Source of the DNA: Anaerolineae bacterium
Lineage (GTDB): Bacteria > Chloroflexota > Anaerolineae > B4-G1 > DUEL01
Direction of reading: 5' to 3'
DNA: 64,000 nucleotides
NCBI GenBank assembly: GCA_041082215.1
Contig: JBDOIF010000154.1
Coordinates: 1 to 64,000 of the forward strand
Shown: positions 1 through 64,000 of the stretch, one piece after another
Layout of the letters: the number at the start of each line of letters is the position of its first letter
Position numbering within the stretch: position 1 is the first letter of the stretch
Translations under genes and position numbers: made by a program
The notes under the pieces: generated by a model
Seen by the model: the letters and a program-made list of their open reading frames with translations, nothing else
The model's database searches: none
What the model was told of the DNA's origin: nothing

Positions 1-926
1 GCCGCGACCCACCCCACCGCCAGCCCGATCCCCGCCAGCATCACCTGCACCAGCCCCAGGTGGACCTCCATCGGCGGGTTCATCAGCGAGGTGTCAAAGG
101 GTGCGGGCGGGGCAAAGATCTCCGCCAGGCCGACGAAGTTGTAGTGAAAGTCGTTGTTGCGGGTGACGCGGGACATATGCAGTTGGGCATAGTCCTTCTC
201 GGCCAATGCCGGGAGCCAGAGAAAGGCCGCCAGTCCCAGCGCCAGCCCTAACGCCAGCGCCACCCATCCCCAGCGGCCCCGCCGCCGATATACCCAGCCC
301 AGGAGACCCAGGTAGGCGAGCAGGAACGGGGTGAAGGTGAGGCTGGAAATGTTGTGGGTCAGATAGAGGGCCGTCAGGAAGCCGGTGGCGGCCAGGAACC
401 AGCGCCTCCCCCCTTCCAGCGCCAGCCGCCGGAAGGCCCAGAGGATGAACGGGAAAAGCGCCAGCGCCACCGACTCGGGGGCGTTGCCCCGCAACAGGGC
501 GTCCAGGAACTGATACGGCGCGTAGGCGTAGGCCGCCGCCGCCACAAACCCGGCAGCCGGCCCGAAGAGGTCCCGCGCCAGCAGAAAGGCCCCCACCGCA
601 CAGCCCACGATGCTCAGCACATAGACCAGGTTCAGGGCCAGGGGGAGCGGCATCCCGGTCAGCCACAGCCCCAGGGCCAGGTAGTACGACAGGGGCTCGC
701 GGTAGACGAAAAAGGGATAACCGTACCCGAAGGCCAGGTCCGGCAGCCAGCGGGTAAAGAGAAGCCCCTGCTCCAGCGCGTTCCGCATCGCCACCACACG
801 GAAGTAATGGAAGTCGCCGTCGTGGGTGCAGGGGGAGGCGGTGCGGAGGAGCGGGGCGATGGCGATGCCGCTGAGGATGATCAGTGAAAGAATGGTCAAT
901 GACCAGTGACCAATGGCGCGGGTCAT
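1..926 (-). CDS. Membrane protein of the PTPS-related/GT-C (YfhO-like) type; 3' end runs off the window
   Basis: Not in the ORF track because there is no stop in the window. Manual translation from ATG at 926 gives MTRAIGHWSLTILSLIILSGIAIAPLLRTASPCTHDGDFHYFRVVAM...RWLPDLAFGYGYPFFVYREPLSYYL, with a HD..H..R...RW.PD...GYGYP.F..Y.PL.YY pattern and many TM segments. ATGA overlap with the upstream gene. Confidence 0.75.
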   Translation of the reverse strand, partial: MTRAIGHWSLTILSLIILSGIAIAPLLRTASPCTHDGDFHYFRVVAMRNALEQGLLFTRWLPDLAFGYGYPFFVYREPLSYYLALGLWLTGMPLPLALNLVYVLSIVGCAVGAFLLARDLFGPAAGFVAAAAYAYAPYQFLDALLRGNAPESVALALFPFILWAFRRLALEGGRRWFLAATGFLTALYLTHNISSLTFTPFLLAYLGLLGWVYRRRGRWGWVALALGLALGLAAFLWLPALAEKDYAQLHMSRVTRNNDFHYNFVGLAEIFAPPAPFDTSLMNPPMEVHLGLVQVMLAGIGLAVGWVA

Positions 927-3900
927 TGGGGGCCTCCGGGGGGAGCAATCCCGATCTCGGCGGGAAGGACCGCCTGATTACCGGGGAGGAGATGGCCGGT
1001 GGAGTCGGTTACGGGGAGGCGGTCGCCATAAGCGGCATCGTAGAAGCCGACGGCGATGTGGTAGCCGCCGGGCGGCGCGTCGGCAGCGACGGGGAGGGGG
1101 ACCTTCTCGACGACTACCTGCCCGGCTGTCCAACTCGATGTGGGGGCCAGCCCGTTTCCAGGAATCCGGTCGGCCTGGCCGTGAGGCAGGCCGTCAGACC
1201 CCAGGAGATGGACGAAGAGGGTGTAACTCCGGTCGGTGGGGCCGTCGGCCTGCCAGTAGAGGGTGAGCTCAAGCGTCTCCCCCGGCGCAGCCGCCGTCCG
1301 GTCCAGCCCATATCCCAGCAGATGAATCCCCTCGCCGAAGGTCAGCTCCAGTGGGTGGGGGATTTCCTCTGGCAGCTCGAAGGATCGCTCGCGGGGGAGC
1401 ACCTCCACCGTCGCCATCACCCGATCCCCTTCCCACAGAGGACGGCCCTCCGCATCCAGCACGTTGAGGGCCAGCCGGTAGGAGCCGGGGAGCAGGTCCG
1501 GTGGCACGTGCAGGGTGTGGCGGCTCTCAAACCGGTCGCCGGGCCGCCAGCGGGAGGTGGGGTGAGGGCTGAGGGGAACCACCCTCTCCAGTCCTATCCC
1601 TTCTCCGCCGACCAGCCGCAACCGGACCCGATAGTCCTCCCCCGGCGCGGTGTTGGCCTGCCAGAACAGGGAGAAGGAGATGGGGTCGCCAGAGAGGACC
1701 CGGGCCGGCGGTGAGGCCATCCCCAGCAGGGTCAGCGGGCCGGCGGGGAGGTCGAGCCGGTGGGAGATCCGGAGCGCATCCACGTCTGGTGGAACGGCAG
1801 GCGGCGCGATGGCTACCTCCCCCACCACGACCCGCGTGCCAGCGAAGGAGCCGTCGGGCCGGCTGGCTCCCAGCCCCGCGCCGGTCCCCCCGTCGTAGAG
1901 GCTCACCTCTACGGTGTACCGGCCCGGCGAAATGGCCGGCGGCAGGGGAAGCCTGTAGGCCACGTCGGCCCATTCGTCCGGGTTCCAATCAGAGGTGGGG
2001 AAAAAGGACCCGTTCAGTACCCAATCCTCGGCCTGGCTCCAGTCGTGGCCTTCCCGGTCTCGCAGGACGACCACTGCCCGGTAGTCGGCCGGTGGGACGC
2101 CGACAGCCCGCCAGCGGATCGTCGCCACCAGCGGGTCGGGCCGGGCGACGGTCTCCGGGACCACGCTGTCCACCAGGGCCAGTTGACCGCCGAAGAGGGC
2201 GAGGAGGGCTTGTTGCTCGCTGCTGGTCGCTGGTTGTATGTTATGTGTTGCGTATTCTGTGATAACGGCGGAGGCGACGGTGGCGGAGGCGACGGGAGTG
2301 GCGACGGCCCCGGCCTGCCGGCGCAGTTGGGCGGCGGTGACTGGGGAGGCGGCGGGCAGATGGACCGTCCACAGGCGGCCCTCCACCGGCAAGTGCTCTG
2401 CCAGCCAGGCGGCCAGAGCAACCTCATCGGGCAGGTCAGCCACGGAGACGATCTCACCGGGTCCGCTGTAGTTGTGCAGGAGCGGCGCGTCGGCATCCAG
2501 GAGGATCAGGTCGCCCGGTGTGGCCCGCTCGGCCAGGTAGGCGGCCTGTTCCAGGGGGGCGGTGCTGGTGCAGACGACGGCGTGGGGGAGGAGGGTGAGG
2601 GTGACGGTGTAGACGGGGTGACTGGGTAACTGGGTGAGTGAGGAGCAGGAGGAGGAGACCAGGTAGTCGGCAAGGGAGGCGGTTGCGTCGTCCAGGGGGA
2701 GGGTGCGGCCGACGAAGAGGGAGGCGAAGGAGGGGACGCTGTTAGCGGCGACGGTGAGCCCTTGGGCCTCAGGCAGTCGGTTCAGCCAGCGGGCGGCGGC
2801 TCCCATCCCCTCTCCCCAGTCCAGCGAGATCAGCCGCGAACCGACGGCCGGTCCGCCCAGTAAGGGGTTGGCATAGGTGAGCGGGTGGGCGGCGAAGGGG
2901 AGGAGAAGGAGCAGTTGCAGGGCGACGAGGAGGAGATAGGGAGACACGGGGACGCGGGAACGCGGGGAGATACGAAGGCGCGAAGGAAGGGAGAGAGCGA
3001 CGGCGAGGGCGAGGGGAGGCAGGATCGGCAGCAGGTAGCGGTCGTACTTTTTGACGCTCAGCGCCAGCATCAGCGTGTACCCCAGGGCAAACAGCCACAG
3101 CCAGGCCCGGTCGGCCCGGAAAGGGGTCCGCCTGAGGAGCTGGGGGATGCTGGGGACCAGCCCGATCAGCACGACAGGGCTGAAGCGGACAAGGAAGGAG
3201 ACGGCGTAGAACTCGGGGCCGTGGTACAGAGAGACCCGCCCAGCGAAGAAGGTGGGCATCAGGGCGGCGGTGGCGTGGTAGGAGGGGGCCTGGAATAGAT
3301 CGCGCACCGTCTGCAGGGGGGCGGCCCACATCGCCGGATACAGGGCCAGATAGACCGCTGTGCCCCCGATCCCCCAGCCCGCCGACAAAACCAGTGCATG
3401 GCGGAGCCGCGTCCTCCGGCTGATCAACCTCCATCCCAAAGCTCCGATGGCGAAAGGGACCAGGAAGACACCGCTGCTCTTGGTCAGCAGCGCCAGCCCC
3501 GCCGCCGCTCCGCTTGCCAGGCTCCAGGCCCTCTGGCACGGGCCGTCTCGCAGCGCTCCCAGCAGACAGATGACGGAAAGAGCGGTGAAGGTCGTCAACA
3601 GGCCATCGGTGTGCAGGAGGCCCGAGTGACCCACCAGGAAAGGGTCGAAGGCCAGAAGGCCGACGGTCGCCAGCGCCACCTCATTCCCAAACAACCGACG
3701 CACGAGGAGGTAGAGCAGCAGCAGCCCCAGCGTTGTCGTCACCGCCACGGCCACCCGGCCCGGCGTGAGGAAGAAGGCCAGGTGGCGGAACGCCTCCCCG
3801 TTCTCCGGCGCCAGCCACATCAGACGACGGACCCAGTCGAGATGGGCGGCGCTTTCGGCGGGGTGCAGCAATTGCTGGATTGCCACTCCTGCGGCTCCCA

Positions 3901-4099
3901 GCCACATCGTCGTCACGCCGGGGTGGCCAGTGGAGGGGACCGCTGCCCAGTCGCGGGCGATCAGTGCATCGTAGAAACGGATGGAGCGGTGAACCCATGC
4001 CGGCTCGTCGGGGGTGACGTAGCGGCCCAGGGGAAGCAGCCGGAAGAAGAGGGCTGCGAAGAGCACCAGGCTAACAGGCAATGAACGCTTTCTGCTCAC
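923..4099 (-). CDS. GT39/ArnT/PMT-like GT-C glycosyltransferase with three C-terminal Chloroflexota-type beta domains
   Basis: N-terminal TM then PDEPAW, HPG, LTK and KKYDRYLLP motifs. Three repeats of W..A....DY.......PTS.W......L..P....PG.Y....YD. Confidence 0.8.
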   Translation of the reverse strand: MSRKRSLPVSLVLFAALFFRLLPLGRYVTPDEPAWVHRSIRFYDALIARDWAAVPSTGHPGVTTMWLGAAGVAIQQLLHPAESAAHLDWVRRLMWLAPENGEAFRHLAFFLTPGRVAVAVTTTLGLLLLYLLVRRLFGNEVALATVGLLAFDPFLVGHSGLLHTDGLLTTFTALSVICLLGALRDGPCQRAWSLASGAAAGLALLTKSSGVFLVPFAIGALGWRLISRRTRLRHALVLSAGWGIGGTAVYLALYPAMWAAPLQTVRDLFQAPSYHATAALMPTFFAGRVSLYHGPEFYAVSFLVRFSPVVLIGLVPSIPQLLRRTPFRADRAWLWLFALGYTLMLALSVKKYDRYLLPILPPLALAVALSLPSRLRISPRSRVPVSPYLLLVALQLLLLLPFAAHPLTYANPLLGGPAVGSRLISLDWGEGMGAAARWLNRLPEAQGLTVAANSVPSFASLFVGRTLPLDDATASLADYLVSSSCSSLTQLPSHPVYTVTLTLLPHAVVCTSTAPLEQAAYLAERATPGDLILLDADAPLLHNYSGPGEIVSVADLPDEVALAAWLAEHLPVEGRLWTVHLPAASPVTAAQLRRQAGAVATPVASATVASAVITEYATHNIQPATSSEQQALLALFGGQLALVDSVVPETVARPDPLVATIRWRAVGVPPADYRAVVVLRDREGHDWSQAEDWVLNGSFFPTSDWNPDEWADVAYRLPLPPAISPGRYTVEVSLYDGGTGAGLGASRPDGSFAGTRVVVGEVAIAPPAVPPDVDALRISHRLDLPAGPLTLLGMASPPARVLSGDPISFSLFWQANTAPGEDYRVRLRLVGGEGIGLERVVPLSPHPTSRWRPGDRFESRHTLHVPPDLLPGSYRLALNVLDAEGRPLWEGDRVMATVEVLPRERSFELPEEIPHPLELTFGEGIHLLGYGLDRTAAAPGETLELTLYWQADGPTDRSYTLFVHLLGSDGLPHGQADRIPGNGLAPTSSWTAGQVVVEKVPLPVAADAPPGGYHIAVGFYDAAYGDRLPVTDSTGHLLPGNQAVLPAEIGIAPPGGPQ

Positions 4100-4119
4100 C
4101 CAGTCACCCAGTCACCCTA

Positions 4120-5754
4120 TCACCCCAGATACCCCAACGCCCGCAGCCGGTCCTCCACCTCGGCCGTCTCCTCGGCGGAAAGGCCGGTCTCAGGTCCCAC
4201 CTCTGTGGCCGCCACGTGTTCGTACCGCACCGGCCGATCGGAGGAGAGCATCGAACTCAGCACCCGTCCATCCATATCGTCCGGCACCGGCAGGCCCATC
4301 AGATGGAGGATCGTCGGGGCCAGGTCCATAATATGTGCCCCCTCTGGCGCCAGCCCGGGCCGGATGTCGGCACCCCAGGCGACCAGCAGGCCGTGGAGCC
4401 GGTGGCAGCCGGAATCCCCCCGGATCTGCCGGGTGACCAGCCGGCTGTCGGTGGCGAAGAGGGGGAAGGCGATGGCCCGGTAGCCGTCGAACACCACATG
4501 CAGATCGGGTCCGCGGTGGGCGTAAGGCCCGTGAGCCACCTGTTCGCCAGGGATCACCCGGTCCACCAATGGCTTTCCCGTCTCCGGGTGGCGCAGCTCC
4601 TTGAGCGCCTCCACCACCCGTCGCCGTACTGCTTCATATTCCGCCCCTGGCTCCACGATTCCGTGTGGCTCCCGTCCCTTTAAGTTTATGTAAATCTGCC
4701 CCACGTGGCCGATGGAGTAGGCCACCGTGCGCGACCAGTCCACGTCGCCGAAGGAGAGGAACTTGCTGACCACCCTGTTACGGGTGGACTTGGAGATCAG
4801 CCACACATAGTTCTGCAACCCTGCCCGCTCGATGAGACGCCAGACCGAGGCAGGGGTCAGCCCGGCGCGGAAAAGGGAGCTTCGCAACCGGGTGGAGGGG
4901 TTGCCCCTGAGCTGGAGCAGCCCCGCCTCCAGAAGGAACAGGTTCAGATTGACCACCCAGTGGAGCGGCCCGAAGCCGTGATCGCTCATCACGATCACCG
5001 TTCCTTCCCCCTCGATCCGCTCCACCATCTGCCCGATGAAGTCGTCTATCCGTTCAAAAACCCGGCGCATCTGGGGGACGAACCGGGCTGCAGCCTCGGG
5101 GTTGTGGCGGGGATGGGTGGGGTCAACGAACTTCCAGAAGGCATGCTGGAGGACGTCGGTGGCCTGGAAGTGGACCATAAAGAAGTCCCACGGATGGTCT
5201 TCCATCAGCCGCAGCGCATATCGGCCCCGGCGGTCCACCAGGTCCAGCAGGTCGGCGATAAATAGCTCCTCGTTCCCTTCTTTATACTGCACCGAGGGGA
5301 CGATGCGGTATGCTCCCAGCTCCTCCAGGTAGGGCTCCAGGAGACCAGGGGGATAGGTGATGCGGCCGGTGAGCGGGGAGAGCAGGCCACCGATCAGGAA
5401 GCCGTTCACGGGCTGGGGAGGGTAGGTCACCGGCACATTGATCACCCCCACCCGGCGTCCCGCGTCGGAGAGGATCTGCCAGAGGGTGCGGGAGCGAATA
5501 GAAGTGGCATTCACCATATCGAAGTCGCCACCGCGGGGATGGATGAAGTCAAAGACGCCGTGCTTGCCGGGATTCTTGCCGGTGGCGAAAGTGGGCCAGG
5601 CAGGAGAGGTGACCGGCGGGAGGGTGGATTCCAGCAGCCCCCAGGCCCCCTCGTCCATCAGGCGGGCCAGGTTCGGCAGATGCCCCTCCCCGGCCCAGGG
5701 CCGGATCAGGTCCAGTGTGCCTCCGTCTATACCGACGACCAGAACGCGGTTCAT
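4120..5754 (-). CDS. Alkaline phosphatase superfamily (type I phosphodiesterase/nucleotide pyrophosphatase) protein
   Basis: GIDG, STLPPVTSPAWPTFATGKNPGKHGVFDF, SDHGFG, GCHRLHG and C-terminal EDRLRALGYL. Confidence 0.85.
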   Translation of the reverse strand: MNRVLVVGIDGGTLDLIRPWAGEGHLPNLARLMDEGAWGLLESTLPPVTSPAWPTFATGKNPGKHGVFDFIHPRGGDFDMVNATSIRSRTLWQILSDAGRRVGVINVPVTYPPQPVNGFLIGGLLSPLTGRITYPPGLLEPYLEELGAYRIVPSVQYKEGNEELFIADLLDLVDRRGRYALRLMEDHPWDFFMVHFQATDVLQHAFWKFVDPTHPRHNPEAAARFVPQMRRVFERIDDFIGQMVERIEGEGTVIVMSDHGFGPLHWVVNLNLFLLEAGLLQLRGNPSTRLRSSLFRAGLTPASVWRLIERAGLQNYVWLISKSTRNRVVSKFLSFGDVDWSRTVAYSIGHVGQIYINLKGREPHGIVEPGAEYEAVRRRVVEALKELRHPETGKPLVDRVIPGEQVAHGPYAHRGPDLHVVFDGYRAIAFPLFATDSRLVTRQIRGDSGCHRLHGLLVAWGADIRPGLAPEGAHIMDLAPTILHLMGLPVPDDMDGRVLSSMLSSDRPVRYEHVAATEVGPETGLSAEETAEVEDRLRALGYLG

Positions 5755-6752
5755 CCTTTTTCCCCCTCGGGCTCCAGGACCTCCCGGACGACGTAGATGG
5801 GCTTGTTCTGCGCCTCATGGTAGGTGCGGGTGATTACCTCGGCCAGAAGGCCCAGCACGATGAACTGAACCCCCAGGACGATGAGGAGGACGGCCAGCAT
5901 CAGCCACGGGCTGGTGCCGATGCGGTAGGCGCGGAACCCCTCCGGCCCCCCCAGGATGCCGTGGAGGATCTTGGCTCCGGCCAGATAAAGCCCGATCAGC
6001 CCACCCGTGCCCCCCAGCCCCAGCCCGATCAGGCCGAAGAGCTGCATGGGACGGGAGGAGAAGCTGAGCAGATAGGTCACGGTGAACAGGTCCAGCAGGA
6101 CGCGGATGGTGCGGGAGATGCCGTACTTGGAGCGGCCATAGGTGCGGGGGCGGTCGTTGACCGGCAGCTCTGCCACCCGTACCCCCATCCATCCGGCCAG
6201 GGCGGGGATGAACCGGTGCAGTTCCCCGTAGAGGTGGACGTTCTTCGCCACCTCGGCCCGGTACGCTTTGAGGGAGCAGCCGTAGTCGTGGAGACGGATG
6301 CCGGTGGTCTGAGAGATGAGCCGGTTGGCGATCATCGAAGGGAGACGGCGCGTCAGGAACGGCTCCTTCCGATTCTGCCGCCACCCGCTGACGATGTCGT
6401 ACTCCCCCTCTTCCAATAGCTTCAGGAGGCGAGGGATGTCGGCCGGGTCGTTCTGGCCGTCGGCGTCAAGGGTGATCACCACCCGCCCGCGGGCGTGGTC
6501 GAAGCCGGCGGCGAAGGCAGCGGTCTGCCCGAAGTTGCGCCGAAAACGGACAATGCGCAGATGAGGGTCCCCGCCCTGCAGGCGGCGCAGCACCTCGAGG
6601 CTCCCATCGGTGCTCCCGTCGTCCACCGCTACGATTTCATAGGAACGGCCCAGCCCCTCCAGAACGGCCGTCAGCTCCGCGTGCAGCGTCGGCAGGGCGC
6701 CCGCCTCGTTGTAGACCGGGATGACAATTGAAAAGTCAATCGTTTCACTCAT
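5751..6752 (-). CDS. GT2 polyprenol-phosphate glycosyltransferase (ArnC/DPM synthase-like)
   Basis: IPVYNE, DDGSTD, RNFGQTAA, DADGQNDP, HRFIP and two C-terminal TM helices. Confidence 0.9.
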   Translation of the reverse strand: MSETIDFSIVIPVYNEAGALPTLHAELTAVLEGLGRSYEIVAVDDGSTDGSLEVLRRLQGGDPHLRIVRFRRNFGQTAAFAAGFDHARGRVVITLDADGQNDPADIPRLLKLLEEGEYDIVSGWRQNRKEPFLTRRLPSMIANRLISQTTGIRLHDYGCSLKAYRAEVAKNVHLYGELHRFIPALAGWMGVRVAELPVNDRPRTYGRSKYGISRTIRVLLDLFTVTYLLSFSSRPMQLFGLIGLGLGGTGGLIGLYLAGAKILHGILGGPEGFRAYRIGTSPWLMLAVLLIVLGVQFIVLGLLAEVITRTYHEAQNKPIYVVREVLEPEGEKG

Positions 6753-6793
6753 CTCAGGTTCCGGACTCCAGTTTACAGATGTCAGGCCCCCGC

Positions 6794-6821
6794 ATTATAA
6801 CACGCTGTCGCCGCGGGTCAA
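6794..6821 (-). promoter_or_regulatory. Sigma70-type promoter for the glycosylation cluster
   Basis: TTGACC-16 nt-TATAAT with a TG extension on the minus strand; the -35 overlaps the surE stop. Confidence 0.6.
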
Positions 6822-7630
6822 AGCTCTGTCGGCCCCTGCAGCAGTGTTTCCAACCGACCGGGGTCGGCGCGGGAGGTCAGGTCTATGCTTAGCGGCACGA
6901 CCGATACCACCCGGTCCACCGCCAGGGCCTGGATGTCCGAATCTGGCTCCAGCTCCTGGGGGTCCCAGTAGGCCTCGTAATCTATCCGGGTTGGGGTAGA
7001 GAGGTCGGCCCGCCGGGGTGGGATGGGCCGGTAGTAGGTATGGCGGGAGAGGCGGGCGAGCCGCCAGGGGGTCTGGGGGGTAGCGTCGTCGGGGATGTCC
7101 ACCTTGAGCACGTCCACGTCGAACGGGAGGGTGGTCGCCAGCATACGCCGGGCGAAGAGGCGGGCAAAGTAGGTGGCAGTGGAGAAGTCCACCGCCTCCG
7201 ACGGGTTGATGTGGGTCTCCTTTGGTGTCTGGAGGGAGACAGCGAGGGCCGGGACGCCCATCGCCGCCCCCTGGAGCGCCGCGCCGATGGTGCCGGAGAT
7301 GGTGGCGTCGGCCCCCAGGTTCTCTCCGTAGTTGATCCCTACCACCAGCAGGTCGGGCTGGCGGGGGGTCAGTTCCAGCACGGCATGAAGGACTGCCTGG
7401 GCGGGGGCGCCGTCCACGCAGAAGGCTTTCACCGGTTGCCCGGCGACCTGCATCGGGTAGGGGCGGACGGTGCCGCTGGAGTCGGTGGGAAGGCAGCGGC
7501 TGGCGCCGGACCACTGGTGGCAGGGTGCGACGACCAGTGGTTCCCCCAGCTCCAGCACCGCCTCCACGGCGGCCCGGAGGCCCGGCGAGCCGATGCCATC
7601 GTCGTTGGTGATAAGGATCAATGGGCGCAT
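6818..7630 (-). CDS. surE: 5'/3'-nucleotidase SurE
   Basis: ILITNDDGIGSPG, GINYGENLG, SGTIGAA. Confidence 0.92.
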   Translation of the reverse strand: MRPLILITNDDGIGSPGLRAAVEAVLELGEPLVVAPCHQWSGASRCLPTDSSGTVRPYPMQVAGQPVKAFCVDGAPAQAVLHAVLELTPRQPDLLVVGINYGENLGADATISGTIGAALQGAAMGVPALAVSLQTPKETHINPSEAVDFSTATYFARLFARRMLATTLPFDVDVLKVDIPDDATPQTPWRLARLSRHTYYRPIPPRRADLSTPTRIDYEAYWDPQELEPDSDIQALAVDRVVSVVPLSIDLTSRADPGRLETLLQGPTEL

Positions 7631-7672
7631 CGCGGGGGAAAAGCGACAGCGAGCACCGGGGCAGGAAGGAGG

Positions 7673-8560
7673 TCAGCCCCTGCCCTTTGCCAGCCCCATC
7701 CGCACGAACAGCCAGGGAGCGCCCAGCCCTCCCCACAAGCCCACCAGCCCATAGCGGACGAAGCGGAAGAGGAGGGCTGGCTCAAGGCCAGAGAAGGCCA
7801 CCCGCAGCCCGCCGTACAACCCGACCAGGACCACAGCCCCTATCAGGAAGCGCACCACCCGGCGCCACCAGACCCCGCCGGCGTCGAAGCCGACCCACCG
7901 GCGTTCCAGCGCAAAGCCGACGGCCATTCCCATCAGCGTCGCCCCTGTGGTGACGCCGTCCTCCGTGGGGAAGAGCAGCATAAGCATGGCGGGAACCCCC
8001 AGCGCCAGCCCCAGTTGCCAGCTCAGTCCTTTCTCCTCCAGCCACGATTCGACCGGCGGCTCGAAGCGGAGGTAGAGCAGGAGCAGGACCGCTCCGAGCA
8101 GGCATCCGCCCAGCACGTCGGTGGGGAAGTGGACCCCCAGATAGACCCGGGAGAGGGGGATGAAGAGCATCAGCAGGCCAGCCACCACCCACATCCAGGT
8201 CCGCCGGAGCTGTGCAGCCAGATATCCCCAGACGACGATCGCGCTCTGGGCGTGTCCGCTGGGGAGGCCGTAGCCCGTTGCCTCCCAGAGAGGCTTTACC
8301 CGGTCCGGCGCATAGTCGGAAGGGCGGGGCTGGGCAGCCAGCGCCTTTGCCACCCCGTTTATGTAGGAAGAGAGGAGGAACACCACCGTCAGCCGGGCCC
8401 CGATCCGCCGATCCAGACACCAGTAGAGAAACGGCAGAAGCAGGAGGAAGAAGGGCTCTTCCCCTATAAACGTGAAGAACTTGAAGGGGAAATCCAGCGT
8501 CGGGCTGAACCGCTGGAACCAGAGGATGACCTCGACGCCCCAATTCAGCAACCCTTCCAT
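7673..8560 (-). CDS. PAP2-family membrane phosphatase
   Basis: K....QPRP, PSGHA, SRVYLGVHFPTDV; start re-assigned to MEGLLNWG (ATG at 8560). Confidence 0.88.
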   Translation of the reverse strand: MEGLLNWGVEVILWFQRFSPTLDFPFKFFTFIGEEPFFLLLLPFLYWCLDRRIGARLTVVFLLSSYINGVAKALAAQPRPSDYAPDRVKPLWEATGYGLPSGHAQSAIVVWGYLAAQLRRTWMWVVAGLLMLFIPLSRVYLGVHFPTDVLGGCLLGAVLLLLYLRFEPPVESWLEEKGLSWQLGLALGVPAMLMLLFPTEDGVTTGATLMGMAVGFALERRWVGFDAGGVWWRRVVRFLIGAVVLVGLYGGLRVAFSGLEPALLFRFVRYGLVGLWGGLGAPWLFVRMGLAKGRG

Positions 8561-8571
8561 TTTGCTTCCTC

Positions 8572-10731
8572 CTATACTCCGAGCTCGCGTGCCGCCTGGG
8601 CGGCCGGGATGTAGAACCGCTCGGCGTATTCCCGCACCATCCGCCGGGTGCAGAAGCGTGGGGCGGCGGTGCGGATGGCCTCTTTCATCACGCGCACCCA
8701 ACCACGGGGGACCCCATCGGTATCCCGCTGGTAGAAGAGGGGGACGACTTCTTCTTCCAGAAGCCGGTAGAGGGCTTCGGCGTCGTGGGCGTCCTGTTCG
8801 GCCTCACTTCCGGTCTCCAGGGATTGGATGGCCCACCCGTTGGCTCCGTTGTACCCCTCCACCCACCAGCCGTCCAGCACACTCAGGTTGGGCACGCCGT
8901 TCATCGCTGCCTTCTGGCCGCTGGTGCCGCTGGCCTCGCGGGGCCTTCGGGGGGTGTTGAGCCACACGTCCACCCCCTGCACCAGGTAGCGGGCGACGTG
9001 CATATCGTAATCTTCGACGAAGGCGATCCGGCCGCCCATCGCCGGGTCCTTTGCCAGCGTATAGACCTGCTGGAGCAGGTGCTTGCCTGCGTCGTCGGCA
9101 GGATGGGCCTTGCCGGCGAAGATGAACTGGACCGGCCGGTAGAGGTCGTGGATGATCCGCTTCAGCCGCTCCAGGTCGTGGAAAAGGAGGGTGGCCCGCT
9201 TATAGGTGGCGAACCGGCGGGCGAAGCCGATGGTCAGCGCCTCCGGGTCGAGGAAGGCGCCGGCCGCCAGCACCTGATCGGGGTCCATCTGCCCTGTGAT
9301 CCGCCGCTGTCGGGCCCGTTCCCGGATGAACGCCATCATCTTTCGTTTCTGGTCCTCGTGGAGCGCCCACAGCTCCGCGTCCGGCACATCCTCCAGCCGC
9401 TCCCACAGGTCGGGGTCGTCGTGCCGCTCCTGCCAGTCGTGGCCCAGATACTTGCGGAAGAGCCGGTCCAGCGGGCCGGAGATCCAGGAGGGAAGGTGGA
9501 CGCCGTTGGTGATATGGGAGATCGGCACTTCCTCCTCGGGCCGGTCGGGCCAGAGGACGTGCCACATCCTGCGGCTGACCTCGCCGTGGAGCTGGCTGAC
9601 GCCGTTACGGTAATTGGAGAAGCGGAGGGCCAGCACGGTCATATTGAACTCCGGCCCCCCGGCTCCTTCTATCTGTCCCATCTGCAGGAATGCTTCCCGG
9701 CTCAACCCCAGCTCTTCCCAGTAGTTCTGGAAGTGCTTTTCCACCATCGGCAGGCTGAAGGCGTCGTGGCCGGCCGGGACCGGGGTGTGGGTGGTGAAGA
9801 CGGTCGTTGCCCGCACCGCTTCTGCCGCATCGTCGAAGGACCGGCCCTGTGCTACCAGCTCCCGGATGCGCTCCAGGACGACGAAAGCGCTGTGGCCCTC
9901 GTTGAGATGCCAGACCACAGGGTCCAGCCCCAGCGCGCGCACCGCCCGCACCCCCCCGATGCCCAGGACGACCTCCTGGCTGATGCGCATCTCCCGGTCG
10001 CCGCCGTAGAGGCGGGCGCTCAGCATCCGGTCCCACGGCTCGTTTTGGGGCAGGTTGGTATCCATCAGGCAGAGCCGTGCCCGGCCCACCTGCACCTGCC
10101 AGAGAGCTGCTTCCACTTCCCGGCCGGCAAGCTGGACCCGTATCCGTGCCTGCTCCCCCTGGGGGTCGAGCACCGGCTGGAGGGGGGTCTCCTCTACACA
10201 CAGGGGGGGATAGACCGCCTCCTGCCAGCCGTGGGAGGGGATCCGCTGGCAGAAGTAACCCTGGGCGTAGAGGAAGCCCACGCCCACAAAGGGGAGGCCC
10301 AGGTCGCTGGCCTCCTTTGCCTGATCTCCGGCCAGCACCCCCAGGCCGCCGGAATAGATGGGGAGGGAGCGGTGGAGTCCGAACTCGGCGGAGAAGTAGA
10401 CGATGGGGCGGTCGCGGAGGTGCGGATAGAGCTGGGTGAACCAGAGATGGCCGTTCGAGAGGTCCCGTTCGAAGGCAAGGATGACGGCGTCGTACTGGCG
10501 GAGGAAGGCAGGATCGCGCGCCATATTCTCCAGCCGCTCTGGAGGCATCTCCCGCAGAATGCGCACCGGGTTATGGCCGGTGGCCCGCCAGAGCGGGTAA
10601 TCCAGCGTGCGGAAGAGCTCCCGCGCCTCCTGATGCCAGCTCCACCACAGGTTGTAGGCCAGGTCCGCCAGCCGTTCTATACGGGCTGGCAGTTTTTCGC
10701 GGGTCGCGGCAAGAGGGCTTTCTGTGATCAC
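8572..10731 (-). CDS. glgP: Alpha-glucan (glycogen/starch) phosphorylase
   Basis: YSGGLGVLAGD, HLNEGH, ARRFATYKRA and PLP motif EASGTSGQK. Confidence 0.95.
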   Translation of the reverse strand: MITESPLAATREKLPARIERLADLAYNLWWSWHQEARELFRTLDYPLWRATGHNPVRILREMPPERLENMARDPAFLRQYDAVILAFERDLSNGHLWFTQLYPHLRDRPIVYFSAEFGLHRSLPIYSGGLGVLAGDQAKEASDLGLPFVGVGFLYAQGYFCQRIPSHGWQEAVYPPLCVEETPLQPVLDPQGEQARIRVQLAGREVEAALWQVQVGRARLCLMDTNLPQNEPWDRMLSARLYGGDREMRISQEVVLGIGGVRAVRALGLDPVVWHLNEGHSAFVVLERIRELVAQGRSFDDAAEAVRATTVFTTHTPVPAGHDAFSLPMVEKHFQNYWEELGLSREAFLQMGQIEGAGGPEFNMTVLALRFSNYRNGVSQLHGEVSRRMWHVLWPDRPEEEVPISHITNGVHLPSWISGPLDRLFRKYLGHDWQERHDDPDLWERLEDVPDAELWALHEDQKRKMMAFIRERARQRRITGQMDPDQVLAAGAFLDPEALTIGFARRFATYKRATLLFHDLERLKRIIHDLYRPVQFIFAGKAHPADDAGKHLLQQVYTLAKDPAMGGRIAFVEDYDMHVARYLVQGVDVWLNTPRRPREASGTSGQKAAMNGVPNLSVLDGWWVEGYNGANGWAIQSLETGSEAEQDAHDAEALYRLLEEEVVPLFYQRDTDGVPRGWVRVMKEAIRTAAPRFCTRRMVREYAERFYIPAAQAARELGV

Positions 10732-10777
10732 AGGACGGCTCCTATCTGAAAGAGTGATGGCAGGGGAAGAGGATGGT

Positions 10778-11605
10778 TCACGGAGCGAAGATCAGGATCA
10801 ACGAGAGGGCTGCGGCAGTGACCAGGACGAACTCCAAAAGGATCCAGAGGCTCAGCTTTTCCAGGAGGTGCTGGTGAGCCACCCCGGCGATCAGGTAGAA
10901 GACCGCCAGGAGGAAGAGCCCTCCTGCCCAGTTGCTGAGCTGCCAGTAGTTGAGAGCCCAATTGACCTCCCCCACCAGCAGGCCGACGGTGGCTGCGTAC
11001 AGGGTCACCCGCTCCACCGGGACGTCGGCCACGCTGAGAAGGTCCAGCGCTACCAGAAAGGCGCAAAGGGTAGTGGCGCTGGCGGTGATGACGCTTCGTG
11101 CCCGGGTGCGGTAGACAGCGTAGAAGAGGGCGAAGGCCAGGAGGTAGGCCAGGATATTGAGGGAAATACGGGCGCGGGCGTGGCCGGGGTAGTCAGGGGA
11201 GAGGGCGCCGAACTCGGCCGATACCGCCAGGCCGATGATCAGGACCATCAGGAGGACCCCGCCAGCCCATATCATATCGGTGGGGGCCAGTTCCACCATA
11301 TAGGCGCTCACCCCTCCCAGCAGGCTGGGAAGGACCCAGGAGAGGTAGAGGGGGCGGGGCAGGCGGTGGGGGGCATCCGGGTGGGCCAGCAGGACGTAGC
11401 GGGCACCCAGGGCAGTCAGGGCGATCACCAGCACCACCAGCAGCCCGGTCCGGGTTACCCGAAGCTCCAGCGGTGAGCCCAGGAAGGTCAGGTTCCACAC
11501 CGCCTCAGGTAGCTGAATGAAATGGAAAAGGACGCTGATCAACAGGATCAGCGCGATCAGCACCGAAAGCCGGTCGCGGTTCAGGCGCGGCACATATTCT
11601 ACCAT
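10778..11605 (-). CDS. Uncharacterised polytopic membrane protein
   Basis: 275 aa, many hydrophobic segments, own promoter; no motif recognised. Confidence 0.7.
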   Translation of the reverse strand: MVEYVPRLNRDRLSVLIALILLISVLFHFIQLPEAVWNLTFLGSPLELRVTRTGLLVVLVIALTALGARYVLLAHPDAPHRLPRPLYLSWVLPSLLGGVSAYMVELAPTDMIWAGGVLLMVLIIGLAVSAEFGALSPDYPGHARARISLNILAYLLAFALFYAVYRTRARSVITASATTLCAFLVALDLLSVADVPVERVTLYAATVGLLVGEVNWALNYWQLSNWAGGLFLLAVFYLIAGVAHQHLLEKLSLWILLEFVLVTAAALSLILIFAP

Positions 11606-11622
11606 AACCTTATCCGGTCGGG

Positions 11623-11651
11623 ATTGTACCGCTGCCGGGGGGTTTTGTCAA
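11623..11651 (-). promoter_or_regulatory. Sigma70 promoter for the membrane protein-glgP-PAP2-surE unit
   Basis: TTGACA-17 nt-TACAAT on the minus strand. Confidence 0.7.
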
Positions 11652-12931
11652 TCTGTCTTTACCCTTGTGATGCGAGCTCCCAGTTGGCGCAGCTTCTCCT
11701 CCACCTGCTCGTACCCCCGGTCAATCTGGCCGACGTTGCGGATGACGCTTTCGCCCCGGGCGCAGAGGGCCGCGCCGACCAGCGCCATCCCCGCCCGGAT
11801 GTCGGGGCTGACCAGTACGTCTCCCTGGAGAGGGGAGGGACCCTGGACCACGCATCGGTGGGGGTCGCAGAGGACGATGCGGGCGCCCATAAAGATCAGC
11901 TTGTCCACGAAGTAAAGGCGGCTTTCAAACATCTTTTCGTGGAAAAGGACGGTCCCCTCAACCTGGGTGGCCAGGACGATGGCGATGCTCATCAGGTCGG
12001 CGGGGAAGGCAGGCCAGGGGGCGTCGGCGATGGTCGGGATCGCTCCCCCCAGGTCCGGCACCACACGGAGGGACTGCTCGGCCGGCACCAGCACATCCTC
12101 CCCCTCGACCTCCACCTCGACCCCCAGCCGCTCGAAGACATAGCGGATCATCCGCAGATGGTGGGGAGCGGCGTTGCGGATGCGGATCTCCCCTCCTGTC
12201 ATCGCCGCCATAGCGATGTAACTGCCGATCTCCATATGGTCGGGGCCGATGGTGAACTCCCCTCCCCGCAGCCGGTCCACTCCGTGGATGACAAGCAGGT
12301 TGGAGCCGATCCCCTCGATCTGCGCGCCCAGCCGGTTGAGGAGGTGGCACAGGTCCTGCACGTGGGGCTCAGAGGCGGCGTTGCGGATGACCGTCGTCCC
12401 CTCCGCCAGCACCGCTGCCATAATGGCGTTCTCCGTCCCGGTGACGGAGGCTTCGTCCAGAAGAATGTCGGCCCCCCGCAGCCGTCGGGCCTCCAGCCGG
12501 AAGAGGTCGTTGACGTCCACCTCCGCCCCCAGCTCCCGGAAGGCCAGAAAGTGGGTGTCCACCCGCCGACGACCGATGACGTCTCCTCCCGGCGGGGGCA
12601 GCTTCACCCGCCCCAGCCGGGCCAGCATCGGACCGGCCAGCAGGATGGAGCCCCGGATACGGCGGAACAGCTCCCGCTCGAAGTTCGGCAACCGGACCTC
12701 TCTGGCATGCAGCCGCCAGGTATGGGGGTCCAGCCGCTCCACCTGTACCCCCAGGCTTTCCAGGAGCTCTCCCATCGTGCGCACGTCCTCAATATCCGGG
12801 AGATTGTGCAGGGTCACCGGCTCATCCGTCAGCAGACAGGCCGCCAGTGTGGGCAGCGCCGCGTTCTTGTTGCCGCTGGGGGTCAATGTCCCCCGCAGCG
12901 GGTGTCCACCTTCGATCACCAGTTCTTCCAT
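11648..12931 (-). CDS. murA: UDP-N-acetylglucosamine 1-carboxyvinyltransferase (Asp-type active-site loop)
   Basis: [30 protein letters not shown]; start re-assigned to MEELVIEGG. Confidence 0.95.
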
Positions 12932-12948
12932 TGCCCTGTATCCTTTTC

Positions 12949-13026
12949 TCACCACGGAAGCACAGAGGACACAGAGCCTTTCTCTGAGCTTCTCCGCGTC
13001 CCCGCGTCTCCGCGTCTCTGTGGTTT
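12949..13026. repeat. 9-nt-periodic imperfect palindrome (ACCAC...CACAGAG / CTCCGCGT...GTGGT family)
   Basis: Related copies near 18550-18623, 32850-32912 and 50427-50502; weaker ones near 30560-30610 and 56510-56560. Confidence 0.7.
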
Positions 13027-15306
13027 TTCCCCCTCTGAACCGAACTCCAAAGCACTCTGCGGTAAGCAATTGCTCTGCGCCGAATTCTGAGCCACTATCG
13101 GCAGGTAAACAACGGTATCCAGGCAGGGAGGCGGAGGCCACTCACCTGTGCCGTCCACGGGCAGGTAACCACTGTTCCCATCCAGCTTCACGTCCAGGAT
13201 GATCGGCTCCGGGCACAGCGGGGAGGAGCCTTTCCAGATGGGGATATTGGCCTGCGGGAGGTCCAGAATGCGGTAATAGGTCTGGTCCTGATAGGTAATG
13301 CGGATAATCGCCGCCTCGCTCCGGTTGTCCAGACGAAGGTCGGGAGAGGCGAAGGGGTTCTCCTCCAGGGTGGCGATCCCGTACTCGTCGGTGACGGCGA
13401 CGGCATCGGGCAACCCGTCGAAACGGCCCTGGTTGCGCCAGCGAAAGGCGATCTGGGCGTCCACTCGCGTGGTCAGAACGGAGCCGAAGTTGTAGTCGCT
13501 GTAATAGGTTCCGGTCAATCCAGGCTGCGTGGCGGCCGGGTCGCGGAACAGGGCGGAGGACGGGATGGGCTGCAGGGGAATGGAGAGGCTGGCAGAGCCA
13601 TAGAGGAGGGCCAGTTGCCGTCCGATCCAGACCCCCTCGTGGGTCTGAAACTCGAATCGAAGGGGATGCACCCCTGCCGGGAGAGTAGCCGTCCACTGGT
13701 CATGCTTGTAGCAGTTGTCGTCCAACCAGAACCACTGCTGAGGGCCAAAGACCGGCTGGCCGTCAATCCACAGGCTGGCATACGTTCGGCTGGGTGTGAG
13801 GAGGGTGAAGGAGTATATGCCGGAGGCGGTGATGTGCAGGTATCCTTCCCAGCGGGCCGACCCGTCCATCGGGAAGCCGTCGGGCAGCCGTTCGGCGTCG
13901 GTGGGGGGCACGGCCCGAAAAGCCTCCACCTGGGCGCCGACGACGGGCCGGCCATTCTGCCCGATGACGGCCAGCCGGTGGCGGGCCGGGATGGCCTGAT
14001 GGATCCAGTAGTTGTTGCCGGCCCAGCGCCAATCCGGGGAGAGGATGTCGGGATCGTCATAAAAGGCGTTCCAGTAGTGATCGGTCCCGGTGGGCGGCTC
14101 CCGCCAGCGGCCGTTTCCGGCGTTCTGGGCGCCGATCCGCTCCCGCACCTGGCGGCCCGGGCGGTACTGGAACTCGTAGAAGAACCCCCAGGCCGCCCAG
14201 GGCCCCCATCCTCCGCTGTAATCCGGGCTCATCATCGCGCAGTCCAGGCGACGGCGGTCCCCCCCGTACCGCTCCTGCCAGCACTGGACGGGCAGGCCGG
14301 GGATGGCTCCGGTCAGCGGGGTCAGCCATACGCTTCCCACGTCCGGGTGGTGGCGCCCCAGATGGTGGCCCAGCTCGTGGATGAGGGTCCATTCCACCAC
14401 CATAAACTCCGGATTGTTCGCAGTGTAGATGGGGTCGTACTCCTTGAACCCCCATCCCACATCGGGCGTGGCGTCCAGCTGGGAGGGGAAGTTAGCAAAC
14501 CCGATGGCCCCGTCGGGGACGAGCTGCACACTATCCAGGCGGAGGCGGGGCAGGGCATGTCGCTGCCCGTCCATATAGACGTCCTCGGCGTGGTAGAAGT
14601 ACTCGTTGATCTGGGCAATCTGCCGCTGAGCCCAGTCCTCCCATGAGCGGGTGCCGGCGCGGTAAGGCGGGGTGGCGGAGGGCTGGGAAAACCAGTGGAA
14701 CCCCGCCCGGGGGCGCGCCCATTCCGGCACGTCCTCTACCCGCCCGCGCGGCTGGCTTTCCACCCAGTTGTAAACATCCTGCTCCACGACGAAGGCCACG
14801 GCCAGCGCATCGGTGAAATCGGCCAGGACGTTGTTGTTCTCCAGCGAACCTTCGTCCACCTCATCATAAGCGTCCACCTGCGCCCGGACCTGGTATGGGC
14901 CATCCCTCCAGCGGCCATCGCCAAAGGCAAGGGTGTACTCAAAGAAGATCGGCCCACTGTGGGCCGGGAGGCCATCATACCGCTGCTCTACCACACTTCC
15001 GGGCACGACATTGCCGGCAGGGTCCAGGGTCTCCAGACGAAGGGTGAACGGGCCGCTGGCTATGTCCCCCTTGTTGGCGATGTAGGCCCGGAACTGGACC
15101 GGTTCCCCCACGTCGGGCCAGTTCTTATTGGCGTACCAGGGATATTTGGGCAGGCGCTCGATATACAACAGGTCCAGGTCCGCCGCAGGAGAGGCCTCCA
15201 CTGTTGCGGAGGGGGAGGCGGGAGGCGCGTCCGGCGGGTGTCCGGTGAGGTTACAGGCCAGCAGGGCCAGGATCAGGGAGAGGATTGGGAGTAAAGGATA
15301 CCTCAT
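12949..15306 (-). CDS. Lipoprotein with CARDB-like, zinc metallopeptidase (HExxH) and PA14-like domains
   Basis: Lipobox LLAC; ANKGD...[42 protein letters not shown] and LTGTYYSD..F.....[17 protein letters not shown] motif near the C-terminus. Confidence 0.7.
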
Positions 15307-16109
15307 ATCTCCCTCTGCTGCCAGGCGTATAGAAACCCCAGGTGGGTGTGGACCGGATTGGGGTGGGTTTGAACGCAGAATCCCTTTCCGGTCAGGAAGG
15401 CGACCAGGTCAGAGCAGGTGTGAGGCGGGGAGCTTTCGTGGTATTCCATCACGATGCGACGGACCTGCCGCAGGCTGGCATCCGGGGCGTTATAGAGAAT
15501 TCCGTATTCGGCCCCCTCGCAGTCCATCTTCATCAGGTCGCACCGCCCCCCGGCCCGTTCCAGCGCGTCGGCCAGCGACAGGGCGGGGACGGACAGCCCC
15601 TGGGCGGTGTCGGGTGCCGCTGTGCCGAACTGGAGCGGTTCGCCCGCGGAAGTATCCAGCACTGCCCTGCCGGTCCGGGCGGCAAGGGCTTCGGGAAAGG
15701 CGCGCACGTTCTCCACCCCGTTCCGGCGCAGATTCTCCCGCAGCAGCTCGAAAGACTCGGGAAACGGCTCGAAGGCATAGACGAGGCAGTTCGGACAGCG
15801 CATCGCTGCGTAGAGGGCGAAGTCGCCGACCCCCGCGCCCACGTCCATCACCGTCCATCCCTCGCCAATAGGTGTGCCGTACCGCTCATAGAAGCGGTCC
15901 AGCCAGGTCTCTTTGATAATCCAGACATCCATCGGCCCCCGCACGAGGAAGCGGACGGAACCCTGCCGCAGCCGGACTTCCTGGGAGCCGGAGGGGGCCG
16001 CTTTCAGGAACAACCGGACCACCTGGCCCGGGTTTCGGAATCCCGTCAGCAGTCGGACGATGGAGAACAGATAATAACTGTACTTTCGGAACGCTCGCGA
16101 CACCATCAT
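15303..16109 (-). CDS. FkbM-family SAM-dependent methyltransferase
   Basis: VMDVGAGVG, AFEP, LMKMDCEGAE, MEYH; start re-assigned. Confidence 0.88.
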   Translation of the reverse strand: MMVSRAFRKYSYYLFSIVRLLTGFRNPGQVVRLFLKAAPSGSQEVRLRQGSVRFLVRGPMDVWIIKETWLDRFYERYGTPIGEGWTVMDVGAGVGDFALYAAMRCPNCLVYAFEPFPESFELLRENLRRNGVENVRAFPEALAARTGRAVLDTSAGEPLQFGTAAPDTAQGLSVPALSLADALERAGGRCDLMKMDCEGAEYGILYNAPDASLRQVRRIVMEYHESSPPHTCSDLVAFLTGKGFCVQTHPNPVHTHLGFLYAWQQREI

Positions 16110-16143
16110 AACCAGCAACCAGCCACCAGCAACGAGCAACCCA

Positions 16144-16986
16144 TCACAGACGTGGCAGATAGACCCACACCCCATCCCCCCGACGGACGCCCAGCACTTC
16201 CCGGGCGTTTCCCTGTCGAACCGCTACCTCCAGGAAGCCCTCACTCCCCACCAGTGCCACCAGCTCCCCCACGTCCGCCTCCCCATAGGTCCGGCGGATC
16301 CCCTGGATGGAGCGGCCCGCCAGTTCAACGCGGGCCGCCGCGGCGGGGAAACGGATGGGGGGTGCAGGGGTGCGGCGGAAGGCCGGCATCAAGACCAGCT
16401 CGTCCCCATCCCGGTGGAGACGTCCTATGCTGGTGATGAGGTTGCCGAACCGGTCGGTGTGAAGGAGCTCCCCTTCCACCCTCTCCGGCCCGACCTCCAG
16501 CCGGGGGAGTGGCATGGAGATCAGGTCATCCACCGGCGGCCCCAGCGCCTCCAGCGGGACCCCCGCCGCCAGGTAGGCCGCTGCCGGAGAGAAGAGGTCC
16601 CGCCCATGGAAGGTATGGCTCACCCGGCCGAGCCGGTAGGCGGGGTTGGCCAGCTCCACCGCCCGCCACGTCTCCACCCCGGTCAGCACGTAAGTGAAGA
16701 GGCCGTTATCCGGCCCTACAAAGCTCCCCTGGGGGGTCCAGAGGGCGATCGCCCGCCGCTCGGTGCCGACGCCGGGGTCCACCACCGCCACGTGGATCGT
16801 GTCCGGCGGGAAGAAGGGGAAGGCGGTGTAAAGGAGGTAAGCAGCCTGCTGTGTGTCCTGAGGAGGGATGTGATGGGAGAGGTCCACCAACTGCACGTCG
16901 GGGGCGATGGAGAGGATGACCCCCTTCATCACCCCCACATACCCGTCGGCGGTGCCGAAGTCGGTGGTCAGGGTGATGATGCGCAT
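16144..16986 (-). CDS. SAM hydroxide adenosyltransferase / chlorinase-fluorinase family (DUF62)
   Basis: ITLTTDFG, VVDPGVG, GPDNG, TFHGRD, DRFGNLIT. Confidence 0.92.
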   Translation of the reverse strand: MRIITLTTDFGTADGYVGVMKGVILSIAPDVQLVDLSHHIPPQDTQQAAYLLYTAFPFFPPDTIHVAVVDPGVGTERRAIALWTPQGSFVGPDNGLFTYVLTGVETWRAVELANPAYRLGRVSHTFHGRDLFSPAAAYLAAGVPLEALGPPVDDLISMPLPRLEVGPERVEGELLHTDRFGNLITSIGRLHRDGDELVLMPAFRRTPAPPIRFPAAAARVELAGRSIQGIRRTYGEADVGELVALVGSEGFLEVAVRQGNAREVLGVRRGDGVWVYLPRL

Positions 16987-16994
16987 CCCGTTCT

Positions 16995-18515
16995 CTACTC
17001 CTGCACCCACCCGCGGCTCCGCTCCACCGCCCGCTTCCATCCGGTATAGGCCGCTCTTCGGCGGGCCTCGTCCCACCGGGGCTCGAAGACCCGGTCCACC
17101 CCCCAGTTGGCCCGGAGCTCCTCCAGGTCGGACCAGAGCCCCACGGCCAGTCCGGCGGCGTAGGCTGCGCCCAGGGCGGTAGTCTCGTTGACGCGGGGCC
17201 GGACGACCGGCACGCCCAGCACGTCCGCCTGGAGCTGCATCAGGAAGTCGTTGACGGTGGCCCCGCCGTCCACCTTGAGGGCGGTCAGTTCAATGCCGGA
17301 GTCGGCCCGCATCGCCTCCAGCACGTCCCGCGTCTGGTAGCAGATCGCCTCCAGCGTGGCCCGCACCAGGTGGGCGCGGGTGACGTACCGGGTGAGGCCG
17401 ACGATGACGCCGCGGGCGTCCATATCCCAGTAGGGGGCGAAGAGGCCGGAGAAGGCGGGGACAAAGTAGATACCCCCGGCGTCCTCGACGCTTGCGGCGA
17501 CCTCCTCTGTCTCAGCCGCGTTCCGGATCAGCCCCAGGTTGTCCCGCAGCCACTGGATGGCCGCGCCGGTGATGGCGATGGACCCCTCCAGGGCGTAGGT
17601 GGTCCCCTCTGGCAGCCCGTAGGCGACGGTAGTGAGGAGGCCGCTGGTGGAAGGGACCGGCTCCGCGCCGGTGTTGAGGAGCATGAAGCAGCCGGTGCCG
17701 TAGGTGTTCTTCGCCTCCCCCGGCGCGTAGCAGGCCTGACCGAATAGGGCGGCCTGCTGATCTCCCAGGTCGCCGCAGACCGGAACCTCCGCCCCCAGCG
17801 GCCCGTCGGCGCGGGTGGTGCCGTAGAGGGCGGGGTCGGAGGAGGGGCGGACCTGAGGAAGCATCCTGTGGGGGATGGAGAGGACTTCCAGCAGTTCTCG
17901 GTCCCAATCCAGCCTGTGCAGGTCCATCAGCATCGTGCGGCTGGCGTTGGTGACATCGGTGACGTGGGCACCGCCTTCCGGTCCGCCCGTCAGGTTCCAG
18001 ATGACCCAGGTATCTATGGTACCGAAGGCCGCTTCCCCCCGCTCCGCCTTCTGTCGCAGCCCCGGTACGTTCTCCAGCAGCCACTTCAGCTTGGGGCCGG
18101 AGAAGTAGGTGGCGATGGGGAGGCCGGTCCTGGCGCGGAAGGTCTCCCCCAGGCCGTCGGCGATCAGCCGCTGGCAGATCTCGCGGGTGCGGGTGTCCTG
18201 CCAGACGACGGCGTTGTACAGCGGCTCGCCGGTGCGGGGGTCCCATACCACGGTCGTCTCCCGCTGGTTGGTGACGCCGACGGCGGCAATCTGTTCGGGG
18301 GAGACCCCCCCTCCTTTCAACGCTCCGACGATGACCCGCTGGGCCTTGGCCCATATCTCCGCCGGGTCATGCTCCACCCAGCCAGGTTGGGGGTAGATCT
18401 GGGTGTGCTCTTCGTAGCAGGAAGCGACCACCCGCCCCTGCCGGTCGAAGATCATAAAGCGAGTGCCGGTTGTCCCCTGATCGAGGGCGGCGGCATAGAG
18501 GGGTTGATGCGCCAT
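16995..18515 (-). CDS. glpK: Glycerol kinase
   Basis: [46 protein letters not shown]. Confidence 0.96.
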
Positions 18516-18704
18516 ATCCGTTCCTCCCATCCTCTCTTCGTGGTCTGTTAGCCACGGAGACACGGAGGACAGAGGAAAGCCCGTTTCCTCAAAGCTCTTC
18601 TGCAATCTCCGCGTCTCCGTGGCATTTCGCCTGCCGCAAGCCTGAACGCCTCCTGGTCGGTGTCGGGGTTGTTGTACCTCAAGAAGGGGAAAAAGGCAAG
18701 GGAA

Positions 18705-19886
18705 TCAACCCTCCAGTGCCTGCAGGAAGGCCCAGGTAAAGCTGTAGGCCCGCGCCATGACCTCGGGGTTCATCTTGTCGCAGGTGTCTCCCACCTGATG
18801 CCAGTAGGGCATTTCCCCTCGCCGCCCTGTGCCGATCAGGGTGATGGCAGGGATGCCCACCCGCAGCGCGTCGGCCATCTCCGTGTTGCCGCCGTTGATC
18901 CGGGACGGGTAAGCCCCCCACTCCGGGTGCTCTGCCGCCAGCCGCTCGGCCAGCGCGACCAGCCGGCGGTCGGCCCGGAAGGGGACGACGATCCCCTCCT
19001 GGGTTAGCCACGCGGGACCGTTGCAGCCCAGCAGTTCGAAGACCACGGCTACCGGCTCCTTGAATTCGCCCCGGTGGCGGCGGAAGAAGTCGGTGGCTCC
19101 GTAGTGCTGCACCTCCTCGCAGCCTGTGCAGGCCAGCCAGACCCGGGTATGCTCTGGCCGTTCCTCCGTCAGGTGCTCCGCCAGCGTCAGCACCATCCCG
19201 GCCCCGGTGGCGTTGTCGTTGGCCCCGGCGCTGAAGGGAGTCCGGTCCGCCTGGATGCACATCGCCGCCAGCAGGACCGCGCAGACGGCCCCGACCGCAG
19301 ACGCGGGCCAGATCCATCCCCAACGGGTCGCCGTCCCGATGGCATAGAGAAGCGTCTGGGCCAGGAAGGCGATGAAGGCGACGGTGGTAAATGCCTTATA
19401 GACCGCCACCCATCGCGGCGTGCGGAAGATGAGGGGGGTGCGGTGGCTGTCCACGTGGCCGATGAGGATCAGGTCCTGTCGGTGCTCCCCCTTCGGCTCC
19501 ACAACGGCGACGACGTTCTGGCTCGGCCCTTTAGGGGTCAGCCGTCGCAGCAGGTTATCCCGAAAGCTCAGCTCCATCAGCTCGGAGGCCAGGGCTATCA
19601 GTGAGAGGAGGGCGGCGATCCCTGCGCTCACCCGCCCTGCCAGTGGGTAGAGGACGAAAGCAAGCAGCATAATAATAGAGGCCAGAAGGTGGGGGCGGTA
19701 AATGGAGCGGGCGCTGGTGAAAGGCTCTATCCGCGGCTCCAGGCCCAGGCGGGCCAGCACTTCTTTACAGTACTCCGCCCCCTGCCTCTCCTCCTTCGTG
19801 GTGGACCCCCGGGGGCCGATCTCCCCGGCCAGCATCCGCACATGCTCCAGCCAGCGGTCCACATAATAGCTTTGATCCCTGGGCAT
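18705..19886 (-). CDS. Membrane-associated M28-family peptidase
   Basis: GHVDS, GANDNATG, GCEE, YWH..D, with TM insertions. Confidence 0.8.
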   Translation of the reverse strand: MPRDQSYYVDRWLEHVRMLAGEIGPRGSTTKEERQGAEYCKEVLARLGLEPRIEPFTSARSIYRPHLLASIIMLLAFVLYPLAGRVSAGIAALLSLIALASELMELSFRDNLLRRLTPKGPSQNVVAVVEPKGEHRQDLILIGHVDSHRTPLIFRTPRWVAVYKAFTTVAFIAFLAQTLLYAIGTATRWGWIWPASAVGAVCAVLLAAMCIQADRTPFSAGANDNATGAGMVLTLAEHLTEERPEHTRVWLACTGCEEVQHYGATDFFRRHRGEFKEPVAVVFELLGCNGPAWLTQEGIVVPFRADRRLVALAERLAAEHPEWGAYPSRINGGNTEMADALRVGIPAITLIGTGRRGEMPYWHQVGDTCDKMNPEVMARAYSFTWAFLQALEG

Positions 19887-19920
19887 TTCTTCACCTCCTG
19901 ACAAAGGTCAAACGCTTATA

Positions 19921-20099
19921 CTGAGGTTCGGACGTGAGTTCGGACACAGGCGCTCATCGGCCGCTTCTGACCTTATCCCATCCCCCTCACCCCACCCCCG
20001 GGCCCCCTCCCCTCTCCCACCGCGCGGGAGAGGGGAGGGGGTAAGGGGTGGGGTGAGGGCCACTCTCCCACCCTGTCCGAACTCCTGTCCGAACCCCAC
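19921..20099. mobile_element. MITE-like element (179 bp)
   Basis: 26-bp imperfect TIRs (22/26 match), flanked by the direct repeat CTTATA (19915-19920, 20100-20105); internal CCCTCACCCC..CCCCTCTCCC..GGGAGAGGGG..GGGGTGAGGG palindrome. Confidence 0.7.
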
Positions 20100-20100
20100 C

Positions 20101-22695
20101 TTATAGTACAGACACCGGATCCACATCCACATGCCACCCCATCGGCACCCCCACCGCCCGCAGGAAGGCGGGGGGGTCGGCGTGGCGGAGGATGAGCTGC
20201 CATCGGTAACGCCCCCGGATGCGGGCAAAAAAGGCCGGCGCCGGACCGATGAGGTCGGTGGGGGGGAGACCTTCCCGCGCAAGCCCTGCCCGGAGCCGCT
20301 CCGCCAGGTTGTGGGCTGCCACCTCCGCCCGGCGGGGGTCCCGGTTGAAGTAAAGGAGCCGGGCCATCCGCACGTAGGGCGGGTAGTCCACCCGTCGCCG
20401 GAAGCCCAGCTCTTCCCGGGCGAATTCCTCGTAGTTGTGGTGCTCCACGGCGCGGATCGCGTAATGGTCGGGGTGGTAGGTCTGGACCACCACCCGTCCT
20501 CCCTGTAGCCCCCGCCCCGCCCTTCCGGCCACCTGCTCCAGGAGCTGGAAGGTCCGTTCGGCGGCGCGGAAGTCGGGCAGGTTGAGCGCCGTGTCGGCGG
20601 AGATGACCCCCACCACCGTCACCAGGGGCAGGTCCAGCCCCTTGGCGATCATCTGGGTCCCGATCAGCACGTCTGCCCGACCGTCGGAGAATTGCTGGAG
20701 GATGGACCAGTGGACATCGGCTGTGCGGGCGGTGTCCCGGTCCCAGCGCAGCGTCCGGGCCTGGGGCCATCGCTCCCGCACCGCCGCTTCCAGCCCTTCC
20801 GTCCCCAGGCCGAAGTGGCGGATGCGGCGTCCACCGCAGTGGGGGCAGTCGGACGGCGGCGGTTCCCGGTGGCCGCAGTAGTGGCAGATCAGGAGGGGCG
20901 GGGCTCGCCTCGCCCCGGCGTCGCCGTGAAGGGTCAACGGAGTGTCGCAGTGGGGGCAGCGGGCCACATAGCCGCAACCCCGGCAGAGGACACAGGTCGC
21001 CCGGCCCCGCCGGTTGAGGAAGAGGATCGCCTGCTCCCCCCGCTCCAGCGCCTCATCCAGCACCCCCTGGAGCAGCCGGCTGAAGATGGACCGGTTCCCC
21101 GCCCTCAACTCCGCCCGCATGTCCACCACCGTTACCGGCGGGAGGGGGAGGTAGCGAGCCTGGGGCGGCCCTTCTCTCAGGGGGCGGTAGCTGAGCTGGG
21201 GGATATGGTAGACCGTCTGGAGGTCGGCCAGCCTCCTGGCGTGGCCCAGGATGCGGCGGCCCAGTGTCAGCAGGTGGAACTCCCCCCGCTGTGCCCGCAG
21301 GTAGGATTCCAGGCTGGGGGTCGCCGAGCCGAGGATCACCGTCGCGCCGGTCTGTCGGGCCAGCTCCAGCGCCGCCTCGCGGGCGTGGTAGGCGGGGCGG
21401 AGTTGCTGCTTGTACGAGGCGTCATGCTCCTCGTCCAGCACGATCAGCCCCAGCGGAGAGAGGGGGGTGAAAAGGGCGGAGCGGGGTCCGATGACCACGT
21501 CCACCCGTCCGGCGCGCGCCTGCCGCCAGACGTCGTACCGCTGCCCTTCGGTCAACTGGCTGTGGATAACAGTCACCCGGCCGGGGAAGCGGCCGGCGAA
21601 CCGGGCCACGGTCTGCGGGGTGAGGCTGATCTCCGGCACCAGGACGATGGCCTTTCGTCCCTGGGCCAGCACCTCCGCCACCGCCCGCAGGTAGAGCTCC
21701 GTCTTGCCGGAACAGGTGACGCCGTGGAGGAGGAAGATTGCAGATTGCAGGTTGCAGATTGCGGGCCGGATTTCGGCCCATGCGGCTTCCTGGTCCGGGG
21801 TGAGGGGGAGCGGCCCGGTGGGGAGGAAGACCTTCCCCTCCAGCGGGTCACGCCACCTCTCCTCCATCCCGAGCGCGATCAGCCCCCGCTCCTCCAATCG
21901 GTTCAGGTGGGAGCGGTTACAGCCGGTGCGGGCGTAGACCCAGCTCACATCTACCGGCTTTCCCTCCGCCCGCAGGAACTCGACGACGGCCCGGTAGAGG
22001 GGGGAGCGCAATCCCCTCAGGCCCGCTTCAACATCCGCGCCGGGTAGCAGCAGGGCGGTGATGACCTGCCGGGGGTGGGCGCGGGGTGGGGTGAGGATGG
22101 GGGTGCGGGTCAGAACCCCCAGGCGGACGAGCCGTTCGACGGCCGACCGCCAGTCGGTGCGGGGGAAGGCCCGGTCTATCTGGGCGCCCGTCAGCGGCCC
22201 ACGACGGCGCAGGAGGTCCATCAGATGGCGTTCCAGGGGGCTGATAGGGGCGACACGTGCGTCGCCCCGGGTAGGGGCGACAGGCGCATCGCCCCGGGTA
22301 CGGGCGATGTGCACATCGCCCCTACCGGCGGCATCGGGGGCCAGGGCCAGCCGCATATCGGCCTGTCCGACGATGCCAGGGGGGAGCATCAGAAGCAGGC
22401 ACTCGTGCAGAGGGGCCAGTGTCTCCCGGCTCATCCACCGGGCTAGCTCCAGTTGGGCCGGCGTCACCACCGGCTCGGGGTCCACCAGCGACGCCACCGG
22501 CCGGGTTTCTGCCACTGCCGGCTGCTCGGGCCGCTCGACCACGACGGCGTAGAGGGGGCGGGTGCGAAAGGGAACCGTCACCAGGGAGCCGACCTGGACC
22601 CGGCCTGCCAGCTCCTCTGGCAGGTGGTAGTCGAAGAGGGGCTCTTCCCCATCCCTGCGATAGACGGGGGAAAGGACGACGACCCGGACGAACAT
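20101..22695 (-). CDS. priA: Primosomal protein N' (replication restart helicase)
   Basis: LLHGVTCSGKTE, VPEISLTPQ, DEEHD, SATPS, four CxxC, GTQMIAKGLD, QVAGRAGR. Confidence 0.95.
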   Translation of the reverse strand: MFVRVVVLSPVYRRDGEEPLFDYHLPEELAGRVQVGSLVTVPFRTRPLYAVVVERPEQPAVAETRPVASLVDPEPVVTPAQLELARWMSRETLAPLHECLLLMLPPGIVGQADMRLALAPDAAGRGDVHIARTRGDAPVAPTRGDARVAPISPLERHLMDLLRRRGPLTGAQIDRAFPRTDWRSAVERLVRLGVLTRTPILTPPRAHPRQVITALLLPGADVEAGLRGLRSPLYRAVVEFLRAEGKPVDVSWVYARTGCNRSHLNRLEERGLIALGMEERWRDPLEGKVFLPTGPLPLTPDQEAAWAEIRPAICNLQSAIFLLHGVTCSGKTELYLRAVAEVLAQGRKAIVLVPEISLTPQTVARFAGRFPGRVTVIHSQLTEGQRYDVWRQARAGRVDVVIGPRSALFTPLSPLGLIVLDEEHDASYKQQLRPAYHAREAALELARQTGATVILGSATPSLESYLRAQRGEFHLLTLGRRILGHARRLADLQTVYHIPQLSYRPLREGPPQARYLPLPPVTVVDMRAELRAGNRSIFSRLLQGVLDEALERGEQAILFLNRRGRATCVLCRGCGYVARCPHCDTPLTLHGDAGARRAPPLLICHYCGHREPPPSDCPHCGGRRIRHFGLGTEGLEAAVRERWPQARTLRWDRDTARTADVHWSILQQFSDGRADVLIGTQMIAKGLDLPLVTVVGVISADTALNLPDFRAAERTFQLLEQVAGRAGRGLQGGRVVVQTYHPDHYAIRAVEHHNYEEFAREELGFRRRVDYPPYVRMARLLYFNRDPRRAEVAAHNLAERLRAGLAREGLPPTDLIGPAPAFFARIRGRYRWQLILRHADPPAFLRAVGVPMGWHVDVDPVSVL
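22244..22325. repeat. Three 27-nt REP-like palindromes in frame inside priA
   Basis: (G/A)TA(G/C)GGGCGA..TCGCCCC units ending in CCTAC; encode GRGDVHIAR-TRGDAPVAP-TRGDARVAP. Confidence 0.85.
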
Positions 22696-22757
22696 AGTTC
22701 AGAGTGCAGGATGCGGGGTGCGGGCAGGAGGTTGTGGGTTTACACTTGATTGTGCTC

Positions 22758-23963
22758 TCATCGCCCTTCCATCAGCTCCCGGTAGATGCTCACCAACTGC
22801 CGGCCAGCCCGCTCCCAGGAGAAGTGGCGGGCCGCCCGACGGCGGAGCCCTTCCCCCAGCGCCCGTCGCAGCTCCGGCTGCTCGATCAGCGCCTGGATGG
22901 AGTCGGCCAGGGCGGCCGGGTCGCCGGCTGGCCGGGCATACACCCCCAGCGAACCCAGATACTCCCGGCTCACCGGTGTGTCGAAGGCGACGGTAGGCAG
23001 CCCCATCGCCATATAATTCAGAATTTTGCCGCTCCCCTCGGTGGCGGAGAGCTTGGGCGCCACGGCCAGGTCCCCAAGGGCCAGATAGGCGGGGGCTTCC
23101 TCGTAAGGAACCTTGCCGGTGAAGACCACCCGGTCCGCCACGCCCAGTTCGGCGGCCATCTGCCGGTAGTGCTCGACGCCGGGGAACCCCATCACCAGAA
23201 GGTGGGCCGGAATTCCCCGCTCTTTGAGGATGCGGGCGGCCTGCAGGAGGTGGGGAGTGCCCTGGTAGTCGGCCAGAAGCCCCAGATAGACGATGACGGG
23301 GCCATCCGCCGGAAGCCCCAGGGCGACCCGCCGGGCAACGATCTCCTCCCTGGTGAGCAGGCCGGGCCGGAAGAACTCCAGGTTGACGCAATCGGGCAAC
23401 GGGCGGACCTGGGCGGAATCGCAGCCGGAATACCGCTCCAGTTGCACCGCCCCCAACTGGGTGCTGGTGATGATCCGATCCGCCATGTGGTTGATGCGCT
23501 CCTCCAGGAGGCGGACCCAGCGGTACCACGGGCCGTGCGGGTTCAGGAAGCGGTGGTCCACCATCTCGGCGGTCAGGCTGCCCTGCCGGTCGAAGAGGAG
23601 GGGGAGGCGGCGGAGCCGCCCGATGACGGCACCGATCAGCGCGCCGTCGTAAAGATGGGCGTGGATCAGATCGAAGCGGCGGCGGAGGATCAGCCCCAGC
23701 ACCCGCCAGCCCAGGAAGAGGTCGAAGGCGAGTTTGTGAAGGCTGGAGCCGACCTCGTAGTCGGCCCGCCAGGGAGTGGGGCGGGTGCGCACGATCTCCA
23801 GGCCCGGCACGTCCCGCCCCAGATGGTAGGTGACGATGGTGACCCGGTGGCCCAGCCGCTGGAGAACCCGCGCCTCCTCCAGGATACGGACGTGGCAGCC
23901 GTAGTCAAGGAAGAAGGAGGTGGGAGCGATCATCAGGATGCGAAGGGGGCTTTCCAAGGACAC
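22758..23963 (-). CDS. GT4-family glycosyltransferase
   Basis: HAH, YLG.....QG, GKILNYMAMGLPTV, FSW. Confidence 0.88.
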   Translation of the reverse strand: MSLESPLRILMIAPTSFFLDYGCHVRILEEARVLQRLGHRVTIVTYHLGRDVPGLEIVRTRPTPWRADYEVGSSLHKLAFDLFLGWRVLGLILRRRFDLIHAHLYDGALIGAVIGRLRRLPLLFDRQGSLTAEMVDHRFLNPHGPWYRWVRLLEERINHMADRIITSTQLGAVQLERYSGCDSAQVRPLPDCVNLEFFRPGLLTREEIVARRVALGLPADGPVIVYLGLLADYQGTPHLLQAARILKERGIPAHLLVMGFPGVEHYRQMAAELGVADRVVFTGKVPYEEAPAYLALGDLAVAPKLSATEGSGKILNYMAMGLPTVAFDTPVSREYLGSLGVYARPAGDPAALADSIQALIEQPELRRALGEGLRRRAARHFSWERAGRQLVSIYRELMEGR

Positions 23964-23979
23964 GCCTCATCTGTCGTGG

Positions 23980-24975
23980 TTATTCCTCTCTCCTGGGAGG
24001 GCGTCGGCGCAGTAGCCCACCGAACAGAAACTGCCCAAACTGCTCCCCCGCGCTGGGGATCTCTGCCGGGCCCGGTCCCTCCTCCCACATCCCTCTGGCC
24101 CGCTCCCCAAGCCAGCGGGTACGCCCCTCCGCAGCACCTGCGCACGCTTCCTGCAGCGCTCCCTCATCCTCCTCCAGCAGCCATTGCCGGACCCGGCCCA
24201 GCTCTTCCAGGAACATATCCAGCCGACGGAGGAGGTTTGCCCGGTTGAGCAGCAGCTTTGTCCGGAGGTCTCCCGGATCGGCTCCGGCCGGGCGGGTGAC
24301 GGCGGCGAAATCGTAGCCCGCCACTTTACGCATATCTGCCCAGCCCGGGGAGCCCACCGTTGCCTGCAGGAGCGCGACGGCGATGATCCCGGGCAGGTCG
24401 CCGACGCCGGCCTGGAGACCATCGTACTCCAGCGGGTCGAGGAAAAGGGGGCGTGCCCCGAGGGTCTGGACCAGTTCCAGCAGCGTGGTCACCGCCTCAG
24501 GGGCGGTGTCGTGGGCGGGGGTGATGCAGTAGAGGCCGTCCTCGAACAGGTCGGCCCGGGCGGCCTCCGGCCCTGTGAGCGATTCCCCTTCGCCGACGGC
24601 CGGGCCGGGGACCGGCGCGCCGCTGATAAAGCGGATCCCTTCGGGCAGGTGGCGGCGGGCCCATTCCAGCACCGGCACTTTAAGGGTGGCGGTGTCGGTG
24701 ACCACACACCCCTTTTCCAGGTGAGGTCCCAGGACCGCAAGGGTGTCCCGCAGGGCGGGTAGGGGCAGGGCCAGGATAACCAGGCCAGCCCCCTCGCAGG
24801 CGGCAGGGAGATTCCAGTGGGTTTTGCTTACGGCCCCCATCTGCGCCGCCTTGTGGGCGACGGAGGAGTCTATGTCGTGCCCCATCACCTCCAGCGACGG
24901 CTCCTGTTGCCGCAGCGCCAGCCCGATGGAGCTGCCCACACAGCCCAAGCCGATAATCGTCACGCGACCTTCCAT
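23980..24975 (-). CDS. Prephenate/arogenate dehydrogenase family protein
   Basis: Rossmann motif IIGLGCVGSSIG, TDTATLK, FEDGLYCITP, F..VTR.A; catalytic His motifs appear divergent (GAP in place of GHP). Confidence 0.75.
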   Translation of the reverse strand: MEGRVTIIGLGCVGSSIGLALRQQEPSLEVMGHDIDSSVAHKAAQMGAVSKTHWNLPAACEGAGLVILALPLPALRDTLAVLGPHLEKGCVVTDTATLKVPVLEWARRHLPEGIRFISGAPVPGPAVGEGESLTGPEAARADLFEDGLYCITPAHDTAPEAVTTLLELVQTLGARPLFLDPLEYDGLQAGVGDLPGIIAVALLQATVGSPGWADMRKVAGYDFAAVTRPAGADPGDLRTKLLLNRANLLRRLDMFLEELGRVRQWLLEEDEGALQEACAGAAEGRTRWLGERARGMWEEGPGPAEIPSAGEQFGQFLFGGLLRRRPPRREE

Positions 24976-25004
24976 CCTACTCCCCTCTTGTGATCTCTCA
25001 CCTC

Positions 25005-25093
25005 GTAACACAGGCTGTTAGCCTGTGGCGCAGGCTGTTAGCCTGCGAAAAACAGGCCTGGCGGCCTGCGCTACGGTCTGGCGCCTGCGCTAC
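25005..25093. repeat. REP cluster (CAGGCTGTTAGCCTG / GCCTGCGCTAC type)
   Basis: Palindromic units; 25052-25074 is the exact reverse complement of 27799-27821. Confidence 0.8.
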
Positions 25094-25101
25094 GGTCGTT
25101 C

Positions 25102-25620
25102 CTACCGGGTCCCATCCGCTTCCTGCAGCAGCCGCAGAAGCGCTCTCCCCTCTTTGTCCAGCCCGTCCCCTGGCCCGTGGTGGTGGCGGATGAGGGCCAC
25201 GGTGAGGGGGGAACACCCCGCTTCGGCTGCCCACTCCGCACCGATCCCGGCGTGCTGCCGGTAGACTGCGAAGGGCCGTCGCCATCCTTTCGGTTCCCCC
25301 TCGCTCAGCCGTTCCAGCAGGCGGGGGGCAAACCGTTCCAGCAGGACAACCATCACCCGCAACCAGATAGACGGCGCAAGGGCCGCCTTTCCCACATCGT
25401 GCAATAGCGCCGCTGCCAGCAGGTCGGCGGGCACGTCTCCCCGCCCTGCCAGAGTCCTGTACACCTCCAGGCCGTGCTGCCGGTCGGCCGGAGACATCCG
25501 GCGGAAGAGCGCCTGCTGGGCGGGGGTCAATGCTCCTTCCACGCCCTGCGTATCCATTTCTGCCAGCGGCGCTGTCAGCGCGCGGAAGAACTGCCGCACC
25601 CGGTAGGCAGCACGTCCCAT
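25102..25620 (-). CDS. HD-domain protein
   Basis: DRQH, ALLHDVGK, IRHHH, EAD; start re-assigned to MGRAAYRVRQF (TGATG overlap with the upstream gene). Confidence 0.85.
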   Translation of the reverse strand: MGRAAYRVRQFFRALTAPLAEMDTQGVEGALTPAQQALFRRMSPADRQHGLEVYRTLAGRGDVPADLLAAALLHDVGKAALAPSIWLRVMVVLLERFAPRLLERLSEGEPKGWRRPFAVYRQHAGIGAEWAAEAGCSPLTVALIRHHHGPGDGLDKEGRALLRLLQEADGTR

Positions 25621-26270
25621 CACAGCCAGAAGAGGAGCAGCTCCAGTGGCCGCCAGACCAGGCCGAGCAGGAAGCCGATCACGTCCAGCCCCAGGTAGGG
25701 CAGGACGAAGAGGAGGCCCATCAGGATATACGGACTGTACGGTCGCAATGCCAGCAACCGGTCCCCCCACAGGGGCGGCAGCACACCAGCCAGCACCTTC
25801 TCTCCGTCCAGGGGATAGAAGGGCAGGAGGTTGAAAAGCGCCAGGCCGATACTGACCTGGGCGATGTTCCAGAGCAGGAGCGCGGGGGAGAGGGGGCTGG
25901 TGGCGGTGTAGAGGTCGCTCAATCTCATCAGCCCCAGCCGGAAGGGGATGGCGCACATCATCGCCACCAGCAGGTTGGAGGCCGGGCCGGCGAAAGCGCT
26001 GAGCGCCATCCCGGTCCTCGGCGCCACCCGCATTCGGAAGGGGCTTACCGGCACCGGCCGTGCCCAGCCGAAGCCGGTCAGGAGCAGCGCGATGCTGCCC
26101 AGGATGTCCAGGTGGGCCATCGGGTTCAGGCTGAGCCGGCCCTCCCAGCGGGGGGTCGGATCTCCCAGCCGGTCGGCGGACCAGGCGTGGGCCCATTCGT
26201 GGATGGGGAAGCCGACCAGCAGCACGATCAGCCGAGCCAGCAGTGTGGCGGGTGAAAGGCCAAAGGGCAT
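25620..26270 (-). CDS. Site-2 protease (M50) family membrane metalloprotease
   Basis: HEWAH, GFGWARPVP, AGPASN, FNLLP..PLDG. Confidence 0.92.
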   Translation of the reverse strand: MPFGLSPATLLARLIVLLVGFPIHEWAHAWSADRLGDPTPRWEGRLSLNPMAHLDILGSIALLLTGFGWARPVPVSPFRMRVAPRTGMALSAFAGPASNLLVAMMCAIPFRLGLMRLSDLYTATSPLSPALLLWNIAQVSIGLALFNLLPFYPLDGEKVLAGVLPPLWGDRLLALRPYSPYILMGLLFVLPYLGLDVIGFLLGLVWRPLELLLFWL

Positions 26271-26545
26271 TCTTACCTCTTTCGTAACTGCTCAGTCCGA
26301 TTGAAATCTCTCGCAGACTTTATGCGATTGGGTCGGTGAAGGCTGACCACCGGCCACAGGCCCAACACATTATAACACAAACTTCCCCTGTTCGAAACTT
26401 CGACACCTGAATGCCTTTCAACTGGCCTGTCCTATGTATCTATGTATTGCCGTTGATGGACAATGCGATATAATAATAAAAAGATAGGTCCAACTGGCCT
26501 GGACAGTTACAGCGGTGAGGGTGTATCTGGCCTCTGCAGTGTGAT

Positions 26546-27766
26546 ATGTTTGAAACACTGGCTTTTGCTCAAACCAAATTCTACCCACCGCACCTGCGCA
26601 GTGACCTTCTACCGCGCCTGCGCCTGGTCGCTGCGCTCGATCAGGCCGTCAAGGTGCACCCCTTCACCCTCCTCTCGGCCCCGGCTGGCTACGGCAAGAC
26701 GACACTGCTGGCACAGTGGATCGCGGATTGCGACTGGCAGATTGCCTGGCTTTCGCTGGATGAAGGCGACAACGACCTGACCCGTTTCCTGGCTGCTCTG
26801 TTCTATGCCTTGCAGACCGTGGGCCTTTCCTCCACCGCCGGGCAGGCAAACGGAGACTATCCGCATTACCTTGGCGGCGGGATGTACAACCGGGATGGCA
26901 GCCCGATGTTGCGCAACCTGATTTTCAGCGGCAACCTGGCTAATTATGCAACGGACGATATCGGTCTGGGCGGCGGGATGTACAATGATAACGGCAGCCC
27001 ATCGTTGACCAACGTCGTCTTCACCGGTAACTCATCGGCCTGGCTGGGCGGTGGGATGTGCAACGATGAGTCCAGCCACCCGACACTGACGGACGTCACG
27101 TTTCGCACGAACTCGGCCAGAGATGGCGGGGGGATGGCGAACGACGATGAAAGTCATCCGACACTGAACAATGTCGTTTTCACCGACAATGCCGCGTCCG
27201 CCTACGGCGGGGGGATGTTCAATGACTGGCGAAGCAGCCCGACGCTGACGGACGTCATTTTCAGCGACAACGAGGCCTATGATGGCGGCGGGATGTACAA
27301 CGATGACGCCAGCCATCCCACGCTGACGAATGTCACGTTCAGCGGCAACACAGCCGAGGCGGAAGGTGGCGGGATGAGCAATTACGACGGTTCCAATCCG
27401 GTGCTGACCAATGTCATTATGTGGGGCGACACTGCCTACACCGATCCGGAGATTGCCAACTACACCGGAAGTACACCCGTTGTCACCTACAGCGACATCC
27501 AGGGCGGTTACACCGGCACGGGCAACATCAACGCCGACCCGCGCTTTGTTCATGCCGCGAGCGGCAACCTGCGCCTGCAACCCGGCTCTCCCTGCATTGA
27601 CGCCGGGAACAACGCCGCCGTCCCCGCTGGTGTCACCACCGACCTGGACGGCAACCCGCGCATCGTGGACGGCAACGGCGACGGCAACGCCGTGGTGGAT
27701 ATGGGCGCGTACGAGGCACCGCAATCCAGGAAGATTTACCTGCCGCTGGTGCTGCGCAACCGTTGA
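26546..27766 (+). CDS. Chimeric ORF: MalT/LuxR-type NTPase N-terminus fused to beta-helix (GGGMYN) repeats and a choice-of-anchor-Q-like tail
   Basis: TKFYPP...APAGYGKTTLL...WLSLDEGDND for about 95 aa, then GGGM.N repeats, SPCIDAG, DLDGNPR, DMGAYE and IYLPLVLR. Confidence 0.75.
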   Translation: MFETLAFAQTKFYPPHLRSDLLPRLRLVAALDQAVKVHPFTLLSAPAGYGKTTLLAQWIADCDWQIAWLSLDEGDNDLTRFLAALFYALQTVGLSSTAGQANGDYPHYLGGGMYNRDGSPMLRNLIFSGNLANYATDDIGLGGGMYNDNGSPSLTNVVFTGNSSAWLGGGMCNDESSHPTLTDVTFRTNSARDGGGMANDDESHPTLNNVVFTDNAASAYGGGMFNDWRSSPTLTDVIFSDNEAYDGGGMYNDDASHPTLTNVTFSGNTAEAEGGGMSNYDGSNPVLTNVIMWGDTAYTDPEIANYTGSTPVVTYSDIQGGYTGTGNINADPRFVHAASGNLRLQPGSPCIDAGNNAAVPAGVTTDLDGNPRIVDGNGDGNAVVDMGAYEAPQSRKIYLPLVLRNR

Positions 27767-27798
27767 TCTTTCCCGGTCTCTCTTTCCTGGTGGGCCGC

Positions 27799-27844
27799 GT
27801 AGCGCAGGCCGCCAGGCCTGTTGGGACAGGCTAACAGCCTGCAC
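27799..27844. repeat. REP pair (GTAGCGCAGGC type)
   Basis: GTAGCGCAGGCCGCCAGGCCTGT followed by CAGGCTAACAGCCTG; inverted relative to the 25005-25093 cluster. Confidence 0.8.
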
Positions 27845-27879
27845 AAGGCGACACATCACACAAAATCAAGGAGTGTAAG

Positions 27880-29313
27880 ATGAGTAAAACGCGAGTCTCC
27901 GAACGACTGACAATAGCGGTGCTGTTGTTAAGCCTGTTGCCCCTCAGCCTGGGGTTACGGGCAGATGCCGCCGCGCCGCCCCAACCCGAGACGGCTCCGG
28001 GCCGACCTGTCATCCTGCGGATTGACCCCAACGCCTACTCCTACCACCTCCCCCCACCGCCTGAATTCTCCGCCCTGCACATCCAGAGCGCCACCTTCAA
28101 CGTCCAGTTCCTGACAGCCGGCCAGACCGATCCCTTTGGACAACCCTGCCTGAATTGGCCGGATAATGCCAAAAATGCCTACCTCTACGCCGCCAGTATT
28201 TGGGCTTCCCAGATTCATTCCACTGTCCCCATCCGGATCGTGGCCTGTTGGGCCAACCTCGGCAGCGGTGACATTCTGGGCTATGGTGGCGCCTTCGAGT
28301 ATTACAGAGATTTCCCGAACGCTCCCTATGCCAGTACCTGGTACGTGGTTGCTTTAGCTAACGCACTTTCCGGCTCGGACCAAAACGGCAATGATCCAGA
28401 GATTTTCACCACCTACAACACGAACTTCGACTGGTACTTCGGCACCGATGGGAAGCCGCCGTCGAACAAAGTGGACTTTGTCAGCGTGGTGCTTCACGAG
28501 ATCACCCACGGCCTGGGGTTCGGGGGGTCTATGGAAGTCTCCGGCGGTCTGGGCCGTTGGGGCGCGGGTACCCTCTATCCGGATATTTACGATCGCTTCA
28601 CGAAGGACGGGGCGGGCAATGCGCTGATCAACACCTCCGTCTACCCTAACCCTTCTGCGGCGCTGGCCTCGGCGCTGACCAGCAACAACGTCTGGTTTGA
28701 TGGCCCCAATGCGAACGCGGCCAACGGCGGCGGGCGGGTGAAGCTCTTTGCCCCGTCCACCTGGATGGAGGGTTCCAGTTATGTCCACCTGGACTATAAC
28801 ACCTACAGGGAGACACCCAACGCGCTGATGATCTATGCCCTCTCGCCCGGCACCTCCATCCACGATCCGGGGCCGGTCACGCGGGGCATCCTTAAGGATT
28901 TGGGCTGGCCGATGGGATCGCCCAATCTTGCACCGTCAACCAAGACTGTCGCTCCAGACCAGGCTAACGCTGGTCAGGTGGTCACCTTCACCGTCCGGCT
29001 GGTCAACAGTGGCGGGGTCAACACCACGGTACGCTTTACCGACACGTTGCCGGCTGCCCTCCAAATCCAGGGCACCCCAACAGCCAGTTCGGGCAATCCG
29101 CCCACGGTGAACGGCCAGACCATCACCTGGCAGGGCGTGGTGAGCGGTTCCAAAGTGGTGACCATCACCTACGCTGCCCAACTCACAGCGAAAGTGGTGG
29201 CGGTCAACCAGGCCCAGATTGACGACGGTCTGGGCAACATCTACGTCCGGCGGGCGCTGGTGAACGGGCTCAAGGTCTTCCTGCCGCTGACGTTGAAGAG
29301 CTACAGGCCCTGA
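27880..29313 (+). CDS. Secreted zinc metallopeptidase with a DUF11-like domain and a C-terminal VFLPL motif
   Basis: Signal peptide, LHEITHGLGF, GSSYVHLD, K.V.P..A..GQVVTFTV.L.NSG, KVFLPLTLK. Confidence 0.75.
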   Translation: MSKTRVSERLTIAVLLLSLLPLSLGLRADAAAPPQPETAPGRPVILRIDPNAYSYHLPPPPEFSALHIQSATFNVQFLTAGQTDPFGQPCLNWPDNAKNAYLYAASIWASQIHSTVPIRIVACWANLGSGDILGYGGAFEYYRDFPNAPYASTWYVVALANALSGSDQNGNDPEIFTTYNTNFDWYFGTDGKPPSNKVDFVSVVLHEITHGLGFGGSMEVSGGLGRWGAGTLYPDIYDRFTKDGAGNALINTSVYPNPSAALASALTSNNVWFDGPNANAANGGGRVKLFAPSTWMEGSSYVHLDYNTYRETPNALMIYALSPGTSIHDPGPVTRGILKDLGWPMGSPNLAPSTKTVAPDQANAGQVVTFTVRLVNSGGVNTTVRFTDTLPAALQIQGTPTASSGNPPTVNGQTITWQGVVSGSKVVTITYAAQLTAKVVAVNQAQIDDGLGNIYVRRALVNGLKVFLPLTLKSYRP

Positions 29314-29457
29314 CCGGTTGGGTTGGAGGGCTGAAGTTCGGAGTTGCTCCCCCTGTGAATCACAGTTGCCCTGTTCGAGACTCGCCGGCCCCCCTCCCTT
29401 GACAGAACGGCCGATTCCCGGCATCATGAGCCCACCGATGTCGGGAGGTGCGGGCCG

Positions 29458-30564
29458 GTGAGTCAACTCAAGGGGAAGGCGGTGCGCGATCCAGGGGAAT
29501 GGCGGCAGGCGCTGGAGCGGCTGCCCGACCCCCACGTGCTCCAGAGCTGGGAATGGGGTGGCTTCAAAGAACGGTACGGCTGGCGGGCGACCCGCTGGCT
29601 CTGGGAGGAGGCGGGGGAGCCCCGAGCCGCCGCTCTGACGCTGACCCGACGGCCAGGCCCCCTCCCCGTCCAGGTGATGTACGTGCCGAAGGGGCCGGTG
29701 CTCGATTATGGCGATGGGGTGCTCCTTGCGGCGGTCCTTTCGGAGCTGGAGGGGCTGGCCCGGGCGGAGCGGGCCGTTTTTGTCAAGATAGACCCTGATG
29801 TGGAGGAGGAGAGCCCTCAGGGCAGGGACGTCACCTCCCTCCTGCTCGCCCGTGGATGGCGCCGCTCCCGCGAGCAGGTCCAGTTCCGCAGCACCCTTCT
29901 CCTTGACCTGACGCCGGAGCCCGAGGAAATCCTGGAACAGATGAAGGCAAAGTGGCGCTATAACATCCGGCTGGCGATGCGGCGCGGGGTGATGGTCCGG
30001 GAGGGAGGGCTGGCGGACCTGCCGCTCCTGTACCAGATGTACCGGGAGACCAGTCTGCGGAACCGCTTTGTGATCCGGCCCGAGGCCTATTATCGTGACG
30101 TATGGGCAACGTTTATGCAGGCTGGCATCGCTCGCTGTCTGATCGCCGAGGTGGAGGGGGAGCCAGCGGCGATGCTCATCCTCTACCGGTTTGGCCGTCG
30201 GGCCTGGTATATGTACGGGGCCTCCCGTTCCCATCGCCGGGAGTGGATGCCCAACCACCTCCTCCAGTGGGAAGCGATCCGGTGGGCAAGGGAGCAGGGG
30301 TGCCTCATCTATGACCTCTGGGGAGCGCCCGAGGTTCTGGACGAGTCCGACCCTCTTTGGGGAGTGTACCGCTTTAAGAGCGGGTTTGGCGGGAGGCTGG
30401 TGCGGTACATCGGAGCCTACGACTACCCAACCTCCCCTCTCTTTTACTGGCTATACACGGTTGCCGTTCCCCGCGTCCTTGCCCTGATGCGCCGGCGCTA
30501 CTGGTCACTGGAGGCCGGAAAGGGTAACGGCTCAGAGAGCAAACAGTTTCTCCAGGAAGCATGA
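29458..30564 (+). CDS. FemABX-family peptidyl transferase (lipid II interpeptide bridge)
   Basis: LQSWEWG.FK, YVPKGP, KWRYNIR.A, YMYGAS, YDLWG, GVYRFKSGFGG; TTGACA-17-CATCAT upstream. Confidence 0.9.
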   Translation: MSQLKGKAVRDPGEWRQALERLPDPHVLQSWEWGGFKERYGWRATRWLWEEAGEPRAAALTLTRRPGPLPVQVMYVPKGPVLDYGDGVLLAAVLSELEGLARAERAVFVKIDPDVEEESPQGRDVTSLLLARGWRRSREQVQFRSTLLLDLTPEPEEILEQMKAKWRYNIRLAMRRGVMVREGGLADLPLLYQMYRETSLRNRFVIRPEAYYRDVWATFMQAGIARCLIAEVEGEPAAMLILYRFGRRAWYMYGASRSHRREWMPNHLLQWEAIRWAREQGCLIYDLWGAPEVLDESDPLWGVYRFKSGFGGRLVRYIGAYDYPTSPLFYWLYTVAVPRVLALMRRRYWSLEAGKGNGSESKQFLQEA

Positions 30565-30640
30565 AGGGCGCAAAAAGCGCAGAGGAATCTGCACTCTTTG
30601 CGCCCCTGGCTGTCTGGAAAGTGCTGGCTGTGGGGAAAAG

Positions 30641-31285
30641 TTATTCCTCTTCCCGTTCCCTGCGCCGGGTCACCACTTCGGGCTCCGCCATTCCCTCTTC
30701 CACCACCTCTTCCTCTTCGGCGGACACCTCCAGCGGGCTCACGCGCACCACCATCTCTTCCGGGTCGGAAAGGATGCGGATTTTCGAGGGAACCGCCAGG
30801 TCGGCGACAGTGATCTGCTGATCCACCTCCGTCAACTGGCTCAGGTCCACCTCGATGGCCTCGATCAGGTCGCCAGCCATACATTCGATCTCGATCGTCT
30901 CAGCGCCCTGGAGCAGGATGCCATCCCGTCGCGCCACAACGGGCGATTCGCCGACCAGAACGATGGGGACCTCCACCGTGACCCTGGTGGTCATCTCCAC
31001 CTGATGGAAATCGAGATGGATCAGGTCCCTCCGGATCGGGTCCCGCTGCACATCCCGCACCAGCGCCTGCACCGGCCGCTTTTCGTCACTGATGTGAAGG
31101 GTGATCAACTGACTGGTGCCGGCTTCCCGGACCACGTTCTCCGCCTCAGGCGCCCGGACTACAAGGGGGCGGCTCACGACGCCAGAGCCGTAGATGACGG
31201 CTGGCACCCACCCCTCCTTTCGCAGATGGCGCACTTTCTTGCCCATCACCGTCCGTGGCTCAGCATTTAACTCAATCTTGGCCAT
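30641..31285 (-). CDS. rplY: 50S ribosomal protein L25 (CTC type)
   Basis: R...GK....LR..G.VPAVIYG, Q.DP....IHLDF, acidic tail; start re-assigned to MAKIELN after GGAGG. Confidence 0.93.
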   Translation of the reverse strand: MAKIELNAEPRTVMGKKVRHLRKEGWVPAVIYGSGVVSRPLVVRAPEAENVVREAGTSQLITLHISDEKRPVQALVRDVQRDPIRRDLIHLDFHQVEMTTRVTVEVPIVLVGESPVVARRDGILLQGAETIEIECMAGDLIEAIEVDLSQLTEVDQQITVADLAVPSKIRILSDPEEMVVRVSPLEVSAEEEEVVEEGMAEPEVVTRRREREEE

Positions 31286-31375
31286 ATTTCCTCCCATAAC
31301 CATCAGGACCTCTGGAGGGCCCGCGTTCTGGACAACCAAAAAGGCGGGACCTGGCCCGCCTGGCCTGCGAGGATT

Positions 31376-31404
31376 ATTCTAAACCAACTCCTGCCTTTCG
31401 TCAA
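31376..31404 (-). promoter_or_regulatory. Sigma70 promoter of rplY
   Basis: TTGACG-17 nt-TAGAAT. Confidence 0.7.
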
Positions 31405-31421
31405 GTGGGATGCTTGTGGTG

Positions 31422-31612
31422 GGGCGTATTTCCATTTCGGGGCGAGTGGTCCTCCCGCCCGCTGGTGGATCGTGAATCCCACGAATGGCCCGAATACCGC
31501 GAACAGGAGGAATCCCTGCCCCATTCGCGGTATTCGTTTCCATTCGCGCCATTCGTGTTTCCCCAGGTCCGGTCCTGGCCAGGGACATCTCGCCCCGAAA
31601 CCGAAACACACC
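31422..31612. mobile_element. MITE-like element (about 191 bp) with a 10-11 bp target-site duplication
   Basis: TIR core TTTCGGGGCGAG / CTCGCCCCGAAA within about 24-bp imperfect TIRs; TGCTTGTGGTG repeated at 31411-31421 and 31613-31623; internal CGAAT/ATTCG periodic palindrome. Confidence 0.8.
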
Positions 31613-31696
31613 TGCTTGTGGTGCGATCACGCCCATTTGCCGCCCATCCCGGCCGTAGTATAATTATTTTCGGCCAGAACTTACGCAGGGGAAGCG

Positions 31697-32851
31697 ATGG
31701 AAAGCAGGGACATCGAAAGCAGACTCACCGCCTTTCGGGCGGAGATGAAGGCCGCCACCGACGTCTGTACCTATCTGGATCATGCCGCTGTCTCCCCTCT
31801 CCCCTGCCGGGTTCGTCAGGCAATGGCCCGGTATGTGGACCGTCGGGGGGTGACCTTCGGCTTCCAGGAGGAGTACGAATCCATCGCTCCCCGCCTCCGG
31901 GCTGCTATTGCCCGCCTCATCGGCGCCGTCCCCGAAGAGATCGGGTTCGTCCAGAACACCAGCCACGGCCTCAACATCGCTGCCCAGTCGCTGCCGCTGA
32001 AGCCCGGGGATAACGTCCTTTTCTGTGATATGGAGTTCCCCTCCAACGTCTATCCCTGGATGCTCCTGGAGCGGCAGCGAGGGGTGGAGGCCCGCTGTGT
32101 CCCCCACGACGGGGGCGGGCTTACCCTGGAGGCGCTGGAGAAGCATGCCGACGGCCGAACCCGCGTCGTCGCCGTCAGCTCGGTCGAGTTCCTCACCGGC
32201 TTCCGCACCGATCTGGAGGGGATAGGGGCCTGGTGTCGGGAGCGGGGTATTTACTTTGTGGTGGACGGAATCCAGTCGGTGGGGGCTGTTCCGCTGGATG
32301 CGCGGGCCTGTCACATTGATCTGCTCTCATGTGGCGGGCCGAAGTGGTTGATGGGGCCGATCGGCATCGGCTTCCTCTACTGTCGCCAGGAGCTGTTGGA
32401 GGAACTGACGCCCCCTATGGCCGGCTGTATCAGCGTGGTCGGCTGGGAGAACTGGCGGGATTATAACCTGACCTTTCTGCCCAGCGCGGCCCGGTTCGAG
32501 CTGGGCGGCTCCAACCTGGTGGGGATGGTAGGGCTGCTGGCATCTGTGGAGCTTCTGCTGGAGGTCGGCGTGGCGGCCATCCACGCCCATACCCTCCACC
32601 TCACCGACCTCCTGGCCGCCGATCTCCAGAAACGGGGGTATCAGGTGGTCAGCAACCTGGAGCCGGCCCGTCGTTCTGCCATCCTCTCCTTTGCCGTGCC
32701 GGGCGACCCCCGGGCCGCCCATGCCCGCCTCCTGGAGGCCGGCGTGGCCGTCTCGCTGCGGGAAAGCTACATCCGCGTCAGTCCCCACGGCTATAACACC
32801 GAAGAGGAAATCGCCCGCGTCGGAGAGGTGCTGGGAGATGTGAAGGAGTAA
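31697..32851 (+). CDS. Class V PLP aminotransferase (cysteine desulfurase/selenocysteine lyase-like)
   Basis: YLDHAAVSP, EFPSN, VDGIQSVG, GGPKWLMGP, RVSPHGYN. Confidence 0.88.
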   Translation: MESRDIESRLTAFRAEMKAATDVCTYLDHAAVSPLPCRVRQAMARYVDRRGVTFGFQEEYESIAPRLRAAIARLIGAVPEEIGFVQNTSHGLNIAAQSLPLKPGDNVLFCDMEFPSNVYPWMLLERQRGVEARCVPHDGGGLTLEALEKHADGRTRVVAVSSVEFLTGFRTDLEGIGAWCRERGIYFVVDGIQSVGAVPLDARACHIDLLSCGGPKWLMGPIGIGFLYCRQELLEELTPPMAGCISVVGWENWRDYNLTFLPSAARFELGGSNLVGMVGLLASVELLLEVGVAAIHAHTLHLTDLLAADLQKRGYQVVSNLEPARRSAILSFAVPGDPRAAHARLLEAGVAVSLRESYIRVSPHGYNTEEEIARVGEVLGDVKE

Positions 32852-32935
32852 CCACGGAGAAGATAATTTCTAAGGCTCCGTGAAACCCCGTGCTCTCTGC
32901 GTCTCTGTGGTTGAAAACCTGAGGGAGAAAAGGGT

Positions 32936-34225
32936 ATGGCGAAAGCGGGAGAAGCGACGGTTGTCTCAGCCGGGTTTGTTCCCCCTATGCCCCGCTCGGT
33001 GGAGGATACGGGGCTCAGCCTGGGCTTTCTGACTGACCTGGCCCTCAAGGTGATGTACTTCGAAGGCTACCTTTCCGGCTATGAGCTGGCGGAGCGGATG
33101 AAGCTCCCCTACGCCGGAGTGGTGGACCAGGTGCTGGAGTTCCTCAAACGGGAGAAGCTCTGCGAGGTGAAAGGGGCTGGCGGCTTCGCTGAGGCCGCCT
33201 ACCAGTACGCCATCGCCGACAAGGGCCGGCTGATGGCCCGGGAAGCGCTGGACCGAAACCACTACGCCGGCCCTGCGCCGGTCCCCCTGGAAGCCTATAG
33301 CGAGGCGATCCGCAAGCAGCCGCTCGGCCAGGTTGTGGTCCATCAGCGGACGATGCGCCAGGCCCTGGCCCATCTGGTGGTCAGCGAGGAGACCTTCTCC
33401 CAACTGGGGCCGGCGGTCAACTCCGGTAAGTCCATCTTCCTCTTCGGCCCCCCCGGCAACGGCAAGACTGCCATCGCCGAGTCCATCGGCCAGATGGTGC
33501 TGGGGAACGCGATGTACATCCCCTATGCCGTCGAGGTGGACGGGCAGGTGATCAAGGTGTTCGACAGCGTCAACCACGTGCTGGCGGAGCCGCCGGCCAG
33601 CGCCCGCTCCGTGGATCCCCGCTGGGTTTGCATCCGCCGCCCGGTCATCACCACCGGCGGGGAGCTGACACTGGAGGCGCTCGATCTGGTCTACGATGAG
33701 ACCAACAAGTATTACGAGGCCCCCTACCAGATGAAGGCCAACGGAGGGATGCTCCTCATTGACGACTTTGGCCGTCAGCAGGTCCGCCCCCGTGACCTGC
33801 TGAACCGCTGGATCGTGCCGCTGGAGAAGCGGGTGGATTATTTGACCCTGCACACGGGCCGCAAGATCGAGGTCCCGTTCGATGTGCTGATCGTCTTCTC
33901 CACCAACCTGGCCCCGAAGGACCTGGTGGACGAGGCGTTCCTGCGCCGTATCCGGCATAAGATCGAGATCAAGAACCCCACCTTCGACGAGTACCGGGAG
34001 ATCTTCCGCCGGGTCTGCGCCAGCCGGGGGGTGCCTTACAGCGACGAGGGGCTTCGCTACCTCCTCCAGGAGTACTACATCAAACCGCGACGTCCTCTGC
34101 GGGCCTGCCACCCACGGGACATTGTGGACCAGTTGCTGGACATCGCCCGTTACCTGAACGTCCCTCCCACCCTCAGCAAGGACCTGATTGACCGGGCCTG
34201 TTCGGCCTACTTTGTCGAACTATGA
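32936..34225 (+). CDS. Uncharacterised AAA+ ATPase with an N-terminal extension
   Basis: GPPGNGKT, IDDFGRQ, STNL, EAFLRR. Confidence 0.85.
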   Translation: MAKAGEATVVSAGFVPPMPRSVEDTGLSLGFLTDLALKVMYFEGYLSGYELAERMKLPYAGVVDQVLEFLKREKLCEVKGAGGFAEAAYQYAIADKGRLMAREALDRNHYAGPAPVPLEAYSEAIRKQPLGQVVVHQRTMRQALAHLVVSEETFSQLGPAVNSGKSIFLFGPPGNGKTAIAESIGQMVLGNAMYIPYAVEVDGQVIKVFDSVNHVLAEPPASARSVDPRWVCIRRPVITTGGELTLEALDLVYDETNKYYEAPYQMKANGGMLLIDDFGRQQVRPRDLLNRWIVPLEKRVDYLTLHTGRKIEVPFDVLIVFSTNLAPKDLVDEAFLRRIRHKIEIKNPTFDEYREIFRRVCASRGVPYSDEGLRYLLQEYYIKPRRPLRACHPRDIVDQLLDIARYLNVPPTLSKDLIDRACSAYFVEL

Positions 34226-35028
34226 GCTCTCTCTGGTTGACCGCTGACCACATATTGAACATCGCTCATCAGGGGGCCAACAAGCTCGCCCCGGCCAACA
34301 CCCTTCCCGCCTTCCTCAAGGCTGCGGAGCTGGGAGCGGATGGGGTGGAGCTGGATGCTCACCTCTCTGCCGACGGGGTTCCAGTGGTGATCCACGATTC
34401 CACCGTGGACCGCACGACCGACGGCAGCGGACGGGTAGCCGACCTCCCGCTGGCTGCCCTCAAAGAGCTGGACGCTGGCTCCTGGTTTGACCCCGCCTTT
34501 GCTGGCGAACGGATCCCCACGCTGGAGGAGGTTTTCGCCACAGTGGGAGACCGGCTGCTGATCAATGTGGAGCTGAAGGTGTCGCCCCGGGAGGATCGGG
34601 GGCTGGAGGCAGCGGTGGTGGGGCTGGTGGAGCGGTACGGCCTGGCCGATCGGATTCTTGTCTCTTCCTTCAACCCTCTCGCGCTGCGCCGGGTACGGCG
34701 GCTGGCTCCCCACCTGCCCCTGGGCTTCCTTTACTACCCCGCTCCCCTCTTTCGGCTGGCCCGCTTCCTGGCCTGGTTGATGCGCGACCTGCGGCCTGAG
34801 TTCTCCAACCTGTACGGTCCGCTGATCCGCCCCGCCATCGTCCGGCGCACTCATGCCCGCGGCCAGCGGCTCATCGCCTGGACGGTGGACGAGGTGGATG
34901 CGATGCGTCAACTGGTGATGTGGGGGGTAGATGGGATTATCACCAACCGGCCGGACCGGCTGCTGAATTTGTCGGACAACTCCGTGGGGTTGTCCAACAA
35001 TGCAGGTGGGAACGAGTCGCGTGAATAG
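34222..35028 (+). CDS. Glycerophosphodiester phosphodiesterase
   Basis: IAHQG, ANTL.AF, ELD..LSADG..VVIHD, IPTLEE, ELK, SSF, WTVD, GIITNRP. Confidence 0.9.
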   Translation: MSSLWLTADHILNIAHQGANKLAPANTLPAFLKAAELGADGVELDAHLSADGVPVVIHDSTVDRTTDGSGRVADLPLAALKELDAGSWFDPAFAGERIPTLEEVFATVGDRLLINVELKVSPREDRGLEAAVVGLVERYGLADRILVSSFNPLALRRVRRLAPHLPLGFLYYPAPLFRLARFLAWLMRDLRPEFSNLYGPLIRPAIVRRTHARGQRLIAWTVDEVDAMRQLVMWGVDGIITNRPDRLLNLSDNSVGLSNNAGGNESRE

Positions 35029-35038
35029 GAGAATCCCG

Positions 35039-35941
35039 ATGACGGCGAAGATCATCCTCAACCCTTACGCGGGCCGATGGAAGGCGCAGCGGGCGATCCC
35101 GGATGTGGAGCGGGCCTGCGCCGAGGTGGGGCTGGATTACGAACTGGCGGTCACCGAGGGGCCGGGCCACGGGATTGAGCTGGCCCGGGAGGCGCTGCTG
35201 GCTGGTTACTGCCCCATCATCTCCGCCGGGGGCGACGGCTCTATCAGCGAGGTGGTCAACGGGATGCTGACGGCCACAGGAGGGGAGCGGCCGGAGGTCC
35301 CCCTGGGCATTATCCCCCTGGGTTCCGCCGACGACCTGGCCGACCAGCTCGGCCTGCCCAAAGACATCGCCGAAGCCTGCCGGGTCATCCGCGCCGGCCA
35401 CGAGCGGCTGCTGGACCTGGGGCGGGTGAACGGCCGGTACTTCGACAACAATTCCGCCGTGGGGCTGGAACCGATGGTCACCGTCACCCAGGAGCAGATG
35501 AAGCGGGTGAAGGGGACCCCCCGTTACATCCTGGCAGCGGTACAGACCATCCTCTCCCACCGGCCCTGGCAGATGCGGATCCGATGGGATGGGGGGGAGT
35601 ACGAGGGGAAAGCGACGCTGGTCTCGGTGGGGAACACCCGGCGGACCGGCGGGGCGTTCTACATGACGCCGCGCGCCGAGCCAGACGACGGCCTGCTGGA
35701 TTTCGTTTACGCCAGGGGAATGGGACGGCTCAGGCTTCTACGGCTGCTGCCCACCACCTTCGACGGCAGCCACGTCGGGAAACCAGGGGTCTATTATGAG
35801 CGAACTGCCCGGCTGGAGATCACCTGCGACCCGTCCACCCCCATCCAGGCCGATGGAGAGCTCTTCGATCGGGCTGCCACCCACATTACCTACGAAATCC
35901 TCCCCGCCAGCCTCCGCGTCCTTGTCCCAGCCCCCCAGTAA
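35039..35941 (+). CDS. Diacylglycerol kinase family (YegS/DgkB-like) lipid kinase
   Basis: ILNPYAG, GGDGSISEVVNG, IPLGS.DD, QADGE. Confidence 0.9.
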   Translation: MTAKIILNPYAGRWKAQRAIPDVERACAEVGLDYELAVTEGPGHGIELAREALLAGYCPIISAGGDGSISEVVNGMLTATGGERPEVPLGIIPLGSADDLADQLGLPKDIAEACRVIRAGHERLLDLGRVNGRYFDNNSAVGLEPMVTVTQEQMKRVKGTPRYILAAVQTILSHRPWQMRIRWDGGEYEGKATLVSVGNTRRTGGAFYMTPRAEPDDGLLDFVYARGMGRLRLLRLLPTTFDGSHVGKPGVYYERTARLEITCDPSTPIQADGELFDRAATHITYEILPASLRVLVPAPQ

Positions 35942-35981
35942 CCCAGTAACCCAATAACCCAGCAACCCAATAACCCAGCCA
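35934..35981. repeat. Octamer tandem repeat CCCA(G/A)(T/C)AA, six units
   Basis: The first unit contains the lipid kinase stop codon; the array fills the gap between convergent genes. Confidence 0.85.
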
Positions 35982-35986
35982 CCCCC

Positions 35987-36739
35987 TCACCCAACCGCCC
36001 CACACGCCGGACACCCTGGTTGGGGAGCAAAAGCCACTTCCTCGAACGTCCCGCTCCATCCGTCCCACACCAGCAACCTCCCCACCAGAGGCCTGCCGAT
36101 CCCCAGGAGCACCTTCACCCCCTCCACTGCCTCCAGCGCCCCCATTGTGCCTGCCACCGCTCCCAGTATCCCCACCTCCCGGGCGGTCGGTGCGGCGCTG
36201 GGATCGAAGGAGGGGGGGAACAGGCATCGGTAGCACGGTCCCCGCCCCGGCAGCACCACCGACATCTGCCCCTCCCAGGCCAGCACCGAAGCCCAAACCA
36301 GGGGGGTCCCGGCCCGTATGCATGCCTGGTTGACCAGGAACTTGGTCTCGAACGTATCGGAGCACTCCACCACCAGATCGTAGGCTGCCGCCAGCTCCAG
36401 CGCCCGCTCGGGCGTCAACCGCTCAGAGTAGGGGATCACCCGCAGGGAAGGGTAGAGAGCGGTGAGCCGTCGAGCCGCGGAGTCGGTTTTGGGCTTTCCC
36501 AGGCTATCCGCCGTGTGCAGGATCTGCCGGTTGAGGTTGGAAAGGGCCACCCGGTCGAAGTCCACGATCCCCAGGACCCCCACCCCTGCGGCGGTCAGAT
36601 AGAAACAGGCGGCAGAACCCAGCCCCCCTGCGCCGATCACCAGCACCCGGGCGGACCTGAGCCGCTCCTGTCCTGCCTCACCGACCCCCTCCAGCACCAG
36701 TTGGCGGGCGAACCGCTCCCGTTCCTCCGCGCTCAGCAC
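35987..36739 (-). CDS. MoeB/ThiF-family adenylyltransferase
   Basis: GTG start after GAGGAGG; RFARQ, GAGGLG, D.V..SNLNRQ, PCYRCLF, CPAC; no rhodanese domain. Confidence 0.9.
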   Translation of the reverse strand: MLSAEERERFARQLVLEGVGEAGQERLRSARVLVIGAGGLGSAACFYLTAAGVGVLGIVDFDRVALSNLNRQILHTADSLGKPKTDSAARRLTALYPSLRVIPYSERLTPERALELAAAYDLVVECSDTFETKFLVNQACIRAGTPLVWASVLAWEGQMSVVLPGRGPCYRCLFPPSFDPSAAPTAREVGILGAVAGTMGALEAVEGVKVLLGIGRPLVGRLLVWDGWSGTFEEVAFAPQPGCPACGAVG

Positions 36740-36952
36740 ATGCCACCTCCTCGTCCCTCTTCGTGTCCCCTGTGGCTCTGGGGGGTTGATATACTCAGAA
36801 GCGTTTGGGCCGCTGAGATTATACTCTCTTCGAGGAGGCGGGGCAATCGCGAACCTCGGGACTTGACAAAGGGGCTGCTTCCTGCCATACTCCCCACCAA
36901 CGTTTCGCGGACCCGGCTGTTCGGCCTGGCCACTGCGCGGGAGGAGGACCCT

Positions 36953-37726
36953 GTGGAGCAGCTTTTTCTTCAACTGTTCGGCGGAAACCACATCTTGATG
37001 GGAATTGTCGGAACCGTTTTGACCGGATTCGCCACCGGGGCTGGGGCGCTGCCGGTCCTTTTCACCACCCGGGTCCCGGAGCGGTTGCTGGACGCGCTCC
37101 TGGGGTTCGCGGCGGGGGTGATGCTGGCCGCCACCGCCTTCAGCCTTATCGTCCCTTCCATCGAACTGGGGGGCATCTGGCCAGCGGTCCTGGGTATCCT
37201 GCTGGGAGCCCTTTTTCTGGCAGCCCTTGACCACCTTCTCCCCCACACTCACCTGATCAAAGGGGCCGAGGGGCCTTCGTCCAGCCTTCGCCGCACCTGG
37301 TTGCTCGTCATCGCCATCACCCTTCACAACTTCCCGGAGGGGCTGGCCGTGGGAGTGGGGTTCGGGGCGGAGCGGCTTTCGGACGCTATCGCCCTGATGG
37401 TCGCCATCGGCCTGCAGAATATGCCGGAGGGACTGGCCGTGGCCCTCCCGCTGGTGCGGGAGCAGTGGCCCCGGGGGAGGGCGCTGCTCTACGCCCTGGG
37501 GTCGGGGATGGCGGAGCCTGTAGCGGGCGTCTTCGGTGTGCTGGCGGTCACCCTGATGCAGCCCCTTCTCCCCTGGGGACTGGCCTTCGCTGCCGGGGCG
37601 ATGCTCTACGTCGTCTCCGACGAGATCATCCCTGAAACCCACAGCCGGGGCTTTGAGCAGGAGGGGACGTGGGGGGTGATCGTCGGCTTCCTGGTGATGA
37701 TGTTCCTGGATAACGCGCTGGGATAA
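36953..37726 (+). CDS. ZIP-family (ZupT/GufA) metal transporter
   Basis: GFAAGVML, LHNFPEG.AVG, IGLQNMPEG, EIIPE; GTG start after GAGGAGG; TTGACA-17-CATACT upstream. Confidence 0.9.
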   Translation: MEQLFLQLFGGNHILMGIVGTVLTGFATGAGALPVLFTTRVPERLLDALLGFAAGVMLAATAFSLIVPSIELGGIWPAVLGILLGALFLAALDHLLPHTHLIKGAEGPSSSLRRTWLLVIAITLHNFPEGLAVGVGFGAERLSDAIALMVAIGLQNMPEGLAVALPLVREQWPRGRALLYALGSGMAEPVAGVFGVLAVTLMQPLLPWGLAFAAGAMLYVVSDEIIPETHSRGFEQEGTWGVIVGFLVMMFLDNALG

Positions 37727-37789
37727 ATTTGAAATTGGTGGCCGCGAACCCTTGATTTTCTGTCCGTTCCGTTGTATCATGCCACCCTG

Positions 37790-38470
37790 ATGACTCGACC
37801 GACCGTCAAGATCGCTCCTTCCATACTCGCCGCAGACTTCGCCCACCTGGGTGACGCCGTGGCGGAAGCGGAGGCCGCTGGAGCTGACTATATCCATGTG
37901 GATGTGATGGATGGGCGATACGTGCCCAATATCACCGTCGGGCTGCCGGTTGTGGCGGCGCTCCGCCGCGTCACCCATCTCCCTCTGGACGTCCACCTGA
38001 TGATCGTGGAGCCGGAGCGGTACCTGGAGGCTTTTGCCAGGGCGGGAGCCGACATCCTCACCGTGCAGGTGGAGGCCTGTCTGCACCTGCATCGGGCCTT
38101 GCAGGTTCTGCACAGCCTGGGGGTGCGGGCAGGGGTGGCCCTCAATCCGGCCACGCCGCCGCTTGCGATCAGCCAGGTGCTGAGGGATCTGGACCTGGTG
38201 CTGGTGATGACCGTCAATCCGGGGTTTGGAGGGCAGGCGCTGATCCCCACCATGCTGCCCAAGATCGCCGAGGTCCGCCGTATGCTGGATGAGGCGGGGA
38301 GCCCGGCGGAGCTGGAGGTGGATGGGGGGATCTCCCCTCAGACCGCCCCCCAGGTCGTGCGGGCGGGCGCGCGAGTGCTGGTGGCCGGGGAGGCGATCTA
38401 CGGGGCGCCGGAAGGAGTTGGCCCGGCCATTCAGGCGATGCGCCTGGCGCTGGAGAGTCGCTACCTTTAA
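37790..38470 (+). CDS. rpe: Ribulose-phosphate 3-epimerase
   Basis: IAPSILAADF, HVDVMDG, DVHLMI, MTVNPGFGGQ, EVDGG. Confidence 0.95.
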   Translation: MTRPTVKIAPSILAADFAHLGDAVAEAEAAGADYIHVDVMDGRYVPNITVGLPVVAALRRVTHLPLDVHLMIVEPERYLEAFARAGADILTVQVEACLHLHRALQVLHSLGVRAGVALNPATPPLAISQVLRDLDLVLVMTVNPGFGGQALIPTMLPKIAEVRRMLDEAGSPAELEVDGGISPQTAPQVVRAGARVLVAGEAIYGAPEGVGPAIQAMRLALESRYL

Positions 38471-38505
38471 AAAAAACAAAGCGCCAGCCTTTGGGAGGCC
38501 GGCGC
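38469..38505 (-). terminator. Intrinsic terminator of rpmB
   Basis: GCGCC..GCCT/AGGC..GGCGC hairpin followed by a T-rich run on the minus strand. Confidence 0.65.
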
Positions 38506-38530
38506 GACGACAACGGATCAGCCGGCAGGG

Positions 38531-38713
38531 TTATTGACCCTTGTTCAACGTGCGCAGGCAACGGGTGCAGAGGTACATCCGCCGTACCTTTCCTCCCATA
38601 ATTATCCGCACCCGCTGAATGTTGGGGTTGAACCGGCGATTGGTGGCCCGCTTGGAGTGACTCACGTTGTGCCCAAACTGGGGCCCCTTGCCACAGATCT
38701 CACACTTTGCCAT
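38531..38713 (-). CDS. rpmB: 50S ribosomal protein L28 (zinc-binding type)
   Basis: CEICGK...GHNVSHS...RRFNPNIQ...CTRCLR. Confidence 0.96.
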
Positions 38714-38799
38714 TTTCTACCACTCCCTGATTCGATGAGAACGGGGTATATCATACCATAGCCACGCATTTTGTGCAAACCGGACCTGTCAGGAGAAAG

Positions 38800-39156
38800 A
38801 TGAGGAAACAGGTTGAACCGAAGGGACGGATCGAGGTCTCCCCAACGGCGATCGCGAACATCGCCCACGAAGCGGTGTTGTCCTCCTACGGTATTGTCGG
38901 GACGGTGCCGAAGAACCTGGCGACGGGGATCGCCGACGTCCTCTCCCCGGGAAGCCACCGGGGGGTCGTGGTGCGGGTGCGGAACGGAGAGATCATCATT
39001 GACCTGTACGTCATCGTCGAATACGGCACCCGCATCACCTCCGTTGCCCGCAGCGTGATGAACGTTGTCAAATACCGTGTGGAGAAAGCCCTTGGCGTGC
39101 CGGTCGCGGAGGTCAACGTCCACGTCGAGGGCATCCGCGTTTCTGAGCCTGAGTAG
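38800..39156 (+). CDS. Asp23/Gls24 family protein (YloU-like)
   Basis: YGIVG, IDLYVIVEYG, VNVHVEG; typical position between rpmB and fakA. Confidence 0.9.
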   Translation: MRKQVEPKGRIEVSPTAIANIAHEAVLSSYGIVGTVPKNLATGIADVLSPGSHRGVVVRVRNGEIIIDLYVIVEYGTRITSVARSVMNVVKYRVEKALGVPVAEVNVHVEGIRVSEPE

Positions 39157-39171
39157 GAGTGAAGAGGCCGC

Positions 39172-40806
39172 GTGTCTGATCAAAGAGAACCCCTTTTTAT
39201 TGTCAACGGACAGGACCTGAAACAGATGGTCTGGGCGGGGCTGGCCTGGCTTCGGAACCACCAGGAGGCGATCAACGCCCTCAACGTCTTCCCTGTGCCG
39301 GACGGGGATACCGGCACCAATATGGTGCTGACGATGCAGTCGGCCTGGGATGAGATCGCCAACTCGACCGAGTCCAGCGTGGGCAGGATCGCCCATCTGG
39401 TGGCCCACGGCGCGCTGATGGGCGCCCGTGGCAACTCCGGCGTCATCCTTTCCCAGATCTGGCGGGGGCTGGCCCGCACGCTGGATGAAAAGGAAGTTTT
39501 CACGGCGGCGGACCTGGCGGCTGCGGTCCAGGAGGGAGCCCGCACCGCCTACAAGGGGGTCATCCGTCCGGTGGAGGGCACCATCCTGACGGTGGCCCGC
39601 GAGATGGCGGAGGAGGCGGCCCATGCCGCCACCGAGACGGAGGATCTGATCACGATGATGGAGCGGATGGTCCACCGGGCCCGCGACGCCGTGGCACGGA
39701 CGCCAAGCCTGCTGCCCGTCCTGGCCGAGGCGGGCGTCGTTGACGCCGGTGGGGAGGGGCTGTACGTCATCCTGGAGGGAATGTTGCGGCACCTGAAAGG
39801 CGAACGGATAGCGGAGGAGATGCGGCTGGGCCGGGAGACCGGGGTGGCTGCCGCCCCGGTCGGGCCAGCGGAAGGATACGGCTACGACGTCCAGTTCATC
39901 ATCATCGGCCAGGGGCTGGATGTGGAGACGATCCGGCGGGACATTGACGCCATGGGGGAATCCACCCTGGTGGTGGGCGACCCCACCACGGTCAAGGTCC
40001 ACGTCCACGTGCCCGATCCCGGCGTCCCCCTCAGCTATGCCGTCAGGCTGGGCTCGCTGCGGGACGTGGTGGTGGAGGATATGCAGGCGCAGTATCAGGA
40101 GTTTGTCGGCGGGCGAGCACAGGTGGCCGCTGTCGCCCCCTCCCTCCCTGTCGCCGAGATCGGCGTGGTGGCCGTGGTGCCGGGGGACGGGCTGGCCCGT
40201 GTCTTTGAGAGCCTCGGAGCCACAGTGGTCCGCGGCGGACAGACGATGAACCCCAGCACGGAGGAGATCCTCCGGGCAGTGGAGGGGCTGCCCAGCCAGC
40301 GGGCCATCATCCTCCCCAATAACAAGAACATTATCCTCGCTGCCGAACAGGCCCGCGACCTGAGCAAGAAGGAAGTGGTCGTCGTGCCTACCCACACCGT
40401 CCCCCAGGGAGTGGCCGCCCTCCTGGCCCTGAACTACCAGGCCGACCTGGAAGAGAACGCCCAGGAGATGCTGGAAGCCGCCCAGGAGGTGGAGACCGGC
40501 GAGGTGACCACCGCCACACGGGATGCAACGATCAACGGAGTGACGGTCCGTAGGGGGCAGGTGATCGGCCTTCACAACGGGACGCTGGCGGTGGGTGGGG
40601 ATTCCCTGGAGGAGGTCGTCGAGGCCCTGCTGGAACGGATGGGGGTGGAGGAACTGGAGATCGTTACCCTCTATTACGGCGCCGATGTCTCCCGCAACGA
40701 AGCCGAGGCCCTGATTGCCCGGCTGAGGGAGAGGTTCCCGGAACAGGAGTTCGAGGCCATCGAGGGAGGGCAGCCTCACTACTTCTGCATCATCTCGGCA
40801 GAATGA
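39172..40806 (+). CDS. fakA: DAK2-domain fatty acid kinase subunit A
   Basis: LNVFPVPDGDTGTNM, GARGNSGVI, VVDAGG, GGQTMNPST, GGQPHY. Confidence 0.92.
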   Translation: MSDQREPLFIVNGQDLKQMVWAGLAWLRNHQEAINALNVFPVPDGDTGTNMVLTMQSAWDEIANSTESSVGRIAHLVAHGALMGARGNSGVILSQIWRGLARTLDEKEVFTAADLAAAVQEGARTAYKGVIRPVEGTILTVAREMAEEAAHAATETEDLITMMERMVHRARDAVARTPSLLPVLAEAGVVDAGGEGLYVILEGMLRHLKGERIAEEMRLGRETGVAAAPVGPAEGYGYDVQFIIIGQGLDVETIRRDIDAMGESTLVVGDPTTVKVHVHVPDPGVPLSYAVRLGSLRDVVVEDMQAQYQEFVGGRAQVAAVAPSLPVAEIGVVAVVPGDGLARVFESLGATVVRGGQTMNPSTEEILRAVEGLPSQRAIILPNNKNIILAAEQARDLSKKEVVVVPTHTVPQGVAALLALNYQADLEENAQEMLEAAQEVETGEVTTATRDATINGVTVRRGQVIGLHNGTLAVGGDSLEEVVEALLERMGVEELEIVTLYYGADVSRNEAEALIARLRERFPEQEFEAIEGGQPHYFCIISAE

Positions 40807-40851
40807 AGGCCCGCCATTCAGCGTCGTTCACCCGCATAGAGAGGAGGTGCA

Positions 40852-41724
40852 GTGTCTCGAGTACACATCGTCACCGACGGCGATGCCTCTCTCGATCCTG
40901 AGCTTGTGCGCAGGCTGGAGATCACCGTCCTCCCTCTCGCCGTGCGGTTAGAAGGGGAGACCTACAAGGACGAGAGAGGGGAACGGAACGAGGAGGTGCT
41001 CGCCCGTATGGTTCAGGGGCGGTCCCGGCCAGTCGTTGTCGGGCCGACGGTGGCCGACTTCCGGCGGGTCTATCAGCAACTGACTCGTACCACCGACCGC
41101 ATCCTGTCCATCCACTCCTCCGGCCCGCTCAGCCCCATCGTCCGCAACGCCCGCGCTGCCGCTGAGGCTTTCCTGGGCCGGTGTGACATCAAGGTGATGG
41201 ATTCCCAGACCACCTCGCTGGGGCTGGGGATCCTGGCGCGAGAAGCGGCGAAGATGGCCCACGCCGGGTACGACCTGGGGGAGATCGTCCGCCACGTGAG
41301 GGGGATGATCCGGCGCATCTATGTGGTGATGTTCACCGACTCGCTGGACTACCTGGAGCGAAGCGGCCACATCAGCAGGTCCCAGTGCATCCTGGGAACG
41401 ATGCTGGGGATCAAACCCTTCCTGTCCATCGAGGATGGGGAGATCATCCCTATGGAAAAGGTGCGCAGTCGGGAAAGGGGGCTGGACAAGCTGGCCGAGT
41501 TCGCCGGTGAGTTTACCTCTGTCGAGGAGATGGCGATCCTCCAGAGCACCTCCTACCCAACCGATGAAACACTGCTGTTACGGGAGCGGCTCAGCGCTTT
41601 CTTCCCCGATAAGGAGTTCCCTATCCTGGTCTATGGACCGCTGCTGGCCTCCCACGTCGGCCCCGACGGTCTGGGGCTGGTGACCTACGAGGGAGTCGAG
41701 CGGCTCGGACCCTTTCACTTCTGA
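40852..41724 (+). CDS. DegV/FakB fatty-acid-binding protein
   Basis: IVTD, DSQTTSLGLG, LDYL.RSG.I, IKP, HVGP. Confidence 0.9.
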   Translation: MSRVHIVTDGDASLDPELVRRLEITVLPLAVRLEGETYKDERGERNEEVLARMVQGRSRPVVVGPTVADFRRVYQQLTRTTDRILSIHSSGPLSPIVRNARAAAEAFLGRCDIKVMDSQTTSLGLGILAREAAKMAHAGYDLGEIVRHVRGMIRRIYVVMFTDSLDYLERSGHISRSQCILGTMLGIKPFLSIEDGEIIPMEKVRSRERGLDKLAEFAGEFTSVEEMAILQSTSYPTDETLLLRERLSAFFPDKEFPILVYGPLLASHVGPDGLGLVTYEGVERLGPFHF

Positions 41725-42560
41725 TGGGACGCATACGGATTCTGACCGACAGCACGGCCGATATACCCGCCGATCTGGCCCGGCGATTGGAGATCACCGT
41801 TGTGCCTGCCTACGTGCAGATGGAGGGACAGAGCCTGCGGGACGGGGAGCAGATCACCCGTGCCGAGTTCTACCGGCGGCTTCCTCACCTTGCGGCGATT
41901 CCCACAACCTCCGTTCCCCCGGCCCAGGAGTTTGCCGCTGCCTTCCGCAGTCTGGTGGGACGGGCCAGCGAGGTTATCGCCATCCTGATCTCCACCACCC
42001 TCAGCGGCATGCTGAACGCCGCCCGATTGGGAAGCGAGGAGGTGCCGGAGCTGAAGGTCCATCTGGTGGATTCAAGGCAGTTGATGATGGGGCTGGGATG
42101 GCAGGTGATCGCCGCCGCCGAGGCGGCCGCCGGGGGAAGGTCGGCGGAAGAGATCCTCGCCCTTGTCCACGGGATGCAGCCGCGTATCCGCATCCTGGGG
42201 GTGCTGGATACCCTGGAGTACCTCCATCGCAGCGGCCGGGTAGCCTGGGCGCGGGCGATGGCGGCCCGGCTCCTGCGGATCAAGCCGCTCATCGAGTTCA
42301 GGCAGGGGGAGGCCTTCCTGGTCGGAAGGGCCCGAACCCGCCGCAAGGCTATCGAGCGGCTGGTTGAGATGATCGCCGGGCTGGGCCGGCTGGAACGGCT
42401 GGCGGTGATCCACACCGCTGCCACCGACGTCGCTCCGTTCCTGTCCCGGCTGGGCGCTTTCTTCCCCCCCGAACAGACCGTCATCAGCGAGATTGGACCG
42501 GTAGTGGGCACCCACCTCGGTCCCGGCGCGTTGGGCATCGCCGCCGTCACTGCAGCCTGA
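41724..42560 (+). CDS. DegV/FakB fatty-acid-binding protein (second paralog)
   Basis: ILTDSTAD, TTS.P, LSG, LEYL.RSGR, IKP, THLGPG. Confidence 0.9.
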   Translation: MGRIRILTDSTADIPADLARRLEITVVPAYVQMEGQSLRDGEQITRAEFYRRLPHLAAIPTTSVPPAQEFAAAFRSLVGRASEVIAILISTTLSGMLNAARLGSEEVPELKVHLVDSRQLMMGLGWQVIAAAEAAAGGRSAEEILALVHGMQPRIRILGVLDTLEYLHRSGRVAWARAMAARLLRIKPLIEFRQGEAFLVGRARTRRKAIERLVEMIAGLGRLERLAVIHTAATDVAPFLSRLGAFFPPEQTVISEIGPVVGTHLGPGALGIAAVTAA

Positions 42561-42569
42561 GGAGTATGG

Positions 42570-44969
42570 ATGGAATCACCGGTTGAAACGCTGCGTAAGA
42601 TCCTCCTTCTGGAGGCGGAAAAGTGTGAGGACCGGGCCGTCGTCGGCGGGCTGGCCAATTTTGTCAGGACCTGGCTGAGGGAGGCGGAAAGGGGCTTTGG
42701 CCCGGAGGCAGCCGGTTGGGTGCAGGAGATCGCCGACCGGCTGCAGGCCTACAGTGGGCTTTCCACCCCTGGAGAGCGGGCTGCTGCGCTGAAAGAGATA
42801 CTGGGCCTGCTGGAGCGAGGGCCGTCCCCATCTTCCCCGCCCCAGCCTCCCTCCCCCCAGCCGTCCCCCCCGCCCGCCCCCCAACGCCCCACTACTCCTC
42901 CAGTGGAGGAACCGAAGGGATTGGGTGCTCCCATCACCGCGATACAGGGGGTTGGGAAGCGTCAGGCCCAGCGGCTGGCCCGACTGGGGGTCCGCACCAT
43001 CCGTGACCTTCTCTTCCTCTTCCCCCGCCGGTACGACGACTACAGCAGGCTGAAGACCATCAACCGGCTGGAGTACGGGGAGGAGGTCACCATCATCGCC
43101 AAAGTGTGGGACGCCGGTGTGAAACAGAGCAGGAAGGGGGTCTCCGTCTTCAAAGCGGTCCTTTCCGATGGGACCGGTTTCATCGAGGCCACCTGGTTTA
43201 ACCAGCCCTACCTGGCGGAGCGGATCCGGCAGGGGAGTCAGATTGTGGTCAGCGGGAGGGTGGAGGAGTATCTGGGGAGGCCCTGCTTTACCTCCCCCGA
43301 ATGGGAGCCGCCCCAGCAGGAACTGCTGCATACCGGCCGACTGGTGCCGGTCTATCCCCTCACCGAAGGAATCCGCAGCCGCTGGCTGCGCACGGTCATC
43401 AAGCGGACGGTGGATTACTGGGCACCCCGTCTCCCCGACCACCTTCCCCCATCGGTGCGCGAGGCCCACGGCCTGATGGACCTGGGAACCGCCATCCGGC
43501 AGGTCCATTTTCCAGACGATCACGAACGGCTGCAGGCGGCCCGTCGCCGGCTGGCCTTCGACGAGCTGTTCGTCTTTCAGTTGGGCCTCTTCCGTCAGCA
43601 GTATCGCTGGCGGTCAGTGCCGGGGCGTCAGCTCCCCATCAGCGACGAGGCGCTCCAGGCCTTTATCCTCAGCCTCCCCTTTCCGCTCACCGGTGCCCAG
43701 CAGCGGGCTCTGGCCCAGATCGTGGCCGATATGCGCTCCCCCTACCCGATGAACCGGCTCCTGCAGGGGGATGTGGGGTCAGGCAAGACGGTGGTGGCGG
43801 CGACGGCTATGGCCCTGACGGTGGGCACGGGGGCGCAGGCAGCGATGATGGCCCCCACTGAAATCCTGGCCGGTCAGCACTTTGAGACCCTTACCCGGCT
43901 CTTTTCCGCTATGCCGGGCCGCCCGCCCACAGTCCGGCTGCTCACCGGTAGCGTCATCGGCGCGGAACGGGAGGAGATCTACGCCGGCCTGGCCGACGGC
44001 TCGATAGACATCGTTGTTGGAACCCACGCCCTCATTCAGGAGGGGGTGACCTTTCATGACCTGGCGCTGGTGGTGATTGACGAGCAACACCGGTTCGGGG
44101 TGCGGCAACGGGCTGCGCTGCGGCAGAAAGGGTATAATCCCCACCTGCTGGTGATGACGGCCACCCCGATCCCCCGTTCACTTCAACTGACCGTGTGGGG
44201 GCATCTGGACGTGTCCATCATTGATGAGATGCCGCCGGGCCGTCAGCCGGTGGCCACCCGGCTCATCCTTCCCCGGGAGCGGGAGCGGGCCTATGCCTTC
44301 CTCCGCAGTCAGGTGGAAAAGGGCCGCCAGGCTTTTATCATCTGCCCGCTGGTGGAGGAGTCGGAGAAGATCGAGGCGAAAGCAGCGGTGGAGGAATACG
44401 AGCGGCTGCGCCAGCAGATCTTCCCGGGCCTGCGGCTGGGCCTCCTGCATGGGCGGATGAAATCGGAAGAGAAAGAGGCGACGATGGCGGCCTTCGCCCG
44501 GGGGGAGCTGGACATCCTGGTGGCGACGTCAGTGGTGGAGGTGGGAATTGACGTGCCGAACGCGACGGTGATGCTCATCGAGGGGGCAGAGCGGTTCGGT
44601 CTGGCCCAGCTCCATCAGTTCCGTGGCCGGGTCGGTCGGGGGGAGCACCCCTCCTACTGCCTGCTGGTCTCCGAATCCGCCTCGCCGGAGGCGATGGAGC
44701 GGCTGGCAGCCGTCGAGGCGACGACCGACGGTTTTGTGCTGGCCCAGAAGGACCTGGAGCTGCGAGGCCCCGGCGAGTTTCTGGGTACCCGCCAGTCCGG
44801 CTTTCCCGACCTGAAGACGGCCTCGCTGACCGACCTGCGGCTGCTGGAGGAGGTGCGCGAGGCCGCCCGTCGTTTCTTCGAAAGCGATCCGGAGCTGAGC
44901 CGCCCGGAGCATCGGCTGCTGGCCCGCCGGGTGGCGGATATGTGGAAAGGAGAAGGGGAGGTCAGCTAA
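42570..44969 (+). CDS. recG: ATP-dependent DNA helicase RecG
   Basis: QGDVGSGKT, DEQHRFG, TATPIPR, LHQFRGRVGR, RGPGE..GTRQSG. Confidence 0.96.
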   Translation: MESPVETLRKILLLEAEKCEDRAVVGGLANFVRTWLREAERGFGPEAAGWVQEIADRLQAYSGLSTPGERAAALKEILGLLERGPSPSSPPQPPSPQPSPPPAPQRPTTPPVEEPKGLGAPITAIQGVGKRQAQRLARLGVRTIRDLLFLFPRRYDDYSRLKTINRLEYGEEVTIIAKVWDAGVKQSRKGVSVFKAVLSDGTGFIEATWFNQPYLAERIRQGSQIVVSGRVEEYLGRPCFTSPEWEPPQQELLHTGRLVPVYPLTEGIRSRWLRTVIKRTVDYWAPRLPDHLPPSVREAHGLMDLGTAIRQVHFPDDHERLQAARRRLAFDELFVFQLGLFRQQYRWRSVPGRQLPISDEALQAFILSLPFPLTGAQQRALAQIVADMRSPYPMNRLLQGDVGSGKTVVAATAMALTVGTGAQAAMMAPTEILAGQHFETLTRLFSAMPGRPPTVRLLTGSVIGAEREEIYAGLADGSIDIVVGTHALIQEGVTFHDLALVVIDEQHRFGVRQRAALRQKGYNPHLLVMTATPIPRSLQLTVWGHLDVSIIDEMPPGRQPVATRLILPRERERAYAFLRSQVEKGRQAFIICPLVEESEKIEAKAAVEEYERLRQQIFPGLRLGLLHGRMKSEEKEATMAAFARGELDILVATSVVEVGIDVPNATVMLIEGAERFGLAQLHQFRGRVGRGEHPSYCLLVSESASPEAMERLAAVEATTDGFVLAQKDLELRGPGEFLGTRQSGFPDLKTASLTDLRLLEEVREAARRFFESDPELSRPEHRLLARRVADMWKGEGEVS

Positions 44970-45493
44970 TGCGCCGCGCCATTTATCCCGGCACCTTCGA
45001 TCCCATTCACCTGGGGCATATGGATATCGCCAGCCGTTCCGCCTCGATCTTCGATGAGCTGATCGTGGCCGTCTACGACCGCCCGGCCAAGAACCTGCTC
45101 TTCACCGCCGAGGAGCGGGTCGCCCTGGCCCGCGCGGCGCTGCAGGGGCTGCCCAACATTCGGGTGATGGCCTATAATGGATTGACCGTCGCCTTCGCCC
45201 ACCAGGTAGGCGCCCAGGCCATCGTCCGTGGCCTGCGGGTGATCAGCGACTTCGAGTGGGAATACCAGATGGCCCTCACCAACCGACAACTGGCTCCGGA
45301 GATCGAATTTGTCTGCCTGATGACCCGCCAGGAATACGCCTTCCTGAGTTCGAGCATCCTCAAGGAGGTGGCCCTGCTGGGAGGGGACGTGAGCCAGATG
45401 GCCCCACCCAATGTGATCGCCGCCCTGGAGGAGAAGAGAAAAGAGCTGGAGCAAAACCACGGGCCGGTCCCCCTGGTCTCCCTGCGGGACTAG
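44969..45493 (+). CDS. coaD: Phosphopantetheine adenylyltransferase
   Basis: YPGTFDPIHLGH, RGLR..SDFEWE, SSS..KE; start at ATG 44969 (TAATG overlap with recG). Confidence 0.95.
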   Translation: MRRAIYPGTFDPIHLGHMDIASRSASIFDELIVAVYDRPAKNLLFTAEERVALARAALQGLPNIRVMAYNGLTVAFAHQVGAQAIVRGLRVISDFEWEYQMALTNRQLAPEIEFVCLMTRQEYAFLSSSILKEVALLGGDVSQMAPPNVIAALEEKRKELEQNHGPVPLVSLRD

Positions 45494-45529
45494 GAGGCTC
45501 GCCCCATCAAGTGCTGCTGGAGGCTGGCG

Positions 45530-46015
45530 ATGGACATCCTGCACCTGGTGGACCGCCTAGAGGAATTGGTCAAAAAGAGTCCGCGTGTACCGTTCAGCCC
45601 GGTCCGCCTGGTAGATGAACGCCGGGTGTGGCCGCTGATAGACCAGATGCGCATCTCCATCCCCGACGAGGTGCGCCGGGCCCAACGGACCCATCAGGAG
45701 CGGGATCGCATTCTGGCCCAGGCGCGGGAGGAGGCGGAGCGGCTGGTACGGCGGGCTGAAGCGCGGGCGGAGGAGCTGACCGCCGAACACGCCATCGCCC
45801 AGGCCGCTGAAGCCCGCGCCGCCTCCATCCGGGAAAAGGCGGAACGGGAGGCAGCCGCCCTCCGCGCCGAGGCCGATGAGTACGTCTTCAACGCGCTCTG
45901 CCAACTGGAGGAGGAGCTGCGGCGGACCCTCCGGGTGGTGGAGAACGGCCTGCGGAAAATCCAGATGGAGCGGGAGAGCCTGAGGGAAGAGACAGAGACT
46001 TCCTTGACAGGTTGA
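45530..46015 (+). CDS. Conserved coiled-coil protein (DivIVA/ATPase subunit-like), typical downstream of coaD
   Basis: MDIL.LVDRLEEL, Ala/Glu/Arg-rich helix, ADEY. Confidence 0.8.
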   Translation: MDILHLVDRLEELVKKSPRVPFSPVRLVDERRVWPLIDQMRISIPDEVRRAQRTHQERDRILAQAREEAERLVRRAEARAEELTAEHAIAQAAEARAASIREKAEREAAALRAEADEYVFNALCQLEEELRRTLRVVENGLRKIQMERESLREETETSLTG

Positions 46016-46032
46016 CCGCTTGCCCCTATAAT
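46004..46032 (+). promoter_or_regulatory. Consensus sigma70 promoter of the rpmF-fabD-fabG operon
   Basis: TTGACA-17 nt-TATAAT. Confidence 0.8.
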
Positions 46033-46244
46033 AACGCTTCGCCTGCTTTGCAAGGCGCAGCCGCCGGGCCACAGGCTGACAACCTGTGCTACGGGCAGTG
46101 GATTTTGTTCCTACCCCTGCCCGAGAGGGGGTGCCCGTCGCAGACGGGCGGAGATGGGATGAGGGCCGGGCAGATGGCGGTATGCTTTATGGTGCCTGCG
46201 AGGGCAGGTGAAACTGTGGTGAGATCTGAGGAGGAAGTTATCCT

Positions 46245-46436
46245 ATGGGTGCTGTTCCTAAGCGAAAGCTCTCTCGTGGCCGACGAGACCGCCGGCGCAG
46301 CCATTATGCGCTGACGCTGCCCCACCTGGTGCTCTGCCCCCAGTGCAGGGAGCCCGTGCTCCCCCATCGGGCGTGCCCCAGTTGTGGCACCTATCGGGGC
46401 CTGGAGGTGTTAAATATAAAAGAGAAAGAGAAATAA
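46245..46436 (+). CDS. rpmF: 50S ribosomal protein L32
   Basis: AVPKRKLS..RRDRRRSH, CPQC...PHRACPSCGTY. Confidence 0.96.
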   Translation: MGAVPKRKLSRGRRDRRRSHYALTLPHLVLCPQCREPVLPHRACPSCGTYRGLEVLNIKEKEK

Positions 46437-46455
46437 GGGAGAGGCCGGAGTTCCT

Positions 46456-47385
46456 GTGGCTGTATCCTCGCTGGCCCTTCAGTTCCCCGGGCAGGGGTCG
46501 CAAGAGGTGGGAATGGGGGAAAAGCTCTGCAGGCTTTTCCCCGTCGCTGCTGCTGTCTTTGCCCAGGCGGATAGAGTCCTGGGGTTTCCCCTCTCCCGGC
46601 TCTGCTTCGAAGGGCCAGCGGAAGAGCTGAACGACACCCTCAACACCCAGCCGGCGGTTCTGACGGTTAGCATAGCTGCTCTGCGGGCGATGGAGAGCAG
46701 GCTGGGTAAGCCTGCCTTTGTGGCTGGCCACAGCCTGGGGGAGTTCAGTGCCCTGGTCGCCGCCGGTGCGCTGGCCTTCGAGGAGGCGCTGTGGCTGGTG
46801 CGGGAGCGGGGCCGACTGATGAAGGAGGCCAGTCAGGTCGCCCCTGGGGGGATGATCGCTGTCCTGGGGCTGGAGAGCGTACAGGTGGAAGAAATCTGCG
46901 CCCGGGTTCGCGCAGCCTCCGGCAGGCATATCGGCATCGCCAACGATAACTGCCCTGGGCAGGTGGTCGTCTCCGGCGACGAGGAGGCTCTCCAGTTGGG
47001 GGCGGAGGAGCTGAAAGTGGCGGGCGCCCGGAAGGTGGTCCGGCTGGCGGTCAGCATCGCTGCCCACTCCCCGCTGATGGCGGAGGCGGCCGCTGCCTTC
47101 CGACGGGTGCTGGATAAAGCCACCATTCTCCCTCCTCGCATTCCATTCGTCGCCAACGCCACCGCCCGTCCGGTCTCCGAGCCGGACGAGATCCGGGAGC
47201 TCCTCAGCCGCCAGCTCACCTCCCCCGTCCGCTGGACCGAGTCGGTCCGCTGGATGATCCGTCGGGGAGCCCGCCGCTTTGTCGAAGTGGGACCTGGCAG
47301 GGTCCTTACCGGCCTTCTGCGGCATATCGCCCAGGAGGTGGAGGGGTGGACCACCGTCCAGGTTCTGGACAGGTGTGAAGAGTAG
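46456..47385 (+). CDS. fabD: Malonyl-CoA:ACP transacylase
   Basis: FPGQGSQ, GHSLGE, HSPLM, QL.SPVRW. Confidence 0.95.
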   Translation: MAVSSLALQFPGQGSQEVGMGEKLCRLFPVAAAVFAQADRVLGFPLSRLCFEGPAEELNDTLNTQPAVLTVSIAALRAMESRLGKPAFVAGHSLGEFSALVAAGALAFEEALWLVRERGRLMKEASQVAPGGMIAVLGLESVQVEEICARVRAASGRHIGIANDNCPGQVVVSGDEEALQLGAEELKVAGARKVVRLAVSIAAHSPLMAEAAAAFRRVLDKATILPPRIPFVANATARPVSEPDEIRELLSRQLTSPVRWTESVRWMIRRGARRFVEVGPGRVLTGLLRHIAQEVEGWTTVQVLDRCEE

Positions 47386-47393
47386 GAGGCATT

Positions 47394-48149
47394 GTGATCA
47401 GGCCTCTGGAAGGGAAGGTCGCTGTTGTCACCGGGGCCTCGCGGGGCATCGGACGGGCTATCGCTGAGGAGCTGGCCCGCCGCGGGGCGCGGGTGGTGGT
47501 CAACTACAACCAAAACGAGGAGGCCGCTGCGGGGGTGGTCGCCTCCATCCAGGCGGAAGGGGGTGAGGCTATCGCCGTGCAGGCCGACGTCTCCGACTCC
47601 ACCCAGGCCCAGGCCCTGATCCAGGCCACCCTGGAAAGCTACGGACGAATTGACATCCTGGTCAACAACGCCGGAGTGACCCGCGATCAGGTGATCCTGC
47701 TGATGAAAGAAGAGGACTGGGATACGGTGATCCGGGTGGACCTGAAAAGCCTCTTCAACACCAGCAAGGCGGCCGCACGCCCGATGATCCGTCAGCGGTA
47801 TGGCCGCATTATCAACATCTCTTCCGTGGTCGGCATCGCCGGGCAGGGCGGGCAGACCAACTACGCGGCGGCCAAAGCCGGTGTGATCGGCTTCACCAAG
47901 AGCCTGGCCAAAGAGCTGGGGCCACGGGGGATCACTGTCAACGCCGTCGCTCCCGGCCTGATCCCCACCGACCTCACAGCCGACCTGCCCCAGGAGCTGG
48001 TCCAGAAGGCGCTCGACCTGACGCCGCTGGGGCGGATGGGCCGTCCCGAGGAGATCGCCTACGCCGTGGCCTTCCTGGCATCCGACGAGGCCAGCTTTAT
48101 CACCGGCGTGGTCCTGCCAGTGGACGGCGGCCTGGTGATGTCCGGGTAA
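47394..48149 (+). CDS. fabG: 3-oxoacyl-ACP reductase
   Basis: TGASRGIG, NNAG.TRD, YAAAK. Confidence 0.93.
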   Translation: MIRPLEGKVAVVTGASRGIGRAIAEELARRGARVVVNYNQNEEAAAGVVASIQAEGGEAIAVQADVSDSTQAQALIQATLESYGRIDILVNNAGVTRDQVILLMKEEDWDTVIRVDLKSLFNTSKAAARPMIRQRYGRIINISSVVGIAGQGGQTNYAAAKAGVIGFTKSLAKELGPRGITVNAVAPGLIPTDLTADLPQELVQKALDLTPLGRMGRPEEIAYAVAFLASDEASFITGVVLPVDGGLVMSG

Positions 48150-48172
48150 GGATAGAGATAAGGGGCAGAGCT

Positions 48173-48517
48173 ATGGAAGAAGGGCCGACAATCGGTAAGG
48201 TCACGGTTGCACCCGGCGTGCTGGAGACCATCGCCCGGCTGACGACGCTGGCGGTGCCCGGCGTGGTGCGGATGACCCCTCCGCTCGGCCTTCAGCGGCT
48301 GCTGGGGCTGGAGGACGGGGTCGAGCTGGTGATTGATGAAAAAGAGGGTACGGTACAGGTAGACCTGTACATCGTGGCCGAGTCGGGGCGGAATATGCTG
48401 AACCTGGGCCGCCAGATTCAGGCGGAGGTGACCCGGGCGATTCAGGAGATCGTGGGGCTGAGGGTCGAGGCGGTAAACGTCCACATCGAGGATGTCGCCC
48501 CAACCATAACAGGTTAA
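48173..48517 (+). CDS. Asp23/Gls24 family protein (YqhY-like)
   Basis: G.V.VA..VL..IA, VDLYI, VNVHIEDV; upstream of nusB. Confidence 0.88.
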   Translation: MEEGPTIGKVTVAPGVLETIARLTTLAVPGVVRMTPPLGLQRLLGLEDGVELVIDEKEGTVQVDLYIVAESGRNMLNLGRQIQAEVTRAIQEIVGLRVEAVNVHIEDVAPTITG

Positions 48518-48525
48518 AGGGAACT

Positions 48526-48975
48526 GTGAAGGCTCGTCGTCGCGCCCGAGCCATTGTCCTTCAGGCTCTTTACGAGATAGACTGCACGGAGCATCCCCCA
48601 GGGCTGGTGCTCCAACAGCGACTGGAGGAAAGCCCGCTCCCCGAGCAGGCGGCCAGTTTCGCTCGCCAGTTGCTCTTCGGCGTTCTCCAGTACCAGGAGA
48701 TCCTCGACCCCTTCATCCAGCAGTACGCTCCGGAATGGCCGCTGGAACAGATGGCATCCATTGACCGAAACATCCTCCGTATCGCCCTCTACGAGTTCGC
48801 AGTGGACGGGGGGACGCCGATCAAGGTGGCTATCAACGAGGCGGTGGAGCTGGCCAAAATCTTCGGCTCAGATAGCAGCTCCCGGTTTGTCAACGGGGTG
48901 CTTGGGGCGCTCGTGCCCCTCAAGGGAGAGATCGCCCGTCGCGCACGGGCGGCCTCTCCATCGGAAAAACTGTAG
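48526..48975 (+). CDS. nusB: Transcription antitermination factor NusB
   Basis: RRRAR...LQALYE, DRNILR, INEAVELAK.FG, FVNGVLG. Confidence 0.96.
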   Translation: MKARRRARAIVLQALYEIDCTEHPPGLVLQQRLEESPLPEQAASFARQLLFGVLQYQEILDPFIQQYAPEWPLEQMASIDRNILRIALYEFAVDGGTPIKVAINEAVELAKIFGSDSSSRFVNGVLGALVPLKGEIARRARAASPSEKL

Positions 48976-48984
48976 GTCGCCAAC

Positions 48985-49019
48985 CTGCTGGCCCCCCGAA
49001 AAGGGGCCAGCAGCTTCTT
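48985..49019 (+). terminator. Hairpin after nusB
   Basis: CTGCTGGCCCC..GGGGCCAGCAG followed by CTTCTT. Confidence 0.5.
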
Positions 49020-49080
49020 GCCCCCCCCAACAGGAGGCTCGGCGGGGGAGCGGATAACCCAGCAGACAGGAGAAGAGCAT

Positions 49081-50421
49081 ATGGCCAAACGGGTAATCAT
49101 CATGGGTGCCGCAGGACGTGACTTCCACAACTTCAACGTCTATTTCCGCAACAACCCGGAGTATCAGGTCGTCGCCTTCACCGCCACGCAGATCCCCAAT
49201 ATCGAAGACCGCCGGTATCCCCCAGAGCTGGCCGGTGACCTCTACCCGGAGGGAATTCCGATCCATCCGGAGGAGAGGCTGAGTGAGCTGATCCACCAGC
49301 ATCAGGTTGACCAGGTGGTTTTTTCCTACTCCGACGTCTCTCACGAGTACGTGATGCACCGGGCCTCCCAGGCGCTGGCAGCCGGGGCGGACTTTCGATT
49401 GATGGGCGCCCGCTCGACGATGCTCGAAAGCCGGAAGCCCGTGGTGGCGGTCTGCGCCGTCCGCACCGGCTCCGGTAAGAGCCAGACCACCCGCCACGTC
49501 TGCGGTCTGCTGCAGGAAATGGGCAAAAAGGTGGTGGTGGTCCGCCACCCCATGCCCTACGGCGACCTGGTCGCCCAGACAGTGCAGCGGTTCGCCACCT
49601 ATGAGGACCTGGACCGGCATCGGTGCACCATCGAGGAGCGGGAGGAGTATGAGCCCCATATTGACCGCGGTGTGGTGGTCTATGCGGGGGTGGACTATGA
49701 GCGCATCCTCCGCCGGGCCGAAGAGGAAGCGGATGTGGTGGTGTGGGACGGCGGGAACAACGATCTCCCCTTTTTCCGGCCCGATCTCCATATCGTGGTC
49801 GCCGACCCTCATCGGCCTGGCCACGAGCTACGCTACCACCCGGGCGAGGCCAACCTCCGTATGGCCGATGTGGTGGTGATCAACAAGATTGATACCGCCG
49901 CACCTGAGGGGATCGCCCAGGTGCGGGAGAATGTCTATGCTGTTAACCCCCGGGCAATCGTGGTGGAGGCCGCCTCCCCCATCTTCGTCGAGGAGCCGGC
50001 AGTGATCCGGGGAAAGCGGGTGCTGGTGGTTGAGGACGGGCCAACGCTGACCCACGGGGAGATGGCCTACGGGGCCGGAGTGGTGGCCGCCCGACGGTTC
50101 GGCGCTGCCGCACTGGTGGACCCCCGCCCCTACGCTGTGGGTTCCATCCGCCAGACCTTTGAGAAATATCCCCATATGGGCCCGCTGTTGCCAGCGATGG
50201 GGTACGGCCAGGAGCAGACGCAGGAGCTGGAGGAGACCATCAACCAGGCCGAATGTGACCTGGTCCTGGTAGCCACCCCTATTGACCTGCGGCGAGTGAT
50301 CAACGTCCGCCATCCGATGGATCGGGTGCGGTATGAGCTGCAGGTGGTGGGCCAGCCGACGCTGCGGGAGATCCTGGCCGGGCGGTTCGGCCAAGAGCAG
50401 GGGAGTACGCGCTTGCGGTAG
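49081..50421 (+). CDS. P-loop ligase of the cyclic 2,3-diphosphoglycerate synthetase / arginine synthetase (ArcE) family
   Basis: IMGAAGRDFHNFN, AVRTGSGKSQT, RHPMPYG, TIEEREEYEPHI, WDGGNND, EDGPTLTHG, LPAMGY. Confidence 0.8.
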   Translation: MAKRVIIMGAAGRDFHNFNVYFRNNPEYQVVAFTATQIPNIEDRRYPPELAGDLYPEGIPIHPEERLSELIHQHQVDQVVFSYSDVSHEYVMHRASQALAAGADFRLMGARSTMLESRKPVVAVCAVRTGSGKSQTTRHVCGLLQEMGKKVVVVRHPMPYGDLVAQTVQRFATYEDLDRHRCTIEEREEYEPHIDRGVVVYAGVDYERILRRAEEEADVVVWDGGNNDLPFFRPDLHIVVADPHRPGHELRYHPGEANLRMADVVVINKIDTAAPEGIAQVRENVYAVNPRAIVVEAASPIFVEEPAVIRGKRVLVVEDGPTLTHGEMAYGAGVVAARRFGAAALVDPRPYAVGSIRQTFEKYPHMGPLLPAMGYGQEQTQELEETINQAECDLVLVATPIDLRRVINVRHPMDRVRYELQVVGQPTLREILAGRFGQEQGSTRLR

Positions 50422-50527
50422 AGAAGAACCACGGAGGCGCGGAGGATACAGAGGAGACTGAGAAAACGTGGAAGATTCCGTGTCCTCCGCGTCTCTGTGA
50501 TGAGTGTATCCTGCGCCGGAGGGACGG

Positions 50528-51853
50528 ATGCGCACGCTGATCCGCGATGTGACCATTATCCCTCTGGATGAGGGGGACCACCTCATCCGCGATGCGGAGA
50601 TCGCCATCGAGGGCAAGTATATCGTAGCTGTGGGGCAGGCCCCGCCTGGCTTTGAGCCCGATGAGGTGATCAATGGCCAGGAGATGGTCGCTCTTCCCGC
50701 CTTCTTTAACGCCCACACCCACGCGGCGATGACTCTGGAGCGGGGTTGGGCAGAGGACCTCCCTTTCGACCGGTGGCTGAACGAGAAGATCTGGGTGGCG
50801 GAGTCGGCCCTGGAAGCAGAGGATGTCTACTGGGGCGCGGCGCTGGCCTGCTGTGAGATGATCCGCTCCGGCACCGTCGGCTTCGCCGATCACTACTTCT
50901 GGATGGACCGGGTAGCCCAGGCGGTGGAGGAGGCGGGGATGAAGGCCTCGCTGGCCTGGTGTCAGTTCGGCATCGGCGCCGAGCACGAGGTGGGCGGGGC
51001 CGTACTGGAGGATACCCTGGCTTTCGTCCGGCGATGGCACGGTGCGGCGGGAGGCCGCATCCGCTGTATGCTGGGTCCCCATTCCCCCTATATGTGCCCG
51101 CCGGATTTCCTGCGGCGGGTGGCCGAAGAGGCGGCGAGGCTGGATGTGGGGGTCCACCTCCACGTGGCCGAATCGGAGGAGCAGGTGCAGGGCTCCCTCA
51201 AGGCCCACGGGCGAACCCCTGTGGCCCACCTGGCCAGCCTGGGCATCTTCGACCGCCCCACTCTTGCCGCCCACTGTATCGTGGTGAACGAGGAAGACCT
51301 GTCCATCCTGGCCGGGAAGGGGGTCTGTGTGGCCCATACCCCCAAGACCTATATGAAGCTGGCGATGGGGATGGCCCCGCTGGACCGGTTCCTGGCGGCC
51401 GGGGTGCAGGTGGGGTTAGGGACAGACGGCCCGGCCTCCAATAATGACCTGAATATGCTGGAGGTACTGCGGCTTGCGGGGCTGGTGCACAAAAACCGGG
51501 TGGTGGACCCGGCGGCATTCCCTCACAGTCTATTGCTCCGGCTGGCAACGCAGGGTTCTGCCCGCGCTCTGGGCTTTGTCGAGAGCGGGGTTCTGCGGGC
51601 CGGCGCTCCTGCCGACCTGATCCTCTTCGACAGCCAGCGCGCCCACTGGACCCCCCGCCACGATCTGGCAGCGAACGTGGTCTACGCCAGCCATCCGGCC
51701 GATGTCCGCTACGTCTTCTGCGACGGGCGGCTCCTCCTGCGGGATGGGGAGCTGACCACGCTGGACGAGGAGCGCATCCGATACGAAGCAGAACGGCGGG
51801 CCTTTCGGATGGTCGGCCAGCCGATGCGGCAGGTACGGGAATATCGGGGTTAG
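50528..51853 (+). CDS. Amidohydrolase, 5'-methylthioadenosine/S-adenosylhomocysteine deaminase-like
   Basis: NAHTH, PHSPY, HVAE, AHC, GTDGPASNNDL. Confidence 0.85.
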   Translation: MRTLIRDVTIIPLDEGDHLIRDAEIAIEGKYIVAVGQAPPGFEPDEVINGQEMVALPAFFNAHTHAAMTLERGWAEDLPFDRWLNEKIWVAESALEAEDVYWGAALACCEMIRSGTVGFADHYFWMDRVAQAVEEAGMKASLAWCQFGIGAEHEVGGAVLEDTLAFVRRWHGAAGGRIRCMLGPHSPYMCPPDFLRRVAEEAARLDVGVHLHVAESEEQVQGSLKAHGRTPVAHLASLGIFDRPTLAAHCIVVNEEDLSILAGKGVCVAHTPKTYMKLAMGMAPLDRFLAAGVQVGLGTDGPASNNDLNMLEVLRLAGLVHKNRVVDPAAFPHSLLLRLATQGSARALGFVESGVLRAGAPADLILFDSQRAHWTPRHDLAANVVYASHPADVRYVFCDGRLLLRDGELTTLDEERIRYEAERRAFRMVGQPMRQVREYRG

Positions 51854-51952
51854 TAGGGGCGCACCGCATTGCGCCCCTGCGGGCGCATCGCATTGCGCTC
51901 CTGCGGGCGCACCGCACTGCGCCCCTGCGGGCGCATCGCATTGCGCCCCTAC
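51853..51952. repeat. Four tandem 24-nt REP palindromes (GTAG...CTAC) between convergent genes
   Basis: GGGCGCA(C/T)CGCA(T/C)TGCGC(C/T)C four times, bounded by GTAG and CTAC. Confidence 0.9.
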
Positions 51953-52656
51953 GGCGCCGTCACCACCAGGTTGTCGAAGTGGACCTCGGAGGAGTCCGCC
52001 TCGAAGGAGGTCGCTGTGAGGGCAATATCCCCCTGCGCGTAGGTTGTGTCCTGCGCCTCCGCCAATAGCTCCCCGTTGGCATACAGCGCCAGGTAGCTCC
52101 CGTCACACACCACCCGAATGTGGTTGGTCGCGTTCCCCTGCCGGATCACCGACGAGCTGGTCCAGTCCACCAGCGGCTCGAAATGTCCGTCCGCCGTCCG
52201 ATGGATGGCGTAGTACCCGTCCCCACTGATCCGCAGCACGTACCCGTCGTCGTCCTCCTGCACCCGGCACATCACCCCGTAGGCGTTGTTGTTGTTCGAC
52301 GGGGCGGAGACCTGAGTGGCGTCCACCTCGATGACGACATCGGTGAAGTTCCGGTAGGCCAGCCCCCACATCATATTGGAGTCCCCGTAGGAGACGACGG
52401 AGTAGGTCCCCTGGGCGTACCCCACGCTGCCGGTGTCGTAGTTGCCCACCTCCCAGCCGGAGTTGGGGTCGTCGAAGTTGTCCTGAAAGAGGACCTGACC
52501 GGCAGAGGGGGGTTGCTGTCCGCCGGTTGGCGGTTGGGTGGGGCCGGATACCGGGGGCGGTTCGGGCGTCCTGGTGCCCGTGAGCGCAGAGCAGGAGAGC
52601 GTCGCCAGTGCCAGCAGCGCGCCGGCTATCAACAGGGTCCTTTTTCTTGCTTTCAT
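51949..52656 (-). CDS. Lipoprotein with a concanavalin/DUF1080-like beta-sandwich
   Basis: Lipobox TLSC, Pro-rich linker, LFQDNFDD...GW, N.I.V.C.G, V.FDNL.V. Confidence 0.75.
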   Translation of the reverse strand: MKARKRTLLIAGALLALATLSCSALTGTRTPEPPPVSGPTQPPTGGQQPPSAGQVLFQDNFDDPNSGWEVGNYDTGSVGYAQGTYSVVSYGDSNMMWGLAYRNFTDVVIEVDATQVSAPSNNNNAYGVMCRVQEDDDGYVLRISGDGYYAIHRTADGHFEPLVDWTSSSVIRQGNATNHIRVVCDGSYLALYANGELLAEAQDTTYAQGDIALTATSFEADSSEVHFDNLVVTAP

Positions 52657-52683
52657 GGTTCTCCTCCTTAAAGTCCCACCACA

Positions 52684-52740
52684 GTTGTAGGACAGCCTTT
52701 CCAGGCTGTCCGGGCAGGCTGAAGAGGCCTGCCATACAAC
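52684..52740. repeat. REP pair (GTAGGACAGCC type)
   Basis: GTTGTA GGACAGCCTTTCCAGGCTGTCC..GGCAGGC..GCCTGCC ATACAAC; related to 56774-56826. Confidence 0.7.
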
Positions 52741-52746
52741 ATTTCT

Positions 52747-54504
52747 CTAAGCCAGCTCTTCTTCTATGACAGAAAGTTCCAGTTTCTCGAAAAGTGGCTG
52801 GGGCTGCTGCAGTGGCTGACCGGCGACCAGCTCGCTGGAAGTCCAGCGCCCGATTGCCCCCGAGGGATCGTAGCAGAGGGCCTGGTGGCTCCGGCTTTCT
52901 TCGTGGAAGGTAGCGACATATTGGCGGCCGAACAGGGAGCCGTCATAGCCCAGGTAGCGGTGCAGGGCTTCGGAGGAGAAGGGGAGGAAGGGGGCGAAAA
53001 GGGTCTTGAGGGAGTCAATTGCCCGCAGCGCAACGTAGACCGTCGTAGCCGCCGCTGCCCGGTCTTCTTTGATCTGGAACCAGGGTCCCTTTTCCTCCAG
53101 ATACTTATTGACCTCGCGGGCCAGCGACAGCACCTCTCCCAGAGCTGCGCGGAACTTGCAGCCAGCGAGGAGGCGGCCGATGGGGCCGAAGGCGACATCT
53201 ATACGGGCCAGCAGCCCCACATCGGCCCGGTCCATCAGGCCGGGAGTCGGCACCCGTCCGTCGAAATGCTTGTAGGCGAAGGTGAGCACCCGGTGGCAGA
53301 GGTTCCCCCAGGTGGCGACCAGCTCATCGTTGTTGCGGCGCACGAACTCCGCCCAGCTGAAATCGGTGTCCCGCGTCTCCGGCATCACCGAGGCGACGTA
53401 ATAGCGCAGGGGGTCCGGGGCGAAGCGGGCCAGATAATCCGGCAGCCAGATCGCCAGCCCCCGGCTTTTGGAGAACTGCTGCCCCTCGATGTTCATGAAT
53501 TCGTTGGCCGGCACGTCGTAGGGGAGATTCAGCCTTCTGTTGGGGTCATCCTCATACAGCCGTTCCACCCCGATCAGCTCGGCCGGCCAGATGACGGAAT
53601 GGAAGGGAATATTGTCCTTGCCGATGAAATAATAACTGCGGGCGGCAGGGTTGTACCACCATTCCTTCCAGGCTTCCGGCCGGCCGACGTTACAGGCCCA
53701 CTCGATGCTGGCGGAAAGATAGCCGATGACCGCCTCGAACCAGACGTAGAGCCGTTTATCGGAGAAGCCCTCCAGAGGGACAGGGATGCCCCACTCGATA
53801 TCACGGGTGATAGGCCGGCCCTGGAGCCCGCCAGCCACGTAGTTGCGGGAGAAGTTGATGACGTTGGGTCGCCAGTGGTCCTTGTCTTCGGCCAGGTAGG
53901 CGGCGATTTGATCCTCAAGGGCAGGCAGGTCGAGGAAGAAATGCTCCGTTTCCCGTACTACGGGGACGGTGCCGTCAATTTTGCTGCGCGGATTGATCAG
54001 CTCCAGCGCGTCCAGAAGCGCGCCGCAGTTGTCGCACTGATCCCCCCGGGCTTCCTGATAGCCGCAGTGGGGGCAGGTCCCTTCGACATACCGATCCGGC
54101 AGAAAGCGGCCTTCCCTTTCGGAATAGAGCTGTCGCTGCTTCTGACGGTAGAGGTAGCCGTGCTCTAGGAGCCGCAGGAACATATCCTGGGCCACCCGGT
54201 AATGGTTTTCCGTGTCGGTATGGGTGAAGAGGTCGTAGCTGATGCCGATCTGCTGCTGGGTTTCCAGGAAGCGGGCGTGGAAGTGTTCGAAGACCTCCCG
54301 GGGGGTCATTCCCTCCCGATCGGCGTAGATGGTGATTGGGGTGCCGTGCGAGTCGGAGCCGGAGACCATTAAGACGTCGTTGCCGGCGAGTCGGTGGTAG
54401 CGGGCGAAGATGTCGGCGGGGAGATAGGCGCCCGCCAGATGCCCCACGTGCAGATCGCCGTTGGCGTAGGGCCAGGCGACACAGACCAGTATCTTTTCCG
54501 ACAT
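52747..54504 (-). CDS. metG: Methionyl-tRNA synthetase (no C-terminal dimerisation domain)
   Basis: AWPYANG.LHVGH, CPHC..RGDQCDNC, YVWFEA, IGKDNI.FH, QFSKS; ATG 54504 after AAGGAGG. Confidence 0.96.
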   Translation of the reverse strand: MSEKILVCVAWPYANGDLHVGHLAGAYLPADIFARYHRLAGNDVLMVSGSDSHGTPITIYADREGMTPREVFEHFHARFLETQQQIGISYDLFTHTDTENHYRVAQDMFLRLLEHGYLYRQKQRQLYSEREGRFLPDRYVEGTCPHCGYQEARGDQCDNCGALLDALELINPRSKIDGTVPVVRETEHFFLDLPALEDQIAAYLAEDKDHWRPNVINFSRNYVAGGLQGRPITRDIEWGIPVPLEGFSDKRLYVWFEAVIGYLSASIEWACNVGRPEAWKEWWYNPAARSYYFIGKDNIPFHSVIWPAELIGVERLYEDDPNRRLNLPYDVPANEFMNIEGQQFSKSRGLAIWLPDYLARFAPDPLRYYVASVMPETRDTDFSWAEFVRRNNDELVATWGNLCHRVLTFAYKHFDGRVPTPGLMDRADVGLLARIDVAFGPIGRLLAGCKFRAALGEVLSLAREVNKYLEEKGPWFQIKEDRAAAATTVYVALRAIDSLKTLFAPFLPFSSEALHRYLGYDGSLFGRQYVATFHEESRSHQALCYDPSGAIGRWTSSELVAGQPLQQPQPLFEKLELSVIEEELA

Positions 54505-54546
54505 AGCCTCCTCCTTACAAAGTCTCATTGTATCACAGGCTGATGG

Positions 54547-54577
54547 AAAAGAAAACCGCCAGCGGGGGCTGGCGGTT
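54547..54577 (-). terminator. Intrinsic terminator between rpoD and metG (candidate attenuator)
   Basis: AACCGCCAGC-CCCC-GCTGGCGGTT followed by TTCTTTT. Confidence 0.85.
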
Positions 54578-54610
54578 GAGGCCGTGGGTCCAGCAGCGGG
54601 ACCGTTGCGG

Positions 54611-54679
54611 TCAGAGCGCCTCCTCCTCCGACCGCCGCGGCAGGCAACGCATCATCATGGGGATTGGCCAGGTCAGCAT
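54611..54679 (-). CDS. Putative metG leader peptide MLTWPIPMMMRCLPRRSEEEAL
   Basis: 22-codon ORF starting 1 nt after the rpoD TAA; ATG ATG ATG at codons 8-10; overlaps an antiterminator segment. Confidence 0.65.
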   Translation of the reverse strand: MLTWPIPMMMRCLPRRSEEEAL

Positions 54680-54680
54680 A

Positions 54681-55823
54681 TTAGCTCAGGTAATCCCGTA
54701 ACTGACGGCTTCGCCGTGGATGGCGCAGCCGTCGCAGTGCCTTCCCTTCGATCTGACGGATCCGTTCCCGGGTGAGGCCGAACTTCTGGCCCACCTCTTC
54801 CAGCGTATAGCTCCGGCCCGTGCCCAGCCCGAAGCGGAGGCGGAGGATCCGCGCCTCCCGGGGGCTGAGGGTGGAGAGGATTTCCTCGATCTTCTCTGCC
54901 AGCAGGCTTTGATAGGTGCTCTGGGCTGGAGTAGGAGTGGTCTCGTCTTCGATGAAGGAGCCGAGCTCGCTATCTTCTTCCTCTCCCACCGGATGTTCGA
55001 GGCTCAGGGGCCGCCAGGAGACCCGCAGCATCCATTGTACCTTGCGCGGCTCCATTTCCATTTCGGCTGCGATCTCTTCGGGGGTTGGCACACGGCCCTG
55101 TTCCTGTTCCAGTTGGCGGGCCGTCTTGTACAGCCGACGGATGCGGTCGGACATATGGACCGGGACCCGGATGGTGCGGCCCTGGTCGGCGATGGCCCGG
55201 GTGATCGTCTGGCGGATCCACCAGGTGGCGTAAGTGCTGAATCGGTAACCCCGGTGGTAATCGAACTTTTCCACCGCCTTCATCAGACCCAGGTTCCCCT
55301 CCTGGATCAGGTCGAGGAAGGGAACCCCACGGCCCATATATTTCTTGGCGATGCTGACGACCAGGCGGGTATTGGCTTTGATCAGGTGCTCACGGGCAGC
55401 CCGGCCCTGTTCGATGAGGGCTTCCAGGCGGGCTCGCTCTACCGGATCGGTTCCGTCGTCGGCCAGCAGCCGCTGGGCTTCCTGTCCCAGTTCTACCATG
55501 CGGGCCAGGCGCACCTCCTCTTCGGTGGAGAGCAGGGGGACCCGCGCCATTTCTTTCAGATAGAGGCCCACCGCATCGTCTACTGAAACCTCGTCCAGGT
55601 CGTAGAGGTCCTCATCCAGCGCCTCCTCTTCGTCCAGCAGCTCTATCGGCTCTTCCTCCGGCTGCTGGTCCTGGACCTCGATACCCACTTCGTTCAGCCA
55701 GATATAGATTTCTTCCAGTTGATCCAGGGAGTCTTCCACCTCCGGCAGCACATCCAGAATGTCATCGGTTGTCAGATACCCTTGGATTTCCGCCCTTTCC
55801 AGGAGCTCGTCGAGTACACTCAT
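54681..55823 (-). CDS. rpoD: RNA polymerase sigma70 factor, RpoD/SigA type
   Basis: Region 1.1-like N-terminus, [30 protein letters not shown]. Confidence 0.9.
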
Positions 55824-55830
55824 AGGCCTC

Positions 55831-56334
55831 CTACCTGCTCCCCTCTTTATTGAAAAGCTCCGCCAGCACCGCCAGCCGAGGGTCTACGCGCTCTTCGTGA
55901 CAGCCGCATGGTTCCAGGTTCAGATTGGCGCCACACTCCGGGCAGATGCCCCGGCAGTCCGGGCGACAGAGCGGCTTCATAGGCAGCTCCACCCAGACCT
56001 GCTCGCGCAGCAGGGGAAGGGGGTCGAACCAACCCTCGTCGGTGAGCCTGTAGGTGATGCCAGGACGGGGGCGGCCAGCGAAGCCGATGATCTCCTCGAC
56101 CTCAAAAGTGGTGGTGTAAGGGAAACGGACCAGACAGCGGATACACTCGACCTCGACCTGGGTGTCGATCCTCCCCTCTACCAGAATACCACCCTGAATG
56201 CGAGTGAACTGCATCGGGCCACGGAGGAAGGCTACGCGGATATCGTCCAGCCACTGGGGACCTTCGTCCAGGGAGAACGTGAGGCGCTCACCCGGCCTCG
56301 CGCCGATCAATGGAGAGAGGTCAATTTGCAACAT
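55831..56334 (-). CDS. DUF177/YceD family protein
   Basis: [29 protein letters not shown]...C.C, DPRL..L. Confidence 0.92.
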
Positions 56335-56417
56335 AACGTCATATAGTAAAGAAGCCTGGCAGAGCCGCCCGGCTTATCCGAGAGCGAACTGCTTCGGCTT
56401 TTCTCTTGTTTGTGCTT

Positions 56418-56446
56418 ATTATAGCAGAAATATAGGCCTTCGTCAA
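56418..56446 (-). promoter_or_regulatory. Sigma70 promoter of DUF177-rpoD(-leader-metG)
   Basis: TTGACG-17 nt-TATAAT. Confidence 0.8.
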
Positions 56447-56616
56447 GGTTTTTTTGACCGGGGAGTCTGTAACAGTTTGGCAGGTAAGCAACAAAGTGAT
56501 CGCCAGTGTTCGCAAACGGAGGGTATAGAGGCGCAGAGAATCCTCAGCGTTCTCAGCGGAGCAGAATGTTGGCGCTGTAAGCTGAATCGGGTATAATCAA
56601 AATCAGCAGAGCAATT

Positions 56617-56862
56617 AGCCTCCAGCGCAGGCAGTTACCACATCTTCCAGAAAACTGAAATGCACCGGTGAAGGGAAGCACGGCGATCGCACAGCCTCCT
56701 CAGCCAATCCTGCCCGGTAGCATAGCAACTTAACAGGACCTTATGCGCCTGCCCTCTCTGGAAACGGGCGATTTGTGTGGGACGGCCTTTCCGGGCTGTC
56801 CAACAGTCTGGACGGCCTGTCCTGCATGGTTGTTGATCCTGGCTGTTGACGGCCGGGCGGCT
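56617..56862 (+). ncRNA. ssrS: Probable 6S RNA; 3' end uncertain (56796 or 56862)
   Basis: TATAAT at 56592-56597; non-coding rod-like pairings (AGCC/GGCT, GGCAGTT/GACGGCC, TTCCAGA/TCTGGAA, TGCACCGG/CCGGTAGCA). GGCAGTTACC and GGGAAGCACGG..TCGCAC resemble my recollection of cyanobacterial 6S RNA; not verified by search. Confidence 0.5.
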
Positions 56863-56868
56863 GCCGCA

Positions 56869-56897
56869 TTGACAGAATCCCCAGGCCGGGGTACCAT
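56869..56897 (+). promoter_or_regulatory. Sigma70 promoter positioned for a leaderless thiI mRNA
   Basis: TTGACA-17 nt-TACCAT, with the GTG start 7 nt downstream and no SD. Confidence 0.65.
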
Positions 56898-56903
56898 AAC
56901 GGC

Positions 56904-58097
56904 GTGAGTGAAAACATTGTGGCGAAGCTCATCAGCCAGCACGCCGTCGTCCATTACGCCGAGATCGGCCTCAAGGGGCGGAACCGCCCCTTCTTCGAAC
57001 GGGCCCTGGCGCAGAACATCTCCCGCCGGCTGGAAGGGCTGGGGCTGAAACCGGAGAGGGTGGAGCGGCTCTCCGGCCGCATGCTTGTCCACCTGGGCCG
57101 TCCGCTGGCCGGAGCGGCCTGGACCGAGGCGCTGGGGACGGTGTTCGGGATCGCCTATTTCTCCCCCGCCTTCCTGGTGGACCGGGAGATGGAGGCTATC
57201 CGCGCCGCCCTCCTTAAACACCTGCCGGATGGACCGGTGGCCTCCTTCCGCATCCGCGCCGCCCGGGACGATAAGTCCTTCCCCCTCACCTCCCCTGAGA
57301 TCGCACGGGAGCTGGGGGCAGTGGTCCAGGGACGGACAGGCTGGCCGGTCAACCTGAAGGGCGCGGAACTGACGATCGGGGTGGAGGTGCTCCGCGACCG
57401 GGTTATCCTCTCCTTCGGCCATCTGCCGGGGCCGGGCGGGCTGCCGGTGGGGACGAGCGGGCGGGTGGGGCTGATGCTCTCCGGCGGGATTGACTCCCCT
57501 GTCGCCGGTTTCCTTGCGCTGAAACGGGGATGCCGGGTCATCCCCATCCATTTCCACAGCCGCCCCTTCGGCAACTGGATGGGTTCGGAGGCGCGAGCGC
57601 GGGAGATCGTGCGGACGATGCGGGCCTACGGCATCGAACCCTACCTGTACGTCGTGCCCATCGGCCGCCAGCAGCGGGAGATCGCCGTCCGCGCCCCCGT
57701 CGCCTACCGCGTCATCCTCTACCGCCGCCTGATGGTCCGTGTGGCCGAGACGATCACCCGCCGGGAGGGCGGCAAGGCCCTCTTCACCGGCGAGTCGCTG
57801 GGCCAGGTGGCCTCCCAGACCCTGGAAAGCCTGAGTGTGGTGGAGGAGGCGGTGGGGATGCCGGTGCTCCGTCCCCTGATCGGGATGGATAAGAAAGAGA
57901 TCATCGCCCTGGCAGAGCGGATCGGCACGTTCCCCATCTCCCAGATGGAAGGGGACGATTGCTGCCAGTTCCTGATGCCCAGCCGGGTGGTCACCCACCC
58001 GCACCTCCAGGCGGTGCGGGAGGCAGAGGTGGCCGTGGAGATGGACCGGCTGGTGGAGGAAGCGTTGACGCGGGCAGGGCGGGTGAGCGTCGCTTAG
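56904..58097 (+). CDS. thiI: tRNA 4-thiouridine synthase (THUMP + PP-loop, no rhodanese)
   Basis: EIGLKG.NR..FE, GGLPVG, LSGGIDSPVA, GESLGQVASQT, DDCC. Confidence 0.94.
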   Translation: MSENIVAKLISQHAVVHYAEIGLKGRNRPFFERALAQNISRRLEGLGLKPERVERLSGRMLVHLGRPLAGAAWTEALGTVFGIAYFSPAFLVDREMEAIRAALLKHLPDGPVASFRIRAARDDKSFPLTSPEIARELGAVVQGRTGWPVNLKGAELTIGVEVLRDRVILSFGHLPGPGGLPVGTSGRVGLMLSGGIDSPVAGFLALKRGCRVIPIHFHSRPFGNWMGSEARAREIVRTMRAYGIEPYLYVVPIGRQQREIAVRAPVAYRVILYRRLMVRVAETITRREGGKALFTGESLGQVASQTLESLSVVEEAVGMPVLRPLIGMDKKEIIALAERIGTFPISQMEGDDCCQFLMPSRVVTHPHLQAVREAEVAVEMDRLVEEALTRAGRVSVA

Positions 58098-58111
58098 CAC
58101 AGGGGCGAGGC

Positions 58112-58145
58112 AAAAAGGCCCCGGAGGGGATATCCTCCGGGGCCT
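58112..58145 (-). terminator. Intrinsic terminator of aor (possibly bidirectional)
   Basis: 12-bp stem AGGCCCCGGAGG/CCTCCGGGGCCT with a T-run on the minus strand. Confidence 0.8.
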
Positions 58146-58233
58146 GCGGTTGCAGACCGGCCTTCCCGCCGCGGCCGGTGTCCATTGCCACCGTCAGCGC
58201 GCCGCCGGCCTCAGGTGCTTATTCTGGGGAGTC

Positions 58234-59973
58234 CTACCACCACACGGCGTCCAGTTCCGCGTCCGGCACGTCCCAGACGACGTTGTGGGGCGGCAGCTTC
58301 TCGTACTTCATGAACTCGGGCACCCGATCGTGGACCTTGGTGAAGCCAGCCGCCCGGTTGAAGGCCAGCTCTTTCTCCATGATCTCCTTGCCGATGCGAG
58401 CCGCGTCATCCGCCGTCCAGTTCGCCCCCAAGACGCCCGCGCATTCCTCCACCATCCCCTCATAGCCGCTGGGGATATCGAGGATGGCGAAGGCGATGAA
58501 GAGGCAGTGGCCGGTGGAGTCAATGAAGGCGGTGGCAATCTGGAAGTTGCGGGAGAGGTCCGCCTTCTTGATCTCAAACTGGTCCACCTTGCCGCTGACG
58601 CCCAGGATCTCCGGGGCGATGGTGTAGCCGGCGGTGTGGTCGGCGCCCATTGTGGAGGTGGCGTAAGTGACGCCGATGCCCTTGACGGCGCGCGGCTCGT
58701 AGGCGGGCATGTTCTGGCCCTTCACGCCGGGGACGCGGTGCCAGCCGAAGGCCCGGCCGGTCGTGGCGGCGCCGTTGCCCAGGATGCGGCCCAGCGGCGT
58801 GCCTTTGCGGATCTCCTCGTCCAGCAGCCGGATGGCTCCCTTCCAGTCCCCGAAGGGCAGGAGTCCGGCGTCCATCGCCACCGCCAGCGTGCCCCCGGTC
58901 TCAATGGTGTCAATGCCGATATCGTTGCAGAGCCAGGTCAGTTTGCCGATGGCCTCCAGGTTGTCAATGCCACAGTTAGCTCCCAGCGCCCAGGTGGTCT
59001 CGTACTCAATGCAGGAGACAATTTCGTTCCCCTGCTCGTCGTAGTACGTATTGGAGCACTGGATAACGCAGCCGGGGTGGCAGGCGTGGTTGTAGAGCTC
59101 CTTGCCCAGCCGCTTCTTGTTGTTCTCGAAGATGGCCTCACCAGAGGTCGCCGCGGCGCCCTCAAAGCGGCCCTGGCGGAAGTTGCGGGTGGGGTAGCCG
59201 CCTGCCTCGTTGAGGATATTGACCAGGATGGCGGTGCCATAGGTGTTCAGGCCGCCCTTGGGCTTGGTGATGTCGTGCTGGCGGAGGGCCTCCAGCATCT
59301 TCTTGCGCCCCTGCTCAAAGAGGTCGGGGTTGGCGATGTGCACGCCCGGCCCGCCTTCGGGGTCCACGATGATGAACTTGAGACCCTTGGAGCCCATCAC
59401 GGCACCCAGGCCGCCGCGCCCGGAGTAGCGGCTGGGCCGGCCGCTGGCATCGTTGAAGCAAATACCGGCCATTGCCATCCGGTACTCCCCGGCGACGCCG
59501 ATGGAGCAGATGTCCACCTTCTTGCCGAAGCGGTCGAAGAGGATCGGATAGACTTCGTAGAGGCTCCGTCCGGCGTACTCGTCGGCGGGGAAGAAGGTGG
59601 CGCCGTCTTTGGTGATGTGCAGCCCCCACCAGCCGCCGTCCTTGGGGAAGCCCTCCACGATGATGGCCTTGATCCCCAGTTTCGCTACCGACTGGGGCCA
59701 GGAGGAGCCGGCGTTGGACTCCTTGATGCCGCCGGTGAGGGGGGACTTACCGCCCACCGAGACGCGGCCAGAGGTCGGCGCGTTGGTGCCGGTGATGATG
59801 CCCGGAGCGAAGACCAGTTTGTTGTTGGGGCCGAGGGGATGGCAGGTGGGGTCCACCTCGTCGCAGACGATGGTGGACGTGAGACCGCGCCCGCCGAGGA
59901 ACTTATATTTATCGGGGACATCCTCATAGGTAGCGGTGCGGTCGGTCATATTGACGCGGAGAATCTTTGCCAT
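58234..59973 (-). CDS. aor: Aldehyde:ferredoxin oxidoreductase family (tungstopterin) enzyme
   Basis: LGGRGL, KSPLTGGIKESNAG, GRGGLGAVMGSK, C..GCVIQC, EYET, GADH; ATG 59973 after AAGGAGGT. Confidence 0.92.
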   Translation of the reverse strand: MAKILRVNMTDRTATYEDVPDKYKFLGGRGLTSTIVCDEVDPTCHPLGPNNKLVFAPGIITGTNAPTSGRVSVGGKSPLTGGIKESNAGSSWPQSVAKLGIKAIIVEGFPKDGGWWGLHITKDGATFFPADEYAGRSLYEVYPILFDRFGKKVDICSIGVAGEYRMAMAGICFNDASGRPSRYSGRGGLGAVMGSKGLKFIIVDPEGGPGVHIANPDLFEQGRKKMLEALRQHDITKPKGGLNTYGTAILVNILNEAGGYPTRNFRQGRFEGAAATSGEAIFENNKKRLGKELYNHACHPGCVIQCSNTYYDEQGNEIVSCIEYETTWALGANCGIDNLEAIGKLTWLCNDIGIDTIETGGTLAVAMDAGLLPFGDWKGAIRLLDEEIRKGTPLGRILGNGAATTGRAFGWHRVPGVKGQNMPAYEPRAVKGIGVTYATSTMGADHTAGYTIAPEILGVSGKVDQFEIKKADLSRNFQIATAFIDSTGHCLFIAFAILDIPSGYEGMVEECAGVLGANWTADDAARIGKEIMEKELAFNRAAGFTKVHDRVPEFMKYEKLPPHNVVWDVPDAELDAVWW

Positions 59974-60058
59974 CGAACACCTCCTTAGCTGATTGCGTGG
60001 AAACGAAACCGCCCAATACATGGAAAAGGAGGTCACGCCCGGCCTGCAGGGCCGGCGG

Positions 60059-60146
60059 ACCTCCTTTGCAAATGCGGCGGGCGTGGGGATTGCTCCCCAC
60101 ACCTTAACGCCCACCCGTCCCGGAGGGAGCGGAATGGGTCGGAGGT
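60059..60146 (-). promoter_or_regulatory. Moco/Tuco-like riboswitch aptamer upstream of aor
   Basis: P1 ACCUCC/GGAGGU; GNRA-capped stem GUGGGGA-GCAA-UCCCCAC; 3' GCCCGCCGCAUUUGCAAAGGAG resembles the Moco motif tail; short (88 nt). Confidence 0.65.
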
Positions 60147-60233
60147 AAAAGCCCTGTTATGGGAAAGCTGGTGGTTCTAACCTTATTTTTACCTCAAATC
60201 CCGGTTTGTGTCAAGTTCCCCTTTTCCACCGGA

Positions 60234-61415
60234 TCAGATAACTCCCAGCTCCCTGCCCACCCTGGCGAATTTCTCCAGGCCGTAGTTCAGGTCATCCTGG
60301 CTGAGCATTGCCGAGACCATCACCCGGATGCGGGCCTGGCCTCTGGGGACGGTGGGGAAGCCGATCGCCATAGCGAACACCCCCTCCTCGAAGAGGCGCC
60401 GGCTGAAGTCCTGGGCCAGCTTCGCCTCCCCCAGCATCACCGGCGTGATGGGGGTGACGCTGGTGCCGGTGTTGAAGCCCAGCCTTTTCATTTCTTCTTT
60501 GAAATAACGGGTGTTTTCCCAGAGGCGGTCCACCAGCTCTGTGGATTCGGAGAGGACCTCGACGGCGGCCATGCAGGCGGCGGTGTCGGTGGCGGTGACG
60601 GCGTTGGAAAAGAGGAAGGGGCGGGCTTTCTGTCGCAGGTAGTCCACCACGATCTTCTTACCCGCGATCACCCCGCCGACGACGCCGAAGGCCTTGGAGA
60701 AGGTGCCGATCTCCACGTCGAACCGGCCGTGGAGGCCGAAGTGGTCCACGATGCCGCGTCCCCCGCGGCCCAGCACCCCCTCGCCGTGGGCGTCGTCCAC
60801 CATCGTGATCAGCCCGTACCGCTCCGCCACTTCATAGATCCGGTCCAGGGGGGCCACATCGCCGTCCATCGAGAAGACGCCGTCGGTGATGACCATGCCG
60901 CGCCGGTAGCCGGGCAGGTGCTCTTTGACCTTGGCCTCCAGGTCCTCCGGGTCGCAGTGCTCGTAGACGATGATCCTGGCCCCGCTGAGGCGACAGCCGT
61001 CAATGATAGAGGCGTGGTTGAGCCGGTCGGAGAAGATCACATCCTCCCTACCCACCAGCGGTGGGATCGCGGCCTGGTTGGCGCAGAAGCCGGACTGGAC
61101 GTAGAGGGCGTCTTCCACCCCCTTGAACTCGGCGACCTTCTTCTCCAGTTCGATGTGGAGGGAGAGCGTGCCGGCGATCGAGCGGACCGCCGTCGGCCCT
61201 ACCCCGAACCGGTCCAGCGCCTCGTGGGCGGCTCTCACCAGACGGGGGTGGGTGGCCAGGCCCAGATAGTTATTCGTACAGAGGTTGAGCACCTTCTTGC
61301 CGTCCACCACCATCCAGGGGCCGGGCGGCGAGTCTATGGTGCGGAGGTGGATGAAGAGACCCGCTTCCTTCAACGCTGCTGTATCTTCCCGAATGAAGTC
61401 AAATTTATCTGCCAT
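60234..61415 (-). CDS. kbl: Glycine C-acetyltransferase (2-amino-3-ketobutyrate CoA ligase)
   Basis: [42 protein letters not shown]; downstream of tdh. Confidence 0.9.
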
Positions 61416-61455
61416 TTATAGCTCCTTTCAACCTTAGAGTAAACAGCCTTGCCGG

Positions 61456-62433
61456 TTACAGCCTCCCTTCCGCAAACCTCTTTTCTAATTTCTGCAGCAT
61501 ATCCTCCACCATTGCCGCCAGATCATACTGAGGCGACCATCCCCACTCCTCCCGCGCTGCACTGTCATCAATGGTGCGTGGCCAGGAATCGGCGATTTCC
61601 TGACGGAAGTCAGGCTCAAATGTACAGACAAAATCCGGGATGTGCTTCTTGATCTCGGCAGCCAGCTCCCCAGCAGAGAAGCTCAGCCCCGCTAGGTTGA
61701 AGTCCGCGTGGTGCTTGAGCCGGGAGAGGTCGGCTTCCATCAGCATCATCGTCGCCCGGATGCAGTCGGGCATGTACATCATGGGCAGAACCGTGTCCTC
61801 CCGCACAAAACAGGTGTACCGCCTGTGCCGGATCGCTTCGTAAAAGATCTCAACCGCGTAATCGGTCGTGCCCCCACCGGGCGGGGTCTCGCTGCTGATG
61901 ATCCCCGGGTAGCGGACCCCCCGCACATCCAGACCGAAACGACGGAAATAGTAATTGCCCAGAAGCTCCCCGGTCACTTTGGTGATGCCGTACATCGTCG
62001 TTGGCCGCAGGATTGTCTCCTGAGGGGTGTTCTCCTTCGGCGTCTCCGGCCCAAAGGCGGCGATGGAGCTGGGGCAGAAGACGCGCACCATTCCCCGCTC
62101 CCGCGCCACCTCCAGGACGTTGTACAGGCCATTGATGTTGACATTCCAGGCCAGGTGGGGATTCTGTTCACCGGTGGCCGAGAGGATGGCGGCCATATGG
62201 TAGACGGTGTCAATATCGTATCTGTCCACCACCGCCTCAATGGCCTCCCGCCGGGTCACGTCAATGAACTCAAACGGACCCGAGTCCCGCAGCGCCGGAG
62301 GGGGCTGTGTCCTGTGGCCGGCAGCGACGACGTTCTCGCCCCCATATCGTTCCCGCAGCGCCAGGGTCAATTCCGAGCCGATCTGACCACAGGCACCGGT
62401 GACAAGAATGCGCTTCATCTCACGTGTGGACAT
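61456..62433 (-). CDS. tdh: L-threonine 3-dehydrogenase (extended SDR type)
   Basis: TGACGQIG, LSATGE, PSSIAAFG, YGITK, PGGGTTDYAV, MMYMPD. Confidence 0.88.
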   Translation of the reverse strand: MSTREMKRILVTGACGQIGSELTLALRERYGGENVVAAGHRTQPPPALRDSGPFEFIDVTRREAIEAVVDRYDIDTVYHMAAILSATGEQNPHLAWNVNINGLYNVLEVARERGMVRVFCPSSIAAFGPETPKENTPQETILRPTTMYGITKVTGELLGNYYFRRFGLDVRGVRYPGIISSETPPGGGTTDYAVEIFYEAIRHRRYTCFVREDTVLPMMYMPDCIRATMMLMEADLSRLKHHADFNLAGLSFSAGELAAEIKKHIPDFVCTFEPDFRQEIADSWPRTIDDSAAREEWGWSPQYDLAAMVEDMLQKLEKRFAEGRL

Positions 62434-62476
62434 GGTCTCACTCCTTATTGCTAGCGACTTGTTGCTGGCTGCCTGC

Positions 62477-63592
62477 TCAGTGCTGGGGGCATCCCAACTG
62501 CCCGCGCATCTGTCCTGCCTGCTCTGCCCATTCAGAGGGTGGGGAGAGGGCCAGGAAGTGGTCAAGGGCACTGCAAGCCTCCTCCCCCCGCCCCAGCATC
62601 GCATATGCCTGCCCCAGCGCAAACCACGCCTCCGGCGAATCGGGCTCCTGCTCCAGCGCCTGATTCAGGGGATCCAGCGCGGCTGCCGGGTTCCCCTCAA
62701 CCAGATGGAGGTTCCCCAGCCCGATGAGCGGCTCCGGCATGCCGGGGCATAGCTCCAGCGCTGCCTCGAACTCCGCCTGGGCCTTCCTCAACCCGTCGGC
62801 GTCGGGCACGCCGACCGGCGTCTCGGGGAGCGCCCGGGCCAGATAGACTGCGCCGAGCTGGTAGTGGGAAAGGGGATCATCGGGGTCCCCCTCCACAGCC
62901 GCCCGCAGGTCCTCCAGCGCGCGGTCCATATCCCCGAGCCGGTAGGCGACGGCGCCCCGGTTGTGGCGGGCCGCCACGTTATCGGGGTCCAGCCGAAGCA
63001 CGGCGTCGAACTCCTGAAGGGCCAGCTCCAGCCGGCCTTGCTCCGCATACATCTGCCCCAACCAGAAATGGGCCAGCCTGTGCTCGGGGTCCATCGTCAC
63101 CGCACTCTGGAAGGACTGGAGGGCCTGCTCAACCCGGCCCAGCTCGTAATAGGCCCGGCCGAGCCAGAAGTGGGCGTCGGCGTCGCCAGGAGTGGCTCGA
63201 GCGACGGATTCCAGCACAGAGAGCGCCTGATCCCGCGCTTCCCCGTCCCCCTTCCCGGCATAGACCTTGAGGAGCCAGAAGCGGCCCTCCGGCCCTCCCC
63301 GGCCTGCCGCCACCGCCGCCTCCAGGTCGGAAAGGACACGGGCAGCCCCCTCTCCATCTCCGCTGCGGCTGTGGGCCTCGTAGAGCCAGTAGTACGCTTC
63401 CACCAGGTCCGCATCCGCTGCCAGCGCCTTTTCCAGGTCGGCAATCGCCTCGGCGTACCGGTCCGCCCCGGAACAACTGCTGGCCTCCACAAGCCGCCGC
63501 CCGCTGCGCAACAGATCAACCCCGGTCCCCTCGGGGCGACAGGCGATCAGAAAGGTCAGAAGGGCTGCAAGGACAAACCACCGGCGTCCCAC
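62477..63592 (-). CDS. TPR-repeat lipoprotein
   Basis: Lipobox LIAC and multiple A.F.LG..Y...G...A repeats. Confidence 0.85.
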   Translation of the reverse strand: MGRRWFVLAALLTFLIACRPEGTGVDLLRSGRRLVEASSCSGADRYAEAIADLEKALAADADLVEAYYWLYEAHSRSGDGEGAARVLSDLEAAVAAGRGGPEGRFWLLKVYAGKGDGEARDQALSVLESVARATPGDADAHFWLGRAYYELGRVEQALQSFQSAVTMDPEHRLAHFWLGQMYAEQGRLELALQEFDAVLRLDPDNVAARHNRGAVAYRLGDMDRALEDLRAAVEGDPDDPLSHYQLGAVYLARALPETPVGVPDADGLRKAQAEFEAALELCPGMPEPLIGLGNLHLVEGNPAAALDPLNQALEQEPDSPEAWFALGQAYAMLGRGEEACSALDHFLALSPPSEWAEQAGQMRGQLGCPQH

Positions 63593-63601
63593 GTTTCCCT
63601 C

Positions 63602-64000
63602 CTATATCAGGCGAGGGGCCAGCACCACGATCTCCGTCTCCTCAGGCAGATGGCCCGGGCTGACCTTCAGGCTCTCTTTGGGCTCGATGTCCTCGATCCC
63701 CATCTCTTTGAGAAAGCGGTTCAGCGTCCCCAGCCGGATGTTCAGGCCGGGGAGCTTGTAGCGCATCGGGATGATGATGGAAGGTTCCAGCAGGCTGGCC
63801 ACCTCCGAGGCCTGGGCAGGCGTCAGTCCCCCATCGCCGCCCACAGGGACCAGCAACACGTCCACCGTGCCCAGCGCTTCGATCTGCGCCTGAGCAGGGA
63901 CGTGGCCCAGGTACCCCAGGTGGCATACGGTCAGGCCGTCGTAGTCGAAATGGAAGATCGTGTTGAGGCCGCGGGCTGCCCCCTTTTTCGCATCCGCATA
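63602..64000 (-). CDS. MBL-fold metallo-hydrolase (UlaG-like), 5' end outside the window
   Basis: Manual translation ...GLNTIFHFDYDGLTVCHLGYLGH...VDVLLVPVGG...IIPMRY. Confidence 0.8.
   Translation of the reverse strand, partial: YADAKKGAARGLNTIFHFDYDGLTVCHLGYLGHVPAQAQIEALGTVDVLLVPVGGDGGLTPAQASEVASLLEPSIIIPMRYKLPGLNIRLGTLNRFLKEMGIEDIEPKESLKVSPGHLPEETEIVVLAPRLI

Follow-up and report, generated by a model that had tools for sequence, protein, structure and literature searches.

The 64,000-nucleotide stretch of Anaerolineae DNA analyzed here (the window) carries the genes yceD, rpoD and metG, and between the last two lies a short region with a small open reading frame (ORF), a set of predicted RNA helices and an intrinsic terminator (Table 1). 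The sequence features listed in the initial annotation of this region were all found where it had placed them on the minus strand, and its identification of rpoD and metG agrees with Pfam and NCBIfam models; the 380-aa ORF scores above the cut-off of the RpoD_Cterm model (NCBIfam). The rpoD stop codon, TAA (54683-54681), is followed by a single T and then by the ATG of the small ORF at 54679, and the stop codon of the small ORF, TGA (54611-54613), lies inside the 3' arm of hairpin P2. Seven of the 10 pairs of the terminator stem-loop (54577-54554) are G-C, and its 4-nt loop and 3' arm lead into TTCTTTTC. Further downstream, TGATACAAT (54535-54527) forms part of an extended -10-like element, and a Shine-Dalgarno sequence, AAGGAGGAGG (54507-54516), stands just ahead of the metG ATG at 54504. 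The leader of the window probably belongs to a transcript that starts at the promoter-like site upstream of yceD and rpoD; in the operon structure we infer, this would be the rpoD transcript.

Table 1. Features of the yceD-rpoD-metG region, in the order of transcription
Feature	Position	Strand	Remarks
Promoter-like site, TTGACG-17-TATAAT with TG	56418..56446	minus	Upstream of yceD and rpoD
yceD	55831-56334		Upstream of rpoD; Pfam
rpoD (primary sigma factor, 380 aa)	54681..55823	minus	Pfam sigma-70 regions 1.1, 1.2, 2, 3, 4
Leader ORF, 22 codons, MLTWPIPMMMRCLPRRSEEEAL	54611..54679	minus	ATG 1 nt past rpoD stop; homologues in relatives
Met cluster, three ATG codons (proposed sensing codons)	54650..54658	minus	Sequence and alignment A1
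P1 5' strand, GCCGCGG	54635..54641	minus	Starts 6 nt past last Met codon; P1 covariation
P2 hairpin	54607..54636	minus	G/A-rich apical loop 54618-54626; fold and compensatory changes
P3, small hairpin, GGTCC...GGACC	54587..54603	minus	Predicted in stalled-ribosome fold and group A consensus
P1 3' strand, CCACGGC	54581..54587	minus	3 nt upstream of terminator stem
Intrinsic terminator: 10-bp stem, CCCC loop, T tract	54546..54577	minus	Compensatory changes in 64 sequences
Extended -10 promoter-like element, TGTGATACAAT	54527..54537	minus	Between terminator and metG
metG (methionine-tRNA ligase, 585 aa)	52747..54504	minus	TIGR00398 above cut-off

When considered alone, the window provides no statistical signal for this region: the 151 nt concerned fold unremarkably (z = -1.42, with 17 of 200 shuffles folding equally well). 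The arrangement could then be nothing special, with a terminator for rpoD, a separate promoter for metG, and a 22-codon ORF whose MMM run is a chance frame in G+C-rich DNA. Consistent with this, one close relative (L003) keeps rpoD, the terminator, the promoter and metG without the leader, and a loose search flagged 10 other terminators with Met-rich frames. Locus L018 was the single one of these inspected; what looked there and at other loci like a second Met-rich leader, downstream of metG on the opposite strand, was rejected, the frame in L018 being the out-of-frame, Asp-rich tail of a 135-aa ORF.

Evidence against a chance frame came from relatives. With the window MetG as the query, 80 loci in Anaerolineae MAGs (63-89% identity) were obtained, out of 473 confirmed MetG relatives, and the 75 with at least 150 nt of upstream DNA were informative for the leader. 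A short ORF with an in-frame Met cluster (M-x-M, MMM or MMxM) and a strong terminator precede metG in the window and in 63 of these 75 loci, and L052 also carries the element, across an N gap. When the 220 nt ahead of each terminator were shuffled, the mean probability was 0.0225 per locus, or ~1.44 expected of 64 against 63 observed. This and the other shuffle statistics overstate independence because the sequences share ancestry. The element is thus placed beyond chance by its conservation in relatives and not by a single-sequence fold. The initial annotation had made its case depend on the Met run and ORF being kept in relatives, and they are, with metG and whatever gene lies upstream. A chance frame is highly improbable, being already contradicted by this conservation, by the shuffles, by the presence of the element where rpoD is absent, by covariance-model matches restricted to metG, by in-frame start codons behind dedicated promoters, and by covariation of the helices.

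The distribution of the element follows metG. Only 12 of the 80 loci have rpoD directly upstream of metG; the other upstream neighbors include a glycosyltransferase, PadR, homocysteine methyltransferase-MTHFR, a PEP-utilising enzyme, PriA, a CoA transferase, an aldo-keto reductase, and others. A covariance model gave a single strong match in the window (66.5 bits) and one match per locus over 661 kb of relatives, each just before metG, and adjacency to metG in the same orientation holds across at least 10 upstream contexts. Across the loci compared, the element is one that travels with metG, not with rpoD, and it appears to represent a family spread through the class Anaerolineae, directly upstream of metG. 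The window copy is a weak member (66.5 bits, as against 77-120 for most copies). The leader is absent in seven of the 11 closest relatives, those with MetG at least 82% identical (L003-L007, L010 and L013), which indicates that the element is dispensable there.

The conserved part of the leader ORF centers on its Met codons. Clusters of two to four Met codons within three to five codons were found in 64 of 76 sequences, all before metG. In alignment A1, at least 90% of rows keep the first cluster ATG; in the second conserved ATG, the A and T are invariant and the G again reaches at least 90%. The middle codon of the cluster, in contrast, varies (MAM 15, MMM 8, MVM 8, MMRM 7, MIM 6, and others). 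The distance from the last Met codon to P1, two codons (6 nt in the window), is free of gaps throughout the alignment. An upstream in-frame ATG was identified for 63 of the 64 sequences, the nearest being 3-19 codons ahead and usually about 10, and a motif, M-x-M-[RC]-x-L-P-W, is kept at the level of the peptide. The leader stop codon has a fixed structural place inside each subgroup, lying 17-36 nt past P2 in groups B, D and E. As in leader-peptide attenuators, a conserved short ORF stands ahead of the gene, and the conservation of its frame suggests that it is translated.

Additional evidence for translation of the leader came from its promoters. Among the 52 element copies not linked to rpoD, 45 have their own near-consensus leader promoter, which matches the -35 hexamer at five positions or more. 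The reading frame set by the first ATG past this promoter is that of the Met cluster in 42 of the 45, where chance would give one third, and none of the 42 frames contains a stop. In 22 of the 42, this ATG lies only 6-10 nt past the -10 hexamer, a leaderless arrangement. No convincing leader promoter was found inside the rpoD 3' end when the rpoD-linked copies were searched; nine of the 12 rpoD-linked, leader-bearing copies, including the window, have a leader start close to where the rpoD stop codon ends, from 4 nt upstream of that point to 8 nt downstream of it. The proposal in the initial annotation that the leader is loaded from rpoD is therefore supported for one subgroup, with starts near the rpoD stop and no separate promoter, and does not extend to the other copies, which have leader promoters of their own.

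A second promoter is relevant to how much control the element could exert. The initial annotation cautioned that an extended -10-like sequence downstream of the terminator might drive metG independently, and this caveat is well founded and important for the window: an element scoring 5 of 6 plus TG follows the terminator in 10 of 12 group A copies and in 13 of 14 group C copies. The leader-less loci L003, L007, L010 and L013 have comparable extended -10-like sequences at the same place ahead of metG. Given this conserved element, an attenuator in the window could only add to metG transcription and would not gate all of it. In 16 loci of groups B, D and E, no TAnnnT hexamer occurs between the terminator and metG. 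Attenuators typically have no intervening promoter; the 16 relatives share this feature and the window lacks it.

These observations bear on the possibility that promoter, short ORF and terminator constitute an independent small gene, whose micropeptide or released small RNA acts elsewhere and which merely adjoins metG. Most loci do have a promoter and a terminator of their own for the leader, groups A and C have a metG promoter past the terminator, the peptide motif is kept, and the reported attenuator-derived rnTrpL and peTrpL of Sinorhizobium provide a precedent. Against this, adjacency to metG in one orientation is strict across the upstream contexts, nothing resembling a promoter hexamer follows the terminator ahead of metG in the 16 loci just described, and the conserved part of the peptide coincides with the RNA strands of P1 and P2. 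An independent small gene as the whole explanation is very unlikely, and a role of this kind would in any case be compatible with an attenuator.

Evidence for a conserved RNA structure came from covariation. Over P1, P2 and the terminator, 87.2% of cells are paired and the covariation score is 0.242, compared to 0.122 in shuffles (0 of 500 reach the observed score) and to at most 0.095 when the partners are slid. The initial annotation had suggested a test for covarying hairpins across metG upstream regions, and P1, P2 and the terminator show such covariation. In the window, P1 includes one C-A mismatch pair, and two outer pairs are non-standard. The position of an intrinsic terminator between the leader ORF and metG, as predicted from these sequences, is that expected of a leader-peptide attenuator.

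Conserved helices and strongly conserved strands would also be expected if the region were a structured cis-acting RNA with a protein or small-molecule ligand, for instance an operator through which MetRS regulates its own gene, or a riboswitch of an unknown type. The AUGs would then be an RNA motif and the ORF incidental. In copies other than those with MMM, the middle codon of the cluster mostly ends in C, creating CAUG, which contains the tRNA-Met anticodon triplet CAU. However, no hairpin presents the CAU, and the loops and junctions in the alignment lack the conservation expected of a ligand pocket. The frame is conserved, with the first post-promoter ATG in frame in 42 of 45 copies, no stops and often a leaderless placement, and the stop codon keeps its structural place within each group. 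Moreover, no Rfam family matched the window region or 12 representative loci. A ligand-binding RNA with an incidental ORF is accordingly quite unlikely.

Together, the conserved ORF, its Met cluster and frame, the promoter spacing, the helices, the terminator and the exclusive link to metG argue that this family controls transcription by ribosome-mediated (leader-peptide) attenuation with a specificity for methionine, a reading that we consider probable. The initial annotation proposed that GGCGGUCGGAGG pairs with CCUCAACCGCC as an antiterminator. The segments concerned are in place on the minus strand (GGCGGTCGGAGG at 54636-54625, CCTCAACCGCC at 54581-54571 and CTCTGACCGC at 54616-54607), but pairing between the homologous columns, at 65.7%, equals the shuffle mean (281 of 500 shuffles reach it), one central pair is present in just 10 of the 63 sequences that have no gap at either column, and the pairing does not form in the window fold with a stalled ribosome. 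When pairing probabilities were computed on alignment columns by subgroup, no shared partner for the terminator emerged; the proposed segment is used by group A only, with a pairing probability that goes from 0.09 to 0.23.

Other approaches likewise provided little evidence for a classical antiterminator. An overlapping 2:3 hairpin was not found by alignment counts or duplex energies, and the best duplexes between the terminator 5' arm and the interior of the element were no better than shuffles (mean z of -0.24; 6 of 64 below -1.64). The initial annotation suggested folding with a ribosome footprint; full-length minimum-energy folds with the ribosome masked at the Met cluster or the stop codon contained the terminator in every state, in each of the 15 sequences shown, so that a switch is beyond the reach of equilibrium folding. 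With the terminator 3' arm removed, an antiterminator appeared on stalling in L001, appeared with or without stalling in L034, and did not appear in the window or most other sequences. Masking the stalled ribosome shifted the sequestration of the 5' arm slightly, to a mean of 0.55 from 0.51 in the free RNA (Wilcoxon p = 0.024). The core of the original attenuator idea, namely the conserved ORF, Met run and terminator, is strongly supported by comparison with relatives, and its specific antiterminator is unsupported across the family.

A different candidate came from RNAalifold runs on the separate subgroups. With the terminator 3' arm left out, these runs recovered P2, and for groups D and E they also paired the P2 loop with the terminator apex. 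Because MAFFT sets the loop motif out of register between groups, pairing of the P2 apex was evaluated by permutation. In the 50 copies outside group C, the duplex between the P2 apex and the terminator apex has a mean energy of -10.95 kcal/mol, compared to -7.9 kcal/mol for shuffled apices (0 of 300 reach the observed mean) and -10.11 kcal/mol for swapped partners (0 of 500 reach it). Matched changes in the two apices were seen in L039 and L049 and in L045 and L053. Such complementarity is absent from the 14 copies of group C, and in the window the duplex reaches just -8.5 kcal/mol. The P2 apex-terminator apex duplex, which covaries in the 50 copies outside group C, is thus a candidate antiterminator pairing, with a putative sign and a putative dependence on the ribosome.

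The sign of the response could also be the reverse. Read-through might be favored when the leader is translated to its end, or when P1 closes, and termination when the ribosome stalls; alternatively, a kiss between the P2 loop and the terminator loop might stabilize the terminator when P1 is closed. In either case, read-through into metG would be tied to translational capacity in a way other than in the trp model. The P2 and terminator stems are similar in length and in L039 and L045 the complementary bases lie mostly in loops, as in kissing hairpins; by geometry, in the window's group, a ribosome at the stop codon covers the P2 partner and would free the trailing P2 sequence UGGCGGUC for the terminator 5' arm. 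The thermodynamic tests, moreover, give no clear stall-dependent antiterminator. However, making less MetRS when charged tRNA-Met is short would contradict the regulation established for other synthetase genes (the pheST attenuator and T-boxes), the constant two-codon spacing between the Met cluster and P1 suits a stalled ribosome that opens P1, and a stop codon within P2 in group A suits the classical logic. We regard such reversed or otherwise different logic as unlikely. With the stop codon lying beyond P2 in groups B, D and E, a ribosome that terminates there does not obviously mask this hairpin, so the direction of the switch is offered here as a proposal only.

The attenuation model that we favor is as follows. 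The short leader ORF would be translated, in the window by ribosomes that probably load at the ATG one base past the rpoD stop, and in most relatives on a transcript from its own promoter, frequently a leaderless one. The Met codons, two or three in number, sit exactly two codons before the 5' strand of P1, which would close a junction holding P2 and a further hairpin, with the strong intrinsic terminator next. When charged elongator tRNA-Met is plentiful, the ribosome would reach the stop codon, inside P2 in the window's group, the junction and the terminator would fold, and transcription would end before metG. When charged tRNA-Met is short, the ribosome would stall on the Met cluster and cover the start of the P1 5' strand; by textbook footprint sizes, a ribosome with the last AUG in its A site covers just the first few bases of P1. 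With P1 unable to close and P2 folded, the P2 loop could pair with the top of the terminator 5' arm and the terminator loop, delaying terminator folding so that RNA polymerase reads through into metG. In the window, such read-through would be a boost above basal expression of metG from its own promoter, and the terminator would also end the yceD-rpoD transcript. A combined reading, in which the family represents a new architecture of leader-peptide attenuator, is tentative, and we think it more doubtful than not in its entirety. On this reading, a stalled ribosome would not release a classical overlapping antiterminator; it would open P1, the helix that closes a three-way junction, and termination would then be decided by the P2 loop binding the terminator apex, as a kissing hairpin or pseudoknot. 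The sensor of the window's clade would have lost its own promoter and would be loaded from rpoD. If it is true, sigma-70 translation, charged tRNA-Met and MetRS supply would be coupled on one transcript in that clade.

In Firmicutes, RNA-level control of metG and methionine genes usually relies on T-box and SAM (S-box) riboswitches, and leader-peptide attenuators are textbook mechanisms for Trp, His, Leu, Thr, Ile/Val and Phe. The metG element shares with T-boxes and SAM riboswitches its aim, the matching of metG or methionine genes to supply, and its output, a terminator before the gene. In contrast to a T-box, the region from leader to terminator contains a conserved ORF and spans about 120-150 nt, which is presumably too short for a full T-box. 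An Rfam search of positions 53500-56500 of the window at E up to 10 returned nothing but two chance-level matches to eukaryotic or viral families, and 12 representative loci gave no match at gathering score. Neither search detected a T-box (RF00230), nor did any SAM riboswitch (S-box and relatives) match in the window region or the 12 loci.

There are parallels with the E. coli pheST operon (pheM leader) and with the trp, his, leu and thr leaders, where a short ORF with a run of cognate codons and a terminator likewise precede the regulated gene. As in pheST, that gene encodes the synthetase of the sensed amino acid, and as in the trp leader the codon cluster is small (two or three codons). 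The metG element differs from these classical leaders in sensing AUG and targeting metG, in having a P1-closed junction with P2 loop-terminator apex complementarity where no 2:3 antiterminator was found, in the predicted leaderless mRNAs of many copies, and, in the window, in an ORF that starts 1 nt past the rpoD stop and a promoter that follows the terminator. Methionine is a special case for this type of control, since AUG doubles as the start codon and MetRS has the initiator as well as the elongator tRNA to charge.

A literature search found no description of a leader-peptide attenuator for methionine or before metG. Attenuators have been predicted by comparative genomics before other synthetase genes outside the Proteobacteria: Seliverstov et al. 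2005 (PMC1262725) propose classical attenuators for trpS and leuS in Streptomyces, and Naville and Gautheret 2010 (PMC2965389) describe a His leader before hisS paralogues in bacilli. These cases differ from the metG element in amino acid, phylum and RNA fold. PMC1262725 also draws the pheST parallel, and reports that methionine operons in Actinobacteria showed no conserved RNA structure. The supplement of PMC2965389 includes premature terminators ahead of metG or metS for Actinobacillus, Bacillus clausii and Clostridium acetobutylicum, that of the last species being a T-box, and the string 'Chloroflex' occurs nowhere in it.

The combination of a Met-cluster ORF, a folded RNA and a terminator points to a so far undescribed methionine-sensing leader-peptide switch. 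The family would provide a testable model for how the Anaerolineae, a large and poorly studied group of Chloroflexota, match MetRS to demand without T-boxes or SAM riboswitches. Its copies vary naturally in whether a bypass promoter is present, in how the leader is started (on a leaderless mRNA or by loading from rpoD) and in whether the P2 and terminator loops are complementary, and such variants would be useful for dissecting the read-out of a stalled ribosome. For annotation, the element would account for the conserved non-coding block that dozens of MAGs carry in front of metG, and the covariance model supplied may be used to find more.

The layout of the window locus is given in the table below, and the complementary segments listed in the initial annotation were all found in the window sequence where it had placed them. 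An Rfam scan of positions 53500-56500 gave no relevant match, even at E values up to 10, and a T-box or SAM riboswitch was rejected on this ground. The leader region folded alone is not unusual (z = -1.42). Because the fold is unremarkable and the Rfam scan blank, the case for a regulatory element rests on comparison with relatives. At 56418-56597, two promoter-like sites stand back to back and resemble a divergent promoter region: TTGACG-17-TATAAT plus TG, on the minus strand, precedes yceD-rpoD, and 120 nt away the plus strand carries TTGGCG-17-TATAAT. Three further minus-strand ORFs, at 56730-58100, 51198-51941 and 50300-51337 (456, 247 and 345 aa), gave no Pfam match at E values up to 0.001; the last two overlap by 140 nt, and at least one of them may be no gene.

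Features of the rpoD-metG region in the window
Feature	Position (nt)	Strand	Remarks
yceD	56334-55831	minus	
rpoD	55823-54681	minus	stop codon TAA
Leader ORF, 22 codons, MLTWPIPMMMRCLPRRSEEEAL	54679-54611	minus	starts one T past the rpoD stop
Three ATG codons (Met cluster)	54658-54650	minus	within the leader ORF
Hairpin carrying the leader stop codon in its 3' arm		minus	between Met cluster and terminator
Intrinsic terminator, 10-bp stem, CCCC loop	54577-54554	minus	followed by TTCTTTTC
Extended -10 element, TGTGATACAAT	54537-54527	minus	between terminator and metG
metG	ATG 54504 to 52747	minus	preceded by AAGGAGGAGG

A search of genome_contigs with the window MetG confirmed 473 relatives, of which the best 80 (loci L001 onward; 63-89% identity, 89% being the highest) were analysed. 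Almost all of these 80 are MAG contigs labelled Anaerolineae, Anaerolineales, Ardenticatenales, Thermoflexales or Chloroflexota. L042 (JAIWHF010000142.1), labelled as a Methanosarcinales archaeon MAG, combines a metG of bacterial Anaerolineae type, 69% identical, with a leader element (116.8 bits) near-identical to copies in Anaerolineales MAGs; this contig is probably mis-binned. Four of the 80 loci lacked the MetG N-terminus and L023 had 34 nt upstream; these were left out of the leader count, which covers the remaining 75 loci and the window. All statistics below concern sequences related to each other.

The initial annotation tied its reading to conservation of the Met run and the short ORF, and both are kept in the window and 63 of the 75 loci. 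In these 64 of 76 sequences, drawn from the best 80 of 473 relatives, a Met cluster lies in frame 40-170 nt ahead of a strong terminator, in an ORF that closes before the terminator's end. Dinucleotide shuffles of the 220 nt ahead of each terminator gave a mean probability of 0.0225, or 1.44 of 64 expected, against 63 seen with the same strict rule. The commonest patterns are MAM (15), MMM (8), MVM (8), MMRM (7), MIM (6), MMGM (4) and MMAM (3), besides others; in the alignment of the 64 elements (A1), the middle codon varies while the outer ATGs are almost invariant, the pattern expected from selection on Met codons. The rule missed 12 of the 76 sequences. Among them, L052 does carry the leader across an N gap (47 bits with the covariance model R1, built from A1), the leader region of L074 is masked by N, and the leader is genuinely missing in ten loci (L003-L007, L010, L013, L073, L075 and L076). 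In the distant relatives L073 and L075 (approximately L073:3700-3960 and L075:3000-3140), a promoter, a short ORF with a single internal Met codon and a terminator precede metG; these arrangements, which fall outside the cluster rule and R1, may be diverged forms of the element.

As a control, 150 terminator-like hairpins were taken from both strands of the window and all loci. A looser Met-leader rule flagged 70, of which 60 were the metG elements and 10 lay elsewhere, six of the latter with Met-rich frames. One such frame, in L018, was rejected because it arises when the Asp-rich end of a 135-aa ORF (L018:7930-8337, minus strand) is read out of frame; this ORF is convergent with metG and closes with a run of Asp/Glu codons (GAT/GAC/GAA/GAG) followed by a terminator. 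Similar Met-rich frames occur in comparable places in L019, L029, L043, L044 and L056. The spurious L018 frame is a trap for automatic Met-leader searches.

Several features point to translation of the leader. An in-frame ATG precedes the cluster in 63 of 64 copies, the nearest lying 3-19 codons before it and typically about 10. Of the 52 copies without an rpoD link, 45 carry a promoter close to consensus within 160 nt (5/6 or more matches in the -35 hexamer, and a -10 with A2 and T6). Taking the first ATG at least 4 nt past the -10, 42 of these 45 copies have it in frame with the cluster, where chance predicts one third, and in all 42 the frame is free of stop codons between that ATG and the cluster. 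In 22 of these 42 copies the ATG stands 6-10 nt past the -10, including 13 with a distance of exactly 7 nt; judged by sequence, such spacing is that of a leaderless mRNA.

The conserved blocks of A1 are CUGCCGUGG, which follows the Met cluster at a constant, gapless spacing of two codons, CACGGCA, a short way ahead of the terminator, and the terminator itself. RNAalifold recovered the terminator and the base of P2, a hairpin inside the junction closed by helix P1, with compensatory changes. Counted jointly, P1 (columns 28-35/124-131), P2 (36-39/62-65) and the terminator (146-154/165-173) are paired in 87.2% of cells with a covariation score of 0.242, compared with 0.122 for column shuffles (0/500 reached 0.242) and at most 0.095 for slid partners. 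R1 has a single strong match in the window, scoring 66.5 bits at 54546-54667 on the minus strand; the runner-up reaches 16.9 bits and has no P1. Across the 661,594 bases of the loci it finds exactly one strong match per locus, always immediately 5' of metG. The genes 5' of the element change among the 17 loci examined and include a glycosyltransferase, PadR, a homocysteine methyltransferase-MTHFR fusion, an alpha/beta hydrolase, a PEP-utilising enzyme, PriA, a CoA transferase, an aldo-keto reductase, DUF3800 and a copper-binding protein. Together, these observations indicate that the element moves with metG. In the window and these loci it comprises a Met-cluster ORF that is conserved, a fixed distance from cluster to P1, a hairpin junction and a terminator, and it is associated exclusively with metG.

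Two neighbourhoods deserve separate mention. In group B, one of the subgroups of copies (the window belongs to group A), metG of three loci lies in a methionine-related neighbourhood: a fused homocysteine S-methyltransferase/methylenetetrahydrofolate reductase gene for methionine synthesis (L018:1409-3298, L025:1291-3189, L057:1784-3646) stands 143-528 nt 5' of the leader. L066 has a 6S RNA gene about 1.6 kb 3' of metG (L066:7326-7499, plus strand; 66 bits against a gathering score of 46.4).

The antiterminator of the initial annotation is not supported across the family: its columns (34-40/147-153) are 65.7% paired, equal to the shuffle mean (281/500 shuffles reach this), and one central pair occurs in 10 of the 63 sequences with letters in both columns, namely the window's subgroup. 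Full-length folds were computed with no ribosome and with one masked at the stop or at the Met cluster; in every state the terminator persists in all 15 sequences shown. When the 3' arm is removed, the terminator 5' arm is captured upon stalling in L001, stalled or not in L034, and not in the window. The mean probability that the 5' arm pairs upstream shows a small rise, from 0.51 to 0.55, when stalled (60 sequences; Wilcoxon p = 0.024). The best duplexes between 5' arm and interior are no stronger than those with shuffled interiors (mean z -0.24; 6/64 below -1.64). None of these more general tests revealed a classical antiterminator.

Subgroup consensus folds suggest another contact, between the apical part of P2 and the top of the terminator 5' arm with its loop, where the motifs NGAGGC and GCCUCN are complementary. 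Conservation of this loop is unusually high for a terminator. Outside group C (50 copies), the apex duplexes average -10.95 kcal/mol, against -7.90 +/- 0.32 for shuffled apices (0/300 as low) and -10.11 +/- 0.23 for swapped partners (0/500), permutation counts that cannot serve as probabilities because the sequences are related. Matched changes occur in L039 and L049 (GCGGAGC with GCUCCGC), L045 (GGGAGGA with UCCUCCC) and L053 (GUGAGGC with GCCUCAC). The exceptions are L025, L026, L028, L030, L047, L054 and L061; the window duplex is weak (-8.5 kcal/mol), and the complementarity is not seen in the 14 group C copies (81/500).

These data point to the following model as the most likely one, in which the ribosome footprint is assumed to have textbook size. 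When charged tRNA-Met is short, a ribosome would stall at the cluster and cover the start of the P1 5' strand. P1 would stay open and P2 would fold, its loop capturing the terminator apex; the terminator would then fold late, and RNA polymerase would proceed into metG. With ample tRNA-Met, the ribosome would reach the stop codon, located within P2 in group A, and so melt P2; P1 and the terminator would form and transcription would end. The same P2-terminator contact could be either an antiterminator or a stabilising kiss, and the sign of the switch may be reversed.

The proposed stalling switch would work like the pheST, trp and his leaders, with which the element shares four defining features, namely a short ORF, cognate codons, a terminator and a cognate target gene. 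As to the alternative antiterminator pairing of leader-peptide attenuators, what was seen is the apex complementarity outside group C; the window also differs from such attenuators in having a promoter between terminator and gene. The initial annotation knew of no Met-codon attenuator, and full-text searches outside subscription journals likewise yielded no description of a methionine-codon leader or metG attenuator, so an earlier one may exist in subscription journals. In published work, trpS and leuS attenuators are predicted in Streptomyces and none is reported for methionine operons (PMC1262725); a His leader is reported before hisS paralogues, and three non-Chloroflexi species are listed with premature terminators before metG or metS, one being a T-box (PMC2965389); and Chloroflexi are mentioned merely as too sparsely sampled (PMC4833913).

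Loading of the leader by re-initiation from rpoD, as initially suggested, is plausible for one subgroup but not family-wide. rpoD lies directly 5' of metG in at least 12 of the 80 loci, some of which have little upstream DNA (in L013 it is 2.7 kb upstream), and 11 of 12 rpoD-linked loci, all except L003, have a Met-cluster short ORF in between. The leader starts -4 to +8 nt from the end of the rpoD stop in 9 of 12 rpoD-linked, leader-bearing copies (the window, L011, L012, L034, L037, L045, L053, L061 and L063), and no convincing leader promoter was found in the rpoD 3' end; loading by ribosomes finishing rpoD is therefore plausible in this subgroup, judging from gene arrangement. The rpoD linkage is a derived arrangement, outside the definition of the family. 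The close relatives L001, L002 and L008 have extra DNA of about 80 nt separating the rpoD stop from the leader, a long, imperfect inverted repeat rich in CACAGAG/CTCTGTG units (approximately L001:3690-3780, L002:700-790 and L008:3695-3775). It is missing from the window and looks like a REP- or MITE-like insertion.

Of the window's 11 closest relatives, defined by a MetG identity of 82% or more, four have the leader (L001, L002, L008 and L063) and seven lack it. With R1, most copies score 77-120 bits, above the window's. In the window copy, P1 contains a C-A mismatch and the terminator loop, CCCC, no longer shows the GCCUCG motif; both the ORF and MMM are intact. This copy may be decaying or weaker than others of the family, and dispensable in a clade with a bypass promoter. 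In L004, which has no leader, about five tandem units of about 21 nt (…GGAAGGGAATAGCTGGTAGCC…; approximately L004:3880-3990, just 5' of metG) fall between promoter-like TAGTAGAAT and the metG start.

The extended -10, earlier raised as a caveat because it could drive metG independently, proved to be conserved: of 12 group A copies, 10 (the window among them) have an extended -10 (5/6 plus TG) between terminator and metG, as do 13 of the 14 in group C, and a similar sequence occupies the same place in leader-less L003, L007, L010 and L013. In the window's group, therefore, read-through would only add to a basal promoter. In 16 loci from groups B, D and E the stretch between terminator and metG contains no TAnnnT hexamer, which indicates that in a substantial part of the family metG depends on read-through.

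Follow-up and report, generated by a model that had tools for sequence, protein, structure and literature searches.

Introduction

Cofactor-sensing riboswitches usually shut off cofactor synthesis or uptake. In the Moco riboswitch of E. coli moaA, the ribosome binding site lies inside helix P1 and, as described in PMC2408646, the ligand represses translation of the biosynthesis operon. RNAs of this class that lack helix P3 were reported in 2008 upstream of tungsten-cofactor enzyme genes, and the loss of P3 correlates with tungsten metabolism (PMC2408646). The association of P3-less RNAs with tungsten-cofactor enzyme genes also appears in the account of PMC11725836; it is already in print and is not a new finding of this work.

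In E. limosum, Tuco/Wco copies are located upstream of the wor1 operon, tupABC, fetABC1 and focA (PMC11725836, PMC2408646). According to PMC11725836, the wor1 copy is predicted to act at translation, through a sequestor and an anti-sequestor of the ribosome binding site, and the fetABC1 and focA copies are of the terminator type, with expression going up under tungsten limitation, i.e. they are OFF switches. As both OFF-type and translational copies are described there, the direction of control cannot be assumed from the class. In the literature cited here, the direction in which Tuco riboswitches control tungsten-enzyme genes is unsettled. An ON logic for pterin cofactors has been suspected for torCAD in PMC10845959, but it is not tied to a defined RNA there. 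The main text of PMC2408646 mentions repression and terminators, and we found no ON wiring in it. Our literature search for ON-type Moco, Tuco or Wco switches returned nothing relevant, and PMC9481103 describes none.

Here, we analyse the leader of an aldehyde:ferredoxin oxidoreductase gene (aor) in a 64-kb stretch of Chloroflexota DNA, referred to below as the window, and compare it with the aor leaders of its relatives.

Results

The aor gene and its leader

The nearest solved structures to the AOR protein are AOR-family enzymes (9mqx_D, 1.7e-92; 1aor, 2.1e-81; 8c0z, 3.1e-79), and two structures among the nearest, 8c0z and 9q1t, are tungsten enzymes by their listing names. Because the next gene, thiI, is on the opposite strand and convergent, aor forms a one-gene unit, Table 1. 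On the other side, a kbl-like gene ends upstream of the leader. Read along the minus strand, the order of elements is the kbl stop codon, a promoter-like site, an 88-nt element (the aptamer), a long hairpin, the SD and the aor ATG. The aptamer thus sits between the promoter-like site and aor. If this site is used, the aor leader would start about 30 nt before P1 and be about 200 nt long, which agrees with the length claimed beforehand. Boxes resembling TTGACA and TATAAT are also seen by eye upstream of the aptamer in relatives, and L028 has such boxes too.

Two further observations concern the gene content of the window. Downstream of aor, two long ORFs overlap on opposite strands, 56733-58100 (-) and 56904-58094 (+). 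A family match exists on the plus strand only (ThiI, 7e-93), and the 456-aa ORF on the minus strand is probably spurious. Further away, the last 250 residues of an 830-aa ORF (35990-38479, minus strand) are a ThiF/MoeB-type adenylyltransferase domain, matching Pfam ThiF (3.4e-73) and NCBIfam MoeB models, and the first 580 residues have no match. This ORF could provide a link to pterin-cofactor sulfur chemistry.

Table 1. Features of the aor locus. In the columns: the feature, its position in the window, the strand, and remarks (energies in kcal/mol).
Feature	Position	Strand	Remarks
thiI	56904-58094	+	NCBIfam; converges on aor
aor, aldehyde:ferredoxin oxidoreductase family	58234..59973	-	579 aa; start codon ATG at 59973; Pfam AFOR_N 4.5e-61, AFOR_C 1.1e-71
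aor SD AAGGAGGU	59979..59986	-	5 nt before ATG; complementary to 60033-60026 and to the P1 5' strand
U tract of putative terminator UUUUCCAUGUAUU	60015..60027	-	weak (UUUUCC); 5 U in 9 nt
Hairpin, read as an intrinsic terminator that P1 would disrupt	60025..60067	-	-34.6
Hairpin 5' arm AAAGGAGGUC	60067-60058	-	pairs with the 3' arm; contains the P1 3' strand
Hairpin 3' arm GACCUCCUUU	60034-60025	-	pairs with the 5' arm
P3-less Moco/Tuco (Wco) aptamer, 88 nt	60059..60146	-	Rfam RF01055
P1	60146-60141 (ACCUCC) with 60064-60059 (GGAGGU)	-	
P2	60138-60110	-	
P4	60103-60080	-	GCAA loop 60093-60090
P5	60078-60068	-	
Promoter-like site TTGACA-18-AAAAAT	60185..60214	-	1 site found, 0.1 expected from shuffles
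Stop codon of the kbl-like gene	60234		in minus-strand order, upstream of the leader

The aptamer belongs to the RF01055 family

When the whole window was searched with cmscan, RF01055 was the sole Rfam family found at gathering score. The match (60156-60044, minus strand) covers model positions 1-135 and scores 43.6 bits (E 4.2e-7; gathering cut-off 36). This alignment has deletions at the P3 positions of the model, and the 88-nt element has no room for P3. The core bases, CUCCGA after the 5' strand of P1 and AAAGGAG leading into its 3' strand, match the RF01055 consensus and are invariant in all 29 aligned homologues. The 3' tail of the aptamer reads GCC..AUUUGCAAAGGAG. Folded alone, the element contains P1 and reaches -47.8 kcal/mol (z -3.7), and none of 200 shuffles was as good. 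A covariance model of our own (R1, see below) scores it at 106.1 bits, as high as any relative. No second copy of the riboswitch was found in the 64-kb window; the next-best R1 match has 15.2 bits (E 0.38), and there is one Rfam match at gathering score.

The context of RF01055, i.e. the 5' leader of a gene for the metabolism or use of a pterin cofactor, is found here upstream of aor. The marks of the tungsten subclass are present as well: P3 is absent, and the gene is of the AOR family, with two of the nearest structures named as tungsten enzymes. The window element is a real member of a known riboswitch family on a known kind of target gene. In this respect the original prediction, which had proposed a P3-less Moco/Tuco-type aptamer in the leader of an AOR gene, is borne out by the RF01055 match together with the AFOR_N and AFOR_C domains. 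Each of the features it had described (88-nt length, P1 ACCUCC/GGAGGU, GCAA-loop stem and 3' tail) lies where it had been placed, and the Rfam covariance-model search that it had suggested gives a match above the gathering cut-off.

The window aptamer is of a subtype with a GCAA loop on P4 and a short P2, in which 6 + 4 positions of the Rfam P2 internal-loop motif are deleted. Two relatives, L042 and L066, have GAAA loops, a longer P2 and far higher Rfam scores (62 and 72 bits). This difference in loop and P2 fits a loop-receptor link that is mentioned in the text of PMC2408646.

The helices covary among relatives

The AOR protein was scanned against 185,579 species genomes, which gave 77 loci, 66 of them including the aor start. 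They are mostly Chloroflexota MAGs (Anaerolineae, Thermoflexia, Dehalococcoidia), with some Bathyarchaeota and others, and the best AOR matches have 91-93% protein identity, which makes an Anaerolineae or Thermoflexales-like host probable for the window. RF01055 is found at cut-off upstream of aor in only 17 of the 77 loci, a low yield caused by the penalty for the missing P3 and the shortened P2.

We aligned 29 elements from P1 to P1, drew the structure by hand and built the covariance model R1 from the alignment. R1 gives at least 44.7 bits in 31 of the 77 loci plus the window, and all matches are on the aor strand and upstream of aor; the matches in L028, L042 and L066 are outside the training set. 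All R1-positive loci whose records give a phylum or class are Chloroflexota, and one is titled just 'uncultured bacterium'.

In the 29-sequence alignment 92.9% of the cells are paired, compared with 39-51% when the partners are slid. Changes on both sides occur in 14 of 28 pairs against 2-6 in the slid controls, and none of 500 shuffles reaches 14. The alignment of the relatives' aor leaders, a check put forward with the original prediction, thus shows that the helices covary. The compensatory changes are mostly in P2 and P4, with none in P5 (2 pairs).

The aptamer is absent from some close AOR relatives (L001, L002, L007, L011 and L012). Three of these, L001, L002 and L011 (86-92% AOR identity), have a different conserved leader located 60-230 nt upstream of aor, e.g. 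L002:2270-2440, and this shared leader ends in a CCGCC...GGCGG hairpin plus UUUU. From these aptamer-less leaders it follows that aor regulation has been swapped between close relatives. The contig of L003 starts within the hairpin, and the aptamer is thereby cut off.

Two loci have unusual aptamer sequences. In L046, a Dehalococcoidia MAG, a degenerate aptamer-like sequence with a GCAA-capped stem lies upstream of aor (2355-2433; R1 22.4 bits, E 0.003), and no hairpin or terminator was found after it. In L009 the P1 5' strand motif occurs twice, with an additional copy, ACCTCCGACTC (2283-2293), located 33 nt upstream of the one that belongs to the aptamer; this copy may have arisen by partial duplication or may serve as an alternative partner for pairing.

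P1 and the downstream hairpin exclude each other

The long hairpin of the window folds with a z-score of -4.7, none of 200 shuffles is as good, and all six bases of the P1 3' strand are paired within it. For the comparison, the platform hairpin was defined as the most stable hairpin starting within AAAGGAG, in 32 leaders (31 loci plus the window). By energy-model folding, 31 of the 32 leaders have an equivalent hairpin, with energies from -17.8 to -42.9 kcal/mol, that pairs five or six of the six P1 3' bases; in L016 no spanning hairpin is found under this rule. The sharing of the P1 3' strand with the hairpin, which had been claimed for the window, is complete there and general in the family.

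The variable base of the P1 3' strand, the one after GGAG, is A in six leaders, and all six have U opposite it in the P1 5' strand as well as in the hairpin 3' arm; leaders with G at this site have C or U opposite it. One base further on, at column 89, a standard pair with the hairpin 3' arm is possible in 28 of 31 leaders, and pairing with the P1 5' end in just 3 of the 29 aligned aptamers. It follows from this two-partner covariation that P1 and the hairpin are both selected and are mutually exclusive. With P1 formed, the window is left with only the inner CCGGCC/GGCCGG stem, 11 nt from the U tract.

A U tract follows the hairpin in most leaders. Counted over the 9 nt that come after CUCC, which pairs with GGAG, U occurs at least six times in 27 of 31 leaders (mean 6.6, median 7). 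In the background, taken upstream of the aptamers, the mean is 1.85 U, and 0.3% of the counting windows reach six. The exceptions are the window itself (5 U in 9 nt), L021 (5), L025 (3) and L023 (1). In the window, the first three U of the tract are able to pair with the AAA of the hairpin 5' arm, a fourth U follows the hairpin at 60024, and then comes CCAUGUAUU. A strict, independent terminator scan finds none in the window and none in L028, and reports one in L049, where the hairpin begins at GGAGG; the scan needs an uninterrupted stem and a loop of 3-8, and most of these bulged hairpins fail it.

In 7 of 31 leaders the hairpin is far from the gene, with 103-654 nt between its end and the aor start, and the aptamer-hairpin unit is kept there. 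No homologue of kbl or thiI was found near any of the 77 loci (tblastn, E up to 1e-5), and the unit therefore belongs to, and travels with, aor.

Several leaders contain additional elements between the riboswitch and aor. L056 (2425-2470) and L067 (2435-2475) have a second, AU-rich hairpin between the riboswitch terminator and the aor SD. In L021 (2330-2500), L022 (2210-2500) and L033 (930-1020) there is an extra conserved stretch between terminator and aor. A G-rich, SD-like run and then ATG stand at its beginning, and the stretch may represent a short leader ORF or else another RNA element. L023 has a 125-aa ORF in this region (1964-2341), and two genes may therefore be under the control of the switch there. 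The idea that this ORF is MoaD/ThiS-like was dropped, as Pfam gave no match.

Complementarity to the SD is not specific to the locus

Over 8 nt, part of the hairpin 3' arm (ACCUCCUU, 60033-60026) is perfectly reverse-complementary to the aor SD. The original prediction had pointed to this match as a possible anti-SD. The match is exact and at the positions given; as a selected feature, however, it does not hold, since complementarity within a locus is the same as between loci. The longest perfect complement between the hairpin 3' arm and its own SD region has a mean of 5.68 nt, compared with 5.42 nt against other aptamer-bearing loci (n=930) and 5.53 nt against 24 aptamer-less aor leaders (n=744). 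Against foreign SD regions, the window 3' arm has matches of 4-11 nt. The match between arm and SD is generic because the invariant AAAGGAG of the aptamer is itself SD-like, and any terminator 3' arm that pairs with it will resemble an anti-SD.

Folding was done for the 24 leaders within 140 nt of the aor start. In minimum-energy folds with P1 forced, the SD is paired at 5 of 5 bases with the freed 3' arm in 14 of the 24, including the window. In unconstrained folds, six of the 24, again including the window, have the SD paired with CCUCC of the P1 5' strand. As either the P1 5' strand or the 3' arm pairs with the SD, a strand resembling an anti-SD is available in both states. The anti-SD was rejected as a selected feature on both grounds, i.e. 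the equal complementarity within and between loci and the free CCUCC in both states. The SD itself is located 72 nt 3' of P1, not inside it.

Direction of control

The general rule for riboswitches is that the ligand stabilises P1, and the ON direction proposed here rests on it. We consider it probable that the P3-less RF01055 aptamer acts on a platform in which P1 overlaps a terminator, and that the cofactor, most likely, switches aor ON by preventing termination. A P1 helix and an intrinsic terminator that exclude each other are wired as in a transcriptional ON switch. That the hairpin is a terminator, and the switch therefore ON, is favoured by the conservation of the hairpin (31/32) and the U tract (27/31) and by the units that lie far from aor (7/31). 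The original prediction had stated that the sequence alone cannot decide between ON and OFF. This is true of a single sequence, but the 31 related leaders largely decide it.

In the proposed mechanism, the aptamer would be transcribed first and P1 would form (ACCUCC with GGAGGU). With no ligand present, the newly made 3' arm GACCUCCUUU would displace the P1 5' strand, the long hairpin AAAGGAGGUC...GACCUCCUUU would form, followed by the U residues, and RNA polymerase would terminate before aor. With the pterin cofactor bound, presumably in its tungsten form, P1 would be locked and only the short inner stem would form, giving read-through and synthesis of the enzyme. The apo-enzyme would then be made only when the cofactor is available. 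In this scheme we infer that the hairpin terminates, that the ligand stabilises P1 and that it is the tungsten cofactor, and from these the ON direction. Several points count against ON. The U tract of the window is weak and at the low end of the family, and this copy may terminate poorly; the strict terminator scan finds nothing in the window or in L028. L016 has no spanning hairpin, and L023 and L025 are poor in U. The pairing of the SD predicted in 14 of 24 P1-forced folds would oppose an ON effect at the level of translation. The E. limosum terminator-type copies with expression data, fetABC1 and focA, behave as OFF switches (PMC11725836). All hairpins and pairing partners considered here are predictions of energy-model folding.

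The weak U tract and the pairing of the SD are the starting point of two other explanations. The hairpin could be an anti-sequestor, and a ligand-locked P1 would then free ACCUCCUU to block the aor SD, i.e. an OFF switch at translation. The perfect 8-nt complement between ACCUCCUU and AAGGAGGU, the P1-forced folds and the weak U tract are in its favour, and so are the characterised E. coli moaA member, which represses at translation according to PMC2408646, and the E. limosum wor1 copy, predicted as translational in PMC11725836. However, the mean complementarity to the own SD does not exceed the controls, the match is forced by the SD-like AAAGGAG, and with CCUCC pairing the SD in six unconstrained folds an anti-SD would be free either way. 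Nor does this explanation account for the U tracts in 27 of 31 leaders or for the units ending 103-654 nt before aor, and we regard it as improbable. Somewhat less improbable, but still unlikely, is that the family has the ON platform and this copy is weakened: a decayed U tract would make termination leaky, and the regulation would be shallow or partly offset at the SD. The window has 5 U in 9 nt compared with a family median of 7, the perfect 8-nt match of arm and SD points the same way, and forcing P1 costs 7.7 kcal/mol over free folding, a rather low value among the 24 leaders, which span about 2.5 to 17. Against decay, the hairpin is intact and strong (-34.6 kcal/mol), the aptamer scores as high as in any relative, and the four U together with the distal AUGUAUU may suffice in the host.

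The remaining alternatives concern the ligand and the role of the hairpin. Some AOR-family members use molybdenum. The RNA could accordingly sense Moco, metal-free molybdopterin or another pterin intermediate, which is compatible with the ON mechanism. The tungsten assignment of P3-less RNAs is based on gene associations only (PMC2408646), and, in the account given by that paper, direct binding had never been shown for the class. We nevertheless favour the tungsten cofactor because of the published correlation of P3 loss with tungsten metabolism (PMC2408646): P3 is absent here, and an AOR-family gene with two nearest structures named as tungsten enzymes fits this correlation. A different ligand is thus rather unlikely, although it is the strongest of the alternatives. 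Finally, the aptamer could be a relic, with the hairpin serving either for constitutive attenuation or as the kbl terminator, since the hairpin lies downstream of the kbl stop codon at 60234 and could also stop read-through from kbl. This is very improbable. The aptamer helices covary, the hairpin covaries with P1, and the unit is found in 31 loci, none with kbl nearby. A role as kbl terminator was rejected on the absence of kbl near the 77 loci together with the promoter-like site between kbl and the aptamer.

Discussion

A riboswitch that turns ON the gene of a cofactor-consuming enzyme would follow a different logic from the repression of synthesis or uptake, with the supply of apo-protein matched to the supply of cofactor. 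If the proposed mechanism is true, the apo-enzyme is made only when its labile cofactor is ready. The Chloroflexota aor leaders would then represent a conserved tungsten-cofactor riboswitch subclass that activates transcription, and the first ON wiring described for the Moco/Wco class; we put forward this wider claim tentatively, as a plausible one. The class is hereby extended to Chloroflexota, a phylum not listed in the abstract of the 2008 survey.

The 31 natural variants share one architecture and could be used directly for mutagenesis and for termination assays in vitro. If the mechanism holds, terminator read-through is a simple read-out that is easy to measure in vitro, and with this platform it could become possible to test ligand recognition directly, for the first time in the class.

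Comparison with known systems

The window aptamer and the E. coli moaA riboswitch share P1, P2, P4 and P5 of RF01055, the CUCCGA and AAAGGAG cores, and the character of a cis-acting 5' leader element with a link to the metabolism of pterin cofactors. The moaA riboswitch has P3 and the window aptamer does not. The window further differs in having its SD 72 nt downstream of P1, a platform hairpin that overlaps P1 and has a U tract, albeit a weak one, behind it, a target gene whose product uses the cofactor, and a probable ON direction of control.

The pbuE (ydhL) adenine riboswitch is the textbook case of a transcriptional ON switch: its P1 3' strand doubles as the 5' arm of the terminator, P1 stabilised by the ligand prevents termination, and there is no separate anti-terminator. 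The logic proposed for the window is the same. The aptamer fold and the ligand are unrelated, and the analogy is one of mechanism only.

Among the Tuco/Wco copies, as in the window, a P3-less aptamer is located upstream of an AOR/WOR-family gene for a tungsten enzyme, and some copies have terminator hairpins with poly-U. Compared with the E. limosum copies, the window differs in its phylum, Chloroflexota, in the GCAA loop of P4 and the shortened P2, and in the terminator 5' arm being the P1 3' strand, which implies ON. For E. coli torCAD the logic is the same, as expression is proposed to need the mature pterin cofactor and the authors suggest an ON-type riboswitch (PMC10845959). No RNA element is defined for torCAD there, and according to the same paper its torC leader shows no conservation with the moaA riboswitch; the window, in contrast, has an RF01055 aptamer.
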